From positions 100,851 to 164,850 of the forward strand of contig JAFUXF010000035.1 of the NCBI GenBank assembly GCA_017477185.1: DNA of 64,000 bases, read 5' to 3'. A model generated the notes under the pieces. The model was not told where the DNA came from. It worked only from the letters and a program-made list of their open reading frames with translations, and ran no database searches. Below, in pieces: positions 1 to 64,000 of the stretch. The translations under genes were made by a program, and so were the position numbers. This stretch comes from Alphaproteobacteria bacterium (GTDB lineage Bacteria > Pseudomonadota > Alphaproteobacteria > RF32 > CAG-239). Position 1 is the stretch's first letter. Each line of letters opens with the position of its first letter.

Positions 1-9053: not shown

Positions 9054-10910
9054 TTACGAGGCTGATTTTAAGCCAACTAGCAGATATTCTCCCATTTTTT
9101 CTGTGTAAAAAGATGGATTCGTCACCACTTCACCCTCAGCAATTTTAGCCTGATCCAAGAGCAACTTCGACACCTCTTCAATCTTTGATTTTTGTCCATC
9201 ATCATGAACCATTTCACTCAATTTAATAATCAGCGGATGATACGGGTTAATCTCTAAAATCCGCGTACTTGCAAAAGCCGTTTGCTGCTGATGATTGCGC
9301 ATTAAGCGCTCAAGGTGAATGCTCATCTGCCCGTCCTCAACCGTCAGGCTGACCGGACTCTTGGTGAGTTTATCCGTGCTTTCGACTTTTCCAACTTCAC
9401 TTTTAAGTGTTTCTGCCATAAATTTTATCAATTTGTCGAGCGAACCCTCTTCGGCTTTAGGTTCCGTCCGCTCAACTTTCAAATCTTCATCTGCCTGAGA
9501 AACATGCTTGATTGTTTTTTCTTTATAACTTGTCAACACTTGTGGCCAAAACTCATCGATCGGATCTGTCAACAGCAAAACCTCAACGCCCTTTGCCTTA
9601 AACGCCTCCAACTGCGGATTATTCCGCAAGGTCGAGACATCATCGCCGGTAATGTAATAAATCGATTTTTGCCCGTCTTTCATACGAGAAATATACTCAT
9701 CTAATGATGTCAATTTTTCTTCATCGTTTGTCGAGGCAAAACGAGACAACTCAGCAACTTCATTCCGATTTGTAAAGTCTTCATAAATACCTTCTTTGAA
9801 AGCCGCTCCGAACGCATTCCAAAATTTCTGATAATCCTCAGCATTTTCGCTACGCTTTTTGAGCTCTTTCAGCAAGCGAGAAACTGTCCCTTGCTTGATT
9901 TTAGCAATCAGCGGACTTTGCTGCAACATCTCTCGTGACAGGTTCAAAGACAAATCTGCCGAATCAATCACCCCTTTCACAAAGCGCAAATACGTTGGCA
10001 ACAACTCCTCAACTTTATCCGAGATAAAGACCTTGTTGACATAAAGCTTCAATCCTTGCTTTTTATCCGGTTGGAACAAATCATAGGGCTGCTCGCTCGG
10101 AACAAACAGCAAACCGGTATATTCTATATTCCCCTCTGCCTTAAAATGTAGCGTCAGCCACGGATCATCAAAGTTTTTAGAAATGTGATGATAAAACTCT
10201 TTGTACTGGTCTTGAGTAATTTCCGCCTTGTTTTTTGCCCACAAAGCCGAACCCGTATTCACCGTCTCTTCACCGGCTTTGCCTAAATCCAAAACAATCG
10301 GATAATCAATATGATCTGAATACAAGCGGACAATCTGACGTAAATAAATACTGTCCAAAAATTCCTTAGCATCATCTTTCAAAAACAGCTTGATAGACGT
10401 CCCATTTGTCGCACGCTCAGCTTCTTCAATTTCAAAACCGCCGACACCGTTAGAAACCCACTTGTAAGCTTGATCTTCTCCTGCTTTTTTAGTCGTCACT
10501 TCAACTTTCTCGGCAACCATAAAAGCCGAGTAAAAACCGACCCCGAATTGTCCTATTAATTCTGCTGCCGAGCCGTTATCCTTCATGTTTTTAACAAAAT
10601 CAGCTGTTCCGGACTTGGCAATTGTCCCCAGATGACTGATTAAATCATCTTTATTCATACCGATTCCGTTGTCCTCAATCGTCAGCGTTTTTTCTTCAAC
10701 ATTCGGAATAATTTTAATTTTCATCTCACCGGAAGTTTTCTTGGCTATTTCCGGATTTGTCAAGCAAACATAACGTAATTTATCACACGCATCACTGGCA
10801 TTAGAAATTAACTCACGCAAAAAAATCTGCCGCTCCGAATAAATAGAGTTAATCATAATATCCAATAACTTACCGACCTCCGCTTTAAAACTGATTTTTC
10901 TACTCATCAT
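9054..10910 (-). CDS. htpG: Chaperone HtpG (Hsp90)
   Basis: IFLRELISNASDA, DNGIGM, IGQFGVGFYSAF. Confidence 0.98.
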   Translation of the reverse strand: MMSRKISFKAEVGKLLDIMINSIYSERQIFLRELISNASDACDKLRYVCLTNPEIAKKTSGEMKIKIIPNVEEKTLTIEDNGIGMNKDDLISHLGTIAKSGTADFVKNMKDNGSAAELIGQFGVGFYSAFMVAEKVEVTTKKAGEDQAYKWVSNGVGGFEIEEAERATNGTSIKLFLKDDAKEFLDSIYLRQIVRLYSDHIDYPIVLDLGKAGEETVNTGSALWAKNKAEITQDQYKEFYHHISKNFDDPWLTLHFKAEGNIEYTGLLFVPSEQPYDLFQPDKKQGLKLYVNKVFISDKVEELLPTYLRFVKGVIDSADLSLNLSREMLQQSPLIAKIKQGTVSRLLKELKKRSENAEDYQKFWNAFGAAFKEGIYEDFTNRNEVAELSRFASTNDEEKLTSLDEYISRMKDGQKSIYYITGDDVSTLRNNPQLEAFKAKGVEVLLLTDPIDEFWPQVLTSYKEKTIKHVSQADEDLKVERTEPKAEEGSLDKLIKFMAETLKSEVGKVESTDKLTKSPVSLTVEDGQMSIHLERLMRNHQQQTAFASTRILEINPYHPLIIKLSEMVHDDGQKSKIEEVSKLLLDQAKIAEGEVVTNPSFYTEKMGEYLLVGLKSAS

Positions 10911-10944
10911 TTGCTCCTTTATTATTTTTATGCCACCTTTTTTC

Positions 10945-11040
10945 TATTCGGGTAGCTTTGTGCTCTCTCCTCGTCATGCTCGAGGGCAAACCCACAGGCT
11001 TTGCCACATCGGGCATCCATATACCGGTTGCGTAGCAACA
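10945..11040 (-). other. GC-rich multi-hairpin segment in the htpG leader
   Basis: Hairpins gttgc-tac-gcaac, ggcaaagcc-tgt-gggtttgcc, ctcg-agcatga-cgag; shares words with the tRNA-associated elements. Confidence 0.45.
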
Positions 11041-11054
11041 CCTCTTTACTACCT

Positions 11055-11083
11055 ATATAGAGGTTGAAAATCCCCAGCGCAAG
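11055..11083 (-). promoter_or_regulatory. Candidate RpoH-type promoter for htpG
   Basis: CTTG-N18-TCTATAT on the minus strand. Confidence 0.45.
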
Positions 11084-11168
11084 AGCACGCGCAAAATTTT
11101 ACTTGATTTTATATAAAATCCCGTTAGATTAGCGATGTTGTCTATAAATTTTTTAGGAGTTAAATAAA

Positions 11169-11408
11169 ATGGTTTCAGTTGTTAATGATTCTTGCATCAA
11201 ATGCAAAACCTGTGCTGGTGTATGCCCGGTTGACGCTTTCCATGAATGTGATTCTCAATTAGTTGTAGATCCTGATGTATGCATCTCTTGCGGTGTTTGC
11301 ATTTCTGAATGCCCGGTTAGCGCAATTTCACCTGAGGATGAAGCTGACGAAGCAACTGTTAAGTTCAATGCAGAGCAAGCAAAAGTCTGCCCGAACGCAA
11401 ACGACTAA
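11169..11408 (+). CDS. Dicluster Fe-S ferredoxin
   Basis: CIKCKTCAGVCP and CISCGVCISECP. Confidence 0.95.
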   Translation: MVSVVNDSCIKCKTCAGVCPVDAFHECDSQLVVDPDVCISCGVCISECPVSAISPEDEADEATVKFNAEQAKVCPNAND

Positions 11409-11423
11409 TCAATAACAACCTTT

Positions 11424-11585
11424 TCCTCGCCCCTTTGGGGCTGGAGGCAAAAAATTGCTCTTGAATGAGCAATTTTTAACGACAGGCGAAGTTTTCTTAT
11501 ATGAGCGAGAAACGATAGTGCCTCGACGCGAATTTAGAAAACAAGTGACCGAAGCCGAAGGCAAGAAGGGTTAGAGTGAGGGGAA
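11424..11585. repeat. Composite palindromic repeat (CCCT/AGGG-type ends with inserted hairpin module)
   Basis: cctcgcccctttggggctggagg ... aaaaattgctc/gagcaattttt ... gggttagagtgagggg. Confidence 0.5.
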
Positions 11586-11587
11586 TA

Positions 11588-11619
11588 AAAAAGAGGCTGA
11601 AATCAAATCAGCCTCTTTT
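11588..11619. terminator. Intrinsic terminator
   Basis: aaaagaggctga-aatcaaa-tcagcctctttt. Confidence 0.7.
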
Positions 11620-11723
11620 AGTTATTTTTTTGCATTTTTATGCGATAAAGGCTTGATATTTAAAATCAAGTTGCTATTGTAAGGCGAATTTTGAAATAAG
11701 AAAAATTGCTTTATGTCATCTCT

Positions 11724-11940
11724 GGCACAGTCAATTTCTTTGATAAATGGCTGTGCTACGCTGTGACTTTTTGACGACATGTACAACTAGCTACATTAGG
11801 AAAAAAGTCACAAGTATGACAACCATTTAGGAAAAGTACATAACCTTTTTTCTATAAAAGGTTATGCTACGCCGAGAGTTTTGAGCGTGGTGTACAAACT
11901 AGTTACACAAGCGAAAAACTCTCAAGTATGATGACCTTTT
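11724..11940 (+). promoter_or_regulatory. Two tandem ~85-bp covarying hairpin units in the typA leader
   Basis: Units 11745-11828 and 11856-11940 share gctacgc / tgtacaa / ctag / aagtatga but have different complementary stems. Confidence 0.55.
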
Positions 11941-11956
11941 AGAGGAAAAAGAAAAA

Positions 11957-13777
11957 ATGAAAATGAGGAATATTGCCATTATCGCCCACGTCGACCACGG
12001 TAAAACGACACTTGTGGACGGGCTGTTAAGACAAAGCGGCACATTCAGAGATAATCAAAAAGTTGCCGAATGTGTGATGGATAGTAATGATTTGGAAAGA
12101 GAGAGAGGAATTACGATTCTCTCAAAATGCACATCCGTTGATTGGCACGGCACACACATCAATATTGTTGACACACCGGGACACGCTGATTTTGGCGGAG
12201 AAGTTGAACGCATTTTATCTATGGTCGACGGTGTTGTTTTGTTAGTGGACGCTTCTGAAGGCCCAATGCCGCAAACCAAATTTGTGTTAGGAAAAGCCCT
12301 CAAAATCGGCTTAAAACCAATTGTCGTCATTAACAAAGCCGACAAACCGGACGCTCGCGTTGATGAGGTCTTGGACGAGATTTTTGACTTGTTTGTCAGC
12401 TTAAATGCCAATGATGAACAACTGGACTTCCCTGTTTTATATGCTTCAGGACGCAACGGCTGGGCTGTTAAGGAAATGACGGATGACAAGAAAGATTTAA
12501 CCCCATTATTTGAGTTAATTTTATCTTATGTCCCCGAACCGAATTGCGAACCTGATGCACCATTTAAGATGCTTGCCACCACATTGGAAGCCAACAAATT
12601 TATCGGACGTTTGCTAACCGGAAAAATTCAATCCGGTACACTGCACGTTAATGATACGGTTAAAGTTTTAAATGGTGAAAACCAAGAATTAGAGCGCGTT
12701 CGTATCAGCAAAATTTTAGCTTACCAAGGCTTAGACCGTGTTTCTTTAGATGTCGCTCACGCCGGAGATATTGTGGCTGTTGCCGGTGTCGTTAAAGGAA
12801 CTGTGGCAGATACCTTATGCGATTTCAGTGTTGAAGAAGCTATTCACGCTCAACCGATTGACCCACCAACATTGGCAATGACTTTTTCAATTAACGATTC
12901 TCCTTTAGCCGGACGTGAAGGTGATAAAGTCACCTCTCGTATGATTTGGGACAGATTGTGCAAAGAGGCAGAAGGCAACATTGCATTGAAAATTTCTCGC
13001 ACCGACCAAACCGATTCTTTTGAAGTTGCCGGTCGCGGGGAGTTGCAACTCGGCGTTTTGATTGAAACCATGCGCCGTGAGGGCTTTGAACTCTCCATTT
13101 CTCGTCCGAAAGTTTTGATGAAACGTGATGAGCAGGGAAATCTCTTGGAGCCGGTTGAAGAAGTCGTCATTGATGTTGATGAAGAATTTTCCGGTACCGT
13201 TGTTGAAAAACTCGGGCAAAAACGCGCTGAATTGGTTGAGATGATTCCGTCTCAACTCGGTAACAAAGTCCGATTGATTTTCAATGCGCCGTCACGCGGC
13301 TTAATCGGTTATCACTCCGAATTTTTGACCGACACACGCGGAACCGGCGTTATGAACCGTATTTTCAAAGACTATGAACCCTATAAAGGCGACATGCAAG
13401 GTCGCCGCAACGGCGTTCTGATTTCTGCCGAAAACGGAACAGCAATAGCTTATTCTCTCTGGAAATTACAAGACCGCGGACCGATGTTTATTGATCCAAA
13501 CGTTCCAGTTTATGCCGGCATGATTATCGGCGAACACACCAAATCCAATGATTTGGAAGTCAACTGCTGTAAATCTAAGCAATTAACCAACATCCGTGCC
13601 GCCGGTAAAGATGAGGCGATTGACTTGATTCCGCCGCGTAAATTATCATTGGAGCAAGCTTTGTCTTATATCCAAGATGATGAACTCTTAGAAGTCACCC
13701 CAAAAACACTCCGCTTGCGTAAACGAATTTTAGATTCTCTGGCACGCAAACGCTCTCGACCGGAAGTGATTGAATAG
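11957..13777 (+). CDS. typA: Translational GTPase TypA/BipA
   Basis: RNIAIIAHVDHGKTTLVD, GRGELQLGVLIETMRREG, ELLEVTP. Confidence 0.98.
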   Translation: MKMRNIAIIAHVDHGKTTLVDGLLRQSGTFRDNQKVAECVMDSNDLERERGITILSKCTSVDWHGTHINIVDTPGHADFGGEVERILSMVDGVVLLVDASEGPMPQTKFVLGKALKIGLKPIVVINKADKPDARVDEVLDEIFDLFVSLNANDEQLDFPVLYASGRNGWAVKEMTDDKKDLTPLFELILSYVPEPNCEPDAPFKMLATTLEANKFIGRLLTGKIQSGTLHVNDTVKVLNGENQELERVRISKILAYQGLDRVSLDVAHAGDIVAVAGVVKGTVADTLCDFSVEEAIHAQPIDPPTLAMTFSINDSPLAGREGDKVTSRMIWDRLCKEAEGNIALKISRTDQTDSFEVAGRGELQLGVLIETMRREGFELSISRPKVLMKRDEQGNLLEPVEEVVIDVDEEFSGTVVEKLGQKRAELVEMIPSQLGNKVRLIFNAPSRGLIGYHSEFLTDTRGTGVMNRIFKDYEPYKGDMQGRRNGVLISAENGTAIAYSLWKLQDRGPMFIDPNVPVYAGMIIGEHTKSNDLEVNCCKSKQLTNIRAAGKDEAIDLIPPRKLSLEQALSYIQDDELLEVTPKTLRLRKRILDSLARKRSRPEVIE

Positions 13778-13781
13778 CATT

Positions 13782-13807
13782 AAAGCCTCTCGAAAGAGAG
13801 GCTTTTT
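13782..13807 (+). terminator. Intrinsic terminator after typA
   Basis: aaagcctctc-gaaa-gagaggcttttt. Confidence 0.85.
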
Positions 13808-13876
13808 CTTGACTTATACAATATTTTCTTTTATAAAATTTCTGCAAATCATATTATTTACTAAATAATTCTACTC

Positions 13877-14305
13877 ATGAAAAAAATTATTATTTACTTG
13901 TTAGCAGCTGTCTTCATTCTATTGTTGACAGGCTGCAAAAGCGATCCTATTAAACCACAAATCATTGGTACAGCGTACCTGCAGGAAGAAAAAGGCATCA
14001 TTTTTGCCGAATTTGATTCCGTCCGTTATGTGCCGCAAATCGTCTATACTGGAGAAAAACCGGAATACGAAGGCATTGAAAGAAGCGTTTTACCGATTGT
14101 TGGACTGCAGGTAACGTGTTTTACTTGTAGAAGACACTCTGAACCTGTCTTTTTTTCTGGCAAAGTAACTACCGAACAACTTGAAAAGTATTACCGCCCA
14201 AATTACACAAATATTTTTATTAAAGTTTTCGTAACTATTATGTTACTTTTCATAATGCTTTTCATAATAATTGTTGGGGTTATAATTGTTCATGCCACCG
14301 CTTAA
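13877..14305 (+). CDS. Hypothetical lipoprotein with C-terminal TM helix
   Basis: Lipobox LTGC, hydrophobic C-terminus. Confidence 0.7.
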   Translation: MKKIIIYLLAAVFILLLTGCKSDPIKPQIIGTAYLQEEKGIIFAEFDSVRYVPQIVYTGEKPEYEGIERSVLPIVGLQVTCFTCRRHSEPVFFSGKVTTEQLEKYYRPNYTNIFIKVFVTIMLLFIMLFIIIVGVIIVHATA

Positions 14306-14587
14306 ACAACTAAAGTAGCTATTTCTGATGTTGATCTTTAATTAAGCCTCTTTGAGAATAAAAACTCAGAGAGGTTTTTTCTTACCAGAACAATAAAAAA
14401 AACCATAAATCATCGTAGGAGCACAATTATCCACAAAGCCTCATCTTCAGACAAAATTTACAACATATAGAAAACTGATGTACTATAAAAGAAAAATTAT
14501 AAAAAACATTCGTGTCGTTTACACTGGCTCACTCAATAACAAAACTTCACCTTTCATCTCAAAACAACCTTGGTTATTAGATTCTCA

Positions 14588-15580
14588 CTAGCAGTGTTTT
14601 GCCCCTTTCTCATCGCGAACCAGCATCTGCTTAATCCCATCAATCGAGCTTAAAATACCGGTTGCTTCATACGGCATATAAACAATCTTATTGTCATTAC
14701 CATCAGCAATCTCTTTTAAGGTTTCGAGATATTTCATCGCAATTAAGTATTTATCCGGCTGTCCGTTTTTAGCGATAGCATCGCTGATAGCCCGAATAGC
14801 TTCAGCCTCTGCATTAGCATTTTTAATTCGCGCTTCTGCTGCACCTTCTGCACGCAAAATAGCCGATTGTTTTTCACCCTCTGCACGGTTAATTTCAGCC
14901 TCTTTTTGCCCTTCTGCTTTCAAAATAGCCGACTTTTTCATCCCTTCTGCTTCCAAAATAGTCGCACGACGCTCACGCTCGGCTTTCATTTGTTTTTCCA
15001 TGGCTTGTTGAATATCTGCCGGCGGAATAATATCTTGCAACTCAACACGATTGACTTTAACCCCCCATTTATTAGTTGCCTCATCTAAAATTGCCCGTAA
15101 TTCATGATTAATTTTATCACGAGAGACAAGAGCCTCATCTAAGTCGATTGCACCGACCAAATTACGCAAAGTCGTTTGTGTTAATTTTTCAATTGCCTCC
15201 GGCAGATTTTGAATTTCATAAACGGCACTCTTGGCTTTAATTATTTGGAAATACAACAAAGCATTAATACTAATCGTTACATTATCTTTGGTAATCACAT
15301 TTTGACGAGGGAAATCATAAACCGACTCACGTAAATCGATTTTGACACGCTCCTCAACACGAGAATAGCTGTGCCCCGCCGCATCTTTATAGGTCATCTT
15401 CCACGCAATCGGGCGCGCCGCCTCAAAAATCGGAAAAATAAAATTCAACCCCGGTTCAAGCTCACGCTCATACTTACCTAACCGTTCAACAATCACCGAT
15501 TCGGCTTGCTGAATAATAATCACCCCTTTGAGAATATATAAAATCGCCAAAACAACAAGAACAATCCAAACTTCAGTCAT
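14588..15580 (-). CDS. SPFH/band 7 (stomatin/QmcA-like) protein
   Basis: VIVERLGKY, DFPRQNVITKDNV, WGVKVNRVELQDI, QMKAERERRA; start set at ATG 15580 after an RBS. Confidence 0.93.
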   Translation of the reverse strand: MTEVWIVLVVLAILYILKGVIIIQQAESVIVERLGKYERELEPGLNFIFPIFEAARPIAWKMTYKDAAGHSYSRVEERVKIDLRESVYDFPRQNVITKDNVTISINALLYFQIIKAKSAVYEIQNLPEAIEKLTQTTLRNLVGAIDLDEALVSRDKINHELRAILDEATNKWGVKVNRVELQDIIPPADIQQAMEKQMKAERERRATILEAEGMKKSAILKAEGQKEAEINRAEGEKQSAILRAEGAAEARIKNANAEAEAIRAISDAIAKNGQPDKYLIAMKYLETLKEIADGNDNKIVYMPYEATGILSSIDGIKQMLVRDEKGAKHC

Positions 15581-15581
15581 T

Positions 15582-16010
15582 TTATTTTTCCTTTCCGACA
15601 TATAGAACTAAATTTTCTTCTTTTTTAATAATAACTTTTTCGCCGACAGCATATACTTTTTTATCAGCGCTGCGCGCATTCCAACGCTCATCAAAAATAC
15701 TCACAACCCCGCTATCTTCATCAACCTCTTCCAAAACTTTTGCCAATTGCCCGATATAGCGACTCATCCCTGTTCCGGCATCAACTTTTTCTTTTTTCTT
15801 AGAAAAGAAACGCAATCCAGCCAAAAATACAAGCGAAGAGACAACCCATACCGGCACCAATATATTCATATTTTCAGTCAATAACGATACTGCCGCCGTC
15901 ACAAAACTAGCCAAAGCTAAAGTGATAAAAAATGTCGTTGGCGTTAAAACTTCCAAAATCACCAACACTATCCCGGCAATTACTAATTTCTGCCACAGAA
16001 CTAAAAACAT
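15582..16010 (-). CDS. NfeD-family (YbbJ-like) partner of the SPFH protein
   Basis: N-terminal TMs, LEV..PT.FF, OB-like C-terminus with WNARS; canonical nfeD-SPFH pair. Confidence 0.88.
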   Translation of the reverse strand: MFLVLWQKLVIAGIVLVILEVLTPTTFFITLALASFVTAAVSLLTENMNILVPVWVVSSLVFLAGLRFFSKKKEKVDAGTGMSRYIGQLAKVLEEVDEDSGVVSIFDERWNARSADKKVYAVGEKVIIKKEENLVLYVGKEK

Positions 16011-16172
16011 TTATGCGCCCTCCAATTGTTTTTCTTTCATCTTGACTCAAGAAATAACATTTGACCACCCAAAAAACAATTACACACAAAAAACCTCTTG
16101 TGTTTAGACAAAATTTGTGATATATATAGAGCCAATGGAGATTAAAAAGAAATTATTATTAAAAAAAAGCAT

Positions 16173-16382
16173 ATGAAAAAGTTTATTTTTGATGCCATAA
16201 TGGCGTCTATTTCTGTGGGAGGCTTGTCATACGACATCTTCCAGATGATCGAGAAATTAATGGAACTACAATACAGTACTACCGTTTATTTTGCAGTATT
16301 GGCTGTATTTCAAAGTTTTTTTGCAGGATATTTTTGGGGTTGCGCCGATGCTGACCTCAAAAAAATATTCCCAAACAAATAA
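16173..16382 (+). CDS. Small hypothetical membrane protein
   Basis: 69 aa, upstream promoter-like sequence, terminator at 16385-16420. Confidence 0.55.
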   Translation: MKKFIFDAIMASISVGGLSYDIFQMIEKLMELQYSTTVYFAVLAVFQSFFAGYFWGCADADLKKIFPNK

Positions 16383-16437
16383 TAAAAAATCCCCGAGTTG
16401 ACTAACTCAGGGATTTTTTTAATAATTATCTGAATAT

Positions 16438-16512
16438 TTCTCCCTTTTGCAAAGGGGAGATTAAGAGGGGTAGAAATTACCCACCCTAACCCTCCCTCAC
16501 ACAGGGAGGGAA
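16438..16512. repeat. CTCCCCT/AGGGGAG-type double palindrome
   Basis: tctcccttttgcaaaggggaga...cccaccctaaccctccctcacacagggaggg; related to 60920-60952. Confidence 0.6.
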
Positions 16513-16515
16513 TAA

Positions 16516-16691
16516 TGAGCATTTTTTATCGATTAAATCTGCACTAATCGTGCGAAGACACCCTAAATAAAAAACTCAAGATTCGTGCGAGTAGTAAGAT
16601 TTATGAGGGAAAAAAGCGGAGCGTACTTTAAGCGTACGTGAGCATTTTTTATCGATTAAATCTGCACTAATCGTGCGAAGACTGAGTTTTT
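16516..16691. repeat. RPE-like element (16570-16691) preceded by a 44-bp duplicate of its right half (16516-16559 = 16639-16682)
   Basis: Core aaaagcggagcgtac-ttta-agcgtacgtgagcatttt; IR aaaaactca/tgagttttt; overlaps the def 3' end. Confidence 0.75.
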
Positions 16692-17197
16692 AAGAGTTTC
16701 TTTATTATCATCTGTCGTTTTAATCTGCTGATACGATCAATATACAAAATCCCGTCCAGATGATCCAGCTCGTGTTGCAGACAAACGGCAAGTAAGCCTT
16801 CGCCTAAAATCTCTTGTTCTTTGCCTTCATAATCAACATAATGCACTCTAACCTGTGCATGACGTTCAACTTCCGCACGTTGCTGAGGAACAGATAAACA
16901 CCCTTCTTCGCCGCAGACCATTTCATCAGAGCACCAAACAATTTCCGGATTAACCAAAAACAACGGATGCCCTTTGCTGAAATGCCCTTCTTCGTCATCT
17001 TCCTGCTCCACATCAATCACGACAATCCGTTTAGAAACACCAACCTGAGGTGCCGCCAATCCGACACCGGCATCGGCATACATGGTCTCTAACATATCAT
17101 CAAGCAATTGACGTGTTTCATCATCAACTTTATCGACTTTTTGAGCCTTCTTTTTCAACACCGGCTCCGGATAGGTGTAGAGTTTTAATACTGTCAT
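16667..17197 (-). CDS. def: Peptide deformylase
   Basis: GVGLAAPQVG, EGCLSVP, QHELDHLDG. Confidence 0.98.
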   Translation of the reverse strand: MTVLKLYTYPEPVLKKKAQKVDKVDDETRQLLDDMLETMYADAGVGLAAPQVGVSKRIVVIDVEQEDDEEGHFSKGHPLFLVNPEIVWCSDEMVCGEEGCLSVPQQRAEVERHAQVRVHYVDYEGKEQEILGEGLLAVCLQHELDHLDGILYIDRISRLKRQMIIKKLLKTQSSHD

Positions 17198-17250
17198 TTC
17201 TTTTCACATATAGCATATAGTTAAATTTTAATGTCAGCTCAATTCGATTT

Positions 17251-17347
17251 ATTGAAAAATAGTAAGATTTAAGAGAGAAAAAAGCGGAGTGTACATAATA
17301 GTACATGAGCATTTTTTCTTCTCGTAAAATCTGCCCTAGTTTTCGAT
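17251..17347. repeat. RPE-like element overlapping the nusB stop
   Basis: tagtaagatt...aaaagcggagtgtac-ataata-gtacatgagcatttt...aaatctgcccta. Confidence 0.75.
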
Positions 17348-17839
17348 AGGGCGAATTGAGCGAGATATTTGGTCAAGCAAAGCATTAATAACTTTCGGCT
17401 CATACTTTGTAAAGAACGCATACGCCAAATCGACATACTCCTTAATAATTACTTTAGCATCAATATCAAGAGAAGTTGTCAACTCATAAACAGCGCACAA
17501 CAATAAGGCTTGCTGAGTCGCATCCATTCGTTCAAACAACCACCCTTCATTTAAATATGCGGATAACGATTTTTCCAATTCCTGCTTACGCGCATGAACA
17601 CCTTTAACTAACGCACTAAAATAGGCGGTATCCATCGCCTCAAGCGCAATCATCTCCTCTTGATGCTTGGCGTCTTCCTTGATAACATAGCGACCAACAT
17701 TACCTTTAACAAAATCCATAATCACTTCATCAACCGATTCTGCACCATACCCAATAGCATAGGTTGCCTGCACAGCTGCTAAGCGAGCGTTAGTTCTCAT
17801 TTTAATTTTTTCTGATACGAATTTCTTTTTATCCTGCAT
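17336..17839 (-). CDS. nusB: Transcription antitermination factor NusB
   Basis: RTNARLAAVQATY, VIIKEYVDLAYAFF, INALLDQISR. Confidence 0.9.
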   Translation of the reverse strand: MQDKKKFVSEKIKMRTNARLAAVQATYAIGYGAESVDEVIMDFVKGNVGRYVIKEDAKHQEEMIALEAMDTAYFSALVKGVHARKQELEKSLSAYLNEGWLFERMDATQQALLLCAVYELTTSLDIDAKVIIKEYVDLAYAFFTKYEPKVINALLDQISRSIRPIEN

Positions 17840-17842
17840 TTA

Positions 17843-18319
17843 TTATTCCTTTGCATTTTCAGGCTTAGCCAATTTATCAATTGTTTCCACAAAATCTTCA
17901 AAATCTTTTACTTCGCGAAAATCCTTATAAACTGAAGCAAAACGGATATATGCCACATGATCGATTTTAGATAAGGCTTCCATCACATATTCACCAATAA
18001 CAACAGATGGTATCTCCGACTCACCGGAACTCTCCAATCGACGCTGAATAGAATTAACAATCTTTTGGACTCGATCAGCATCAACGGGACGTTTCCGCAC
18101 AGATAAGTTAATTGACTTTTCTAATTTATCCCTATCAAACGGAACTTTTTCACCGTTTTTTTTAATAACGACCAATTCCCTGAGTTGGATTCGCTCAAAC
18201 GTTGTAAACCGTGACCCACACTCCGGACATTCACGTCGACGACGAATTGCCGTATTGTCATCTGCATTACGAGAATCTTTAACTTGGGTATCATCACATC
18301 CACAAAACGGACACTTCAT
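17843..18319 (-). CDS. nrdR: Transcriptional repressor NrdR
   Basis: [15 protein letters not shown]...[27 protein letters not shown]. Confidence 0.98.
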
Positions 18320-18321
18320 TT

Positions 18322-19683
18322 TTAACTTCCCTGTTTTAACAACTCATCAGCAACTTGATAGAGTTTTGAAGAATATCTAGCACCCTTTATAAGGACAATA
18401 TCGTTATTTTGCAACAATTTATTTAACAAAAAGTCACTCAAACCGTCTTTATTGTCAAAATAAAATGTCTGTCGCCCATCTTTAATCTGCGCTAACATAT
18501 CTTTCATTTCGGGGCAAATTCCAACCACAATATCAATTTTAGAATTTGCTACGACCTGCCCGACATCAATATGTTGCTGTTTTGAGGTATCTCCCAATTC
18601 TGCCATTTTACCGAGCACAGCAATTTTTCTCCCCTGACAAGGCATTTTATCTAATGATTTCACGGCAAACTTCATCGCCTCCGGTTGACCGGAATAGCTG
18701 TCATCAACAAGCGTATAGATTCCTTTAGAAAATTTTAATTTTGAGACTTTTCCGCGTCCGGCAAGGGCTCCGAATTTTTCAATCTCAGCCGCCGCCTTTG
18801 TCACATCCAATCCTAAGATTGCCACGACATTCAAGGCACATAAAGCATTATACAAATAGTGTTCGGCATTATCACTCAATCGAAACTTAACAATTGTTCC
18901 TTGAATATTGGCTGTATATTCTCCTTGCTCCTCCTTAAAAATTTCTGACTTTCCGAAAGTATAAATTTTAGCGGCATTCCCTTGCGCACGCAATTTTAAA
19001 ATATTTGCAAAATTCGTATCTTCATTGATTAAAGCCGGTGAATGCGGGCGTAAAGATTTAAAAATCTCGGCTTTTGCTTCAGCAATTCCCTCAAAGTTTT
19101 CGAAAAACTCAATATGCATCGGATAGACATTCGTTACAAGTGCCATATCAGGTTGAACGTAAGAAGCTAATTTTTCAATTTCTCCTTTTGCACTCATACC
19201 CATTTCTATAACAGCATAATCAGCAGACATATCCATATCGCACAAACTCCGCGGTACACCGATATGATTATTGAAGTTGCCTGTTGTTGCATACGTTTTA
19301 CCGAATAACGAGAGCAAAAATTTAATTTCTTCTTTAGTAGTGGTTTTGCCGGCACTTCCCGTCAAACCGATAACTTTTCCCTTAAACAACGAACGATTAT
19401 AAGCTCCTATTTTACCAAAAGCCTCTAAAGAAGAAGAAACAATTATCTGCCGATTCTCATCGACACCCTCAACTTTACGCTCCACAACCGCAAGCTCAAC
19501 CCCTTTTTTTATAACTTCTGCGACAAAATCATGCGCATCAAAATTTTCGCCTTTAATGGCGATAAACAAGTCACCTTTTTTTGCGATTCGGCTATCAGTA
19601 ACAATATCTGATATTTCCGTTTCAATAATGCAACCTTTATAATTAAGAATTTCTGTAAGTTTTTTTGATGATATTTTTTTCAT
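18322..19683 (-). CDS. murF: UDP-MurNAc-tripeptide D-Ala-D-Ala ligase
   Basis: [40 protein letters not shown]. Confidence 0.95.
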
Positions 19684-19792
19684 TTTTCAATTCCTTGTGA
19701 ATAATACAAAAAAAATAACTCAAAGATATTAAAAATTGATTGAGTCCTAAATAAAATATGGATATCATCTGCATTGTAATAAGGATTAGAAT

Positions 19793-22700
19793 ATGGCGGA
19801 GCCAAAATTTGTACATTTAAGAGTTCATTCAGCATACTCCCTTTCTGAAGGTGCTATGCTTGTTCCTGCCTTAATGAAAAAATGTAAAGAAAACAACGTT
19901 GCCGCTATTGCCATTACCGATACCGCCAATATGTTTGGCGGGAAAGCTTTTTCTCACTATGCAGAAGATAATGGGATTAAACCGATTCTCGGTTGCCAAT
20001 TTTATCTGCGTAACCCTGATGCTGATAATCCTCTTAAATCCAAAGGACGCGTTATTGAGCCTGATAAAATCATTCTATTAGTTATGAATGCCCAAGGCTA
20101 TGAAAACATCATGAAACTGATGAAATTGGCTTATCTTGACGGCCCAAACATGGAAAAACCACAAATCTTAAAAGAACACCTTGCACAGTACAACCAAGGG
20201 CTGATTGCTTTAACCGGCGGCGTAGAAGGCCCTCTCGGGCGGCTGTTGCTTGCCAATCAAAAAGACGAAGCAGAACAAACCTTGCTCGAATTAAAAAAAG
20301 ACTTCGGTAACCGCTTGTATATGGAAATTTCTCGTATTGGTCTGGAAACCGAAAAAAAGACTGAAGATGATTTTATTGATTTGGCTTACAAACACGACAT
20401 CCCGCTAGTTGCCACCAATGAGGCCTTTTTCTTTGACACGGAAATGTATGAAGCACACGATATTCTGATGTGTATTGCTGCCGGAGAATATGCTGCCAAT
20501 GAAAATCGCCCGAAAAAATCACCCAATAATCGCCTTAAATCAGAAGCTGAAATGCTTGAACTATTTCAAGATTTGCCTGAAGCTACTCAAAATACAGTAC
20601 TAATAGCAAAACGTTGTAATTACTTATCAAAAAAAGTACAACCGCTATTACCTATTTTTGAATGTCCGGATGGCAAAACTCAAGACGAATTCATTACCGA
20701 AGAAGCCTACAAAGGCTTAGATGAGCGGATGAAAATTCATGTCTACTTTGAAGGGATGACCGCCGAACAAAAAGCCGAAATAGATACGCAATATTATGCT
20801 CGCTTAGAATATGAATTAAGCGTTATCAAAAAAATGGGATTCCCAGGATATTTTCTTATCGTATCAGACTTTATTCGCTGGTCCAAAAATAATGGAGTTC
20901 CCGTCGGTCCCGGACGAGGTTCCGGTGCCGGTTCTATTGTTGCTTGGTCACTAAAAGTAACAGAACTTGACCCGATTAAGTTAGATTTACTGTTTGAACG
21001 CTTCTTAAACCCTGAACGCGTTAATATGCCGGATTTTGACGTTGACTTTTGTCAGGAAAATCGTTTTAAAACGATTGACTATGTGCAACGTAAATATGGC
21101 TTTGACCATGTGGCACAAATCATCACTTATGGTAAATTACAAGCCAAAAACGTTATTCGTGATGTCGCTCGCGTTTTACAAATGCCTTATTCACAGGCAG
21201 ACAAGCTCAGCAAAATGATTCCTCCTCCGGTACAGGGTAAAAATGTAACATTAAAAGAATCTCTCGAGCAAGTCCCCGAACTTGAGGAAATGCGCCAAAA
21301 CGATCCACAAATCAACAAATTATTTGATATCGGCATGAAATTGGAAGGTTTATACCGTCAATCCGGTGTTCATGCAGCCGGTGTGGTTATCGGCGATCGT
21401 CCGCTTGATCAACTTGTCCCCCTTTATAAAGACCCTAAAGCAGATATGCCGGTCACACAATATGATATGAAGTATGTAGAAGAAACCGGTTTGATCAAAT
21501 TTGACTTTTTAGGCTTAAAAACTTTAACAGTTATCCAACGCGCTGTTGATTGGATAAAGAAGACTAAAGGAATTGATTTAGATATTGATGCCGTTCCTCT
21601 AGATGATAAGCCGACATATGAGTTGTTACAAAGAGGAGACACCGCTGCAGTTTTTCAGTTTGAATCAGCAGGAATGAAAGATGTTCATAAGCAAATAAAA
21701 CCTGACCGTTTTGAAGATTTAATTGCTATTGTTTCTCTTTATCGCCCCGGACCGATGGATAATATTCCAAGCTATATCAAACGCAAACACGGTGAAGAAA
21801 AAATAACCTATTTGCACCCGGCATTAGAACCGATAATCGGCGAAACCTATGGTATTATGATTTATCAAGAGCAAGTTATGAAAATCGCTCAGGTACTGGG
21901 CGGATACACCTTAGGCGGAGCAGACAAACTGCGTAAAGTCATGGGGAAAAAACTGCGTGATGAAATTCCGAAACAACGCAAAATGTTTACTGAAGGAGCT
22001 GTCAAAAACGGCATTGAAGAAGCAACCGCCACCGCCATTTTTGATCAAATGGAAAAATTTGCATCTTACGGCTTCAATAAATCACACGCTGCTGCCTATT
22101 CTCTTATTTCCTATCACACGGCATATCTTAAAGCGCACTTTCCTGTTGAATTTATGTGTGCTATCATGTCTTTAGATATTACCAATACCGACAAACTTCT
22201 CTTTTTTAAAGAAGAATGTAAACATTTGGGCTTTGAAGTCCTAAAACCGGACATCAACAAATCCGGTGCTGACTTTGTCGTTGAGGGCGGAAATATCCGT
22301 TATGCATTGGGAGCCGTTAAAGGTGTAGGTGCTGCCAACATGCAGGGAATTGTCGAAGAGAGAGAAAAAAACGGACCGTATAAAAGCATTTCAGACTTTA
22401 TTCATCGCACCGACAGCAAGCAGATCAACCGCCGCCAAATGGAACAATTAGTCAAAGCAGGGGCCTTTGATAGTCTTGAACATAATCGGGGAAAACTTTT
22501 CGCCAATTTAGACCTGATTTTGCAGCATATTGCCGCCGATACTGCCATGAAAAACAGTGTTCAAACCTCTCTGTTCGGCGATGAAGAACTATCCTCAGAT
22601 ATTCGATTAGCCGATAAACCTGATTGGCCTGAGCTCGAAAAATTACGCCTTGAGGCAGAAAGTATTGGCTTTTATTTATCCGCCCACCCACTTGACAGCT

Positions 22701-23263
22701 ATCGCAAGGGAATAGAAAAATTAGGAGTCAAAACCGCCGTTGAAGTATTCTCAAACATTAAAACCGGCGATAATATTTGCGCTAAATTGGCTGGCTGCGT
22801 CAATGCAGTTCAAAAACGCATCAGCAAAAAAGGCAATAAATTTGCTTTTGTTGAATTTTCGGATACAACCAGTAAATTCGAAGGCTTGCTTTTTTCTGAA
22901 GGACTGACAAAATACGAAGACATTTTAAATTCCGGAATTCCTGTTCTGATTCATATGACTATTGATAAGCAAAATGAAGAAGGTAATCCTCGGTGCATGA
23001 TTGATTCCGTAGAAACCCTAGACCAAGCCATAGCCAACAGCGCAAATGGATTAGAAATTCAAATCAGCAACATTGATGCTATTTCTCCGCTTAAACAAAT
23101 TCTGCAATCTGATAGAAACGGCAAAAATAAAATATATATTATTCCCGAGAATCAAGAGTGGGATATCCGCATTCAACTGGCAGGCGGATTTGCTTTTGCC
23201 AGTCCGGATTTTCTAAGCCGCATTCGAAATATTCCGGGCATATCAAACATAAAGGAACTCTAA
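19793..23263 (+). CDS. dnaE: DNA polymerase III alpha subunit
   Basis: PHP domain HLRVHSAYSL, GRGSGAGS, PDFDVDF, YGFNKSHAAAY. Confidence 0.99.
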   Translation: MAEPKFVHLRVHSAYSLSEGAMLVPALMKKCKENNVAAIAITDTANMFGGKAFSHYAEDNGIKPILGCQFYLRNPDADNPLKSKGRVIEPDKIILLVMNAQGYENIMKLMKLAYLDGPNMEKPQILKEHLAQYNQGLIALTGGVEGPLGRLLLANQKDEAEQTLLELKKDFGNRLYMEISRIGLETEKKTEDDFIDLAYKHDIPLVATNEAFFFDTEMYEAHDILMCIAAGEYAANENRPKKSPNNRLKSEAEMLELFQDLPEATQNTVLIAKRCNYLSKKVQPLLPIFECPDGKTQDEFITEEAYKGLDERMKIHVYFEGMTAEQKAEIDTQYYARLEYELSVIKKMGFPGYFLIVSDFIRWSKNNGVPVGPGRGSGAGSIVAWSLKVTELDPIKLDLLFERFLNPERVNMPDFDVDFCQENRFKTIDYVQRKYGFDHVAQIITYGKLQAKNVIRDVARVLQMPYSQADKLSKMIPPPVQGKNVTLKESLEQVPELEEMRQNDPQINKLFDIGMKLEGLYRQSGVHAAGVVIGDRPLDQLVPLYKDPKADMPVTQYDMKYVEETGLIKFDFLGLKTLTVIQRAVDWIKKTKGIDLDIDAVPLDDKPTYELLQRGDTAAVFQFESAGMKDVHKQIKPDRFEDLIAIVSLYRPGPMDNIPSYIKRKHGEEKITYLHPALEPIIGETYGIMIYQEQVMKIAQVLGGYTLGGADKLRKVMGKKLRDEIPKQRKMFTEGAVKNGIEEATATAIFDQMEKFASYGFNKSHAAAYSLISYHTAYLKAHFPVEFMCAIMSLDITNTDKLLFFKEECKHLGFEVLKPDINKSGADFVVEGGNIRYALGAVKGVGAANMQGIVEEREKNGPYKSISDFIHRTDSKQINRRQMEQLVKAGAFDSLEHNRGKLFANLDLILQHIAADTAMKNSVQTSLFGDEELSSDIRLADKPDWPELEKLRLEAESIGFYLSAHPLDSYRKGIEKLGVKTAVEVFSNIKTGDNICAKLAGCVNAVQKRISKKGNKFAFVEFSDTTSKFEGLLFSEGLTKYEDILNSGIPVLIHMTIDKQNEEGNPRCMIDSVETLDQAIANSANGLEIQISNIDAISPLKQILQSDRNGKNKIYIIPENQEWDIRIQLAGGFAFASPDFLSRIRNIPGISNIKEL

Positions 23264-23264
23264 T

Positions 23265-24116
23265 ATGTCAAAAAAAACGTCATCTGCTTATAACAAACCC
23301 ATTTTCAGCTTAGCTGCAAACGCAACGGTAAAAATATCCCTCTGGAGAATCATCACTGAACCGTTTAAAATACTTTGTATAAATTGGCAGATGTTTTTTA
23401 TGCTGGCGATACCTATTGCCATTTTACTGACAATCAGTGCCATCAGTTTCGGACGCACGACACTTTGCAATATAAGCAGTGAACTGTCCATCACCTCAAG
23501 CACATGCAGTGACTCCCCCCTGAATTTTTACTTTAATATAATTTTATGCTTTTTTATTTTGCTTCTATTTGCCGTAAAATGGTATCAGCTAGCAATTGGG
23601 AAAAACCCCTTTTCATTAAAAAGTTTCATAACTTTAAACCGAGGACAAATCAAAGCCATCGGCTGGTTTTGTTTTTTCACACTTATCAATCTTTCCCCTT
23701 TGATAGCACTAATTATCTTATTTTTGCGTGTACCCAACCCGATTTGGCAACAAGAACTGCTCTTTTTCACCTCTGTTGCTTGGATATTTTTACTTCCTCT
23801 GATTGCTATTCGCTTTTATATGCTTATTGCTTTTGCATTAGAAAATCAAACCGCTCCTTCATTTAAAACAATCTGGGACATGACTGCCGGCAACATGCTC
23901 AAACTTCTGTTAGGCACAGCCGTTATCATCTTTCTTGCATTATGCTTATTCATGCAATACTATAGCTCCGTGCAAACAGTTTCTCAAATATCTTTTGCAG
24001 TAATCTTCGCAACAGAATTTGAGTACAATATTTTAATGACTTTATTTATGGCACTTTGCGTAAATTACTGTTACATACAAAAAGAGCTATTTTTTAAAGG
24101 AGCCGAAAATGAATAA
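23265..24116 (+). CDS. Hypothetical polytopic membrane protein
   Basis: 283 aa with several TM segments; similar layout to the next gene (T.GNMLK motif in both). Confidence 0.75.
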   Translation: MSKKTSSAYNKPIFSLAANATVKISLWRIITEPFKILCINWQMFFMLAIPIAILLTISAISFGRTTLCNISSELSITSSTCSDSPLNFYFNIILCFFILLLFAVKWYQLAIGKNPFSLKSFITLNRGQIKAIGWFCFFTLINLSPLIALIILFLRVPNPIWQQELLFFTSVAWIFLLPLIAIRFYMLIAFALENQTAPSFKTIWDMTAGNMLKLLLGTAVIIFLALCLFMQYYSSVQTVSQISFAVIFATEFEYNILMTLFMALCVNYCYIQKELFFKGAENE

Positions 24117-24888
24117 CAATATCATCAAATTACCCTTATGGGAAACAATCAGTCATAGCTTTTTATATATCATAAAAAATATCAAGACAATCTGCCAAAT
24201 ATGCTCCGTTTTTTTGATTCTGTGGCTTATAAATATTTTCAGCGGACACCCCTTATTGTGCAATGCATCCAAAGAAAGCTGTATGACTCAGTGGCTTCCT
24301 TTGAGTTTTGCCATTATACAGTACCTCGCCTGTGCAGTCATCACCGTGGAAACTATTCGCAGTATCGTATTTAAACAAAATCACAAATGGTTCCATTTAT
24401 ATTTAGGGAAACACCATATTCGTTATATTGCCTACAATGTAGCTATAGCTTTAATGGTTATTATCCCATCAGCTCTAATTCTGATGATTGTAAAAAGTAC
24501 AGATGCCCGAAATTTATCTGATTTTACCATAGCCTTATTAGGAGCCGCTTTTATTTCAACTTTAATCGGTTTAAGCATCTTTTGCTGCAGACTTTATCTT
24601 GTCTATGGCGGTGCCGCCTTAAATGACCGAAACATGACCTTTGCCAAATCATATATGCTAACTAAGGGGAATATGTTAAAAATTTGTATTGGGCAACTTA
24701 TTTTAACCTTACCGACAATACTAATGGTCTATATTGCAAGCAGCATATATTTTGCCTTTACACCCAATGCTTATACTCAAAGCCTATATTCATTATGGAT
24801 TATCTTATGTTATTTTTTGGAAGCCACGATTAAAGGCTCTTACTATTGCCACCTATATCAATTCTTTGAATATATGAGCAAAAAATAA
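24109..24888 (+). CDS. Hypothetical polytopic membrane protein, likely paralog of 23265
   Basis: 259 aa, overlapping start/stop, shared T.GNMLK motif. Confidence 0.75.
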   Translation: MNNNIIKLPLWETISHSFLYIIKNIKTICQICSVFLILWLINIFSGHPLLCNASKESCMTQWLPLSFAIIQYLACAVITVETIRSIVFKQNHKWFHLYLGKHHIRYIAYNVAIALMVIIPSALILMIVKSTDARNLSDFTIALLGAAFISTLIGLSIFCCRLYLVYGGAALNDRNMTFAKSYMLTKGNMLKICIGQLILTLPTILMVYIASSIYFAFTPNAYTQSLYSLWIILCYFLEATIKGSYYCHLYQFFEYMSKK

Positions 24889-24986
24889 TTTATTTTAGAG
24901 CAAACAAGGCTTGCCAAATAAAAATTTACATGTTATATAAGCGAGTCAATGTTAACATCTAATTTAGTGAAAAGGTGGTGATTTAA

Positions 24987-25193
24987 GTGGTTCAAGTTAC
25001 TGTTATCGGAAATGATGTCGGACAATCATTAAAAGTTCTCAAGAAGAAAATGCAACGTGAAGGTATTTTCCGTGAGATGAAATTAAGACGTTGTCACGAA
25101 AAAAATTCTGAGAAAAAAGCTCGTCGCCAAGCTGAAGCTGTACGCAGAGCTCGTAAGCAACTAAGAAAACGCTTAGATACAGAAGGATTCTAA
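24987..25193 (+). CDS. rpsU: 30S ribosomal protein S21
   Basis: [34 protein letters not shown]; GTG start with AGGTGG RBS. Confidence 0.95.
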
Positions 25194-25206
25194 AATTCTT
25201 CACAAT

Positions 25207-25240
25207 AAAAAAAAGGATACCTTGCGGTATCCTTTTTTTT
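25207..25240. terminator. Bidirectional terminator
   Basis: aaaaaaaggatac-cttgcg-gtatcctttttt. Confidence 0.8.
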
Positions 25241-25640
25241 ATTTTCCAACTTGGGAAGGTGCTGGTGTCGGAACCATGCATCGATAATACCCCATACAAT
25301 CATCCTCACTGGGGATATATCCTCTGGATTCGCAAAATTCCTTCGTAAACCGATACTTCGGCGGGCAACAATGGACATAATGACTGTTGCGTGGACAAGT
25401 CACGATAACTCCGCCTCCCTCGCAAGATGTCTGTGTATACCCCTTTTCCATACACCATTCACGACCACTAGTTGCTTTGTAAGTAGAAGTCGGTTGCGAT
25501 TTAAACGAGACACCGGAACCACGACGAGCAGAACCTCCGGATCCTGAATCTCCTAACATACGCACACCTGCACTTGCTGTTGTTACAAAAAACAACGACA
25601 ATAATATAAACAAAACTTTTTTCATTTTCTGGTTACTCAT
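25239..25640 (-). CDS. Small secreted Cys-rich protein
   Basis: Signal peptide, Gly/Ser linker, two C..KGY/C..RGY units with 8 Cys. Confidence 0.75.
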   Translation of the reverse strand: MSNQKMKKVLFILLSLFFVTTASAGVRMLGDSGSGGSARRGSGVSFKSQPTSTYKATSGREWCMEKGYTQTSCEGGGVIVTCPRNSHYVHCCPPKYRFTKEFCESRGYIPSEDDCMGYYRCMVPTPAPSQVGK

Positions 25641-25819
25641 ACTTTTATTTGTAAGTTCTTACACAAATACTGGCTTCTACGCAGAGAATCTTCTTTTCTC
25701 AAGGCCTCAATTCTAACGATGTTTTTCCAGATACACTCTTTATTAAAAGCTATCGTCGCATTCAATTGATTCTGCTCCGATACGAGTTTATCTTCAGATA
25801 AGCGTTCATTCATGAGCAT
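25637..25819 (-). CDS. Small coiled-coil-like hypothetical protein
   Basis: GAGGAG RBS; ATGA stop/start overlap with the next gene. Confidence 0.6.
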   Translation of the reverse strand: MLMNERLSEDKLVSEQNQLNATIAFNKECIWKNIVRIEALRKEDSLRRSQYLCKNLQIKV

Positions 25820-25903
25820 CTCCTCAATATAAGTTCTCTAACAGTGCCACATTATAATTTAAACCTTAATTTGTCAAGTAATTTCCTATATTTATCAAAA
25901 AAA

Positions 25904-26110
25904 TTACGATTGATTTAACTGGTCTAAAAGACGCAAATTTAAATCAATATTTGACTGTAATTGATTAATTTGAATGACCAATGAGCGAATTTGAGCTTCG
26001 TTATATTTAATCTCCAACTGGCATTCTTGGATCAATTGTTCCCGCTCCGAATATTTTTTGAGCAAATGAGTCTGTCTCAAATTTTCAAAATTAAAAATCA
26101 CCGCATCCAT
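25904..26110 (-). CDS. Small coiled-coil-like hypothetical protein
   Basis: GAGGAG RBS before ATG 26110 (track start 26179); heptad-like Q/L/I pattern. Confidence 0.6.
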   Translation of the reverse strand: MDAVIFNFENLRQTHLLKKYSEREQLIQECQLEIKYNEAQIRSLVIQINQLQSNIDLNLRLLDQLNQS

Positions 26111-26225
26111 AATTGTCTCCTCTTTATTGAAATAGAATATAAGAAATAAAAAACTGTTTTCCAGAGCTCCAAACAACATTTTTCTATTGCAATTACTGAA
26201 AATTTGTTATAATAACATAGTCGTT

Positions 26226-26311
26226 GCCCTGGTGGCGGAATTGGTAGACGCGCATGCTTCAGGTGCATGTGGCCTCAGGTCGTGAAAGTTCAAGTCTTTT
26301 CCAGGGCACCA
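26226..26311 (+). tRNA. tRNA-Leu(CAG)
   Basis: GCCCTGG acceptor, CATGC-TTCAGGT-GCATG anticodon arm, long variable arm, TTCAAGT T-loop, CCA. Confidence 0.95.
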
Positions 26312-26312
26312 C

Positions 26313-26340
26313 AAAAAGCACCCTTCAAGGGTGTTTTTTA
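26313..26340 (+). terminator. Terminator after tRNA-Leu
   Basis: aaaaagcaccc-ttcaa-gggtgttttt. Confidence 0.8.
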
Positions 26341-26517
26341 TTTTCTCTTTTTTCCAACACTTATAAATTTCTCAAAGAGCATAAATAAATCCTTGACATC
26401 TGAAGATAAAAATATTTATATATGCGATAAGATTTAGCGGTGCTGATATCTTATTATTTTTTTGTGCCGCTTTCATAATCCAGACAACGATAAAAATAAC
26501 TTTTAAACAGGTAAAAA

Positions 26518-26715
26518 ATGGCAAAATTAAATCCTATACAGTTTTTAAGACAAGTCAAACAAGAAGTGAAAAAAGTTTCTTGGGCTACAAAGAAAGAAGT
26601 CATGCAAACGTCTACCATGGTCATCATTTTAGTTACCATAGCAGCTACTTTTTTCTTTTTTGTTGACCAAATTATCGGTTGGCTGATGAAGTTAATTTTA
26701 GGTCTTGGAGTTTAA
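26518..26715 (+). CDS. secE: Preprotein translocase subunit SecE
   Basis: FLRQVKQEVKKVSWAT, single TM, upstream of nusG. Confidence 0.93.
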   Translation: MAKLNPIQFLRQVKQEVKKVSWATKKEVMQTSTMVIILVTIAATFFFFVDQIIGWLMKLILGLGV

Positions 26716-26719
26716 TAAG

Positions 26720-27256
26720 ATGACAGCACGTTGGTATGTTCTTCATGTCTATTCCGGCTCTGAAAAAAAGGTAGCCGAATCAATCAGAGAACAAGCAGCC
26801 TTAAAAAATATTGAAGATAAAATTCAAGAAGTTATTGTTCCGACAGAAGAGGTCGTTGAAGTCCGTAAAGGAACAAAAGTTAATGCAGAACATAAATTCT
26901 TCCCCGGTTATGTGTTAATTAAAATGGAAATGTCCGATGAGTACTGGCATATCGTTAAAAATACGCCGCGTGTAACCGGATTCTTAGGAAGTCGTAACAA
27001 ACCGCAGCCGATCAGCGAAGCGGAAGCAAAACGTATTATGACCCAAATGCAAGAAGGTATTGAGCGTCCTCAAACTGTCGTCGAATACGAAATAGGCGAA
27101 CAAGTACGCGTTAATGATGGTCCGTTTGCTTCCTTTATCGGTTTGGTTGAAGATGTCGACACTGAAAAATCACGACTGAAAGTATCTGTTTCTATTTTCG
27201 GACGCTCAACTCCCGTAGAGTTGGAATTTAATCAGGTCGAAAAAATTAAACAATAG
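26720..27256 (+). CDS. nusG: Transcription factor NusG
   Basis: [48 protein letters not shown]; start ATG 26720. Confidence 0.98.
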
Positions 27257-27282
27257 TTTTACATATAATTAAGGAGAGACTA

Positions 27283-27825
27283 ATGAAAAACTTTATCAAT
27301 GAGTTCAAAAAATTTGCAATGCGCGGCAATGTTATAGACATGGCTGTCGGTATTATCATTGGTGCTGCGTTCGGTAAAATTGTCGATTCGCTGGTAAAAG
27401 ATGTTATTATGCCACCGATTGGCTTATTACTTGGCAAAGTAGATTTTTCTAATCTCTTCATTACCCTTAAAGAAGGTGCTATACCGGCCCCTTATGCCTC
27501 ATTGGATGCAGCACAAAAAGCCGGAGCTGTCACTATGAATATCGGAATTTTTGTAAATGCTTTGATCAGCTTTACGATTGTTGCTTTTGCCGTATTTATC
27601 TTAATCAAGGCAATCAACGAATTACAGGCAAAAATGCTCAAAAAAGAAGCAGAAGAAGCTGCGGCAAACCCAACCACCAAGACTTGTCCGTACTGCTTTT
27701 CTGAAATTGACATCAAAGCAACGAAATGTCCGCATTGTACAAGTGAATTAAGTGCAACAAAGGCTCCAAAAGCCGAAGAAAAAGCACAAAGCAACGCTAA
27801 AACTGCAAAAAAAGTAAAAAGATAA
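27283..27825 (+). CDS. mscL: Large-conductance mechanosensitive channel with C-terminal zinc ribbon
   Basis: [28 protein letters not shown]; CPYC...CPHC tail. Confidence 0.95.
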
Positions 27826-27886
27826 CGATATATTAACATATTCGTTTTAGACTGCATATAACTTCTGGTTTAAGAACGAGATTTAT

Positions 27887-28465
27887 ATGCAAAAGTTAAA
27901 GCAGTACATATTGAATTTGACGCTTGTTGTTGGGCTGATGTGCCCATCAACAAGCGTTTTTGCATCTAATTTTCATCTCATTCTCGGTGCCGATTATGTT
28001 AATTCACACATCAAATATAACAAAAACAAAAACGCCAAACAAACTGAAAAACCCGAGAGCAATTACAACGGCTATGCACCTGTTATCGGTATCAGTGCCT
28101 ATGGCATCAGTTTAGAAGCCTTTTTATTAAATACACCGACAAAAGAAAAGGATTCAATAGAAACAAAGATTCGCGCCTATGGTTTTGATATTATAGGAGA
28201 AGCAAGCCTCTCAGATAACTTTACCGTACTCGCCTCGTTGGGATTAGCCAAATACGAATTTAATACCAAAAACAAAAAGAGAACCTTTGGAGCCAAAATA
28301 GATGATAGCAACAACGGACCGAGATTTGGTATCGGTTTGCAATATTATATCTCTCGCAACTTAGCGATTCGAGCCATGTATCATTATACATTATTAAACT
28401 CCGGTGAAGATGATTTATATGATGCCGTCAGTGAATTTACTGCTGGTCTTCGCCTTTATTTTTAA
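27887..28465 (+). CDS. Outer-membrane beta-barrel (OmpA-TM/porin-like) protein
   Basis: Signal peptide, alternating beta-strand pattern, GIGLQYY, terminal F. Confidence 0.8.
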   Translation: MQKLKQYILNLTLVVGLMCPSTSVFASNFHLILGADYVNSHIKYNKNKNAKQTEKPESNYNGYAPVIGISAYGISLEAFLLNTPTKEKDSIETKIRAYGFDIIGEASLSDNFTVLASLGLAKYEFNTKNKKRTFGAKIDDSNNGPRFGIGLQYYISRNLAIRAMYHYTLLNSGEDDLYDAVSEFTAGLRLYF

Positions 28466-28938
28466 TAAGCCGGGTATGTTGTAATCGTATTACTTAAATT
28501 AGGCTCTTCAATGTAATCAACATCCGTCGCCGGATAAGATTGAATATCGTAAATCCGTCCGCCTGATTCATAAAGTGTATTTTGAATTTGTTTATTAACT
28601 TTTTGCGGGGACTCCTGTGGTGAAATTTTCGGATTTTGAGGAAGCCCCTCCTGTATCATATTTTGCGACGCATTTTGCATATTTGCAGAGATTTCTTTTG
28701 GCATATTCTCTGTACCAATGTGTAACACTGGAGGTGAAACGATTGGATTACCTAACGGATTTTCCTCATTGGGTTGCACAAGTAAAACACTCTCACTTTT
28801 ACCCTTACCGAAATTAGCGCGCCCATAAACTTCTACCGGATCATTTTCCTGCGATTCTTTTATAACATCTAATGTTTGCGCTTGTGTTTTTCCAATAAAT
28901 AAAATAAAAAAAAGTCCGCAAAATACAGCTTTACGCAT
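28462..28938 (-). CDS. Hypothetical exported protein
   Basis: Signal peptide; Pro/Asn/Gln-rich. Confidence 0.7.
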   Translation of the reverse strand: MRKAVFCGLFFILFIGKTQAQTLDVIKESQENDPVEVYGRANFGKGKSESVLLVQPNEENPLGNPIVSPPVLHIGTENMPKEISANMQNASQNMIQEGLPQNPKISPQESPQKVNKQIQNTLYESGGRIYDIQSYPATDVDYIEEPNLSNTITTYPAY

Positions 28939-29001
28939 CTGCCCCTCAAAAAAATTATTTCTTTCTTTTGAAATAAGCGCAAACCTTAAAATTTAAAGAG
29001 A

Positions 29002-30207
29002 TTATGCTATATTTTCCATACGAACATCGTCAAGTAAGGCATAAGTATCTTTAGCAATCATCAGCTCTTCATTTGCAGGAATAACTAAAACTTTCACTTT
29101 AGAATCCTCCGCAGAAATCAAAACCTCTTTACCGACCGCGTGGTTAGCATTTTCATCTAAAGAGATTCCGAAACAACCTAAGCGATTGCAAACTAATTTA
29201 CGGATAAATGCAGAATTTTCGCCGACACCACCGGTAAAAACCAATGTATCTAATCCGCCCAAAACGGCCACAAAGGAACCGATATGCTTAATCAACTGAT
29301 GGACATAAACATTAACTGCCGTAATTGCGCGCTCTTCGCCGGCAACATAATGTTCCAAAATTTCACGCATATCCGAATAGCCTGACAACCCGAGTAATCC
29401 GCTTTCTTTATTCAACATCATATTGACTTCATGCATTGTTTTATGCTGCGTGTTCATAATATGAAAGGGGATATATGCGTCTAAATCACCGCAACGCGTA
29501 CCCATAATCATGCCGACCATTGGTGTAAAGCCCATTGTTGTATCGACACTTTTACCATCTTTAATTGCAGTTATAGAAGCCCCGCTTCCCAAATGACAAG
29601 AAATGACACGTCCTTTTTTTCCAAGAATCTCGGCCGTTTTTTGCGCAATATAAGCATGAGATGTACCATGGAAACCATATTTACGGATTCTGTACTTTTC
29701 ATACTGCTCAATTGGTAGAGCATAAAGAAACGCTTCTTTGGGCATTGTTTGGTGAAAAGCAGAATCAAAAGCGGCAACCTGCGTTACATTTGGCAAAACA
29801 CGATTAACAGCCTCCAAACATAACACGAAGGCAGGCCCGTGAAGAGGAATAAGCGAAACGGCATCATAAATTTTGGCCTTAACATCATCATCAATAATCA
29901 CTGATTTATCAAAATATTCTCCACCGTGTCCCATCCGGTAACCTACTGCATCAATCTCATCGAGACTTTTGATATTATGCCGTAGCAAAACTTGCAAAAG
30001 CTCTTTGATAGCCGCCTCATGATTCGGAAAATTCATTATTTTAGATAATTTAGGCTCTGTACTGCTTGAATATGAAATAACAGAATTCGGTAATCCGATA
30101 CGTTCAACCATCCCTTTTGCTAAAGAGGTATAAACTGCTCCATCTGTTTCAAACAACTGATATTTAACACTGGAAGAACCTGAATTCAAAACTAAAATTT
30201 TTTTCAT
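29002..30207 (-). CDS. ackA: Acetate-kinase-family enzyme, divergent second copy
   Basis: VLNSGSSSVKYQLF, YGFHGTSH, GTRCGD, FTGGVGEN, NEELMIA. Confidence 0.88.
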   Translation of the reverse strand: MKKILVLNSGSSSVKYQLFETDGAVYTSLAKGMVERIGLPNSVISYSSSTEPKLSKIMNFPNHEAAIKELLQVLLRHNIKSLDEIDAVGYRMGHGGEYFDKSVIIDDDVKAKIYDAVSLIPLHGPAFVLCLEAVNRVLPNVTQVAAFDSAFHQTMPKEAFLYALPIEQYEKYRIRKYGFHGTSHAYIAQKTAEILGKKGRVISCHLGSGASITAIKDGKSVDTTMGFTPMVGMIMGTRCGDLDAYIPFHIMNTQHKTMHEVNMMLNKESGLLGLSGYSDMREILEHYVAGEERAITAVNVYVHQLIKHIGSFVAVLGGLDTLVFTGGVGENSAFIRKLVCNRLGCFGISLDENANHAVGKEVLISAEDSKVKVLVIPANEELMIAKDTYALLDDVRMENIA

Positions 30208-30446
30208 ATATAACCGAGCCTTTCCTTATCTCTCAAAAAAACTTTGGACACAATAGCAGAAAATAATGTTTAACGCAAGTATTTTATTTAGATATTATCA
30301 TGCCTAAAGAATATTCTATATATTAGTAATTTTTTAACTTGACAGTAAATATAGTGACCTTAAGATTAAAATGTTTTTAGCAAAACGTATTTCATTTTAA
30401 TTTCTTAATATATAATCTTAACTACTTTTTTAGAAAGGAGCTCCTT

Positions 30447-31154
30447 ATGAAAAAAATGTTATTATTAGCCGGTATTGCTACCGTTGCTTTCTCCGTACAT
30501 GCTAATGCTTGTGATTGGAAACCATACATTTCCGCTAAATTGACGGCCTCTCAGCTATCTGTTAATACCTCTGGCAGATATGTTGGTGATGGCTTCATAG
30601 AGAAATCCCTTAACTCCGGTGATGAAACACAGCATGTTTGGGGAACAAGTTTTGCTGCCGGTGCTGCCAGTGGAGCAATCCGGACTGAAATTGAATGGCA
30701 TCGCAACACTGCTGCCAGAATGTCTGACACCAATTCTACTATTAACGCTATTCTAGGAAATACTGTTGAGACAGGTAAAGCCAAAATTAAAACGGATGCC
30801 TTGCTATTAAATGCATATTATGACTTTGAGACCGATTCTGCCTTTACTCCTTATGTTGGTGCCGGTATCGGATATGCAAAAACTAAAATTACTCAATCTC
30901 GTTATGTTTCATGGGCTTTAGAAGGATTTGATAAAGCCACAAACAGCCACACCAACTTTGCATGGCAAATTGGTGCCGGTATTGCTTATGCTTTGAATGA
31001 CCATGTTTCTATTGACGTTGGTTATCGCTATATTGATTACGGCAAATTCAACGTTAAGAACTATGTTGATGAAGGATGGAGAGACGGAATTCGCAGAACT
31101 TCTTATGAAGTTACCGAAAACGAATTATATGCCGGTATCAGATATTCTTTCTAA
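30447..31154 (+). CDS. Outer-membrane beta-barrel (opacity/porin-like) protein
   Basis: Signal peptide, NAYYDF, FTPYVGAGIG, FAWQIGAG, GIRYSF. Confidence 0.88.
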   Translation: MKKMLLLAGIATVAFSVHANACDWKPYISAKLTASQLSVNTSGRYVGDGFIEKSLNSGDETQHVWGTSFAAGAASGAIRTEIEWHRNTAARMSDTNSTINAILGNTVETGKAKIKTDALLLNAYYDFETDSAFTPYVGAGIGYAKTKITQSRYVSWALEGFDKATNSHTNFAWQIGAGIAYALNDHVSIDVGYRYIDYGKFNVKNYVDEGWRDGIRRTSYEVTENELYAGIRYSF

Positions 31155-31312
31155 ACGAAAGCAAATCTTAGAAAAGGAGAGGTTTTCCTCTCCTTTTTTA
31201 TTATCAATATAATTATCATAACGAAAAAATCTATGATTTTCGTACTTATCCCAGCTTTATATCAATTAGTTTGAACGTTTATTTTGGTTTCAGTCAAAAT
31301 AGTACCTTTAAC

Positions 31313-32494
31313 CTAAGCAATCAGCCGAACTGTATCTTGCGCAATAACTAATTCTTCATTTGTTGGAATAACAAAAACTCTGACCTTTGAACCGACTTTA
31401 GAAATCTCAACAGTTTCACCACGTTTTTTATTAGCTTCTTCATCGAGTTCGATTCCCAAATAACTTAATCGTTCACACAAAGCTTTGCGTAAAGCCGGTG
31501 CATTTTCTCCGACACCTGCCGTAAAGATAATGGCATCAACACCACCCAAAACAGCGATATAACTACCGATAAAACGCAAAATATCATGAATATAAACTTC
31601 ATTGGCAATAATCGCCTTTTCGTCACCTTTAGCAATTGCCGCCTCAACATCACGATTATCTGAATAGCCGCACAAACCAAGCATACCGCTCTCTTTATTC
31701 AGCATACGATTCATTTCATCAATTGACTTTCCTTGTGTTTTCATAATATGCAACGGAATATAAGGATCAATATCTCCGCTCCTTGTTCCCATGCAAACAC
31801 CGGCCAATGGTGTAAATCCCATTGAAGTATCAACACATTGACCGTTTTCAACCGCAGAAATAGAAGCCCCGTTGCCAATATGACAAGTAATAAACTTACC
31901 TTGCTTCCCAATAATTTTTGCCGCCTCACGCGCAACATAAAAGTGAGATGTTCCATGCGCCCCGTAACGGCGAATTTTATGCTGTTCATATTGCTCAATT
32001 GGTAACGGATACAAGTACGCAGCTTTTTTCATGGTTTGATGAAATGCCGTATCAAATACCACAACTTGTTTTACATTCGGTAAAAGAGACTTCATCGCAC
32101 GCAACCCCATTGCTGCAGCCGGATTATGAAGAGGTGCCAAAATAGATAGCTCATCCACCTGTTCAATAACCCTATCTGTCACTAAAGCAGATTCCTTAAA
32201 GTATTCGCCACCGGCAACCACACGATGTCCTACACCGGATAATTCATCAATACTTTTCAAAGCCCCACGCAGCAACAAAGTCAAAACAGCTTGAATAGCC
32301 TCTTTATGCGTTGGTAACGCGACATTTTCCGTGATTTTATCATCATCACTGAGCTTAATCGTAACATATGACCCATCAATTCCGATTCTGTCAGCCAATC
32401 CCTTGGCAATAACCTCATACTTATCTCCTTCTACAGAAAACAACTGATATTTAAGAGAAGAAGAACCCGAGTTCAAAACAAGTATCTTTTGCAT
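31313..32494 (-). CDS. ackA: Acetate kinase
   Basis: VLNSGSSSLKYQLF, APLHNP, FDTAFH, HGTSH, GTRSGDID, TNEELVIA; downstream of pta. Confidence 0.95.
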   Translation of the reverse strand: MQKILVLNSGSSSLKYQLFSVEGDKYEVIAKGLADRIGIDGSYVTIKLSDDDKITENVALPTHKEAIQAVLTLLLRGALKSIDELSGVGHRVVAGGEYFKESALVTDRVIEQVDELSILAPLHNPAAAMGLRAMKSLLPNVKQVVVFDTAFHQTMKKAAYLYPLPIEQYEQHKIRRYGAHGTSHFYVAREAAKIIGKQGKFITCHIGNGASISAVENGQCVDTSMGFTPLAGVCMGTRSGDIDPYIPLHIMKTQGKSIDEMNRMLNKESGMLGLCGYSDNRDVEAAIAKGDEKAIIANEVYIHDILRFIGSYIAVLGGVDAIIFTAGVGENAPALRKALCERLSYLGIELDEEANKKRGETVEISKVGSKVRVFVIPTNEELVIAQDTVRLIA

Positions 32495-32552
32495 TTAATA
32501 AATTCCTATAAAAACATAAAAAAAATATAAAAAGGATAAACAGATTATACAC

Positions 32553-32644
32553 GTCAAATAATAAGATTTAAAAGAGGGAAAAGCTCAGCGTACTTAAGCG
32601 ATGCGTGAGCATTTTCCTTTTCTACAAAATTTGTATTAATTGAC
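32553..32644. repeat. RPE-like element between pta and ackA, overlapping the pta stop
   Basis: IR gtcaaataata/tattaattgac; core gctcagcgtac...gcgtgagcatttt. Confidence 0.65.
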
Positions 32645-33646
32645 CGAAGAATCTGCTTGGATAGCCGTGAGAGCAATCATCCCGATAATATCTTCAACCA
32701 ATGCTCCGCGCGACAAATCATTAACCGGTGCATTTAAGCCTTGCATTAAAGGTCCATAGGCCTCACAACCGCAAATACGTTGTAACAATTTATATCCAAT
32801 ATTAGCGGCCTCCAAATCAGGGAAAATCAAAACGCGCGCTTTTCCGGCAACATCACTGTCCGGTGCTTTTTTCTTAGCAACAACGGCATCTAATGCCGCA
32901 TCTGCTTGCAATTCGCCATCAATTTTTATACCTTTACCGGCATATTCAGGCAATTTCAAAGCCTCTTTTGCCATATTGGCAGCATTACGCACCTTATCAA
33001 CACCGGCACCCTTACCTGATCCGCGTGTTGAATAAGACAACAGGGCAACATTCGGTTCGATTCCAAATTTCAGTGCTGTTTCACCTGCGGCTAAAGCCAT
33101 GTCACACAATTCTTTTTCAGTTGGATCAATAATAATGGCACAATCAGAGAACACATATGCCTGATTATCTTTAACCAACAGAACAGCTGTTGACACCGAA
33201 CGATCTTTGTGAGTTGATTTAATAATCTGCAAAGCCGGACGAACAGTATCTGCCGTTGAGTGATTAGCTCCGGATAACATACCGTCTGCATCACCTGCCT
33301 TAATCATTAAAGTACCGAAATAATTATAATTCAAAGCTTGTTTTTTAGCTTCTTCTAGAGTCATACCTTTAGCCTTGCGCAACTCATACAAAAGATTGGC
33401 ATACGCTTCCAATTTAGGAGAATTTTCCGGTTTAACAATGGTAATATTACCCAGATTCCAGTTCTTTTTAGCATAATACGCTTTAATTTCGGCTTCATCA
33501 CCCAAAATAATGATTTTAGCAGCTTTAGCATCCGTAATAACATGCGCAGCCTCCAAAATGCGCTCATCTTCTCCTTCAGGCAAAACAATGGTTTTATAAC
33601 TTTTTTTAGCTCGTTCAATCAAGCCTTGTAAATATTGACTAATCAT
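32636..33646 (-). CDS. pta: Phosphate acetyltransferase
   Basis: IVLPEGEDERIL, DGELQADAA, IFPDLEAANIGYK, DLSRG. Confidence 0.97.
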   Translation of the reverse strand: MISQYLQGLIERAKKSYKTIVLPEGEDERILEAAHVITDAKAAKIIILGDEAEIKAYYAKKNWNLGNITIVKPENSPKLEAYANLLYELRKAKGMTLEEAKKQALNYNYFGTLMIKAGDADGMLSGANHSTADTVRPALQIIKSTHKDRSVSTAVLLVKDNQAYVFSDCAIIIDPTEKELCDMALAAGETALKFGIEPNVALLSYSTRGSGKGAGVDKVRNAANMAKEALKLPEYAGKGIKIDGELQADAALDAVVAKKKAPDSDVAGKARVLIFPDLEAANIGYKLLQRICGCEAYGPLMQGLNAPVNDLSRGALVEDIIGMIALTAIQADSSVN

Positions 33647-33814
33647 ATCTTTAACCTTTTCATGTTGTTAAAAAAATTCTGAGGATAATAAACAACGTTT
33701 ATCCCCAAAAGTCCACAAGAAATTTAACATTATCAAGTTTATTTAATTGTCATGCTTGCATTTAAAACAAACATTGCGTAACATCACAACAACTGCATCA
33801 AAGGAGAAAATATC

Positions 33815-34861
33815 GTGTTAAAAATTTTACTGTTCCTATTGTTCCTGTGCGTCGCGTATCCGGTCATGGCCGAAGACATGAATTTGTATGAGACAAAAGT
33901 AACCATTGATGCTACCGGCAAAAATGCCGCTCAAGCAAGAGAAAATGCACTTACTCAAGCCAACCGCAAAGCTCTCTATGCAGTTGTGGACAGAATTAGC
34001 ACCAATGATGGTGTCAAAATTTTAGATGACTTAAATGACAATCAGATTCTTAACTTTATTCAGGAAGTTTCCGTCGTGTCTGAAAAAGTCAACGAAAACC
34101 AGTATAACGCCGTTTTGCTAATGACCATTAATGCGCCTGTTTTGAAAGCCTATTTGGCAGAAAAAGATATCCCCATGACGGTAATGAAAGAAACTCATGT
34201 GTTAATTATTCCCGTTTATCGTGAAAGCGAAACATCTTCTCCTCTTCTGTGGGAAGAAACAAATCCTTGGTATCAAGCATGGCTTGAAAATAAAATCGAT
34301 CGAGAACAAACGACAATCTTACCGATCCCCAATCAAAGCGACAATCGTAACATCTTAACTGCAGAAGATGCCCTGAAACTCAATAGCATGAGTTTATCCG
34401 CCATACGGAACATAAATAACAATCAAGAGCTATTTGTCGCCGATGCGCTAAAAAGTTCGGATTCTCTGCACCTTGAGCTAAAATCGCCACAAGCAGGAAC
34501 GATTCTCTCAAAAATTTATGAAGGAAATAATGACAATTTAATGCTTGCCGCTATCCAAGACATTAAATCTGCCGTTATAAAACATCTTCAAAAACAAACC
34601 TTTAACGAGAACAATGAACTTAACCACCTAACCATTGTTTTTAATTATCCGCAATTACGCGATTGGTTAGCTCTGCAGCAAACCGTAAAAAAGATCCCTA
34701 ACATTCAAAAAACAACTACGGACGCCTTTGCTAATCATCGCGCACAGTTAAGTCTTGAGTTTACGGGAGAGTTACAAACTTTGCTCAACAGTTTTGCCGC
34801 TCAGGGATTCTCCTTAAAAGATAATGGTAATTTTTATCAAGCAGAAAGGATTACTCAATGA
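33815..34861 (+). CDS. Exported protein, DUF2066-like
   Basis: Signal peptide, VTIDATGKNAAQARENA, position upstream of an AI-2E gene. Confidence 0.65.
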   Translation: MLKILLFLLFLCVAYPVMAEDMNLYETKVTIDATGKNAAQARENALTQANRKALYAVVDRISTNDGVKILDDLNDNQILNFIQEVSVVSEKVNENQYNAVLLMTINAPVLKAYLAEKDIPMTVMKETHVLIIPVYRESETSSPLLWEETNPWYQAWLENKIDREQTTILPIPNQSDNRNILTAEDALKLNSMSLSAIRNINNNQELFVADALKSSDSLHLELKSPQAGTILSKIYEGNNDNLMLAAIQDIKSAVIKHLQKQTFNENNELNHLTIVFNYPQLRDWLALQQTVKKIPNIQKTTTDAFANHRAQLSLEFTGELQTLLNSFAAQGFSLKDNGNFYQAERITQ

Positions 34862-35916
34862 ATTACAAAGAATATCGTTGGCTGATTTGGGGGCTGATAT
34901 TTATTGCATTTTGCATCATTATCCACGCTTTACACTCAGTTTTATTGCCCTTTGTCGTCGGCATTACTTTAGGCTACCTGTTCGATCCGCTAGCCTCTTA
35001 TTTTGAAAAAAAAGGGCTTAATCGTACTATAGCCACTTTACTGGTATTAGGACTGGCAATTTTGGTATTTATTCCAATTATCATTTTATTCATCACACTT
35101 ATCAATGAACAGTTATCAACCTTTATCGGTGCCTTACCTCAATATGTTTCTTCTTTTACTAAAAAGATAGAACCGCTTATCAATGAGTTGCAAACACGTT
35201 TTCCGGACATCAATGCTGAAAAAATAAAAGCATCAATTCGTGCATCAGTCGCTGATAATTTTAAAATTGCAGGAGGTGTTCTACATAGCCTTCTTAATAA
35301 GAGCTTTGCGCTGATTAATTTGATCTCTCTACTTTTAATTACTCCGATAGTAACCTTTTATATGCTGCGTGACTGGGATAATTTTACAAAAAAAGTTAAC
35401 AGCTTACTTCCTCGCAAATCAAAAAAATCAATACGCATCGCTGCCAAAGAAATAGATAAAACGTTGTCAGGATTCATTCGTGGGCAAATCAGTGTCTGCA
35501 TACTTCTCGGAATTTATTATTCATTAGGATTATACTTGATCGGACTTGATTTAGGTCTGATTATCGGCTTTACCGCCGGACTGATTTCTTTTATTCCTTA
35601 TGTTGGTAGTATATCTGGATTTATTCTCAGCATTATCTTAGCTCTGGCTCAATTTGATAATTTTATGCCTGTCTTCCAAGTCATTTTAGTTTTTGTAACA
35701 GGACAATTTATCGAAGGTAATTTTCTTACTCCGAAACTGGTCGGAGACAAAGTCGGCTTACATCCGGTCTGGATTATGTTTGCCCTGTTATCCGGCGGAG
35801 TCTTATTAGGATTTTTAGGATTATTGATAGCGATTCCGGCGGCAGCAGTCATTGGTGTCCTAACACGCCATGCTATAAACAACTATAAACAAAGTAGTCT
35901 TTATTTAGAAGATTAA
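34858..35916 (+). CDS. AI-2E (PerM) family transporter
   Basis: FYMLRDW, SFIPYVG, EGNFLTPKLVG, GLHPVW. Confidence 0.93.
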   Translation: MNYKEYRWLIWGLIFIAFCIIIHALHSVLLPFVVGITLGYLFDPLASYFEKKGLNRTIATLLVLGLAILVFIPIIILFITLINEQLSTFIGALPQYVSSFTKKIEPLINELQTRFPDINAEKIKASIRASVADNFKIAGGVLHSLLNKSFALINLISLLLITPIVTFYMLRDWDNFTKKVNSLLPRKSKKSIRIAAKEIDKTLSGFIRGQISVCILLGIYYSLGLYLIGLDLGLIIGFTAGLISFIPYVGSISGFILSIILALAQFDNFMPVFQVILVFVTGQFIEGNFLTPKLVGDKVGLHPVWIMFALLSGGVLLGFLGLLIAIPAAAVIGVLTRHAINNYKQSSLYLED

Positions 35917-35979
35917 TAATTATTTTAACTATTCCGCTTAAAATGAAGCAAACTTAAGCTATTTTATGAAGGATATTCT

Positions 35980-37035
35980 ATGCTACATTACCTTTTTACG
36001 TTTTCAGACAATATAATTACCTCAGGCATATTTGCCTTTTTTACTGCTTTAATTATCGCTCTTTCTTGCGGTAATAAATTGATTGATTTTTTGCACCACC
36101 ATCAAACCAAAGGCCAACCTATTCGTGAAGATGGTCCGCAAAGTCACTTACTTACAAAAAAAGGGACTCCGACTATGGGTGGTTTTCTCATTTTGGGAAG
36201 TGGCATACTATCCTCTTTATTATGGTGTCATTTAAGTAATATTTTTGTATGGCTTTGCATTTTAGTTTTGATTATTTACGGCGGTACAGGATTCGCTGAT
36301 GACTACGTTAAAGTCAAAAAACAAACCCCCAATGCCATGACCGCAAAAATGAAGTTGCTGCTCCAGTTTGCCACCGCTTTTTTGGTTGTTTGGGTTGTTT
36401 CCGTAAATACAGCAGAAAATTTACGCTATACTTTAACCTTTCCTTACTTCAAAAACTTTGCCATAAACTTATTATGGTTCTACATTCCTTTTGGAATGTT
36501 CGTTATCGCCGGTGCCTCCAACGCTGTAAATCTAACAGACGGATTGGACGGATTGGCAAGCGGCTTAATGATTTGCGCCTTAACTGTTTTTGCTATCGTT
36601 TGCTTAATTTGCGGTACGTCCCTTGCTACAGATTTTCAAATGCACGAAATAGCTCCTTGCGCCGAAATTGCGATTCTTTGTTGTGCCATGATAGGCGGAT
36701 GCTTAGGGTTCCTGTGGTTTAATGCACCCAAAGCAAAAATTTTTATGGGTGATACCGGATCTCTTGCATTGGGGGCTCTCCTCGGAACAATCGCAGTAAT
36801 GTGCAAACAAGAGATTTTACTGGCTATTGTCGGAGGAGTCTTTGTTATGGAAACTGTTTCTGTTATGATTCAAGTTGCATATTTCAAAAAAACCGGCGGC
36901 AAAAGATTTTTCCGCATGGCTCCGATTCATCACCATTTTGAGCAATTGGGTTGGAATGAAACCTGTGTTGTTATTCGTTTTTGGATTATTGGATTTATTT
37001 TAGCCATCATTGGTTTAACTTCGGTGCTGATATAA
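35980..37035 (+). CDS. mraY: Phospho-MurNAc-pentapeptide transferase
   Basis: KKGTPTMGG, SNAVNLTDGLDGLA, FMGDTGS, MAPIHHHFE. Confidence 0.97.
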   Translation: MLHYLFTFSDNIITSGIFAFFTALIIALSCGNKLIDFLHHHQTKGQPIREDGPQSHLLTKKGTPTMGGFLILGSGILSSLLWCHLSNIFVWLCILVLIIYGGTGFADDYVKVKKQTPNAMTAKMKLLLQFATAFLVVWVVSVNTAENLRYTLTFPYFKNFAINLLWFYIPFGMFVIAGASNAVNLTDGLDGLASGLMICALTVFAIVCLICGTSLATDFQMHEIAPCAEIAILCCAMIGGCLGFLWFNAPKAKIFMGDTGSLALGALLGTIAVMCKQEILLAIVGGVFVMETVSVMIQVAYFKKTGGKRFFRMAPIHHHFEQLGWNETCVVIRFWIIGFILAIIGLTSVLI

Positions 37036-37047
37036 TAGGGTAAAATC

Positions 37048-38178
37048 ATGAAACTTTTTTCCCGAAATTCTCGCAGTCTCTTAAGTAATTGGTGGTGGAC
37101 CGTCGATAAAACATTATTAGGAATGGTCGCCGGACTAATGATTTTGGGCATTTTTTTGACCTTTTCCGCCAGTCCGTCCGTTGCACAGAGAGTCGGTCAA
37201 AGCAGCTACCATTACATATATCGCCAGTGCTTTTTTGTTCCCTTAGCTTTTGTCATTATGCTGTTTTTATCCATGCAAAATCTCAAATTCATCAGAAGAT
37301 TTGCCTGTTTAGGATACATCACCGCTATTTTATTAACGGTTATGACTTTATTTTGGGGCGAGGAAATCAAAGGAGCTCATCGTTGGATTCGCATTTTTGG
37401 TTTTTCCCTGCAACCTTCTGAATTTATAAAGCCTACTTTTGCAATTGTGGCAGCATGGTTGTTTGATGCCCAAAAACAATATAACGAAATACCGGGAACT
37501 TTGCTTTCCACTGTTCTCTTTGTTGCTACTGCAGGACTATTGTTGAGCCAGCCTGATATTGGTATGACTTTTGTTGTCAGTGCCATTTGGTTTTTTCAAC
37601 TGTTTTTAAACGGATTGCCCATAATCTGGATACTTGGTTTCGGCGGACTAGGAATTTGCGTTTTTTTTGTTTTATACTTTACCTTTCCTCACTTTCACAT
37701 CCGTATCCAACAATTTTTAACTTCCGGACAAGAACTCAGCTATCAGGTTCAAAAAGCAATGGACGCCTTTCAAAGCGGTCACTATTTAGGACGAGGACCG
37801 GGAGAAGGTGTTGCAAAACTAAGTATTCCTGATGCACATACCGATTTTATTTTTGCCGTTGCTGCGGAAGAATTCGGCTTTATTCTTTGCGCCTTACTCA
37901 TTGGCATATATGCTACAATCGTTATTCGCGCCATGATGATTTCTTTAAAAGATAAAAACTATTTTATTATTTTATCTTCTGCCGGTCTTGCGGCTTCTTT
38001 TGGTTTGCAGGGAATTATTAATATGGCATCTTCCCTGCATTTAATGCCGACCAAAGGCATGACCTTGCCTTTTATTTCATATGGCGGGTCATCCGTATTG
38101 GCCTCAGCAATCGGCATTGGAATGCTACTGGCAATAACTCGTAAAAATGCTCACTCGGAGGATAAAGATGACCAATAA
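37048..38178 (+). CDS. ftsW: SEDS peptidoglycan glycosyltransferase FtsW
   Basis: QPSEFIK, QPDIG, PDAHTDFIFA, PFISYGGSS. Confidence 0.96.
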   Translation: MKLFSRNSRSLLSNWWWTVDKTLLGMVAGLMILGIFLTFSASPSVAQRVGQSSYHYIYRQCFFVPLAFVIMLFLSMQNLKFIRRFACLGYITAILLTVMTLFWGEEIKGAHRWIRIFGFSLQPSEFIKPTFAIVAAWLFDAQKQYNEIPGTLLSTVLFVATAGLLLSQPDIGMTFVVSAIWFFQLFLNGLPIIWILGFGGLGICVFFVLYFTFPHFHIRIQQFLTSGQELSYQVQKAMDAFQSGHYLGRGPGEGVAKLSIPDAHTDFIFAVAAEEFGFILCALLIGIYATIVIRAMMISLKDKNYFIILSSAGLAASFGLQGIINMASSLHLMPTKGMTLPFISYGGSSVLASAIGIGMLLAITRKNAHSEDKDDQ

Positions 38179-39286
38179 AGCCATAACTAAACCTTTAATT
38201 ATTTTAACAGCCGGCGGTACCGGCGGACATGTATTCCCGGCAGAATCTTTAGCGGAAGAACTCTCTGCACGCGGTTATGAGTTAGCCTTAATCACAGACA
38301 GCCGCGGCAAAGATAATTACCATGGCAAATTAGGAGAAATCAAAAATTACTCCGTATTGGCAGGTGCGCTCGTTGGAAAATCAAAATTATTCAAGATCAA
38401 AAGCCTGTTTAAAACCGGTCTCGGGGTCTTACAAGCTATATTTATTTTACTGAAACGTAGACCTGTTTGTGTCGTAGGATTTGGCGGATATGCTTCTTTT
38501 CCTTGCTGCATGGCCGCAATTTTATTGGGAGTTGATTTAGTTATCCATGAGCAAAATTCCGTCATGAGCCGCACAAATCGTTTTTTAAGTCGGTATGCCT
38601 CTTTTGTTGGAACAAGTTTTCAAAAAACTAAGTATATTCCGTTTCGAACCAAACAAATTTTAACCGGTATGCCCATCCGTAAAAATATAGCCACGTTATA
38701 TAATCGTCCGTATCAAACACGAAATAATGACAAGAAATTTCAATTATTGATTATCGGTGGTTCGCAAGGAGCCAAGATTTTCGGAGAAATAATACCTCCT
38801 GCCATAAAGAATTTACCCGAAAATCTCCAAAAACAACTACAAATATACCACCAGTGTCGTAAAGACGATGTTGAGAATGTCACAAGCAGCTACAATCAGT
38901 GTTCAGCAGAAATTACTGTTTCTCATTTTTTTGAAAATATGGTAGAGTTATATACCCAAGGAAGTTTAATTATCTCTCGAGCCGGAGCCTCATCAATTGC
39001 TGAAATTACAGCAACAAAATTACCGTCTATTCTTATTCCTTTACCAACAGCGGCTGATGATCACCAAACAACAAATGCCGAAGCAATTGCAGATAATCAG
39101 GCTGGTTATGTTTTTAAACAAAAAGAATTTTCATCCGAAGTATTATGCAATTTACTGCAAAATTTGATAAATGACTCTGAAAAATTATCAAATATGTCAG
39201 CAAGAGCAGCACGCTTGAGCATTATAGATGCGTCAAAACGATTAGCTGACGCAATAGAGCATGAAATTATTTTCGCAAGCAAATAA
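38168..39286 (+). CDS. murG: MurG glycosyltransferase
   Basis: GGTGGHVFP, HEQN, GGSQGA, SRAGASS; start ATG 38168. Confidence 0.96.
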   Translation: MTNKAITKPLIILTAGGTGGHVFPAESLAEELSARGYELALITDSRGKDNYHGKLGEIKNYSVLAGALVGKSKLFKIKSLFKTGLGVLQAIFILLKRRPVCVVGFGGYASFPCCMAAILLGVDLVIHEQNSVMSRTNRFLSRYASFVGTSFQKTKYIPFRTKQILTGMPIRKNIATLYNRPYQTRNNDKKFQLLIIGGSQGAKIFGEIIPPAIKNLPENLQKQLQIYHQCRKDDVENVTSSYNQCSAEITVSHFFENMVELYTQGSLIISRAGASSIAEITATKLPSILIPLPTAADDHQTTNAEAIADNQAGYVFKQKEFSSEVLCNLLQNLINDSEKLSNMSARAARLSIIDASKRLADAIEHEIIFASK

Positions 39287-39296
39287 AGGATAAGCA

Positions 39297-40208
39297 ATGA
39301 ACGCCGCACAAACCATTCTGAATTTTCTTCCTAAAGTCCGTGGTAAATATCAGAGCAATGAGCCTTTATCAAAACACACATGGTTCGGTGTCGGAGGACC
39401 TGCTGAAGTGATGTACCATCCGCAAGATGTTGAAGATTTAAAATATTTTTTACAAAACAAACCACATAACATTCCTGTTTGCCTGATTGGCGGCGGTTCT
39501 AACTTATTGGTCAGAGATGGTGGAATTCCCGGAGTTGTCATCAAGCTAGACAACAAAAACTTTCGGCAAATTGAAATCGGGGAAAATCATATTAAATGCG
39601 GAGCCGGCTTGCACAACACTGATCTCAAAAGGCTCATCATTAAACATCATTTAGGCGGTCTCGAATTTTTATGTTCGATTCCCGGTGTAATTGGCGGTTC
39701 AGTCAAAACCAATGCCGGTTGCTTTGGCTCAGAAATCAAAGATGTTTTGGTTTCTGCAGACATCATCAATGGACTGGGACAAATAATTACCCTGCCCGCT
39801 AAAGATTTTAACCTGTCCTATCGCTCCAGTTTTTTTCCTGATGATTGGATTATTCTTGCACTTACCTTAAAAACGACTCCCGATACCGCAGAAAACATCA
39901 CAAAAAAGCTGAAAGAACAACAAGCGTATCGCTTTGCACATCAGCCGTATAAAGCAAAAACGGCGGGATCAACTTTTAAGAATCCCCAAGGGCTACGCGC
40001 ATGGGAACTCATCAAAAATTCAGATTGCGCAAATTTAAGCGTGGGTGGTGCAAAAGTTTCTGAAATTCATAACAATTTTTTAATTAACACCGGAACAGCC
40101 ACTGCAGATGATATTGAGCAATTGGGTGAAAAAATTATTGCTTGTGTCAAAGAAAGAACATCAATCACACTAGAATGGGAAATAAAACGATTAGGAATAA
40201 AAAAATAA
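39297..40208 (+). CDS. murB: UDP-N-acetylenolpyruvoylglucosamine reductase
   Basis: GVGGPAE, GGGSNLLVRDGG, NAG, AGSTFKNP, HNNFLIN. Confidence 0.96.
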   Translation: MNAAQTILNFLPKVRGKYQSNEPLSKHTWFGVGGPAEVMYHPQDVEDLKYFLQNKPHNIPVCLIGGGSNLLVRDGGIPGVVIKLDNKNFRQIEIGENHIKCGAGLHNTDLKRLIIKHHLGGLEFLCSIPGVIGGSVKTNAGCFGSEIKDVLVSADIINGLGQIITLPAKDFNLSYRSSFFPDDWIILALTLKTTPDTAENITKKLKEQQAYRFAHQPYKAKTAGSTFKNPQGLRAWELIKNSDCANLSVGGAKVSEIHNNFLINTGTATADDIEQLGEKIIACVKERTSITLEWEIKRLGIKK

Positions 40209-41071
40209 ATAATGATGTTGCTAAAACATCTCCGGTCTTAATCTCTCCTCAAATTTGGCTGCCTCAGGTTTGGGTATATCGTATTATTGGCAATGCCCTT
40301 CTATTGAGTTTTATTTTTGTATGTGCCTTTACAATATTTACCATCAAATCAAACCTTATCGGAAAACAATTGGGTTCTTTAAGCAATCAATTTTACGCTT
40401 TCAGCGCAAATCTGGGTTTTAACGTCAATGATATTATTATCAATGGTCGTCACCACACCAGCAAAACCGAAATTTTAGAAGCAGTAGGAGCCGACCGACA
40501 AAGTAATATTATGCAGTTGGATTTACAGGAGCTTAAAGAACAAATAGAATCTTTACCATGGATACGCAAAGCAAATTTAAAACGAAGCTATTTCCCGAAC
40601 ATCTTGCAAATTGATATCCAAGAAAGAGAAGTTAAATCAATTTGGCAATTTGAAAATAACTTTTATCCTATAGACTCTGAAGGAAACATCATTGATGCAG
40701 ACTATTTGCCGACAGCACCTATTCTCCTTATCGTCGGAGCCGGAGCTCCCGAAAACATCAAAAATCTCATGCAAAGTATTCAGGATGATCTTGAAGTATT
40801 TGAAAGAATAAAAGTAGCAAATTTTATATCTAAACGCCGTTGGAATATTGTACTGGATGATATTGAAAACGGAATAACCATAAAATTACCCGAGAAAAAC
40901 ATCAAAAAGGCTTGGCAAAAATTATTAAAATTAAATAATTCCGTAGGTCTTCTTAAACGTAAATTAACTATCATCGACTTAAGATTAGAGGGAAAAGTGA
41001 TTGTTAAGTTACGTCAATCCGAACTTGATTCGCCGCAACAGCTTAAAGCACTTAAAGAACAAAAAATGTAA
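40175..41071 (+). CDS. ftsQ: Cell division protein FtsQ
   Basis: Single TM, POTRA (IESLPWI), IDLRLEGKVIV; start uncertain. Confidence 0.88.
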   Translation: MGNKTIRNKKINNDVAKTSPVLISPQIWLPQVWVYRIIGNALLLSFIFVCAFTIFTIKSNLIGKQLGSLSNQFYAFSANLGFNVNDIIINGRHHTSKTEILEAVGADRQSNIMQLDLQELKEQIESLPWIRKANLKRSYFPNILQIDIQEREVKSIWQFENNFYPIDSEGNIIDADYLPTAPILLIVGAGAPENIKNLMQSIQDDLEVFERIKVANFISKRRWNIVLDDIENGITIKLPEKNIKKAWQKLLKLNNSVGLLKRKLTIIDLRLEGKVIVKLRQSELDSPQQLKALKEQKM

Positions 41072-41085
41072 CCACGAGGGACAAA

Positions 41086-42339
41086 GTGACACACTCATTT
41101 AATCGTTATACCACTGTTTCTGCTTTAGACATCGGATCTTCTAAGATATGCTGCCTTATCGCAAAAATCAGTCGCGATAACAAAATCAACATTGTCGGTT
41201 ACGGCTATAATGCCTCGCAAGGAATAAAAAACGGCACAATCACCGACATAAACAAAGCAACCCTCTCTGTTTGTAATGCGGTAGAAAGCGCCGAGCAAAT
41301 GGCAAATGAACGCATTAATAATGTTATCATCAATGTTTCCGGCGAAAAAATAAAAAGCACCATAAAAGAAGCAACGATTGCAATTAACCGCAATCGTCCC
41401 GTAAATGATGTTGATATTGATAAGGTCATCGAAAAAGGAACAAACAAAATCAACGTTGAAGGAAATGAACTGATTCATTGTCTAACAACAGGCTATCGTT
41501 TGGATTTAGGAGAAGAGACAAAAGATCCTCACAATATATACGGCGAAAACTTATCTGTCAGAATTTTGCTAGGGTTGATTCCTGAAGTTCAGTACAAAAA
41601 TTTAGCCTCTGTTGTTGAAAACGCCCATTTAGAAATCACAAATAAAGCCTTTTCTGCGTATGTATCGGGATTATCCTGCTTGGTAGACGACGAAAAAGAC
41701 CTCGGTGCAACAATAATCGACATCGGCGGCGGCTGTACAAACATAGCTACTTTTCGCAATGGTTATCCTGTTTATTTTTCCAGTATTGCTGTCGGCGGTA
41801 ATAATATTACAAACGACATTGCTTGGGGATTAACCACATCGGCAACCCATGCAGAAAGACTAAAAACATTGCATGGATGTGCTTTTTTAACCAGCAAAGA
41901 TAAGGAAGAAAACATTAACGTTTATCCTGTTGGAGAAGAAGATGACACCCTCATTAAACAAGTTCCTAAGTCAGATTTAATTAACATTATAGCCCCTCGT
42001 GTTGAAGAAATGTTTGAACTGATTAACCATAAATTAGATGAACACGGTTTAAGGGGAGTCTCCAGCCATCGTGTTGTTTTGACGGGTGGGTGTTCTCAGC
42101 TTCCAGGAATCAGAGAAGTTGCCTCTCTTATTCTTGACAAACAAGTTCGTCTCGGTCGCCCCCGTAATAATTTAAATCTGCCCGAAAAGATTTATAGTCC
42201 TGAATTTTCAACGGCTATTGGTTTATTGTTGTTCAACGCAATTCAATCTGAAAAAAAGCCTCGAAAAATTTTACACAAAACAATTAATGGCAATAATAAA
42301 TTTTCACAAATATTAGATTGGCTGAAACAAAGTTTCTAA
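41086..42339 (+). CDS. ftsA: Cell division protein FtsA
   Basis: ALDIGSSKICCLI, IDIGGG, VVLTGGCSQL; GTG start. Confidence 0.95.
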   Translation: MTHSFNRYTTVSALDIGSSKICCLIAKISRDNKINIVGYGYNASQGIKNGTITDINKATLSVCNAVESAEQMANERINNVIINVSGEKIKSTIKEATIAINRNRPVNDVDIDKVIEKGTNKINVEGNELIHCLTTGYRLDLGEETKDPHNIYGENLSVRILLGLIPEVQYKNLASVVENAHLEITNKAFSAYVSGLSCLVDDEKDLGATIIDIGGGCTNIATFRNGYPVYFSSIAVGGNNITNDIAWGLTTSATHAERLKTLHGCAFLTSKDKEENINVYPVGEEDDTLIKQVPKSDLINIIAPRVEEMFELINHKLDEHGLRGVSSHRVVLTGGCSQLPGIREVASLILDKQVRLGRPRNNLNLPEKIYSPEFSTAIGLLLFNAIQSEKKPRKILHKTINGNNKFSQILDWLKQSF

Positions 42340-42341
42340 AT

Positions 42342-42370
42342 AAAAAGAGGTGCTTTAAGGCACCTCTTTT
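42342..42370. terminator. Bidirectional terminator between ftsA and pyrE
   Basis: aaaagaggtgc-tttaag-gcacctctttt. Confidence 0.8.
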
Positions 42371-42373
42371 TAT

Positions 42374-43009
42374 TTAATTCTGATGTTGTCCCCATGTTTC
42401 AGGAGACTTGCGCCACTCAGCAAGCCATGCTGTGTCCTCTTTCTTGACGAACCCTTGTTCAAGAGCAACCTCGAGCAATTCCGAATAATTCGTTATTGTC
42501 TTGAGTTCAACACCTGCCTCGGCAAATGCTTTCTCTGCCTGCGGAAACAGGTAACTAAAAATAGCGACCATACCGATAACCTCAGCACCGGCCTCACGCA
42601 AAACCTGAACAGCTTTCAAAGAAGAGCCGCCCGTTGAAATAAGATCTTCAACAACAATGACCTTCTTACCTTTCAGTCCAAGCGACTCAAAACCCTCAAT
42701 CTGAGTCTTAAGACCATGGTCTTTCTTTTCTGAACGAACATAACCAAAAGGCAAATTCAGCTCATCCGCCACCAAACCACCCCAAGCGATTGCTCCGGTG
42801 GCAACACCGATAATTGCATCAATTTCGATTACCTCAGGTATCAATTTGACCAGAGCATAAACAACTTTACTTCTCTGAATAGGATACGAGAGGACTTTAC
42901 GGTTGTTGCAATAAATCGGAGACTTCCAACCGGACGCCCAAGTAAAAGGAGCATTCGGAGATAATTTTACAGCTTGAATATCAAGCAGTAACGCAGCAAT
43001 TTCTTTCAT
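42374..43009 (-). CDS. pyrE: Orotate phosphoribosyltransferase, Bacteroidetes-type
   Basis: FTWASGWKSPIYC, PRPP motif VVEDLISTGGSS. Confidence 0.96.
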   Translation of the reverse strand: MKEIAALLLDIQAVKLSPNAPFTWASGWKSPIYCNNRKVLSYPIQRSKVVYALVKLIPEVIEIDAIIGVATGAIAWGGLVADELNLPFGYVRSEKKDHGLKTQIEGFESLGLKGKKVIVVEDLISTGGSSLKAVQVLREAGAEVIGMVAIFSYLFPQAEKAFAEAGVELKTITNYSELLEVALEQGFVKKEDTAWLAEWRKSPETWGQHQN

Positions 43010-43196
43010 AAGCAAAAGTTTTAGTTAATAAAAAAAGATAATAAACACAAATAATAAATACCCGAGCAAGAAAATATTTTATTAGGTCTGTTTTGTCAAC
43101 AAAAAACTTGATTTCTCTCAATCACTTGCTATACTGCCCGCAATAATCATATTAGTAATTAACTATTTTGTTCCACATTTTAAAATTATTCTGCTT

Positions 43197-44117
43197 ATGA
43201 CTTATTCTCAGTTAGTTGAAGAGATTTTTAAGAAAAAGTCTTTTCTGTGTGTCGGACTTGATTCTGATGACAACAAAATCCCCGAGTGTATCAAAGGTTC
43301 TACCAAGGCGGACACCTTATTTCGCTTTAATCGGAGTATCATTGATGCAACAGCACGTTATGCTGTAGCTTTTAAACCGAATGTTGCCTTTTACGAAAGC
43401 GAAGGAGCTGATGGTTGGAGAGCCTTGGAAGAAACCATTCGCTACATTAAGCAAAAGTACCCTGAGATTCTGGTTATTGCCGATGCCAAAAGAGGAGACA
43501 TCGGTAACACATCAGAGCGTTATGCAAAAGCCATTTTTGACCACTTGGGTGCCGATGCCGTCACGCTTGCTCCCTACATGGGCAAAGACAGTATATCACC
43601 ATTTTTAGCTCACAAAGAGAAGTGGTCTGTTATTCTGGCTTTAACCTCTAATGTAGGCAGTGAAGACTTTCAGATGCTTTCTTGTTTTGATGACGATATA
43701 ACGGCTCCGCAAATATGTTGCTCCAAGAGGGGAAAATTGTCTCTGACAAACGTAACTGAAAAAGGAGAATTAACTCCGCTGTATGAACGTGTACTGGAAA
43801 CAGCCTCTTCTTGGGGGAGTAAAGACAATACAATGTTTGTTGTCGGTGCTACTCATGCAGAAATGCTAACCAATGTACGCAAAATCGTTCCCTCTCATTT
43901 CTTGCTTGTCCCCGGCGTAGGGGCACAAGGTGGAAGTCTGGAAGAAGTTTCAGAATATGGAATGACAGCAGAGTGCGGACTACTGGTTAACTCATCTCGC
44001 GGCATCATCTATGCCGGAAATGATGAATACTTCGCCTGTGCTGCTGAAGCAAAAGCTGCCGAATTACAAAAACAAATGGCAACTTTACTTTATCGCTACA
44101 GCAAACTGTACAAGTAA
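43197..44117 (+). CDS. pyrF: OMP decarboxylase, subfamily 2, Bacteroidetes-type
   Basis: FLCVGLD, KPNVAFYE, IADAKRGDIGNT, LVPGVGAQGG, NSSRGII. Confidence 0.96.
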   Translation: MTYSQLVEEIFKKKSFLCVGLDSDDNKIPECIKGSTKADTLFRFNRSIIDATARYAVAFKPNVAFYESEGADGWRALEETIRYIKQKYPEILVIADAKRGDIGNTSERYAKAIFDHLGADAVTLAPYMGKDSISPFLAHKEKWSVILALTSNVGSEDFQMLSCFDDDITAPQICCSKRGKLSLTNVTEKGELTPLYERVLETASSWGSKDNTMFVVGATHAEMLTNVRKIVPSHFLLVPGVGAQGGSLEEVSEYGMTAECGLLVNSSRGIIYAGNDEYFACAAEAKAAELQKQMATLLYRYSKLYK

Positions 44118-44152
44118 TGACAATCAAAAGCCTCCTTAACGGAGGCTTTTTT

Positions 44153-44361
44153 ATGGCGCGCTTTTCATTTTGCTCCGCAAAATCGGCAAGATTGTTCCGC
44201 TACAGCTCCACTCTCCTCCTTCATTTGCGGCATTGCCGCTCACCGGCGGGTTTCCCACCCGCCTTTCAGTCGTCGTCGAACTCACTTCCTGTGAGTTCAA
44301 ATCCCTGTCGAGCGTCTCTTATTAACAACAAAACCCTCCACAAGGAGGGCTTTATTGTTAA
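44153..44361 (-). mobile_element. tRNA-Arg-associated miniature element built from tRNA T-arm/acceptor fragments
   Basis: Inverted tRNA 3' copy at 44290-44316; split direct copy at 44276-44285, 44183-44193 and 44153-44162; hairpins at 44127-44150 and 44322-44361. Confidence 0.65.
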
Positions 44362-44438
44362 TGGCGCGCTCGGCGGGATTCGAACTCACAACCTTCTGAT
44401 CCGTAGTCAGATGCTCTATCCAATTGAGCTACGAGCGC
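44362..44438 (-). tRNA. tRNA-Arg(ACG)
   Basis: GCGCTCGTAGCTCAATTGGATAGAGCATCTGACTACGGATCAGAAGGTTGTGAGTTCGAATCCCGCCGAGCGCGCCA. Confidence 0.97.
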
Positions 44439-44658
44439 ATCTCGTAAATACGAAGATAGTTACTAAACTATTTTAAAATATTTTGCAAGCAAAATTTTAC
44501 ACAATTTAAAAGAATTTTAAACTATTTCCCATATGCTTCTCTCAAAGAGAGATTATATTATCACAAAGTGCAGATTTTTCACAAAATTTGCTTTACAAAT
44601 AAATCCTCTCGTGGCAAAAATAATACAGATTTAATTATTTACTGAAGGTATTGCTCAG

Positions 44659-45774
44659 ATGAAAAACGTCGTTCGCAATTTATCAATATTATCATGTTCT
44701 TTATTGCTTTTAAACGCTTGCGCCTCAGATTCTCCATTTCGTTCCTTATTCGGAAGAGATGCATCTACGGACTACAGCAAAAGTGATTTACCTAAGTTAG
44801 GTTCTACGAATTTCAAACCGATCAGCATTTCCAGAGTCGGTAATACAGGAACATTAGTCGGGCAAAAAGTAATTGCCTATCGTGATGAACTGACAAAACT
44901 TCAAGATTCAATTGAAAAGAACAATTCTGAACTCCAAAAAGTTCGCTCTTCTGTTATTGATAATGCAATAGAATATCACAACACAACTGCCGCCATGGAA
45001 GCTAAATTACAAGTCGGAACAACACCCGGCAACCCTATTATGTATCAAATGTTACAAAAAACTCAAGGCAACGTTGTTGTTATGGATGAAAATGCCAATA
45101 CTTTAAATAAAATTTATAACCAAGCCGTTTCTGATATGTCTGTTGTCAATAACTTGCAAGATTCTATCCGTGCCACTTATAGTGTTTCCGGTGCCGTTGA
45201 CGAAGATCACACTCAACTTCGCACTTTAGAAAACGAAACCAGTCAAACCGCTATTTTGATTAACAGCCTGCTTTCCGAAGTCGGAAGCGACTATAATCGC
45301 CAATTAGAATACACAAATACGGCACGTCAAGATCTATCTAAGTTAGATCGGATTATCAAAATCGGAAGCTATGGTGTCAATAACACCCCTTTACCGACGG
45401 CTCCTGTTACAAGAAGCTACCTGCCTTTGCACAAGCAAAGTAGTCAGCCCGCCGTAAAACCGCATCACACAAATAATAACGTTAGCGGAAAGCCACTTTT
45501 TGTTGCAAAATTTAATCGTGAAAATGTTAATTATAAAGATAGTCTCAATCGCACAATTAAGGCGGCACAAAGTAAGAACGGCGGCTTTCGGTACGATGTT
45601 GTTGCGGTAACACCAATGAATGCTTCTGCTAATATTCGGAACTTAGCCCAAGATCAAGCAGCTCATTTTTTTGAAGAGATGACTAAAGCAGGTGTCAGCC
45701 CAGAAAAAATTGATTTACTGTCAAAAACCTCTGAGACAGCAACAGGCGCGGAAGTTCAAGTTTTTGTAAAATAA
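44659..45774 (+). CDS. Hypothetical lipoprotein with coiled-coil core
   Basis: Lipobox LNAC; GTTPGNP motif; 371 aa. Confidence 0.75.
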   Translation: MKNVVRNLSILSCSLLLLNACASDSPFRSLFGRDASTDYSKSDLPKLGSTNFKPISISRVGNTGTLVGQKVIAYRDELTKLQDSIEKNNSELQKVRSSVIDNAIEYHNTTAAMEAKLQVGTTPGNPIMYQMLQKTQGNVVVMDENANTLNKIYNQAVSDMSVVNNLQDSIRATYSVSGAVDEDHTQLRTLENETSQTAILINSLLSEVGSDYNRQLEYTNTARQDLSKLDRIIKIGSYGVNNTPLPTAPVTRSYLPLHKQSSQPAVKPHHTNNNVSGKPLFVAKFNRENVNYKDSLNRTIKAAQSKNGGFRYDVVAVTPMNASANIRNLAQDQAAHFFEEMTKAGVSPEKIDLLSKTSETATGAEVQVFVK

Positions 45775-45810
45775 TTTATAGAAATGAAAAACCTCCTTGC
45801 GGAGGTTTTT

Positions 45811-46284
45811 TTATGTTTGCAAATAGTGTTGTATAATTTTACTAAACTTATCGACAACAATTTGATAAATTTTTTGCTTAAAATCGACAACCTTTTGGGG
45901 CACTTGGGTAATATCAACCCATTCATAAGAGCGGAATTCTGCCTCATCGGTATTCAAATTTATTTCTTTATCTTGCCCTGTAAAATAAAACAAATGCCAA
46001 TATTGCTCTTGTCCATCATTATTTCGCTCTGGATGACGATTTTTAACTTCTGGAGGAAAATCATATCGTAAAGGCTCTTGTAATGATGCAACAAACGTAA
46101 CGGAGACAACAGATGTTTCCTCTCTTAACTCACGCACAGCAGCCTGCAGGGGTGTTTCTCCTTTATCGATTCCCCCTTGAGGAAACTGCCATCGCTTAGG
46201 ATAATTTTCAACACGTTCGCACAACAAAACCTTACCGTCCTTGCGAAACAACACAATACCGGCATTAGGACGATATTTTTTCAT
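45811..46284 (-). CDS. rppH: RNA pyrophosphohydrolase (Nudix)
   Basis: YRPNAG, WQFPQGGIDKGETPLQAAVRELREET, GQEQYW; start ATG 46284. Confidence 0.9.
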   Translation of the reverse strand: MKKYRPNAGIVLFRKDGKVLLCERVENYPKRWQFPQGGIDKGETPLQAAVRELREETSVVSVTFVASLQEPLRYDFPPEVKNRHPERNNDGQEQYWHLFYFTGQDKEINLNTDEAEFRSYEWVDITQVPQKVVDFKQKIYQIVVDKFSKIIQHYLQT

Positions 46285-46285
46285 T

Positions 46286-47488
46286 TTAATATTCTCCGAC
46301 AAGATTCGATAACGGAACCAAAATTAACGGCTTTTCAAACTCAAGAACATTTTGAGCTTTCATTTCTTCATAAGTTAGCTGTTTTGAAAACGTTTTAAGC
46401 CACTCTGCTACGGACAAAATGGCAACAGGTTTAGGATCAACCACAATAACCACACTACCGTTTAAATAAGCAATTTGTTCAGCCTCTGCTAATTGTGCTT
46501 TAATTTCCTTACGATTAAAAGCACTATCAACAACAATATCCGCTTTTACCCTATCCAAACCGGCAACATTATTTTTAGCAATATTTTTTCCCTGTGTCGC
46601 ATCAAGCATCAGTAATCCACGCTGTTTTAACATCGCCATAATCGCTTGAAAATAATCATCATACACAGCATCATCTAAACCGTCACAAATGGTAAATCCT
46701 CCAACGGCAATATTTCTGGCCAAAAGCTGTTCCAACATATCAATATTTTCTTGAACACTACGACTAAAATCTAATGCCCATGGTCCGGAATCCGTCCGTA
46801 AATAGTCTCGTGAAGGAAGAATCATATCCATATATGTCTCATGCCCATTCTCACGAGCAGTTTTCACAAGTTCATCTAAACCGGCAGCATATGGTGAAAA
46901 CGACAAAGAAACATTTTCAGGAAGACGCTGAATAATTAAATCTGCATTAACCCTATTGATGCCCATATTTTTAACCACAACAACAACTTTATAAAACATA
47001 GGCATCACATCAACTTTACGTCCGTAAACCTCCCACGCCCGCATAGGACCAATTTGAACCGGAAGTTTTAATTGTTTTTCTTTAACCTGCAAAATTTCAT
47101 CAAACGGCGTTGTATGAGACAAAGGTTCTGTGGTATCTCGTGCGGCTAATCTGGCCAAAAAGGGAATATCTAACTCATTTAATTTTTCACTATTTGTTTT
47201 TGGCTTTACTTGATTTTCTTCTTCTATTTTAGCTTCTTTTTTTTGAGGCAATAACGCAATATCATCTTCCGAAACCTCCTCAACCTTTTTTTCCGGCAAA
47301 GTCATCACAAATTTAGGAGATTTATCTTTAGTATCAAACATAATTTGCTCAGCCTTTGTTGCAAATTCAGGTTGACTTTTTTGGCTGGCAAAAAACAATC
47401 CGGCAAAAATCATTATTCCTATCAAAATAGGGATAATCAGGAAAAATTGTTTTATTTTATTCAAATATTTAAGAATAAGTTTAACCAA
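46286..47488 (-). CDS. Divergent polysaccharide deacetylase family protein
   Basis: LSFSPYA, ARENGHE, GPWAL; TTG start; conserved position after ctpA. Confidence 0.85.
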   Translation of the reverse strand: MVKLILKYLNKIKQFFLIIPILIGIMIFAGLFFASQKSQPEFATKAEQIMFDTKDKSPKFVMTLPEKKVEEVSEDDIALLPQKKEAKIEEENQVKPKTNSEKLNELDIPFLARLAARDTTEPLSHTTPFDEILQVKEKQLKLPVQIGPMRAWEVYGRKVDVMPMFYKVVVVVKNMGINRVNADLIIQRLPENVSLSFSPYAAGLDELVKTARENGHETYMDMILPSRDYLRTDSGPWALDFSRSVQENIDMLEQLLARNIAVGGFTICDGLDDAVYDDYFQAIMAMLKQRGLLMLDATQGKNIAKNNVAGLDRVKADIVVDSAFNRKEIKAQLAEAEQIAYLNGSVVIVVDPKPVAILSVAEWLKTFSKQLTYEEMKAQNVLEFEKPLILVPLSNLVGEY

Positions 47489-47499
47489 AGAACTCTCCT

Positions 47500-48771
47500 C
47501 TATTGTTGTGTATAAATCCCCAGAGCTTTAACTAAATCAACCGCCCGAGACAATTGATAATCGTTCTCCAACTCATTGTCATTTTGAGCTTTCTGATTAG
47601 ATTTATTATCAGCAAGCGTATCATTTTTCAAGGCATTTTTCAATTCAGCCTCACTTCGCTCATACTCATTCTCAATGACTTCGACTTTTGCCGGCTTAAC
47701 CAAAACATCAGGCTCAATCCCTTTAGCTTGAATAGACCGCCCTGACGGTGTATAATAACGAGCTGTTGTCAAACGCATAGCACCATAATTTGCCAGAGGT
47801 ATCAAAGTTTGCACCGAACCTTTACCAAATGATTTTTCACCCAAGATAACCGCTCGTTTATGATCTTGCAACGCACCGGCTACAATCTCTGAAGCAGAAG
47901 CTGAACCGTCATTAATTAAAACGACGATTGGCAAACCACCCAAAACATCTCCCTCTTTTGCCGAATACTTAACATTATCCTCTTCATTACGAGAGCGGGT
48001 GGAAACAATTTCACCTTTATCTAAAAATAAATCAGAAACCGCAACAGCTTGATCTAACAATCCTCCCGGATTATTGCGTAAATCCAAAACCAAACCTTTT
48101 GCCTTATTTTTCAGTTTCTTTTGTGAATTGGCAACAGCTTTTTTGACCATTGTATCAACATCTTCGTTAAAAGAAGAAATCCGGACATAAATCACATCAT
48201 CCCCTTTAATTTCATCCTTAACAGACTGAATTTTTATTTCATCTCGCTTCAATGTAACATCAAAAGGTTTCTCATTCGGGCGACGAATTTGCAACTTAAC
48301 TTTTGTACCTAATTTTCCACGCATTTTACTAACGGCTTCATCAAGAGTCATGCCCATAACTTGCTCGCCATCAATCATCGTAATATAATCTCCGGGTTTA
48401 ATTCCTGCTTTTTGCGCCGGATTACCATCAATCGGAGACACAACCTTAACGACACCGCCTTCCATCGTTACTTCAATTCCCAAGCCGCCAAATTTTCCCT
48501 TTGTTTGCTCCGTCATATACTTAAAACTTTTTTCATCCAAATAGCTTGAATGCGGATCCAAGGCCGACAGCATACCGTTTATAGCCGACTCAATTAATTT
48601 TTTATCTGTAACTTCTTCAACATAAGATGTTTTGGTTTTTTCCATAACATCCCCAAACAAATTCAGAAGTTCATAAACATTTGCCTCTTCTTTTGTCTTT
48701 GCACTGGCAACATCAACCAATGAAAAACTAAAAACAAATGCTATTCCTAATAAAAATATTTTTTTCATCAC
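47500..48771 (-). CDS. ctpA: S41 carboxy-terminal protease
   Basis: LDPHSSY, PDZ GLGIEV, DLRNNPGGLL, SASASEIVAGALQD, SFGKGSVQ. Confidence 0.95.
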   Translation of the reverse strand: MMKKIFLLGIAFVFSFSLVDVASAKTKEEANVYELLNLFGDVMEKTKTSYVEEVTDKKLIESAINGMLSALDPHSSYLDEKSFKYMTEQTKGKFGGLGIEVTMEGGVVKVVSPIDGNPAQKAGIKPGDYITMIDGEQVMGMTLDEAVSKMRGKLGTKVKLQIRRPNEKPFDVTLKRDEIKIQSVKDEIKGDDVIYVRISSFNEDVDTMVKKAVANSQKKLKNKAKGLVLDLRNNPGGLLDQAVAVSDLFLDKGEIVSTRSRNEEDNVKYSAKEGDVLGGLPIVVLINDGSASASEIVAGALQDHKRAVILGEKSFGKGSVQTLIPLANYGAMRLTTARYYTPSGRSIQAKGIEPDVLVKPAKVEVIENEYERSEAELKNALKNDTLADNKSNQKAQNDNELENDYQLSRAVDLVKALGIYTQQ

Positions 48772-48790
48772 TCAAGTTCCATTTTTATAA

Positions 48791-50020
48791 TTATTTTTCA
48801 AACCACGATTCGGGATTAATCGGTTGATTATCCTTTCTCAGTTCTATATACAACTTAGCATTACCACCGGCCGGCATTAACCCGATTGGCTCTCCGGCTA
48901 ATAGCATCTGACCGGTCTCACAATCAATATTATCCAAACCGGCAAGCAGCGAGGTATACCCTTTACCATGTTCAATAATAATAAGATTTCCATACCCCCT
49001 AAACGGACCTGAGAATAAAACAGATCCATCAAACGGTGCAATAACTTGCGCACGTCCTCGTGTTTTAATTGACATACCTTTAGACGTTACGCCTTTTGCC
49101 GTTTCCTGCCCATAGCGAGAAACAATCGTTCCCCGCACAGGCTGAGGTAAAGTCCCCTTGGCTTTGATAAAACCGAGTCCTGTCTCATTTATAATCTCTG
49201 GATCAAATTTAATCAAGTCAGCAGTTTCTGCCTGTTCAGACTTTTTACCGGAAAGAATTTTTCGTTTAGCTTCTTCCGCCATTTGCCGCCGCTTAGCTTC
49301 TCTATCTTGTTCTAATTTTACTAACAACTCTCGTAAATCTTGAGCCTGTCCCGCTAATTTAGCAATATTTTTGCGGGTCTCCATTGATTTCTTAGAAACT
49401 TGCAGCTGATATTTACTCTTCGTTTCTGCCAAGACTTTCATTTGGGCATGCTGCCGTTCTAACTGTCCTTGTCGAACCATAATCTGCTTAACCTGTTTTT
49501 CAATTACAGCCTTTTTACTGTTCAAAACCGCCAATTCCTGTTTAATTAACTCAGCTTGAGCCTCCAAATACGGAACTGTTTCCCGCAACATCATAGCACT
49601 ACGCACAATATCTACGGGAGACAACGGCTGAACAAACAACGCCTCTGTCGGTTTTAATGCCAAACTTTGTAAAGCAGAAATAGTTTGCACTAAATTTTTA
49701 TCTCGCAACAATAACCTGTTTTGGGTATTTTGATAATCTTCCTCAAGATTTTTAAGACGAGCTTCCATTTGCGATAACGATTCTTCATTATTCTGAATCA
49801 TTTTAGCTGCCTCAATCATTTCTCGATTAACTTTTTTCAATTCTTGAGATGTTTTCTCGGCTTCTTTTTCCAAACGTTTTTGTTCTAATGTTTGTTGCTG
49901 AACTTGTTTTTCTACCTGATCCAAATCCGAACGGGAAACTTCTGCACGAACGACGCCGCCGCTCATCAACATTCCGCTGATGATAACATATAAAAAAATC
50001 ATTCGTGCAGATAGACTCAT
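48791..50020 (-). CDS. envC: Murein hydrolase activator EnvC (M23, coiled coil)
   Basis: Long coiled coil, YGNLIIIEHG, LYIELRK; position between gpmI and ctpA. Confidence 0.88.
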   Translation of the reverse strand: MSLSARMIFLYVIISGMLMSGGVVRAEVSRSDLDQVEKQVQQQTLEQKRLEKEAEKTSQELKKVNREMIEAAKMIQNNEESLSQMEARLKNLEEDYQNTQNRLLLRDKNLVQTISALQSLALKPTEALFVQPLSPVDIVRSAMMLRETVPYLEAQAELIKQELAVLNSKKAVIEKQVKQIMVRQGQLERQHAQMKVLAETKSKYQLQVSKKSMETRKNIAKLAGQAQDLRELLVKLEQDREAKRRQMAEEAKRKILSGKKSEQAETADLIKFDPEIINETGLGFIKAKGTLPQPVRGTIVSRYGQETAKGVTSKGMSIKTRGRAQVIAPFDGSVLFSGPFRGYGNLIIIEHGKGYTSLLAGLDNIDCETGQMLLAGEPIGLMPAGGNAKLYIELRKDNQPINPESWFEK

Positions 50021-50027
50021 ATATTGC

Positions 50028-51560
50028 TTACTTTACCAACAAAGAATTTCCGTTCATCTCTTGAGGTTTGGCGATTCCGAGCAAATCAAGAAGTGTTGGC
50101 GAGATATCAGCTAACTTACCTTCCTTCATAGATTTAACCGGCATATCACTATTATACAAAACAGCCTGAACTTTACCAACCGTATGTGCCGTATAAGGCT
50201 CACCGGTTTTTTCATCAATCATTTTTTCGGCATTGCCATGATCTGCGGTAACAAGCAACACACCATTAACAGACTTAATAGCACGCATCACCCGTCCCAA
50301 ACACTCATCAACCGCAGCAACTGCTTTTAAAACAGCATCCATTTTACCGGTGTGCCCAACCATATCACCGTTAGCAAAGTTGCAGATAATCACGTCAAAT
50401 TTCTTGTTTTCAATCACATCAACCAAATGTTCTGTGACTTCGTAGACCGACATTTCCGGCTTTAAATCATAAGTCGCAACTTTCGGGCTCGGAACCAAAA
50501 TTCTGGATTCGCCTTTAAACTCCTTTTCTTCCCCACCGTTAAAGAAGAAAGTCACATGAGCGTATTTTTCGGTCTCGGCAATACGCAGCTGCGTCAACCC
50601 ATGCTCGGAAACAACTTGACCGAAAATATTATTCAAAACCTCCGGTCCGAACAAAGTTTTCATAAAGCGGTTGTGATCAACCGAGTACTCTGCCATACCG
50701 ACAGCCATTGATAAATTAAGAACTTTCTTGCGCTCAAATCCGTTAAATTCCTTATCTGCCAAAGCATACAAGATTTCACGAGCTCTATCGGCGCGATAAT
50801 TTGCCATCAAAACGGCATCACCGTCTTTAATTCCCTGATAATCACCGACAATACACGGAACAACGAACTCGTCGGTAACTTCTGCTTTATAAGAGGATTC
50901 TATCGCTTCAGCTGCGGTTGCAAAACGTTGTCCCTCGGCAAATGCCATTGCATTATAAGCCTTTTCAACACGATCCCAACGTTTATCACGATCCATCGCA
51001 TAAAAGCGTCCGGCAACAGTTGCAATTTTAACACCTTTCATACCGGCGATAGATTTTTCAAAATCAGCAACAAACTCTTTTGCCGAAGACGGTGGCGTAT
51101 CGCGCCCGTCCAAAAAGGCATGGACAGCAACTTTTATACCGTTATCTGACAAGACTTTACACAAAGCAACAATATGCTTTTGATGAGAATGCACCCCGCC
51201 CGGCGACATCAACCCCATCACATGACAAGTCCCGTTATTTTTCTTCAGTGTATTGATTAAGTCGACTAAAACCGGATTCTTTGCAATCGAACCATCAGCA
51301 ATAGCCTGATCAATTCTCGGCAAATCCTGCATCACCACGCGACCGGCACCCAAATTCATATGACCAACCTCAGAGTTACCCATTTGCCCGTCCGGCAGCC
51401 CGACAGCCAAACCGGAGGTTTCGACCAAACAATGCGGATAGTTATCAATTAAATAATGCCAATTCGGCGTATCCCCGTTTTCAATTGCGTTATCCGGTGT
51501 AATCGGGCGGCGATATCCCCACCCGTCTAAAATCAAGAGCATAACTGGTTTCTGTGTCAT
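50028..51560 (-). CDS. gpmI: 2,3-BPG-independent phosphoglycerate mutase
   Basis: ILDGWG, MGNSEVGH, AETEKYAHVTFF, NGDMVGHTG, TADHGN. Confidence 0.98.
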   Translation of the reverse strand: MTQKPVMLLILDGWGYRRPITPDNAIENGDTPNWHYLIDNYPHCLVETSGLAVGLPDGQMGNSEVGHMNLGAGRVVMQDLPRIDQAIADGSIAKNPVLVDLINTLKKNNGTCHVMGLMSPGGVHSHQKHIVALCKVLSDNGIKVAVHAFLDGRDTPPSSAKEFVADFEKSIAGMKGVKIATVAGRFYAMDRDKRWDRVEKAYNAMAFAEGQRFATAAEAIESSYKAEVTDEFVVPCIVGDYQGIKDGDAVLMANYRADRAREILYALADKEFNGFERKKVLNLSMAVGMAEYSVDHNRFMKTLFGPEVLNNIFGQVVSEHGLTQLRIAETEKYAHVTFFFNGGEEKEFKGESRILVPSPKVATYDLKPEMSVYEVTEHLVDVIENKKFDVIICNFANGDMVGHTGKMDAVLKAVAAVDECLGRVMRAIKSVNGVLLVTADHGNAEKMIDEKTGEPYTAHTVGKVQAVLYNSDMPVKSMKEGKLADISPTLLDLLGIAKPQEMNGNSLLVK

Positions 51561-51853
51561 TTCATTTCCTTTTCTTAAAACCCAAAATTATTTTGCGCCT
51601 ATTATATATAAGAAAACCAAATAAAAAAACATTATTTGCAACTTATTGACTCTAAAAAAACTATTCAGCCGAAATGCTATCTTACATCATCGTCACATAA
51701 AGCTATCTTATCCTTGCAATAGTCGGTGGCTATTGTGTGGTATGAGGACCACTCAGAAAGTGCCTGTGCAAGGCATCATTTGCACACTTTCCAGTATGAC
51801 TGAAAGAAAGCTGTTGTCATAAAAAACACAACTAAAATACAGGATCACAAATA

Positions 51854-52267
51854 TCAATTGAATTTTATTTTTCTTCTAATATTGAGAACTGTTGTTACCA
51901 CGAGAGCAATTCCTAACAAAATACCCTTTATTATATAGCCCCAGCTAATATATTCTACCAGTATCGAGTAATATTCTTCACCTTTATATGCTGCCATAGC
52001 TTGCTGATACCCAACAATCATTTCCGGAATCATAAAAAATATTAAATCAATGCATATCAATATTCCTAAACATTTGATATATGTCTCTATATAAGGATGT
52101 TTTTCAAAGAAACTCAAAAATTTAAAATGTTTTTTTATGCATAGAGTTATTAAACTTCCTATAAATGTCAGAAATAAAATGATTTGAATAAAATCATTCG
52201 GAAATAAAAAAGAGAGGATAAAATAAATACCACCCAGATTGAATAAATCATTCCAAAACGTTTTCAT
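51854..52267 (-). CDS. Small hypothetical membrane protein (immunity-like)
   Basis: AGGAG RBS, about 4 TM segments, AT-rich. Confidence 0.7.
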   Translation of the reverse strand: MKTFWNDLFNLGGIYFILSFLFPNDFIQIILFLTFIGSLITLCIKKHFKFLSFFEKHPYIETYIKCLGILICIDLIFFMIPEMIVGYQQAMAAYKGEEYYSILVEYISWGYIIKGILLGIALVVTTVLNIRRKIKFN

Positions 52268-52329
52268 TTTATCTCTCCTTTTTCATTATTTGTTTTCTTG
52301 AGGCTTTAAGTCTTCATAAGTTAGTTGTC

Positions 52330-52806
52330 CTAATCACAAATATCAAAAGCACATTCCTTAAAATTTGAATTATCCGGCAAAACACATTTTTTCATACATT
52401 CTTCTTCCCTAACATTTGAATAATGCACATATAAAGAGAGAAGAGCCAAAATTACCCAATAACAGATATTTTTAATCATCCAAGTGTTTTTGGTTTTATA
52501 TTTTATATAATTTTTAAGTTGAAAACATAGAACGATAGGAATTATAAGAAGATATATTTTGCAAGCATAAATAAAAATTAAATCTGTTATGACAAACAGT
52601 GCCATCATTTTTTTTCCTATCGAAGTATCAAAAAAATCTCCGTCTATTCCGAAAACACATAGCACCCCAGCTAAAAAAATTATTAATAGCAAAAAAGAAT
52701 AAAAGACTATCTTAGCAGAAAGCAGACTAATAAAATTGCAATTAATATTTGATTTTAATGTTTTCCAATTCATAGAGTTTATCCCTGTTTGTGATATAGA
52801 ACACAT
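52330..52806 (-). CDS. Small hypothetical membrane protein with Cys-rich C-terminus (immunity-like)
   Basis: About 3 TM segments, ECMKKC...KECAFDIC tail, AT-rich. Confidence 0.65.
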   Translation of the reverse strand: MCSISQTGINSMNWKTLKSNINCNFISLLSAKIVFYSFLLLIIFLAGVLCVFGIDGDFFDTSIGKKMMALFVITDLIFIYACKIYLLIIPIVLCFQLKNYIKYKTKNTWMIKNICYWVILALLSLYVHYSNVREEECMKKCVLPDNSNFKECAFDICD

Positions 52807-52832
52807 AATAATATCTTAAAAATTTTCTGCAA

Positions 52833-53513
52833 CTATTTATTATAAGGATTATAATACTGTTTCATTAAACTCTCACAATTTGCTGTCGGGTGAGTAAATC
52901 CTTGAGCCAGCCCATCGATATTTGCTTTCATATCTTGCCAAGAATCATTTAATATTTCTCGGTAAGTTTTATATGGACCAATTCCTTGGCGTAAGTTGGC
53001 AGATTTTTCTATAATATCTCCAACTTCTTTTCCTATGCTGCCAAAAGCTGTTGCTCCAGCAGATAATAAACCTCCTTGAGCGCCTGTACAGCTTACTGTT
53101 GCGTGTTTATATTTATCATACATATTCAAGGGATGTAGTTTGCGATATTCATCAACAGCTTTTCCCATAGCAATACCCGAAGATATCGGATTAAAAGTAT
53201 TTTTTACTTGGTTTATACCATCGATTAATGTATTTTGCCAATTTTGCATTGGGCTTGTTCCGTCATTCGCTTGCATATTATTCTGTGCAAATTGCGTTGG
53301 TTGACCGAAGACAGTATTTTGCGATTGCAAATACGGGTTTGGTGTATCAGCTGATGGGACATCGACTGTTTCGATATCGTTTAATGAAGTCCAATCATTT
53401 TGCCCCGGTACAACATAATAATACTCGCTTTCTCCTACTTTCGGATTAGTTCTTCTTAATGGCTTTTGACCACTAAAAATACTGTTTAAGATGTCAAACG
53501 TTTCTCCTGACAT
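52833..53513 (-). CDS. Hypothetical protein with C-terminal serum-amyloid-A-like domain
   Basis: DKYKHA..SC and DSWQDMKAN..G align by eye to SAA DKYFHA..NY and DS.ADQAAN..G; AAGGAG RBS. Confidence 0.65.
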   Translation of the reverse strand: MSGETFDILNSIFSGQKPLRRTNPKVGESEYYYVVPGQNDWTSLNDIETVDVPSADTPNPYLQSQNTVFGQPTQFAQNNMQANDGTSPMQNWQNTLIDGINQVKNTFNPISSGIAMGKAVDEYRKLHPLNMYDKYKHATVSCTGAQGGLLSAGATAFGSIGKEVGDIIEKSANLRQGIGPYKTYREILNDSWQDMKANIDGLAQGFTHPTANCESLMKQYYNPYNK

Positions 53514-53874
53514 TTTCGTTTCTCCTTATTAAATTTTTATTTCCTTTCAATAATAGTGATTAACATTGTTGTAAAACCCTGTTTTAAGTGACAGAATCTC
53601 ACAACATTTTACTATCATATTTTTCTCAAATTATCAAGATATGTTATAATTCTAAACACAACAATCTATTTTTTAGTTAAATTTCATATGGTTAACAAAA
53701 CTTTTCCTGTTAACAAAATATCATAATGTTATATTATTTTCTACAAAACAATAAATAAGCCGATTACTCACTTTATGTATATTTACGCTTTATCTCCTTT
53801 TACCAATAAACAATTGACTTATTTCTTTTTGAGTATACAATCGACAGGACACTGACCATTATGGAGTTTATTAT

Positions 53875-54867
53875 ATGCTATATCCCTCTAAATTAAAACA
53901 AGGTTCACACATTCGAGTTATTGCTCCTTCCAGAAGCTTTAAAATTATTTCTGACGAAACGAGAGAAATTGCTAAAAAACGTTTTGCAGATATGGGAATA
54001 ACCGTGAGTTATTCTAAACATTGTGATGAGATTGATGACTTCGTTTCATCTTCAATTGCATCCAGGCTTGAAGATTTACATGAAGCTTTTGCGGATAAAA
54101 GTGTTGATGGCATTTTAACCGCTATTGGAGGGTTTAATACTAATCAATTAATTGATAAAATTGATTACAATCTAATTAAAAACAATCCCAAAATATTATG
54201 CGGGTTTTCCGATATTACTTGTTTATGCCATGCGATAACAGCAAAAACAGATGTTGTAACATATTCCGGACCTCATTTTTCAAGCTTTGGTATGGCAAAG
54301 GGGTTTGATTATACGTTGGACTACTTTAAGAAATGTTTATTTAATGAAGAGCCTTACCAAGTTTTCCCGACAAAAGATGTTAGCAATGATGCTTGGTTTA
54401 TGGATCAAGAAAATCGGACATTTACCCCAAACGATGGTTTCTGGGTACTAAACGAAGGTCAAGAAAACACGTTAACAGGAAAATTAATTGGTGGTCATGT
54501 CCGTTGTTTGAGTTCTTTGCAAGGAACAAAATTTTGGCCATCATTAAAAGATTGTATTTTGTTCTTAGAAGAAGATGAAGAAACTAATGCCGTTTTATTT
54601 GATCGCTTATTGCAATCCCTTATTCATCAAGAAGATTTTAAATATGTTAAGGCATTGATTATTGGTCGTTTCCGACCCGAATCTGAAATTAACAGAAATC
54701 TATTAGAGCAAATAATCCAAACTAAAGATGCTTTAAAAAAATTACCTGTTATTGCTAATTTTGATATCGGACATTCAACACCGATTATTACTTATCCGAT
54801 AGGTGGACAAATTTCTCTCACAATACGAGGGAGAAATCAGCCGATTATTAAAATTTTGGAGCATTAA
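53875..54867 (+). CDS. S66 peptidase (LD-carboxypeptidase / MccF-like)
   Basis: IRVIAPS, IGGFNTNQL, GFSDIT, LFLEED, DIGHS. Confidence 0.92.
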   Translation: MLYPSKLKQGSHIRVIAPSRSFKIISDETREIAKKRFADMGITVSYSKHCDEIDDFVSSSIASRLEDLHEAFADKSVDGILTAIGGFNTNQLIDKIDYNLIKNNPKILCGFSDITCLCHAITAKTDVVTYSGPHFSSFGMAKGFDYTLDYFKKCLFNEEPYQVFPTKDVSNDAWFMDQENRTFTPNDGFWVLNEGQENTLTGKLIGGHVRCLSSLQGTKFWPSLKDCILFLEEDEETNAVLFDRLLQSLIHQEDFKYVKALIIGRFRPESEINRNLLEQIIQTKDALKKLPVIANFDIGHSTPIITYPIGGQISLTIRGRNQPIIKILEH

Positions 54868-54891
54868 AAAGAGGGAATATTCCCTCTTTTT

Positions 54892-55338
54892 TTATCTTAC
54901 ATGTCTATTTTTCAGTACATCAGCTAAAATCAGATTGAAAGAATTTTTAGTTTGTTGTTCTTCAATAGTGTTTGTTTTTTGAGTTTGTGTTTGAGGATAT
55001 ACAAAACTCATAATTTTTTGAGTAAAAATTCCTTCATTACTGCCATATTCTAAAAGTTCATACTGGTGTAGCGTTTTTCTGAGGACTTCTTTCGGTAAAT
55101 CAGCCTTATCGGCACAGTCTCTCATAATTTCAAGATATTTTTTCATAAGACGATTGGTATTTTCTTTGTTAGACGGCTCCAAACCGTCATTATATAAAGC
55201 CATACTTGTAACAATGGCATCTTCCATTTTAACACGAATATATAGAGTTACATGACTTCTTAGTTCCGGATATTGCTCTTCAATATTTTGAAAATCATCC
55301 TTTAATCCATGACATAAAACACAATCTTTTGACATCAT
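54892..55338 (-). CDS. Hypothetical protein
   Basis: Start placed at ATG 55338; the track start (55416) lies inside a repeat. Confidence 0.6.
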   Translation of the reverse strand: MMSKDCVLCHGLKDDFQNIEEQYPELRSHVTLYIRVKMEDAIVTSMALYNDGLEPSNKENTNRLMKKYLEIMRDCADKADLPKEVLRKTLHQYELLEYGSNEGIFTQKIMSFVYPQTQTQKTNTIEEQQTKNSFNLILADVLKNRHVR

Positions 55339-55363
55339 CAGCCCCCATTTAAACTCTCCGCCA

Positions 55364-55808
55364 TAGTAAGATTTAGAAGATAAAAAAGCGGAGCGTACAC
55401 TGTGAAATAAAAACAATCCTGTGAATTGTTTTTATGAGCCAAGCAATGAGACTTGCTTTTGTGAGTGAGTGTAAACAATACGAAACAAAAGCTTTAGTCG
55501 GAATTGGTACGTGAGGATACTTTTGTCTTGCAGGCAACACCCTAATCGACCATGCCACCTCAAAAACTCAGATAATGAGCCGAGTAGCAGGAGTTAAAAG
55601 TGAAAAAAGCGCAGTGTACATAGAGGTACATGAGCATTTTTTAGCTTGCAAACAACACCCTAATCGACCATTACACAAGTTTTATCACGCATTTTCAAAA
55701 ATAACGATAAATTCGAAAAATAGTAAGATTTAGCAAAAATTGCGACGGGCGCGTACTTTGGGCGGTACGTAACCGAGCAATTTTTGCTAAATCTGCACTA
55801 GTTTTCAA
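55364..55808. repeat. Array of three RPE-like elements (55364-55553 with a nested insert, 55562-55684, 55712-55808)
   Basis: Cores gcggagcgtac/gtacgtgagga, gcgcagtgtac/gtacatgagc and gcgcgtac/gtacgtaac; shared ends caacaccctaatcgaccat and aaatctgcacta. Confidence 0.8.
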
Positions 55809-57610
55809 TTTTGCGTTGTTTTTATCATCACGCGACGCCATATCTCTGCGGGCAGCGTCCCTCCCGTCACACCCCTCATTGGAGAATTATCATCATTACC
55901 GACCCAGACCGCACAGATATATTTTCCGGTAAAACCGACAAACCAGGCATCACGATAGTCTTGTGATGTCCCTGTCTTTCCGGCGGCATAAAAAGGCAAT
56001 TGCGCCCGACGACCGGTTCCACGATTAATGACATCTTCAAGCATAGAGTTCATCTGCAAAACGGCCTCTGCATCTAAAATACGACGAGGCTCATCAGGCT
56101 GACGCATATAGCGTTCAAAACCGTCACGACTGAATATTTCTAAGATTCCATACGGCCATACCGCGTACCCACCGTTAGCCAAACTGGCATACGCCGCCGC
56201 CATATCCAAAACCTTAACTTCTGAGGTTCCGAGAGACAAAGTCGCATCGTTGACAAGTTGGGTTGAAATCCCCATCCGCTTTGCATTGGCAATCACTGAC
56301 TTTCGCCCGATTTTTTCTGCCAAATCAACCGTCGCCAGATTATAGGATTTTCGCAAAGCTTCGCGAAGTGTCACTGTTCCATGATATTTTTTATCAATAT
56401 TTTCGGGTTTCCATTTTCCGATAGCAATGGCCGTATCTTCGATTGTATCTTCGGGAGAATACCCCATTTGCAGTGCCGTTAAATATACAAACGGCTTAAA
56501 GGCTGATCCCGGCTGTCGCAGGGCTGAAACAGCGCGATTAAACGGACTTTTATCATAGTTAACACCTCCGACCATCGCCCGTACGGCTCCGTCCTTAGAC
56601 ATCACCACAATAGCCCCTTGGCTCACATTTTTACCCTTGTTGGCAGCAATTGCCTCCGCCAAGATTTTCTCTGCCGCCTCCTGAATATCCTGATCAAGCG
56701 TGGTGTGCACATAAACATCTTCTTCGCGTTCACCCAAAATTGCATTAACATCATTATAAATCCAGCTGGCAAAATATTTCCCGCCATTGACCTTATCGGA
56801 GATTTCCGGTCCCAAGCGCATTGTTAACGCCTGTTTCATCTGTTCTTTTGTAATCAGACCGGCATTAACCATATTCTGCAACACAACTTTTGAGCGCTTA
56901 TCGGCCTGTTCTTTGCTGGCTATCGGATTATATTTAGACGGGGCTTTGAGCATACCGGCCAAAATCGCGGCTTCCCGCAAATTCAAATCATCTGACGACT
57001 TCTGGAAATACTTATTTGCCGCCGATTCAATCCCGTATGTTCCGTTTCCTAAGTAAACCCGATTCATATACAACGCCAAAATCTGATCTTTAGAAAACTT
57101 ATGTTCCAGCCAAAAGGCTAATAACAATTCTTGGACTTTACGCTTTATATTTTTTTGCGACGTCAAAAACAGATTCTTAGCCACTTGTTGCGTAATCGTA
57201 CTTCCGCCCTGAACATAACGACGATGAATGGCGTTTGTAATCATCGCCCGTGTAAAAGAAATAAAATCAAACCCGAAATGCTGATAGAAGCGTCTGTCCT
57301 CGGTTGCTACAATCGCCTGAGAAACATATTTTGGCAACTCGTCCGGCATAATAATAGAGGAGTAGACACTGCCAAATGACATAATTTCATTGCCGTTTTC
57401 GGCGGTAATTGTTGTTGAGGGCTGCCGTGTCCGACTGATTGCCGCCTCAATATCAGGCATTGTCAAATAACAATAACCGACATATCCGCCAATCACCACA
57501 AACAACACCATAAAAATTATCAACAGAAATTTAAGGAGTCCTCTTTTCTGTTTTGACCTACTTTTCCGACGTTTCTGAGTCTTCTTTTTTGTTCGAGTCT
57601 TTTTTGCCAT
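55805..57610 (-). CDS. Class A penicillin-binding protein (PBP1A family)
   Basis: EDRRFYQH, GGSTITQQVAKN, RQPGSAFKPF, SYN, GKTGT. Confidence 0.95.
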   Translation of the reverse strand: MAKKTRTKKKTQKRRKSRSKQKRGLLKFLLIIFMVLFVVIGGYVGYCYLTMPDIEAAISRTRQPSTTITAENGNEIMSFGSVYSSIIMPDELPKYVSQAIVATEDRRFYQHFGFDFISFTRAMITNAIHRRYVQGGSTITQQVAKNLFLTSQKNIKRKVQELLLAFWLEHKFSKDQILALYMNRVYLGNGTYGIESAANKYFQKSSDDLNLREAAILAGMLKAPSKYNPIASKEQADKRSKVVLQNMVNAGLITKEQMKQALTMRLGPEISDKVNGGKYFASWIYNDVNAILGEREEDVYVHTTLDQDIQEAAEKILAEAIAANKGKNVSQGAIVVMSKDGAVRAMVGGVNYDKSPFNRAVSALRQPGSAFKPFVYLTALQMGYSPEDTIEDTAIAIGKWKPENIDKKYHGTVTLREALRKSYNLATVDLAEKIGRKSVIANAKRMGISTQLVNDATLSLGTSEVKVLDMAAAYASLANGGYAVWPYGILEIFSRDGFERYMRQPDEPRRILDAEAVLQMNSMLEDVINRGTGRRAQLPFYAAGKTGTSQDYRDAWFVGFTGKYICAVWVGNDDNSPMRGVTGGTLPAEIWRRVMIKTTQN

Positions 57611-57692
57611 AAATCAGTCCTTGCAACGAGTCGCAAACTATTTTATATTATATCGCAGAGTTTAGCACAAAAACATTAAAAGAAGTTTTACG

Positions 57693-57890
57693 ATGACCAA
57701 TCAAATTGATATAAATTCTTCTCTTTATCAAAAATTGCAAACCATAGCGGCTGAGCAAAATTGTGATTTGCGGGAATGTCTGGAACGCGCCCTAAGCGAC
57801 TATATCGACACTTACGGAGATTGCAAAAACAGCGACTTGGAAAACCTCAATCGTAGCGAACGTGCCTTTTTCTTATCCGTCGCCGAATAA
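57693..57890 (+). CDS. Small ribbon-helix-helix-like protein
   Basis: IDINSSLYQKLQTIAAEQ...LERALSDYID pattern. Confidence 0.55.
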   Translation: MTNQIDINSSLYQKLQTIAAEQNCDLRECLERALSDYIDTYGDCKNSDLENLNRSERAFFLSVAE

Positions 57891-57943
57891 TTTTCCTTTT
57901 GAATTAAATAAAAACTCGTATATATTGCTTAACAAGAGAATTG

Positions 57944-58022
57944 TCATCACGAGCAGAGCGCGGTGATCTCGGCAAAATAAAAATACCGAAAGAGCCTCAT
58001 CTCCCAAAAGATTCGCGATAAC
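57944..58022. repeat. GTCAT-tagged REP-like palindrome
   Basis: gtcatcacgagcagagcgcggtgatct...gattcgcgataac; relatives at 60956-60982 and 62165-62257. Confidence 0.45.
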
Positions 58023-58049
58023 AATAAATCCACTACCAAAGGAAAATTT

Positions 58050-60788
58050 ATGAGCAAAAAAGTTTGTTTAATTGATGGTTCCGGCTACATTTTCCGTGCC
58101 TTTTATGCCCTTCCGCCGATGAGTGCCCCCAATGGCACTCCGGTCAATGCCGTTTACGGCTTTACCAATATGTTCTTAAAACTCACCCAACGCCTGCAGT
58201 GCGACTACAGCCTTGTTTTATTTGACGCTAAACGGCAGAACTATCGTAATGACATCTTCCCTGATTACAAAGGCACACGCAAAGAAACGCCCGAAGAGCT
58301 GATTCCGCAATTTGCTGTTATCCGTGAGGCATTAGACGCCCTCAACATTCACTACCTCGACATGGAAGGCTATGAGGCTGACGACCTGATTGCCACTTAT
58401 ACGGAGCAAAGTCTGGGCAAGAATTATGACGTAACTGTGATTTCGGCTGATAAAGACCTCATGCAGCTCATCCGTCCGCACGTCGAGTTTTACGACCCGA
58501 TGAAAGACAAATTTTTCACCCCCGAAGATGTCAAAGAAAAGTTCGGGGTCTACCCCGACAAAGTCATTGATGTTCAAGCCCTTGCCGGTGACAGTATCGA
58601 TAATATCCCCGGTGTTCCCGGAATTGGTCTGAAAACGGCGGCAGAACTGGTCAATCAGTTCGGCTCTCTGGAAGAGGTTTTAGCCCGTGCCGCTGAAATC
58701 AAACAGAACAAACGCCGCGAAACGATTATGAATAACAGTGAACAGGCTCGTATTTCACTAAAACTTGTGACCCTAAAAAATGACGTTCCTATTAACCACG
58801 CCATCGAAGACTATCCTTGTCAAACTCCCGTAAAAAACAATGTGATGGAATTTGTTGATAAATACGCCTTTAACGGCATTCGCCCGCGTATCGAAAAATG
58901 GGTTGATGAGCAATGCCAAACCCACACAACACCGGCACAAATAAAGCAAAACTATACGCTTATCACTACCGAGGCAGACCTAAAAGCATTTTGCCGCCGC
59001 ATTGAACAAAGCGGTCGTTTTGCTTTTAATGTCGAGACAACCGGAATTAATCCTCAATTTAATAAAATCATCGGTTTTTCACTTTGTGATACAGCCGGAA
59101 ATGCCTGCTACGTCCCTGTTTGCACCACGCAAAACGCCCCCGCAAATCTAGATTTATTCGCCGCCGCAGCACCCAAAACCGAAGGTCTAACCCCACAAAC
59201 ACTCCGCCAATACCTTGCACCGCTTTTTAAGGCACAATCGATTCTCAAGATTAGTCATGATGCCAAATTCAACATCCACTTTATGAAACAAATCATGGGT
59301 GCGGAACAAACATTTACCCCGCTTGAAGATACGTCTGTTCTCTCTTATGTGTTAGACAGTTCAAACCACAAACATACAATTCCCGAACTGGCAGAACTCT
59401 TTTTGGATATTCAAACAACGCCTCTGGAGTCTCTCACCGGCACCGGTAAAAACAAAACTGACATTGCGGATTTACCACCTTCGATTCTCCTCGAATATGC
59501 CGCCCAAAAATCCGATATAACCATGCGCCTGTATGATCTTTTCCGCACCCGCTTGTATCAAGAAAAACAAATAAGTGTTTATGAAGACCTTGATCGCCCG
59601 CTTATACCTGTTTTGCAAAAAATGGAACAAGAAGGCATTATGGTTGACGCCCCGCAACTAAAAAAACTAAGCACCGAATTATCGCAAACCCTACAAACTT
59701 ACGAGCAAGAAATTTATAAAATTGCCGGTCGCGAATTTAATCTCGGCTCACCGAAACAAATCGGCGAAGTTCTGTTTGATGGAACCGGTATTAAGGGCAA
59801 AAAAACCTCTACCGGTGCATGGCAAACCGGTGCTGATGTGCTGGAAAACTTAGCCGAAGACGGCAATTTATTAGCATCCAAAATCTTAGAATGGCGCGCC
59901 TTTAGCAAGCTCAAATCGACTTATACGGATACCTTGCTTGAACAATTGGATAAGAACTCTCGTCTTCACACCACCTTCAGTCAAATAGCCGTTAATACCG
60001 GTCGTTTAGCCTCATCTAACCCGAACCTGCAAAACATTCCTATCCGCAGTCCCGAGGGGAAAAAAATTCGCTCATGTTTTATCGCCAAGCCGGAACATAA
60101 AATTATTTCCTGCGACTACTCTCAGGTTGAATTACGCCTGCTCGCTGTCGTCGCTGATGTTAAAGGCTTAAAGCAAGCTTTCTTAGACGGGCAGGATATT
60201 CACGCTGCCACCGCCGCAAAAGTGTTTAACGTCCCCTTATCTGAGGTTACACCGGATTTACGCCGTCATGCCAAAGCGATTAATTTTGGTATTGTTTACG
60301 GTATTTCCCAATTCGGCTTAGCGCGACAAATTGACGTCTCTCCGGCGGAAGCTAAAAATTATATCGATTCGTATTTTGAGAAAATGCCCGAGATTAAACA
60401 CTTTATGGATGAAACCATCGCTTTTGCCCACAAACATGGGTATGTCGTCACCCCGTTCGGGCGTAAATGTCCGGTTTTCGGGATTAATGACCCAAACAAG
60501 CGCCTCGTTCAAAATGCGGAACGTGCCGCTATTAATGCCCCGATTCAAGGCGGGGCGGCGGACATTATTAAAATGGCAATGCGTGTCGTTGATGAAAACC
60601 TGAGAGTAGAAAACTTCAAAACTAAAATGCTTTTGCAAGTCCACGATGAACTGATTTTTGAGGCGCCGCTTGATGAGATTGACGCTGTCAGCAAAATGAT
60701 TAAAGAGACCATGCAAAATGTCGTCGCTTATGATATTCCGTTCATTGCCGAACTCGGCATCGGCGATAATTGGACTGAGGCGCACTAA
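58050..60788 (+). CDS. polA: DNA polymerase I
   Basis: LIDGSGYIFRAFYA, GYEADD, DYSQVELR, KAINFGIVYG, LQVHDELIFE. Confidence 0.99.
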   Translation: MSKKVCLIDGSGYIFRAFYALPPMSAPNGTPVNAVYGFTNMFLKLTQRLQCDYSLVLFDAKRQNYRNDIFPDYKGTRKETPEELIPQFAVIREALDALNIHYLDMEGYEADDLIATYTEQSLGKNYDVTVISADKDLMQLIRPHVEFYDPMKDKFFTPEDVKEKFGVYPDKVIDVQALAGDSIDNIPGVPGIGLKTAAELVNQFGSLEEVLARAAEIKQNKRRETIMNNSEQARISLKLVTLKNDVPINHAIEDYPCQTPVKNNVMEFVDKYAFNGIRPRIEKWVDEQCQTHTTPAQIKQNYTLITTEADLKAFCRRIEQSGRFAFNVETTGINPQFNKIIGFSLCDTAGNACYVPVCTTQNAPANLDLFAAAAPKTEGLTPQTLRQYLAPLFKAQSILKISHDAKFNIHFMKQIMGAEQTFTPLEDTSVLSYVLDSSNHKHTIPELAELFLDIQTTPLESLTGTGKNKTDIADLPPSILLEYAAQKSDITMRLYDLFRTRLYQEKQISVYEDLDRPLIPVLQKMEQEGIMVDAPQLKKLSTELSQTLQTYEQEIYKIAGREFNLGSPKQIGEVLFDGTGIKGKKTSTGAWQTGADVLENLAEDGNLLASKILEWRAFSKLKSTYTDTLLEQLDKNSRLHTTFSQIAVNTGRLASSNPNLQNIPIRSPEGKKIRSCFIAKPEHKIISCDYSQVELRLLAVVADVKGLKQAFLDGQDIHAATAAKVFNVPLSEVTPDLRRHAKAINFGIVYGISQFGLARQIDVSPAEAKNYIDSYFEKMPEIKHFMDETIAFAHKHGYVVTPFGRKCPVFGINDPNKRLVQNAERAAINAPIQGGAADIIKMAMRVVDENLRVENFKTKMLLQVHDELIFEAPLDEIDAVSKMIKETMQNVVAYDIPFIAELGIGDNWTEAH

Positions 60789-60840
60789 TATATTCTCCTC
60801 ACTTCATTATACTGGCACTTGATACCGGAATCTAACATTA

Positions 60841-60930
60841 TTCTTCCTCCCCTTTTTGTGCCCTTTTCTTCCTCCCCTTTTTGTGCCCTTTTCTTCCTCC
60901 CCTTTTTGTGCCCTTTTCTTCCTCCCCTTT
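60841..60930. repeat. Tandem repeat, 25-bp unit x3.6 (ttcttcctcccctttttgtgccctt)
   Basis: Exact copies start at 60841, 60866 and 60891, with a partial at 60916 that runs into a CTCCCCTT/AAGGGGAG palindrome. Confidence 0.95.
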
Positions 60931-60955
60931 GTAAGGGGAGGTTAGGAGGGGTTTA

Positions 60956-60982
60956 ATCATTACCGAGCTTGACTCGGTAATC
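60956..60982. repeat. REP-like palindrome
   Basis: attaccgag-cttga-ctcggtaat. Confidence 0.55.
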
Positions 60983-61311
60983 TACCTGAGTCTGTTCTCG
61001 CGCGCTAAAAGCGCTGTGAGAACAAAGGGGACAGTCGGCAAGGAGCAAAGCAGTCTTTGCGACTTGTCAATATTAAAGGTATCAAATTCCCTCAAAAACA
61101 TTAGAGAAAAATTTACCATTTCGGGTGTATAAATAACCTGTTTGTAGATGTGTATCAACTGTGAATTTTTTGTTACAGGAAAATTTATATTGATATTTCA
61201 ATCGGTTATCATGCTTTTGGACGATCAGATTTATCTGGAAAAAAACACCAAAATCGGTTATTCTAAAAGGGTAGATGATTTTAATTTATAACATAGATAA
61301 GGAGAAAGACT

Positions 61312-61686
61312 ATGAACTTCTTGAAAAAAAATATTTGGACAATCTGCTCATGGGCATTTGTCTTAACATTATTGGCTGCTGACTCTTTTGCTGCCGGTGA
61401 AGGTTCATCTTTAATGACCACCGCCCAAACAAAAGCAACCAATGTCTTCCAGTCAGTCAAAACCATCACATTTATTATCGGTGGTTTCGGTTTGATTGGT
61501 ATTGCTTACCAAGCAATTATCGGCAAAGTAAAATGGTCTTGGTTTGCAGGTCTGGCTGTTGGTTTGGCATTGCTCGCCGCTGCCGGTGCAATTGTTGAGT
61601 ACGCAACAGGTGCTTCTGGTTACTCTGGATCAGATTCAAAAACCGGTTTAGGCGATACATTCTCTACTGGTTCTACTTATAAATAA
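61312..61686 (+). CDS. VirB2/TrbC-like pilin 1
   Basis: AAGGAG RBS, signal peptide ending SFA, two hydrophobic helices around a basic loop: IIGGFGLIGIAYQAIIGKVKWSWFAGLAVGLALL. Confidence 0.75.
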   Translation: MNFLKKNIWTICSWAFVLTLLAADSFAAGEGSSLMTTAQTKATNVFQSVKTITFIIGGFGLIGIAYQAIIGKVKWSWFAGLAVGLALLAAAGAIVEYATGASGYSGSDSKTGLGDTFSTGSTYK

Positions 61687-61713
61687 ACCGCAAGAGAATA
61701 TCTGTTAACTAAA

Positions 61714-61779
61714 AAAAGGAAGGTGCAACATGAAAAATTTAGCTCTAAATCGCTCACGACACCTTCCTTTTGTTTTTTT
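61714..61779 (+). terminator. Terminator/attenuator-like hairpin between pilin genes
   Basis: 12-bp perfect stem aaaaggaaggtg/caccttcctttt followed by a T tract. Confidence 0.55.
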
Positions 61780-61798
61780 GAAACAAGGAAAAGAAGAA

Positions 61799-62149
61799 AT
61801 GCTGCACATAAATTTAAAGAAATTTTTGCTCGCCGCCGTCATGGTGTTGTTATGTTCTTCAATTTTATTTGTAGCAGATTCGCACGCCGAAGAGTTATTT
61901 GGCGATTTAGCCAAACATGGTGGTAAAATTTTTACCGGCATGCGTGAAATCATTTACGCCGTATCCGGTTTTGGTATTATTGCGATTGCAATAGGATCAA
62001 TTTTTGGACAAGTCAATTACAAATGGCTGACGGCTATTTTGATTGGTTTGTTCGTTATTGCAGCAACAGCGGCAATCATCAACTACATGGTTGATGACAA
62101 CGTTGTTACAACAGAAATGATTACTGACAGCCTTAAAAGCGGTCAGTAG
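61799..62149 (+). CDS. VirB2/TrbC-like pilin 2
   Basis: Signal peptide ending SHA, AVSGFGIIAIAIGSIFGQVNYKWLTAILIGLFVI; alternative start 61730 lies inside the hairpin. Confidence 0.75.
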   Translation: MLHINLKKFLLAAVMVLLCSSILFVADSHAEELFGDLAKHGGKIFTGMREIIYAVSGFGIIAIAIGSIFGQVNYKWLTAILIGLFVIAATAAIINYMVDDNVVTTEMITDSLKSGQ

Positions 62150-62164
62150 AAAATATACAGGATA

Positions 62165-62257
62165 GTCATTCCGAGCAAACGAAGCATAATTCGGGATTTA
62201 ATATTAAAGAAAACAGATTCCATAAATATTAGACTCCGGCTTGGTGGTCGAAGTGAT
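62165..62257. repeat. Degenerate GTCATT-tagged REP-like pair
   Basis: gtcattccgag...tcgggatt and actccggcttggtggtcgaagtgat. Confidence 0.4.
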
Positions 62258-62313
62258 AAAAGAGAAAAACAAAATAACAAGCTGCACAGCAGCAAGACTA
62301 AGGAGGATGTGCC

Positions 62314-64000
62314 ATGACGATGATGACTAAAGCAATGAAAGGTATTTCATTCCTGCTGTGCGTGGGCTTTTTAAGTGTTGCAACAACTGATGTTTGGGCA
62401 AAAAGTGCTGCTAAAATGTTAGCAGATTATGAAGCAAAACTTGCTGATACAGAGACTTATGGAACTTGTGAAAGTGCTAATACTATCATCAAAAATTACA
62501 AAAAAAACGGACGTGATTGTGCTAAAGAAACAACTGAAGAAAAAAGTGCACAATCTGCTTTAGATAATGTCTGTAATATGTATAAATCTATTAAAGCCGA
62601 ATACGAAAAATGTACTTCCGGAAAAATGGATAAATCTAAAGCCGCCGCTCAAGCACTGGCTACAGCTCAAAAAACTTTATCTAAATGTTTAAGCTACCAA
62701 GAAAAGCTGTTAAATGAGATAGAAACGGAGTTAAGTGACTGTAAAAAAGCTAAAAAAGCGCAGGAACAAGCCAATAAAGCGGATGAAAAAGCCGATAAAG
62801 CAGCGGCTGAGAATGATAAAGCTCAAGAAGCTCTGGAAAAAGCCGAGGCTGAATATAATCAAGCTACTGCTGCTTGTGAAAATGGAGATCAAAATGCCTG
62901 TAATTCTATGAAAAGTCTGTATAAAGCTTACGAGAAAGCCGCTAAAAAAGCTGGCAAAACCGCAAAAGCAGAAAAAGAGGCTTTTGATAATGCAGAAAAC
63001 AAAAATCAAGCAGCGCAAAATGCCGCTGCTTCGACATGTGCGGCCAATACCGTCTGGAATCCCTTTTTACAAGCTTGTGCTTGGTTCTCAGATACTAAAT
63101 CAGAAAGTGAGGATAAGCAACTTCTGAAGTCTCTTAAGGAATGTCTTGGATCCGATACAAGCAGGAAAACTATAGAAGCTTGCCTTGCTAAAAAGAAGGA
63201 AGAAGATAAACAGACAAAAGAATTAATAGATGATTTAATATGTGACGGCAAAGGTATTTATGATGATACGACAGATACTTGCCGTCCATATACAGAAGAA
63301 GAAGCAGCAGCTAAGAAAAAAGCTGAAGAAGCTAAAAAAGCAGCCGAAGACGCAGCCAAGGAAAAAGAAGAGGCAGAAAAAGCCTATAGTGATTGTGTCA
63401 AAGAAAAAGGTGCTGAAGCTTGTTTAGAAGAAGCAAATCGATTGTCGGATGCTACTTATAATCTAGGAAAATTGGCTCCCCAAACAGATCCCGAAGGAAA
63501 TGGCAGCGACAACTCAGGTGCGACTAATGCTGAAATCCAAAAAATGGTAGATGCCGCAACCAAACCAAGATGCTCCGGCGTCAGCAAAACTGGTGAAGCC
63601 CACGGAACATTCGGTATTTTCGATTATCTCGCTTGTAAAATTACCACCGTTGTTGCTGATTTGCGGGTTATTGTCTACATCTTAGCCGGATTCGGTATGA
63701 TTGCCTTTGCTTATTCCGCAATTATCGGTAAGATTAACTTCAAGCAGCTTGCCAATATTGGCATTGGTCTGTTCATTCTCTCGATGACAACCGGTATTAT
63801 TGAAGAGATTGTTTTTAATGACGGCACTTCACATCTGCAGTATGGAGACTTTTTACCCAACGGCAACCATGAACAATACTTCCAAACAAGCACGAATTGC
63901 AGTACTAATCGAAAGCTTTGTCCGGATGTTAACATTACAGCTGATGGCGCAGACGCCGCTGGTAAAAAATGGAGTATTAAAGACCTGAAAAGCACCATCC
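62314..64000 (+). CDS. Large secreted Cys-rich/coiled-coil protein with an internal VirB2-like pilin hairpin; 3'-truncated by the window edge (>562 aa)
   Basis: Manual translation: AGGAGG RBS, ATG 62314, no in-frame stop to 64000; signal peptide ending VWA; pilin-like segment at about 63619-63816. Confidence 0.85.
   Translation, partial: MTMMTKAMKGISFLLCVGFLSVATTDVWAKSAAKMLADYEAKLADTETYGTCESANTIIKNYKKNGRDCAKETTEEKSAQSALDNVCNMYKSIKAEYEKCTSGKMDKSKAAAQALATAQKTLSKCLSYQEKLLNEIETELSDCKKAKKAQEQANKADEKADKAAAENDKAQEALEKAEAEYNQATAACENGDQNACNSMKSLYKAYEKAAKKAGKTAKAEKEAFDNAENKNQAAQNAAASTCAANTVWNPFLQACAWFSDTKSESEDKQLLKSLKECLGSDTSRKTIEACLAKKKEEDKQTKELIDDLICDGKGIYDDTTDTCRPYTEEEAAAKKKAEEAKKAAEDAAKEKEEAEKAYSDCVKEKGAEACLEEANRLSDATYNLGKLAPQTDPEGNGSDNSGATNAEIQKMVDAATKPRCSGVSKTGEAHGTFGIFDYLACKITTVVADLRVIVYILAGFGMIAFAYSAIIGKINFKQLANIGIGLFILSMTTGIIEEIVFNDGTSHLQYGDFLPNGNHEQYFQTSTNCSTNRKLCPDVNITADGADAAGKKWSIKDLKSTI

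Follow-up and report, generated by a model that had tools for sequence, protein, structure and literature searches.

A predicted toxin–immunity island with a divergent serum amyloid A-like tip on a MuF-associated leader in an uncultured gut alphaproteobacterium

Vertebrate serum amyloid A (SAA) is a secreted host acute-phase apolipoprotein whose enzyme activity is unproven. TelC, the toxin of the TelC–TipC pair of Streptococcus intermedius, belongs to the Lipocone superfamily and acts as a lipid II phosphatase. Lipocone toxin tips of the prokaryotic SAA (prok-SAA) type have been surveyed, and MuF is named as one of the domains that deliver such toxins (Burroughs et al., eLife 2025, PMC12419801); according to this survey, TelC is the only tip of the superfamily characterised in polymorphic toxins, so that none of the prokaryotic SAA toxins has been put to an experimental test (PMC12419801). 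For MuF toxins of temperate phages, it has been found that 96% of muf genes lie in prophages or their remnants, most of them near portal or terminase genes, and that the toxins occur mainly in Firmicutes (Jamet et al., BMC Biol 2017, PMC5576092).

The locus described here is a variant of these known prok-SAA/MuF polymorphic-toxin kinds; it differs from them in combining a tip with a conserved Cys pair, invisible to PF00277, with a 65-residue leader that lacks the MuF core. Its source is an uncultured alphaproteobacterium from the ruminant gut, and the window, i.e., the whole analysed stretch of DNA, comprises 64,000 nucleotides. Three open reading frames, all on the minus strand, were recovered where the first-pass annotation had placed them, namely, at 53513..52833 (226 aa), 52806..52330 (158 aa), and 52267..51854 (137 aa), hereinafter genes A, B, and C, respectively. 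The features of the locus are as follows.

51660..55362, no strand: AT-rich strain-variable island (GC 26–35%; skipped in a related contig)
52833..53513, minus strand: predicted toxin gene A (226 aa, comprising a leader, a linker, and an SAA-like domain; ORF call)
53319..53513, minus strand: N-terminal leader of A, residues 1–65, predicted trafficking or virion-incorporation module (shared with other C-termini)
53199..53318, minus strand: Q/N/P/T-rich linker of A, residues 66–105 (alignment)
52836..53198, minus strand: predicted toxin domain of A, residues 106–226, divergent prokaryotic SAA (Lipocone, SAA-Wnt clade; profile and AF2/Foldseek)
52330..52806, minus strand: predicted immunity gene B, cognate to A (158 aa; 147 aa if started at the second ATG; linkage in loci L005 and L028, hydropathy)
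52286..52330, minus strand: remnant of a displaced P0008-type toxin, last 14 codons and stop, GQLTYEDLKPQENK (P0008 C-terminus)
51854..52267, minus strand: predicted orphan immunity gene C (137 aa, about four membrane spans), partner of a P0008-type toxin (91% identity, hydropathy)
51832..51857, minus strand: complete duplicate of the gene B 3' end, TTGATATTTGTGATCCTGTATTTTAG, i.e., FDICDPVF and stop (direct repeat; natural B ends in L028 and L005)

Genes A, B, and C share the island with a gene for an S66 LD-carboxypeptidase and an ORF of 174 aa. The GC content is 26–35% over about 51.6–55.4 kb against 42–46% in gpmI and the flanks, which agrees with the first impression that the block is AT-richer than gpmI. 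The island varies between strains: on a contig from gut-metagenome run X5, position 51659 is joined directly to 55363, with 3703 bases skipped. No tRNA gene adjoining the island was found within the window, the island contains neither a lysis gene nor a release gene, and a promoter/terminator scan yielded sites no commoner than in shuffled sequence. Comparison of 35 window proteins with PHROGs gave housekeeping-type matches only, and a resident prophage in the window was thus ruled out; phage structural genes had no PHROG match in the window at 1–45.8 kb, and none was found in the 10 kb flanking the locus on each side. Two TrbC/VirB2-like pilin genes are located at 61312–62149, about 8 kb from the locus.

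Gene A is preceded by an AAGGAG ribosome-binding site, and a protein identical to its product is encoded on 13 metagenome contigs from several samples. According to hydropathy, A has neither a signal peptide, as had been noted previously, nor a hydrophobic span. The description of its N-terminal half as low-complexity holds only for residues about 66–105, rich in Q, N, and P, as residues 1–65 form a conserved domain; the length of the linker varies among relatives, down to its deletion in the related protein P0007 (alignment). Searches with A alone against Pfam, NCBIfam, and PDB sequences returned nothing useful. The full-length AF2 model, built from 7 sequences, was unusable (pLDDT 32), and a model of the C-terminal domain from 46 sequences was used instead.

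The resemblance of the C-terminal domain to human SAA, originally seen in an alignment made by eye, is weak in pairwise comparison (Smith–Waterman z = 2.6 against an SAA chain, with 43 of 2000 shuffles scoring as high) but real when traced via relatives. Neither A alone (at E ≤ 1) nor its nearest relatives, P0023, P0028, P0030, and P0034, match PF00277, and phmmer detected no PDB sequence for A alone; hence, membership in the SAA family rests on transitive profile evidence. A profile of the seven closest homologues collected 187 proteins among 1.84 billion, reaching at E = 4.7e-5 protein P0150, which itself matches PF00277 at 1.4e-26. In an alignment of 92 proteins, most of them C-domain relatives that this search had collected, 25 match PF00277 (best 1.4e-26, 93.3 bits). 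Moreover, among 177,635 PDB sequences, a 46-sequence profile of the C-domain found SAA chains only, e.g., 7zh7 (E = 9.8e-10), 4q5g (3.9e-8), and 4ip8 (5e-7), and paired DKYKHA with DKYFHA, KE with RE, and DSxxDxxANxxG with DSxADQxANEWG, the same motif pairs as those of the first-pass annotation. A word-indexed homologue search with the C-domain returned close relatives only, a shallow 4-sequence C-domain profile produced only noise against PDB, and its hhalign comparison with three PF00277-positive sister tips gave no match, both profiles being too shallow.

The AF2 model of the C-domain based on the 46 sequences (pLDDT 94.5, pTM 0.87) contains four helices and a short fifth one (residues 109–126, 133–145, 149–176, 184–207, and 213–218). 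Foldseek comparison of the model with PDB, which addresses the proposed SAA fold directly, ranked SAA structures in all seven best positions with probabilities of 0.85–0.99, but with E-values of 0.2–0.8, not significant on their own; the identity to SAA in the structural alignment is 19–23%. Among viral predicted structures, Foldseek found nothing above a probability of 0.51. Positions D133, H137, E163, D194, and G205 are invariant in the 46 relatives, and C142, G148, D166, S191, G201, and C213 are nearly so. In the 46-sequence profile, H137, E163, and D194 align with His, Glu, and Asp of SAA. The active-site positions of Lipocone proteins are the helix 2 His, helix 3 Glu, and helix 4 Asp (PMC12419801), to which H137, E163, and D194, judging by the alignment, correspond. 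Taking all this into account, we consider homology of the C-domain to SAA to be very likely.

Like the prok-SAA Lipocone tips, A combines a soluble four-helix core and a short fifth helix with the conserved His, Glu, and Asp of helices 2, 3, and 4, respectively, and with a Gly cap, the domain being a C-terminal toxin tip that is followed by a membrane-anchored predicted immunity protein. It differs from them in that its subfamily falls below PF00277 detection and has the conserved Cys pair C142 and C213; at the position of the clade motif sNxxGR it reads ANIDGL (A197 to L202), so that Asn and Gly are kept and Arg is replaced by Leu (L, I, or R in relatives). The tip is carried by a 65-residue leader that lacks the MuF core, and its partner B is not obviously any of the immunity types described for these tips (PMC12419801). 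Vertebrate SAA (PF00277; PDB 4ip8, 4q5g, 6pxz, 7zh7) shares with the A domain the fold and the motifs DKYxHA and DSxxDxxANxxG, and lacks the leader, the Cys pair, and an immunity partner. No sequence similarity of A to TelC was detected. TelC, which belongs to a different Lipocone clade and is delivered by the type VII system of a Gram-positive bacterium via an LXG domain, resembles A as a Lipocone-superfamily toxin acting outside the cytoplasm (predicted for A) and paired with a membrane or periplasmic immunity protein, and provides a template for the predicted chemistry.

The leader, with the motifs G.xPLRRxNPKxGESEYYY and DVPSxDTPNPYL, occurs in proteins whose C-termini belong to at least eight kinds other than that of A; since one conserved leader carries many different C-termini, these proteins constitute a polymorphic toxin family. 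The tips on the same leader include SAA, Tlde1, VgrG3-C, GH108, phage lysozyme, pesticin, YkuD, and tips of unknown type, and, according to Pfam accessions, nuclease-type colicin domains. A single genome, RUG12396, encodes several leader toxins that differ in their tips, and truncated tips are present in the arrays of loci L005 and L008. A 30-sequence leader alignment was too diverse for use in the locus scan, and a TonB-box reading of the ET.DIL start was rejected, as this segment is not conserved across the wider family.

The gene downstream of the toxin changes together with the tip: A-type tips are always followed by a B-type gene, P0008 by a C-type gene, and the PF00277-positive tip P0016 by an unrelated gene of 253 aa. 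A B-type gene directly follows an A-type toxin in three independent loci, with 72% identity to B in L005 and 91% in L028. B has no family match in Pfam or NCBIfam; its hydropathy indicates three membrane spans and a short C-terminal tail of 25 residues with four cysteines, while C has about four spans, so that the two are indeed unrelated small membrane proteins, as originally described. From this linkage, B is predicted to be the cognate immunity protein of A. These data bear out the original view of the locus as a toxin–immunity cassette, given that the leader is fused to many envelope-attacking C-termini and the 158-aa gene accompanies this tip in three loci. We hold it very probable that A is a three-part polymorphic toxin in a toxin–immunity locus.

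Gene C is 91% identical to the gene directly following P0008 in loci L001 and L006. The short frame LGQLTYEDLKPQENK with its stop (52333..52286, minus strand) starts on the stop codon of B and agrees at 13 of 14 codons with the very end of P0008, which reads GQLTYEDLKRQENK; the identity to L001 at the DNA level is about 96%, with an abrupt onset at 52332. Beyond C lies the duplicated B end, whose first 14 bases repeat 52346–52333 (direct repeat). At the tRNA/ThrRS locus, L001 and L006 contain P0008 and its immunity gene, and L028 contains an A-type toxin, B, the remnant, and C. Both suggestions of the first-pass annotation, that the short frame is the tail of a lost toxin and that an orphan immunity gene is present, agree with these matches: by sequence comparison, a P0008-type tip was displaced by recombination, with C as its leftover predicted immunity gene. 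Similarly, in CDI/Rhs orphan modules, a displaced tip leaves its 3' fragment and immunity gene downstream of the new pair; unlike those, the fragment here is only 14 codons long, and the 14-base repeat and the duplicated B end flank the cassette.

The link with phages comes from relatives of A. In more than 80 protein clusters, the leader is directly followed by the MuF core, and some of these proteins are named minor capsid protein in the source. On the phage contig L030, the gene order is portal, large terminase, leader–MuF–lysozyme gene, and major head, the leader being the N-terminus of a phage head-morphogenesis protein; on the phage contig L022, a leader–Tlde1 gene lies between virion structural genes and tail fibres. 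One toxin array, in L008, adjoins terminase and portal genes, and another, in L012, lies beside genes for tail and lysis functions. Such a position in a packaging module, with portal or terminase nearby, is seen in L030 and L008 but not at the window locus; the leader–MuF toxins P0222 and P0238 are likewise isolated among housekeeping genes. A has the leader but not the MuF core that follows it in relatives: A has no Pfam match to the MuF domain, and none of the six reading frames of the window contains the motif D.[RK]VR...H of the core. A resembles MuF polymorphic toxins in its N-terminal module from a phage head protein, variable C-terminal toxin, and small downstream immunity gene, and its relatives carry the MuF core (PF04233), with the L030 gene in a packaging module; it differs in the missing core, the alphaproteobacterial host, and the isolation of its locus among housekeeping genes, shared with several core-bearing relatives. 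The leader without the core may not be enough for packaging.

Of the two routes proposed previously, phage and secretion-system delivery, the former gains from the MuF fusions, the two phage contigs, and the two prophage-adjacent arrays, and T6SS-type linkage was not found; the gene downstream of the homologues varies with the tip, and some relatives lie in phage contigs or beside prophage modules. We regard delivery by phage particles as an evenly balanced proposition. The T6SS reading, prompted by the names Tlde1 and VgrG3-C, was rejected, as no examined locus has a linked T6SS gene: vgrG, hcp, PAAR, and adaptor genes are absent among the Pfam-annotated genes around the window locus and seven related loci (6–10 kb). 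In its broader form, with A exported by a type VI or type IV secretion system and the leader as an adaptor-binding tag, this explanation is very improbable despite sister tips that match Pfam families named after T6SS effectors (Tlde1, VgrG3-like C) and the above pilin genes about 8 kb off, as these Pfam toxin families accompany many delivery systems, and known T4SS killing effectors have their signal at the C-terminus, which here is the variable part. Still less credible is an unrelated helical bundle that resembles SAA by convergence or by chance. It would account for the weak pairwise score, the lack of Pfam and PDB matches for A alone, and the Foldseek E-values above 0.1, but not for the continuous gradient of relatives from A to strong PF00277 matches, the restriction of the profile matches to SAA (1e-9) among all PDB sequences, the aligned motifs, and the seven best fold matches, all to SAA.

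Two further alternatives accept the domain and dispute the route or the role; we consider both unlikely. A could be a bacteriocin akin to colicin M or pesticin, released when a cell lyses or a phage lyses it, whose leader and linker form the receptor-binding and translocation region that takes the toxin through the outer membrane of the target, with no particle involved. This would explain the absence of a signal peptide, the disordered Q/N-rich linker after a short N-terminal domain, the periplasmic action of all identifiable sister tips (one of them a pesticin-type lysozyme), the arrays that adjoin phage lysis genes, and the isolation of most loci from phage structural genes. It is opposed by the direct fusion of the leader to the MuF core in most relatives, by the use of the leader as the N-terminus of a phage's own MuF protein beside terminase and portal genes (L030), by the lack of conservation of ET.DIL as a TonB-box-like strand, and by an island devoid of a lysis or release gene. 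Alternatively, the leader proteins could be internal virion or ejection proteins opening the envelope for DNA injection, the membrane proteins could provide superinfection exclusion, and the window locus could be what a decayed prophage has left stranded, without a present role. The L022 gene does occupy the place of podovirus internal virion proteins, the cell-wall enzymes among sister tips are typical of virion-associated lysins, and the island is AT-rich and missing from a related strain. However, A is intact, with a good ribosome-binding site, and identical on the 13 contigs; swapping of tips by recombination, leaving orphan immunity genes, is a signature of a toxin–immunity arms race, RUG12396 has several leader toxins with different tips, and the sister tips include nuclease-type colicin domains.

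We therefore favour, with a probability of roughly 0.6, the reading of A as a phage-delivered SAA-like envelope toxin, of B as its cognate immunity protein, and of C as an orphan immunity protein; toxicity, the periplasmic site of action, the lipid substrate, the immunity function, and particle delivery are what we infer for it. By means of the leader, A would enter the particles of one particular group of tailed phages, or prophage-derived particles, which would carry it to the envelope of a neighbour. At this site, the SAA-like domain, probably stabilised by a C142–C213 disulfide, would act on the periplasmic side, using H137, E163/D166, and D194 to attack a phosphate-linked lipid head group. 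A lipid head group is a tentative target, somewhat less likely than not; within this option, lipid II or another undecaprenyl-linked precursor would be the likeliest, by analogy with TelC. B, a three-span membrane protein with a Cys-rich periplasmic tail, would neutralise A, and C would guard against the P0008-type tip, lost by recombination save for its last 14 codons.

A wider and distinctly speculative scheme, doubtful in our view, is that scattered chromosomal toxins of gut and rumen Alphaproteobacteria bear a 65-residue MuF-derived tag by which they are loaded in trans into the capsids of resident phages or domesticated phage-like particles and injected into neighbours, with exchangeable cargo, one kind of which would be an SAA-family toxin acting on lipid-linked cell-wall precursors. 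The leader, which some proteins combine with the MuF core and others do not, and which occurs within phage genomes as well as at a distance from them, makes MuF-toxin delivery and loading in trans testable, and is itself a 65-residue candidate tag for loading proteins into phage heads. Loci of this sort currently carry the label hypothetical, as Pfam does not detect the tip subfamily. The 120-residue domain and the 158-residue predicted immunity protein form a compact pair for study with clear catalytic candidates. Vertebrate SAA is thought to derive from the bacterial toxin family that includes the A domain; the substrate of A would bear on the original function of the SAA fold and, hence, on the biochemical role of SAA in vertebrates.

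On the minus strand of the window, three genes are arranged head to tail, and two further ORFs fall within the same AT-rich segment:

53513..52833, minus strand: gene A, 226-aa ORF, predicted toxin
52806..52330, minus strand: gene B, 158-aa ORF, predicted cognate immunity gene
52267..51854, minus strand: gene C, 137-aa ORF, predicted orphan immunity gene
53875-54867: S66 LD-carboxypeptidase gene
54892-55416: 174-aa ORF, no family match

We consider this locus to be of toxin–immunity nature (probability about 0.85). Gene A has a good ribosome-binding site. Its product is devoid of hydrophobic segments; that of B contains three such spans, and that of C, about four.

Searched on its own, protein A yields only noise in Pfam at E<=1 and nothing in NCBIfam or among PDB sequences. 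Its Smith–Waterman similarity to one chain of serum amyloid A (SAA) is weak (z=2.6), and hence the SAA alignment made by eye in the first-pass annotation is a lead rather than evidence; yet the family profile pairs exactly the same motifs. The profile of the seven closest homologues, compared with 1.84 billion representative proteins, found 187 proteins, and 81 of the best 150 cover only the C-terminal domain (residues ~106-226). The Pfam SAA family (PF00277) is matched by 25 of 92 aligned proteins, mostly relatives of this domain from the same search (best 1.4e-26), with a smooth gradient from the nearest relatives, which have no match, through intermediates (0.077 to 1e-6), to P0029, P0148, and P0150, which exceed the family threshold. 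Across 46 domains in a trimmed alignment headed by the query, D133, H137, E163, D194, and G205 are invariant, and C142, G148, D166, S191, G201, and C213 nearly so; among 177,635 distinct PDB sequences, its profile retrieves serum amyloid A only (E 9.8e-10 to 7.5e-5). The AlphaFold2 model built with this alignment (pLDDT 94.5, pTM 0.87) has four helices and a short fifth one, and the fold comparison proposed in the first-pass annotation yields mouse SAA3 and human SAA1 as the seven best Foldseek matches in PDB (probability 0.85-0.99, TM 0.46-0.60 on the target), their E-values of 0.2-0.8 being non-significant, as is usual for small helical bundles. The C-terminal domain of A is thus very probably a divergent bacterial SAA domain, homologous to SAA.

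A PF00277-positive sister toxin, P0016 (L004 6001-6639), weakly matches residues 187-293 of klebicin G (PDB 9hn1_D, E=0.036), hinting at a possible SAA-like segment in this bacteriocin of solved structure; the match is not reproduced by the 46-sequence family profile at E<=1.

A survey of the Lipocone superfamily published in 2025 (PMC12419801) describes the SAA-Wnt clade as having a fifth helix, an sNxxGR motif, and conserved residues in helix 2 (His), helix 3 (Glu), and helix 4 (Asp); it reports that prok-SAA domains serve as variable C-terminal domains (tips) of polymorphic toxins whose immunity proteins are membrane-bound or periplasmic. Protein A keeps the His/Glu/Asp triad but has ANIDGL in place of sNxxGR, and, unlike vertebrate SAA, has a Cys pair, likely forming a disulfide.

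The toxin/immunity-style cassette proposed in the first-pass annotation agrees with the gene neighborhoods, as B-type genes directly follow A-type toxins in three independent loci (compared with the window, toxin 63% and B 72% identical in L005; 83% and 91%, respectively, in L028). The gene after P0016 codes for an unrelated membrane protein of 253 aa. The same annotation suspected an orphan immunity gene and the tail of a lost toxin, and both have a counterpart: C is 91% identical to the gene immediately following P0008, a toxin with the same leader as A and a different tip ending in GQLTYEDLKRQENK, and the short frame LGQLTYEDLKPQENK* (52333..52286, minus strand), starting on the B stop codon, corresponds to this ending. 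The window and the P0008 locus are ~96% identical at the DNA level from the B stop codon, where the identity sets in abruptly, to the C stop codon. A 14-base repeat (TTGATATTTGTGAT) stands on both sides of the cassette formed by the toxin remnant and C, and a second complete copy of the B 3' end (FDICDPVF*) is located after C. At a single tRNA/ThrRS locus, P0008 with C is found in L001 and L006, and counterparts of A and B, the remnant, and a counterpart of C, in L028; this is a pattern classical for the displacement of a toxin tip by an incoming tip–immunity pair. B is probably the cognate, and C, the orphan immunity gene.

The family of A is polymorphic with a conserved leader. Homologues have residues 1-65 and part of the Q/N/P/T-rich linker (residues 66-105) in common, with two leader motifs, G.xP[LI]xRxNPKxG[EQ]SEYYY and DVPSxDTPNPYL, and then diverge completely into SAA, Tlde1, VgrG3-like C, GH108, phage lysozyme, YkuD, pesticin, or nothing known. 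The target of nearly all recognizable tips is the envelope, attacked from the periplasm; accessions for colicin-type nucleases occur only among relatives combining the leader with MuF, a phage minor-head/head-morphogenesis protein.

Several array-borne toxin genes have their start within the leader or beyond it, e.g., at MNDVKTVDVPS or MQIVDVPS, and look like 5'-truncated orphan tips held as recombination stock:

L004: 5877-5990 with 6001-6639
L005: 6250-6759 and 9224-9715
L008: 6202-6786 and 7082-7435

In L008, a 462-aa ORF (9893-11281) separates the toxin array from the small terminase gene. Its Gly-rich N-terminal region is similar to the tip of leader-bearing P0165 (pairwise E=1e-6) and less so to that of P0015, and hence a phage protein may be the origin of one unknown tip type.

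The first-pass annotation left delivery between phage and secretion; of these, the phage route is favored by the leader, and no T6SS genes were found near toxin loci at any locus examined. Over 80 protein clusters from MAGs of Alphaproteobacteria have, directly behind the leader, the MuF core (YYIWRT.GDDKVR..HAEREG.IF.W..PPEGGHPGEDYNCRC) and then the toxin tip, some of these proteins being named minor capsid protein in the source. On phage contig L030, the order is portal, a 518-aa protein, large terminase, a leader–MuF–lysozyme-like gene (PHROG: head morphogenesis, minor head protein and DNA pilot), an opposite-strand lipoprotein, major head, and tail fibres; on the related L022, a leader–Tlde1 gene without the MuF core lies between virion structural genes and tail fibres. 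In MAGs, toxin arrays have terminase and portal genes as neighbors in L008, and tail and lysis genes in L012; L008, L022, and L030 form one phage group, as portal, terminase, or major-head PHROG families are common to them. Known MuF toxins are thought to travel in the capsid, portal-bound, and 96% of muf genes are reported to be prophage-associated (PMC5576092). The 65-residue leader would get these proteins into particles, with A as such cargo. On the other hand, A lacks the MuF core, and no phage structural genes were found in the window; leader–MuF toxins P0222 and P0238 are likewise isolated from phage structural genes, all three loci departing from the reported prophage association. We give delivery of A by phage-derived particles about an even chance; it may be loaded in trans or released by a different route.

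Behind the leader–Tlde1 gene, in the structural module of L022, three tandem paralogous membrane proteins (7645-8785, 114-125 aa) look like a phage-borne immunity-gene expansion. In the window, two adjacent genes at 61312-62149, coding for 124 and 139 aa, have matches in the TrbC/VirB2 pilin family and are followed by a ~1143-aa gene without a Pfam match that runs off the window end (64000); these genes, ~8 kb from the toxin, may belong to a system for type IV secretion or conjugation.

As the first-pass annotation observed for gpmI, the region is AT-richer than its surroundings (GC 26-35% over ~51.6-55.4 kb vs. 42-46% in flanking gpmI and the PBP1A gene). Island DNA is present in bovine, sheep, and other gut metagenomes, with an identical protein A and the same neighbors on 13 contigs; related genes come exclusively from rumen and gut MAGs of uncultured Alphaproteobacteria or Rhodospirillales. 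In one related strain, the island is skipped whole (51660-55362; the run X5 contig joins 51659 to 55363), and since the LD-carboxypeptidase gene and the 174-aa ORF are missing alongside the cassette, this peptidoglycan-recycling enzyme appears to travel with it. A low-depth contig from sheep gut (run X12) joins 52516, mid gene B, to 55279 in the 174-aa ORF via 11 unmatched letters; this form would be without A and the LD-carboxypeptidase. Metagenome depth at 55226-55680 is 3-5 times that of the flanks, and a 38-nt repeat occurs there twice (55521-55558 and 55639-55676, 84% identical); the stretch resembles a dispersed intergenic repeat lying where the island ends on its right side. The PBP1A gene start is surrounded by a perfect inverted repeat of 18 nt (55726-55794).

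Tentatively, and with odds somewhat against it, the SAA-like domain might act on phosphate-linked head groups of lipids in the periplasm, e.g., lipid II; this proposal draws on the analogy with TelC and the superfamily inference of the survey, with further support from the conservation of the triad, the membrane anchoring of the immunity protein, and the likely disulfide. Both halves of A are of known kinds, prok-SAA toxin tips (2025) and MuF toxins (2017). What is new is a tip subfamily invisible to Pfam, a carrier consisting of the leader alone, without the MuF core, and a locus scattered in the chromosome of gut Alphaproteobacteria, away from any prophage.

What the first reader, a model, noticed from the sequence alone, without database searches (positions are those of the whole stretch)
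61312..64000. Chromosomal tandem of three divergent VirB2/TrbC-like pilin units with no T4SS machinery or mobile element in view
Seen: all three share [LMV][RK].I[VIT][YF]...GFG[MIL]I..A...I[IF]G[KQ][IV].[FYW] followed by a GL-containing helix, but differ elsewhere; they follow polA with no integrase or relaxase. Known: VirB2/TrbC pilins have this two-helix layout, and Anaplasmataceae carry expanded virB2 paralogs as variable surface proteins. Inference: a host-adapted, non-conjugative pilus or adhesin locus with a major pilin, a minor pilin and a giant decorated pilin, likely continuing past the window.
Basis: partly seen in the sequence, partly recalled or inferred. Interest (0 to 1): 0.75.

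Follow-up and report, generated by a model that had tools for sequence, protein, structure and literature searches.

The report
Detached three-gene VirB2 pilin cassette
Three neighbouring genes in an uncultured gut alphaproteobacterium all encode versions of the pilus subunit of a type IV secretion system; the third version sits inside a 1143-residue cysteine-rich protein, and in most related species the same three genes lead a complete secretion-system operon, whereas here they sit alone among housekeeping genes.

Summary
Three + strand genes follow polA: P1 (61312-61686), P2 (61730-62149) and P3 (62314 onward, 1143 aa in full). Each contains one VirB2/TrbC pilin module. P1 passes Pfam PF04956. 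P2 misses the cut-off by 0.6 bit. P3 fails directly but is linked by profile-profile comparison (98.7% probability) and by an ortholog that passes.

The locus does not continue: P3 ends at a strong terminator and housekeeping genes follow. It is also not a stand-alone invention. In 67 of 75 assessable related loci, all from gut and rumen alphaproteobacterial MAGs, the same cassette is followed directly by virB3-virB4. In the six loci read further, VirB8 follows, and in four of them a putative VirB7 lipoprotein, a second VirB8 and VirB9.

In the window's subclade the cassette has moved away from that operon, yet it stays under purifying selection (dN/dS 0.08-0.33). I could not establish whether this genome keeps the machinery elsewhere.

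The P3 type (222-2058 aa, unnamed, undescribed as far as I could find) looks like a pilin carrying hypervariable outward-facing domains. It is the novel part.

The parts
61301..61305 (+). Shine-Dalgarno-like AGGAG, 6 nt before the P1 start codon
   Evidence: Read directly from the sequence.
61312..61686 (+). P1, type-A small pilin (124 aa). It has a 27-aa signal peptide (...ADSFA|AGEG), two hydrophobic helices and a Gly/Ser-rich tail. It is the probable major pilin.
   Evidence: PF04956 42.5 bits against a cut-off of 27.9. 663 homologs, all carrying PF04956; NCBI names them 'TrbC/VirB2 family protein'. AF2 model: helices 8-29, 34-69 and 75-99, pLDDT 70-79 in the hairpin. dN/dS 0.08-0.13.
61456..61536 (+). 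P1 pilin-core motif VKTITFIIGGFGLIGIAYQAIIGKVKW: the end of helix 1 plus the basic loop.
   Evidence: Regex hit. Invariant columns G58, F59, G60.
61730..62149 (+). P2, type-B small pilin (139 aa). It has a long leader of about 53 aa (...ADSHA|EELF) that is conserved in orthologs.
   Evidence: PF04956 27.3 bits, just under the cut-off; its ortholog in L091 passes at 28.5 bits. The ortholog group is aligned. dN/dS 0.17-0.26.
61940..62020 (+). P2 pilin-core motif MREIIYAVSGFGIIAIAIGSIFGQVNY.
   Evidence: Regex hit.
62300..62306 (+). Shine-Dalgarno AAGGAGG, 7 nt before the P3 start codon.
   Evidence: Read directly from the sequence.
62314..64000 (+). P3, type-C giant pilin-module protein. The window holds residues 1-562 of 1143; the gene ends 1743 nt beyond the window.
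   Evidence: Translation. About 60 homologs by word search, all unnamed and without Pfam domains. 626 representatives at 50% clustering by exhaustive HMM search.
62314..62400 (+). P3 signal peptide (residues 1-29, ...TDVWA|KSAA).
   Evidence: Hydrophobic segment 11-29; conserved in orthologs.
62401..63615 (+). P3 N-terminal ectodomain (residues 30-434): Ala/Lys/Glu-rich helical region with 17 cysteines, mostly in closely spaced pairs. Variable between species and absent from some orthologs.
   Evidence: Cysteine positions. pN 0.40-0.43. In the 530-aa L091 ortholog the signal peptide is followed directly by the pilin module.
63616..63858 (+). P3 VirB2-like pilin module (residues 435-515): pre-helix, TM helix 1, the loop GKINFKQ and TM helix 2.
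Evidence: hhalign 98.75% to the P1 family; HMM link. pN 0.10-0.15 against 0.37-0.47 in the ectodomains.
63859..64000 (+). Start of the P3 conserved post-hairpin region (residues 516-800 in full). It is predicted all-helical and is followed, outside the window, by a Thr-rich and Cys-rich variable C-terminal ectodomain (residues 801-1143).
   Evidence: The family-wide conserved core is residues ~420-780. AF2 secondary structure only, pLDDT 49.6.

Best explanation
The three genes are a pilin cassette: three anciently diverged paralogs (types A, B and C) of the VirB2/TrbC pilin of a VirB-type type IV secretion system. That system is a chromosomal feature across a clade of uncultured gut and rumen Alphaproteobacteria.

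In the ancestral layout, kept by most species, the cassette is followed directly by virB3 and virB4, a VirB5-like gene and several unknown exported proteins. Where the operon was read further, VirB8, a putative VirB7 lipoprotein, a second VirB8 and VirB9 follow. The operon sits head-to-head with a T2SSE/PilO/secretin/TcpQ cluster. In the window's subclade the cassette was moved away from that operon. Here it lies between polA and a methyltransferase-like gene/holA/lptE/leuS, ends at its own terminator, and is still kept by selection.

Proposed working (inferred):
- All three products are exported by Sec and sit in the inner membrane as hairpins, with both ends in the periplasm and the lysine-bearing loop in the cytoplasm.
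- P1 is the bulk pilus subunit and P2 a second, minor subunit.
- P3 enters or caps the same filament through its conserved pilin module.
- VirB2 termini lie on the outside of the filament, so P3 would display about 400 residues of N-terminal and about 630 residues of C-terminal sequence, rich in putatively disulfide-paired cysteines and variable between species, on the pilus surface as an adhesin or specificity determinant.

Shown: homology, ortholog groups, synteny, selection, hydrophobicity and cysteine pattern. Inferred: incorporation into a pilus, adhesive role, and presence of the machinery elsewhere in this genome.
For: Homology:
- PF04956 for P1.
- hhalign 98.75% between the P1 family and the P3 core.
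- In L091 all three cassette members pass PF04956 (47.9, 28.5 and 35.8 bits).
- Window P3 aligns to the L091 third pilin at E = 1e-20.

Three ortholog groups are conserved across genomes.

Synteny:
- 80 GTDB loci plus others were analysed. 67 of 75 assessable loci have the cassette directly followed by virB3 (96 aa) and virB4 (about 810 aa). 8 are detached, including the window and its nearest relatives.
- virB4 is confirmed by TIGR00929 at 372 bits (below that model's curated cut-off of 643) and by PF03135 above its cut-off.
- VirB8 (PF04335) lies downstream in the loci read from virB4; a second VirB8, a 62-aa gene and VirB9/CagX (PF03524) appear in L091-L094 and L101-L104. The 62-aa product read in L091 has an LSGC lipobox.

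Selection within the detached clade: dN/dS is 0.08-0.13 for P1, 0.17-0.26 for P2 and 0.19-0.33 for P3. The P3 hairpin has pN 0.10-0.15 against 0.37-0.47 in its ectodomains.

Topology:
- Signal peptide plus exactly two TM segments in nearly all P3-type proteins.
- Lysines in the inter-helix loop are invariant.
- 38 cysteines after the signal peptide, mostly in closely spaced pairs.
- In the T-pilus structure the VirB2 termini are on the outward side and a positively charged luminal loop is a conserved feature (bioRxiv 10.1101/2022.09.25.509369).

Operon boundaries: ribosome-binding sites and a 15-bp-stem terminator right after the P3 stop codon.

Variability fits surface exposure: the third pilin ranges from 222 to 2058 aa; identical VirB4 proteins sit next to giants of 1423, 1430 and 1438 aa in different samples; one long-read genome has an invertible C-terminal cassette.
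Against: - No T4SS machinery was found in the 64-kb window or the 8 kb beyond it, and I could not show that this genome has it elsewhere. Three look-ups of candidate VirB4 proteins all landed in attached lineages, and the JGI scan failed.
- P3 itself does not reach significance with PF04956 (8.1 bits), and only 4 of 26 P3-type cores reach E < 0.01.
- The structure prediction of the P3 core was unusable (pLDDT 49.6).
- The P1 model gave no significant Foldseek match to solved pilins, and no PDB pilin was found by profile.
- A 1143-aa subunit cannot tile a VirB2 lattice at full occupancy, so its place in a filament (tip, base or sparse) is conjecture.
- dS is saturated, so the dN/dS values are rough.
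Confidence: 0.7

Rival explanations
1. Orphan cassette. The window's lineage has lost the T4SS, and the three membrane proteins survive because they were co-opted for a T4SS-independent role, such as envelope or surface proteins anchored by the hairpin.
For: No machinery in about 72 kb around the genes. The nearest relatives are also detached, mostly next to a porin and a response regulator. The type-A pilin is missing beside B and the giant in L012 and L013, which shows that the module can erode.
Against: Purifying selection is strongest on exactly the pilin-module residues that matter for filament packing: the GFG motif, the basic loop and the two helices. T4SS genes split over several loci are common in Alphaproteobacteria such as Anaplasma (PMC3556328). 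VirB4 is extremely conserved and widespread in the clade (1003 proteins, 83-92% identity among the 120 listed).
Confidence: 0.15
2. P3 is not a filament subunit. It is an inner-membrane-anchored periplasmic component of the machine, for example a pilus-base or assembly platform, or a stalk- or VirB6-like adaptor. It would use the pilin-like hairpin to dock pilins, and its helical post-hairpin domain would work inside the periplasm.
For: A conserved helical domain of about 270 residues follows the hairpin across the family. Its position is immediately before virB3-virB4. The size makes lattice incorporation sterically difficult.
Against: The parts outside the core are hypervariable in length and sequence (222-2058 aa; pN 0.37-0.47), vary between strains that share an identical VirB4, and carry an invertible C-terminal cassette in one genome. 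That pattern is typical of exposed, host- or target-facing parts rather than of internal machine parts. VirB5-like and VirB6-like candidates exist separately.
Confidence: 0.2
3. The genes are the start, or a fragment, of an ordinary conjugative element (ICE or plasmid remnant).
For: VirB2-VirB3-VirB4 order in relatives. A type IVb-pilus-like cluster (PilO/secretin/TcpQ/ATPase) lies next to the T4SS, as on IncI plasmids and some ICEs (my recollection). High VirB4 identity across species could also reflect horizontal spread.
Against: In the window both flanks are housekeeping genes (polA; holA-lptE-leuS), with no integrase, relaxase, coupling protein or tRNA junction. GC is 0.40-0.42 in the region against 0.30-0.45 across the window. 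In relatives no relaxase or coupling protein appeared within 10 kb either side. One XerC/D-like integrase lies about 3.2 kb upstream of the cassette in L008. The cluster is present in more than 80 species of one clade with the same layout.
Confidence: 0.08

Closest known systems
VirB2/TrbC pilins of P-type T4SSs (Pfam PF04956; e.g. Agrobacterium VirB2, RP4 TrbC)
   Same: Profile match (P1 over the cut-off, P2 at the cut-off, P3 orthologs over it). Leader peptide, two hydrophobic helices, and a short loop with conserved positive charge. In relatives the genes sit immediately upstream of virB3-virB4.
   Different: There are three fixed, anciently diverged paralog types rather than one gene. The third has its pilin module embedded between, or followed by, hundreds to about 2000 residues. 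In this genome the genes are detached from the machinery. No sequence-level or Foldseek match to any solved pilin was obtained.
Bartonella Trw T4SS with tandem trwL (VirB2) and trwJ (VirB5) copies (PMC2883598)
   Same: A chromosomal T4SS of an alphaproteobacterium living with animals. It has several tandem VirB2 paralogs, and its surface components diversify much faster than the rest of the machine. The proposed role is variant pili for host-specific adhesion.
   Different: The trwL copies are small and arose by recent amplification (5-8 copies, variable number). Here there are three stable ortholog groups, one of them fused to giant ectodomains. The Trw locus is contiguous and known to lack the coupling protein; here coupling-protein status is unknown and the cassette is separated.
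Rickettsiales vir homolog (rvh) T4SS of Anaplasmataceae: split vir loci, 8-15 virB2 paralogs, giant repetitive VirB6 (PMC3556328)
   Same: vir genes are split over several chromosomal loci. There are multiple virB2 paralogs and a duplicated virB8 (two PF04335 genes in relatives). One very large, hypervariable, presumably exposed component is present.
   Different: The giant component here is built on a VirB2 module, not on VirB6. The organisms are gut-lumen commensals with genomes of about 1.9 Mb (one 1.85-Mb contig), not obligate intracellular bacteria. In Anaplasma the virB2 array sits next to virB4-2.
Inversion-based switching of pilus adhesin C-termini, e.g. the R64 shufflon acting on PilV (my recollection, not checked here)
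   Same: In relative L007 a perfect 1067-nt inverted repeat pairs the giant pilin gene with a partial inverted copy, so inversion would swap its C-terminal end.
   Different: Seen in one long-read genome only, not in the window. No recombinase was identified next to it. It acts on a T4SS pilin-module protein rather than on a type IV pilus adhesin.

Membership tests
TrbC/VirB2 pilin family (PF04956) | Profile match at or above the Pfam gathering score (27.9 bits) | tested here: met
   P1 scores 42.5 bits over profile positions 6-97 of 98. All 120 listed P1 homologs carry PF04956. This row applies to P1 only.
TrbC/VirB2 pilin family (PF04956) | Same profile test for P2 | tested here: inconclusive
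   P2 scores 27.3 bits, 0.6 below the cut-off. Its L091 ortholog scores 28.5 bits, above it. The P3-hairpin HMM scores 66.9 bits on P2.
TrbC/VirB2 pilin family (PF04956) | Same profile test for P3 | tested here: not met
   P3 scores 8.1 bits, E = 4.1. Only 4 of 26 family cores reach E < 0.01. Homology is nevertheless supported indirectly: hhalign to the P1 family gives 98.75%, E = 1.5e-16, and the 530-aa ortholog passes at 35.8 bits and aligns to P3 at 1e-20.
TrbC/VirB2 pilin family (PF04956) | Cleavable leader, then two hydrophobic helices joined by a short loop with conserved positive charge | tested here: met
   Hydropathy and alignments. P1 model helices 34-69 and 75-99. Loop lysines are invariant. 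The feature is described (T-pilus structure preprint).
TrbC/VirB2 pilin family (PF04956) | Fold match to a solved T4SS pilin | tested here: inconclusive
   Foldseek of the P1 model against the PDB gave no hit with E < 1. A helical hairpin of this size is too simple for a significant score. The P3 core model was too poor to use.
TrbC/VirB2 pilin family (PF04956) | Encoded with the T4SS machinery (virB3/virB4 next to it) | tested here: not met
   Not met in the window: there is none within about 72 kb. Met in 67 of 75 assessable related loci.
TrbC/VirB2 pilin family (PF04956) | Polymerises into an extracellular pilus | not testable with these tools
   Needs microscopy or proteomics on a cultured or enriched organism.
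Amplified-VirB2 adhesion T4SS (Bartonella Trw type) | Several tandem virB2 paralogs that diversify faster than the machine | tested here: met
   Three paralogs are present. VirB4 is 83-92% identical among the 120 listed clade proteins, whereas P3-type cores are 25-77% identical to the window's. Ectodomain pN is 0.37-0.47.
Amplified-VirB2 adhesion T4SS (Bartonella Trw type) | Absence of the coupling protein (VirD4/TrwB) | not tested
   The far end of the operon in relatives lay beyond the 10-kb flanks.
Conjugative element (ICE or plasmid) | Integrase/relaxase/coupling protein and an insertion junction at the locus | tested here: not met
   No such Pfam families appear among the called genes of the window and its downstream 8 kb. 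The three tRNA genes lie 17 kb or more away.
Type IV (T4P/Flp) pilins | Class III leader with G|F/M...E, or the Flp G|xxxxEY motif, cut by a prepilin peptidase | tested here: not met
   No such motif at the N-termini of P1-P3. No Pfam hit to T4P or Flp families, only TrbC.

The most novel reading that the evidence does not exclude
P3-type proteins would be a previously undescribed class of 'decorated' T4SS pilins. A conserved VirB2 module would insert into the pilus lattice and carry up to about 2000 residues of cysteine-rich, strain-variable sequence on the filament surface or tip; in at least one genome the C-terminal end is invertible. This would give abundant gut commensal Alphaproteobacteria a programmable T4SS-pilus adhesin. 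The window would show that this pilin module can be uncoupled from the machine's operon and regulated on its own.
Probability: 0.3. Interest if true: 0.8.

Novelty: new variant of a known kind. Interest (0 to 1): 0.6.

Why it matters
T4SS pili are thought to be built from one small VirB2 subunit plus a VirB5 tip. A widespread family of pilin-module proteins carrying huge variable ectodomains would add a new way of giving such pili binding specificity. The exhaustive search found 626 representative clusters, and more than 80 GTDB species carry the cassette.

The family occurs in a poorly known but common clade of human and ruminant gut bacteria that nobody has cultured. One VirB4 of this system is listed in 328 blocks of the assembly collection. 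The system is therefore a concrete lead to how these organisms attach to hosts, food particles or other microbes.

The detached cassette in this window is also a natural experiment on whether pilin supply can be separated from the machine.

Tried and rejected
1. AlphaFold2 of the P3 core (residues ~416-802, 26-sequence alignment) gave pLDDT 49.6. Only the secondary structure was usable and no fold search was run on it.

2. AlphaFold2 of P1 (45 sequences) gave pLDDT 66.6. Foldseek against the PDB found nothing below E = 3.9.

3. Profile searches against PDB sequences:
- With the P1 family: no pilin hit.
- With the P3 core and two operon proteins: only coiled-coil-type noise (coronavirus HR1, chemoreceptors, phage tail needle). 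There was one weak hit of the post-VirB4 protein to pKM101 TraC/VirB5, E = 0.026.

4. Hunt for the window organism's own VirB4. A VirB4 search returned 1003 near-identical proteins. Three context look-ups (P0189, P0147, P0081) all fell in lineages where the cassette is attached. Accession numbers of window proteins are masked. The question remains unresolved.

5. An inversion system at the window locus was looked for and is absent. It is present only in L007.

6. Pfam and NCBIfam on full-length P3 found no domain in the ectodomains.

7. Type IV/Flp pilin and ICE readings were rejected (see the membership table).

8. Rfam over the window found only three tRNAs.

9. Literature searches for RF32 with type IV secretion, and for VirB2-like proteins with a C-terminal extension, returned no paper holding all the terms.
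Full report
WHAT IS THERE

After polA (58050-60788) the + strand carries three ORFs. P1 is 61312-61686 (124 aa). P2 is 61730-62149 (139 aa). P3 starts at 62314 and runs off the window. P1 and P3 have good ribosome-binding sites. The public contig that holds the identical sequence (ENA ERZ28654170 scaffold_61, 245.5 kb) shows that P3 is 1143 aa.

ARE THEY VirB2/TrbC?

P1 matches Pfam PF04956 at 42.5 bits (cut-off 27.9) over almost the whole model. P2 reaches 27.3 bits. P3 reaches only 8.1 bits. NCBIfam adds nothing.

P3 is linked by other routes:
- An HMM built only from the hairpin regions of 60 P3-type proteins scores 54-68 bits on the small pilins.
- hhalign of a 45-sequence P1-family alignment against a 26-sequence P3-core alignment gives 98.75% probability, E = 1.5e-16, over 76 columns.
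- A 530-aa ortholog in another genome (L091) passes PF04956 at 35.8 bits and aligns to window P3 residues 435-660 at E = 1e-20. In that genome all three cassette members pass the Pfam cut-off.

A 12-sequence alignment of the three gene types from four genomes shows three distinct ortholog groups. They share a pre-helix, helix 1 with the invariant GFG, a lysine-bearing loop and helix 2.

P1 has 663 detectable homologs. All 120 listed carry PF04956, and those that NCBI names are called 'TrbC/VirB2 family protein [Alphaproteobacteria bacterium]'.

The AlphaFold2 model of P1 is of moderate confidence (pLDDT 66.6, 70-79 in the hairpin). It shows a signal helix, a 36-residue helix and a 25-residue helix, then a disordered tail. 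Foldseek and PDB-sequence searches gave no significant pilin match, which is inconclusive for such a small helical hairpin.

ANATOMY OF P3

- Signal peptide: residues 1-29.
- N-terminal region, 30-434: Ala/Lys/Glu-rich, with 17 cysteines mostly in close pairs.
- Pilin module, 435-515: two hydrophobic helices around GKINFKQ.
- Conserved, predicted all-helical region, 516-800.
- C-terminal region, 801-1143: Thr-rich and Cys-rich.
- In all, 38 cysteines follow the signal peptide, mostly at spacings of 5-21 residues.

Across about 60 homologs the conserved core is residues ~420-780. The N- and C-terminal parts vary. No Pfam domain is found in the extensions.

The exhaustive HMM search of 1.84 billion representatives found 626 proteins at E <= 0.001 and 158 at E <= 1e-30. 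Their lengths run from about 140 to 2138 aa. The pilin module lies anywhere from directly behind the signal peptide to about 850 residues into the protein. None has a name, and no paper turned up.

SURROUNDINGS IN THE WINDOW

Everything else is housekeeping: groESL, htpG, typA, dnaE, the mur/fts cell-division cluster, ackA/pta, nusG/secE, PBP1a and polA upstream. Downstream of P3 come a strong bidirectional terminator, a methyltransferase-like gene, DUF378, holA, lptE and leuS.

There is no T4SS machinery, integrase, relaxase or coupling protein, and the nearest tRNA gene is 17 kb away. The locus consists of these three genes only. It does not continue.

RELATIVES

A scan of one genome per GTDB species with the P3 core found 101 relatives. 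The 80 loci kept come overwhelmingly from gut or rumen MAGs labelled Alphaproteobacteria, Azospirillaceae, Rhodospirillales or 'Proteobacteria bacterium CAG:495'; two carry Lactobacillus or Lachnospiraceae labels. Hosts include Hadza, Nepali and other humans, ruminants and rabbits. The best match is only 53% identical, so the window's species is not among the representatives.

I called ORFs in all loci and labelled them with reference proteins. The canonical layout is:
- On one strand: T2SSE ATPase, unknown, PilO, secretin, TcpQ, unknown.
- Diverging from it: pilin A, pilin B, pilin C (222-2058 aa, median 972), a 96-aa VirB3-like protein, and VirB4 (about 810 aa). VirB4 scores 372 bits on TIGR00929, below that model's curated cut-off of 643, and passes PF03135.
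- Then a coiled-coil protein with an N-terminal AQxPTxD motif and a weak match to TraC/VirB5.
- Then several exported proteins of unknown family.

Where the flank reached further (L091-L094 and L101-L104), VirB8, a 62-aa gene whose L091 product has an LSGC lipobox (VirB7-like), a second VirB8 and VirB9/CagX follow. L095-L099 reach the first VirB8. A 714-aa protein with eight hydrophobic segments and a weak TrbL/VirB6 hit lies upstream in some genomes. This is a genuine, if divergent, VirB-type T4SS.

Of 75 assessable loci, 67 have the cassette directly attached to virB3-virB4 and 8 do not.

THE DETACHED STATE

The 8 detached loci include the window and its nearest relatives by P3 similarity (L011 Hadza, L013, L016). 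L012 and L100 have the same neighbourhood.

In those relatives the cassette lies next to a porin and a response regulator. In the window it lies after polA, so further rearrangement occurred. In L012 and L013 the type-A pilin is not beside B and C.

Within this clade the genes are under purifying selection:
- P1: dN/dS 0.08-0.13.
- P2: 0.17-0.26.
- P3: 0.19-0.33 overall, with the pilin module at pN 0.10-0.15 and the extensions at pN 0.37-0.47.
- dS is saturated, so these values are approximate.

I could not determine whether the window's genome has the machinery elsewhere. VirB4 of this system is so conserved (1003 proteins; the 120 listed are 83-92% identical) that I could not pick out the one from this organism. 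Three look-ups hit attached lineages, and the one metagenome scan failed. A type IV prepilin peptidase gene in the window (8031-8711) hints that some pilus system is retained, but it is not specific.

HOW IT PROBABLY WORKS

Shown:
- Three VirB2-family paralogs.
- The operon position in relatives.
- A topology signature of signal peptide, two TM helices and a basic loop.
- Cysteine-rich extensions on both sides of the module.
- Strong constraint on the module and fast change in the extensions.

From the literature: in the T-pilus both VirB2 termini lie on the outward face of the filament, and the basic loop faces the lumen (10.1101/2022.09.25.509369).

Inferred: P1 is the bulk subunit and P2 a second subunit. 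P3 enters or caps the filament through its module and displays about 1000 residues outside, as an adhesin or specificity determinant.

Supporting hints:
- The third pilin varies from 222 to 2058 aa between species.
- It differs in length between samples that share an identical VirB4.
- In one long-read genome (L007) a perfect 1067-nt inverted repeat pairs the gene with a partial inverted copy, so inversion would exchange its C-terminal end.

Rivals: an orphan cassette after loss of the machine; P3 as an internal, membrane-anchored machine part; a conjugative-element fragment. These are weighed in the rival explanations section.

COMPARISON WITH KNOWN SYSTEMS

P1 is an ordinary member of PF04956. 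The arrangement resembles two known systems:
- The Bartonella Trw system, with tandem trwL copies, fast-evolving surface parts and an adhesion role (PMC2883598).
- The Rickettsiales rvh system, with split loci, many virB2 paralogs, duplicated virB8 and a giant variable VirB6 (PMC3556328).

It differs from both. It has three stable paralog types, and its giant variable component is built on the pilin module itself. I found no description of such proteins. This rests on two literature searches and on the absence of names and Pfam domains in the databases, not on an exhaustive review.

VERDICT

- The small pilins are known and already annotated.
- The detached state is a lineage-specific rearrangement.
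- The P3-type giant pilin-module family is a new variant of a known kind and is worth following up.

Noticed in passing
window 60841-60930: A perfect 25-nt tandem repeat (TTCTTCCTCCCCTTTTTGTGCCCTT, 3.6 copies) lies in the polA-P1 intergenic region, about 380 nt upstream of P1. Three other assemblies of the same organism carry one unit fewer; L001, compared directly, is otherwise 100% identical to the window over the shared 12.7 kb, and L002 and L003 are 99.95-99.96% identical to L001. This is a copy-number polymorphism next to the pilin operon.
   Followed up: partly
window 60926-61035: A string of short hairpins lies after the repeat: CCCCTTTGTAAGGGG, ATTACCGAG-CTTGA-CTCGGTAAT and TGTTCTC...GAGAACA. 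They could be the polA terminator and/or remains of the rearrangement that placed the cassette here.
   Followed up: no
L007 11392-12458 and 13436-14502: A 1067-nt, 100% complementary inverted repeat pairs the giant pilin gene with a 505-aa minus-strand partial copy, with 977 nt between the arms. Inversion would swap the C-terminal end of the protein. It was seen only in this 1.85-Mb long-read contig.
   Followed up: partly
window 8031-8711 (-): A type IV prepilin peptidase gene (PF01478, 66.7 bits) sits among housekeeping genes. In relatives a T2SSE/PilO/secretin/TcpQ cluster lies head-to-head with the pilin-T4SS operon.
   Followed up: no
L095-L098 (relatives): One and the same VirB4 protein (P0147, identical sequence) sits next to third pilins of 1423, 1430 and 1438 aa in different samples. 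This is strain-level length variation of the giant.
   Followed up: no
L012 8400-9176; L013 7300-8333: In two detached relatives the type-A small pilin is missing next to the B and giant genes. L013 has a repetitive stretch there instead.
   Followed up: no
L002 6764-9502: In one sample's assembly polA is called as two ORFs (161 + 686 aa) instead of 912 aa. The locus differs from L001 by only 8 substitutions in 20 kb, so this is a possible nonsense variant or an assembly error.
   Followed up: no
window 30447-31154 (+): A small outer-membrane beta-barrel protein has a hit to Surface_Ag_2 (PF01617), a family I recall as typical of Anaplasmataceae surface antigens.
   Followed up: no
L091 19376-21241; L101 19899-21723: The T4SS of the relatives has two VirB8 paralogs separated by a 62-aa gene; the product read in L091 has an LSGC lipobox (putative VirB7). 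A 1235-1417-aa exported protein without any family match lies just upstream.
   Followed up: partly
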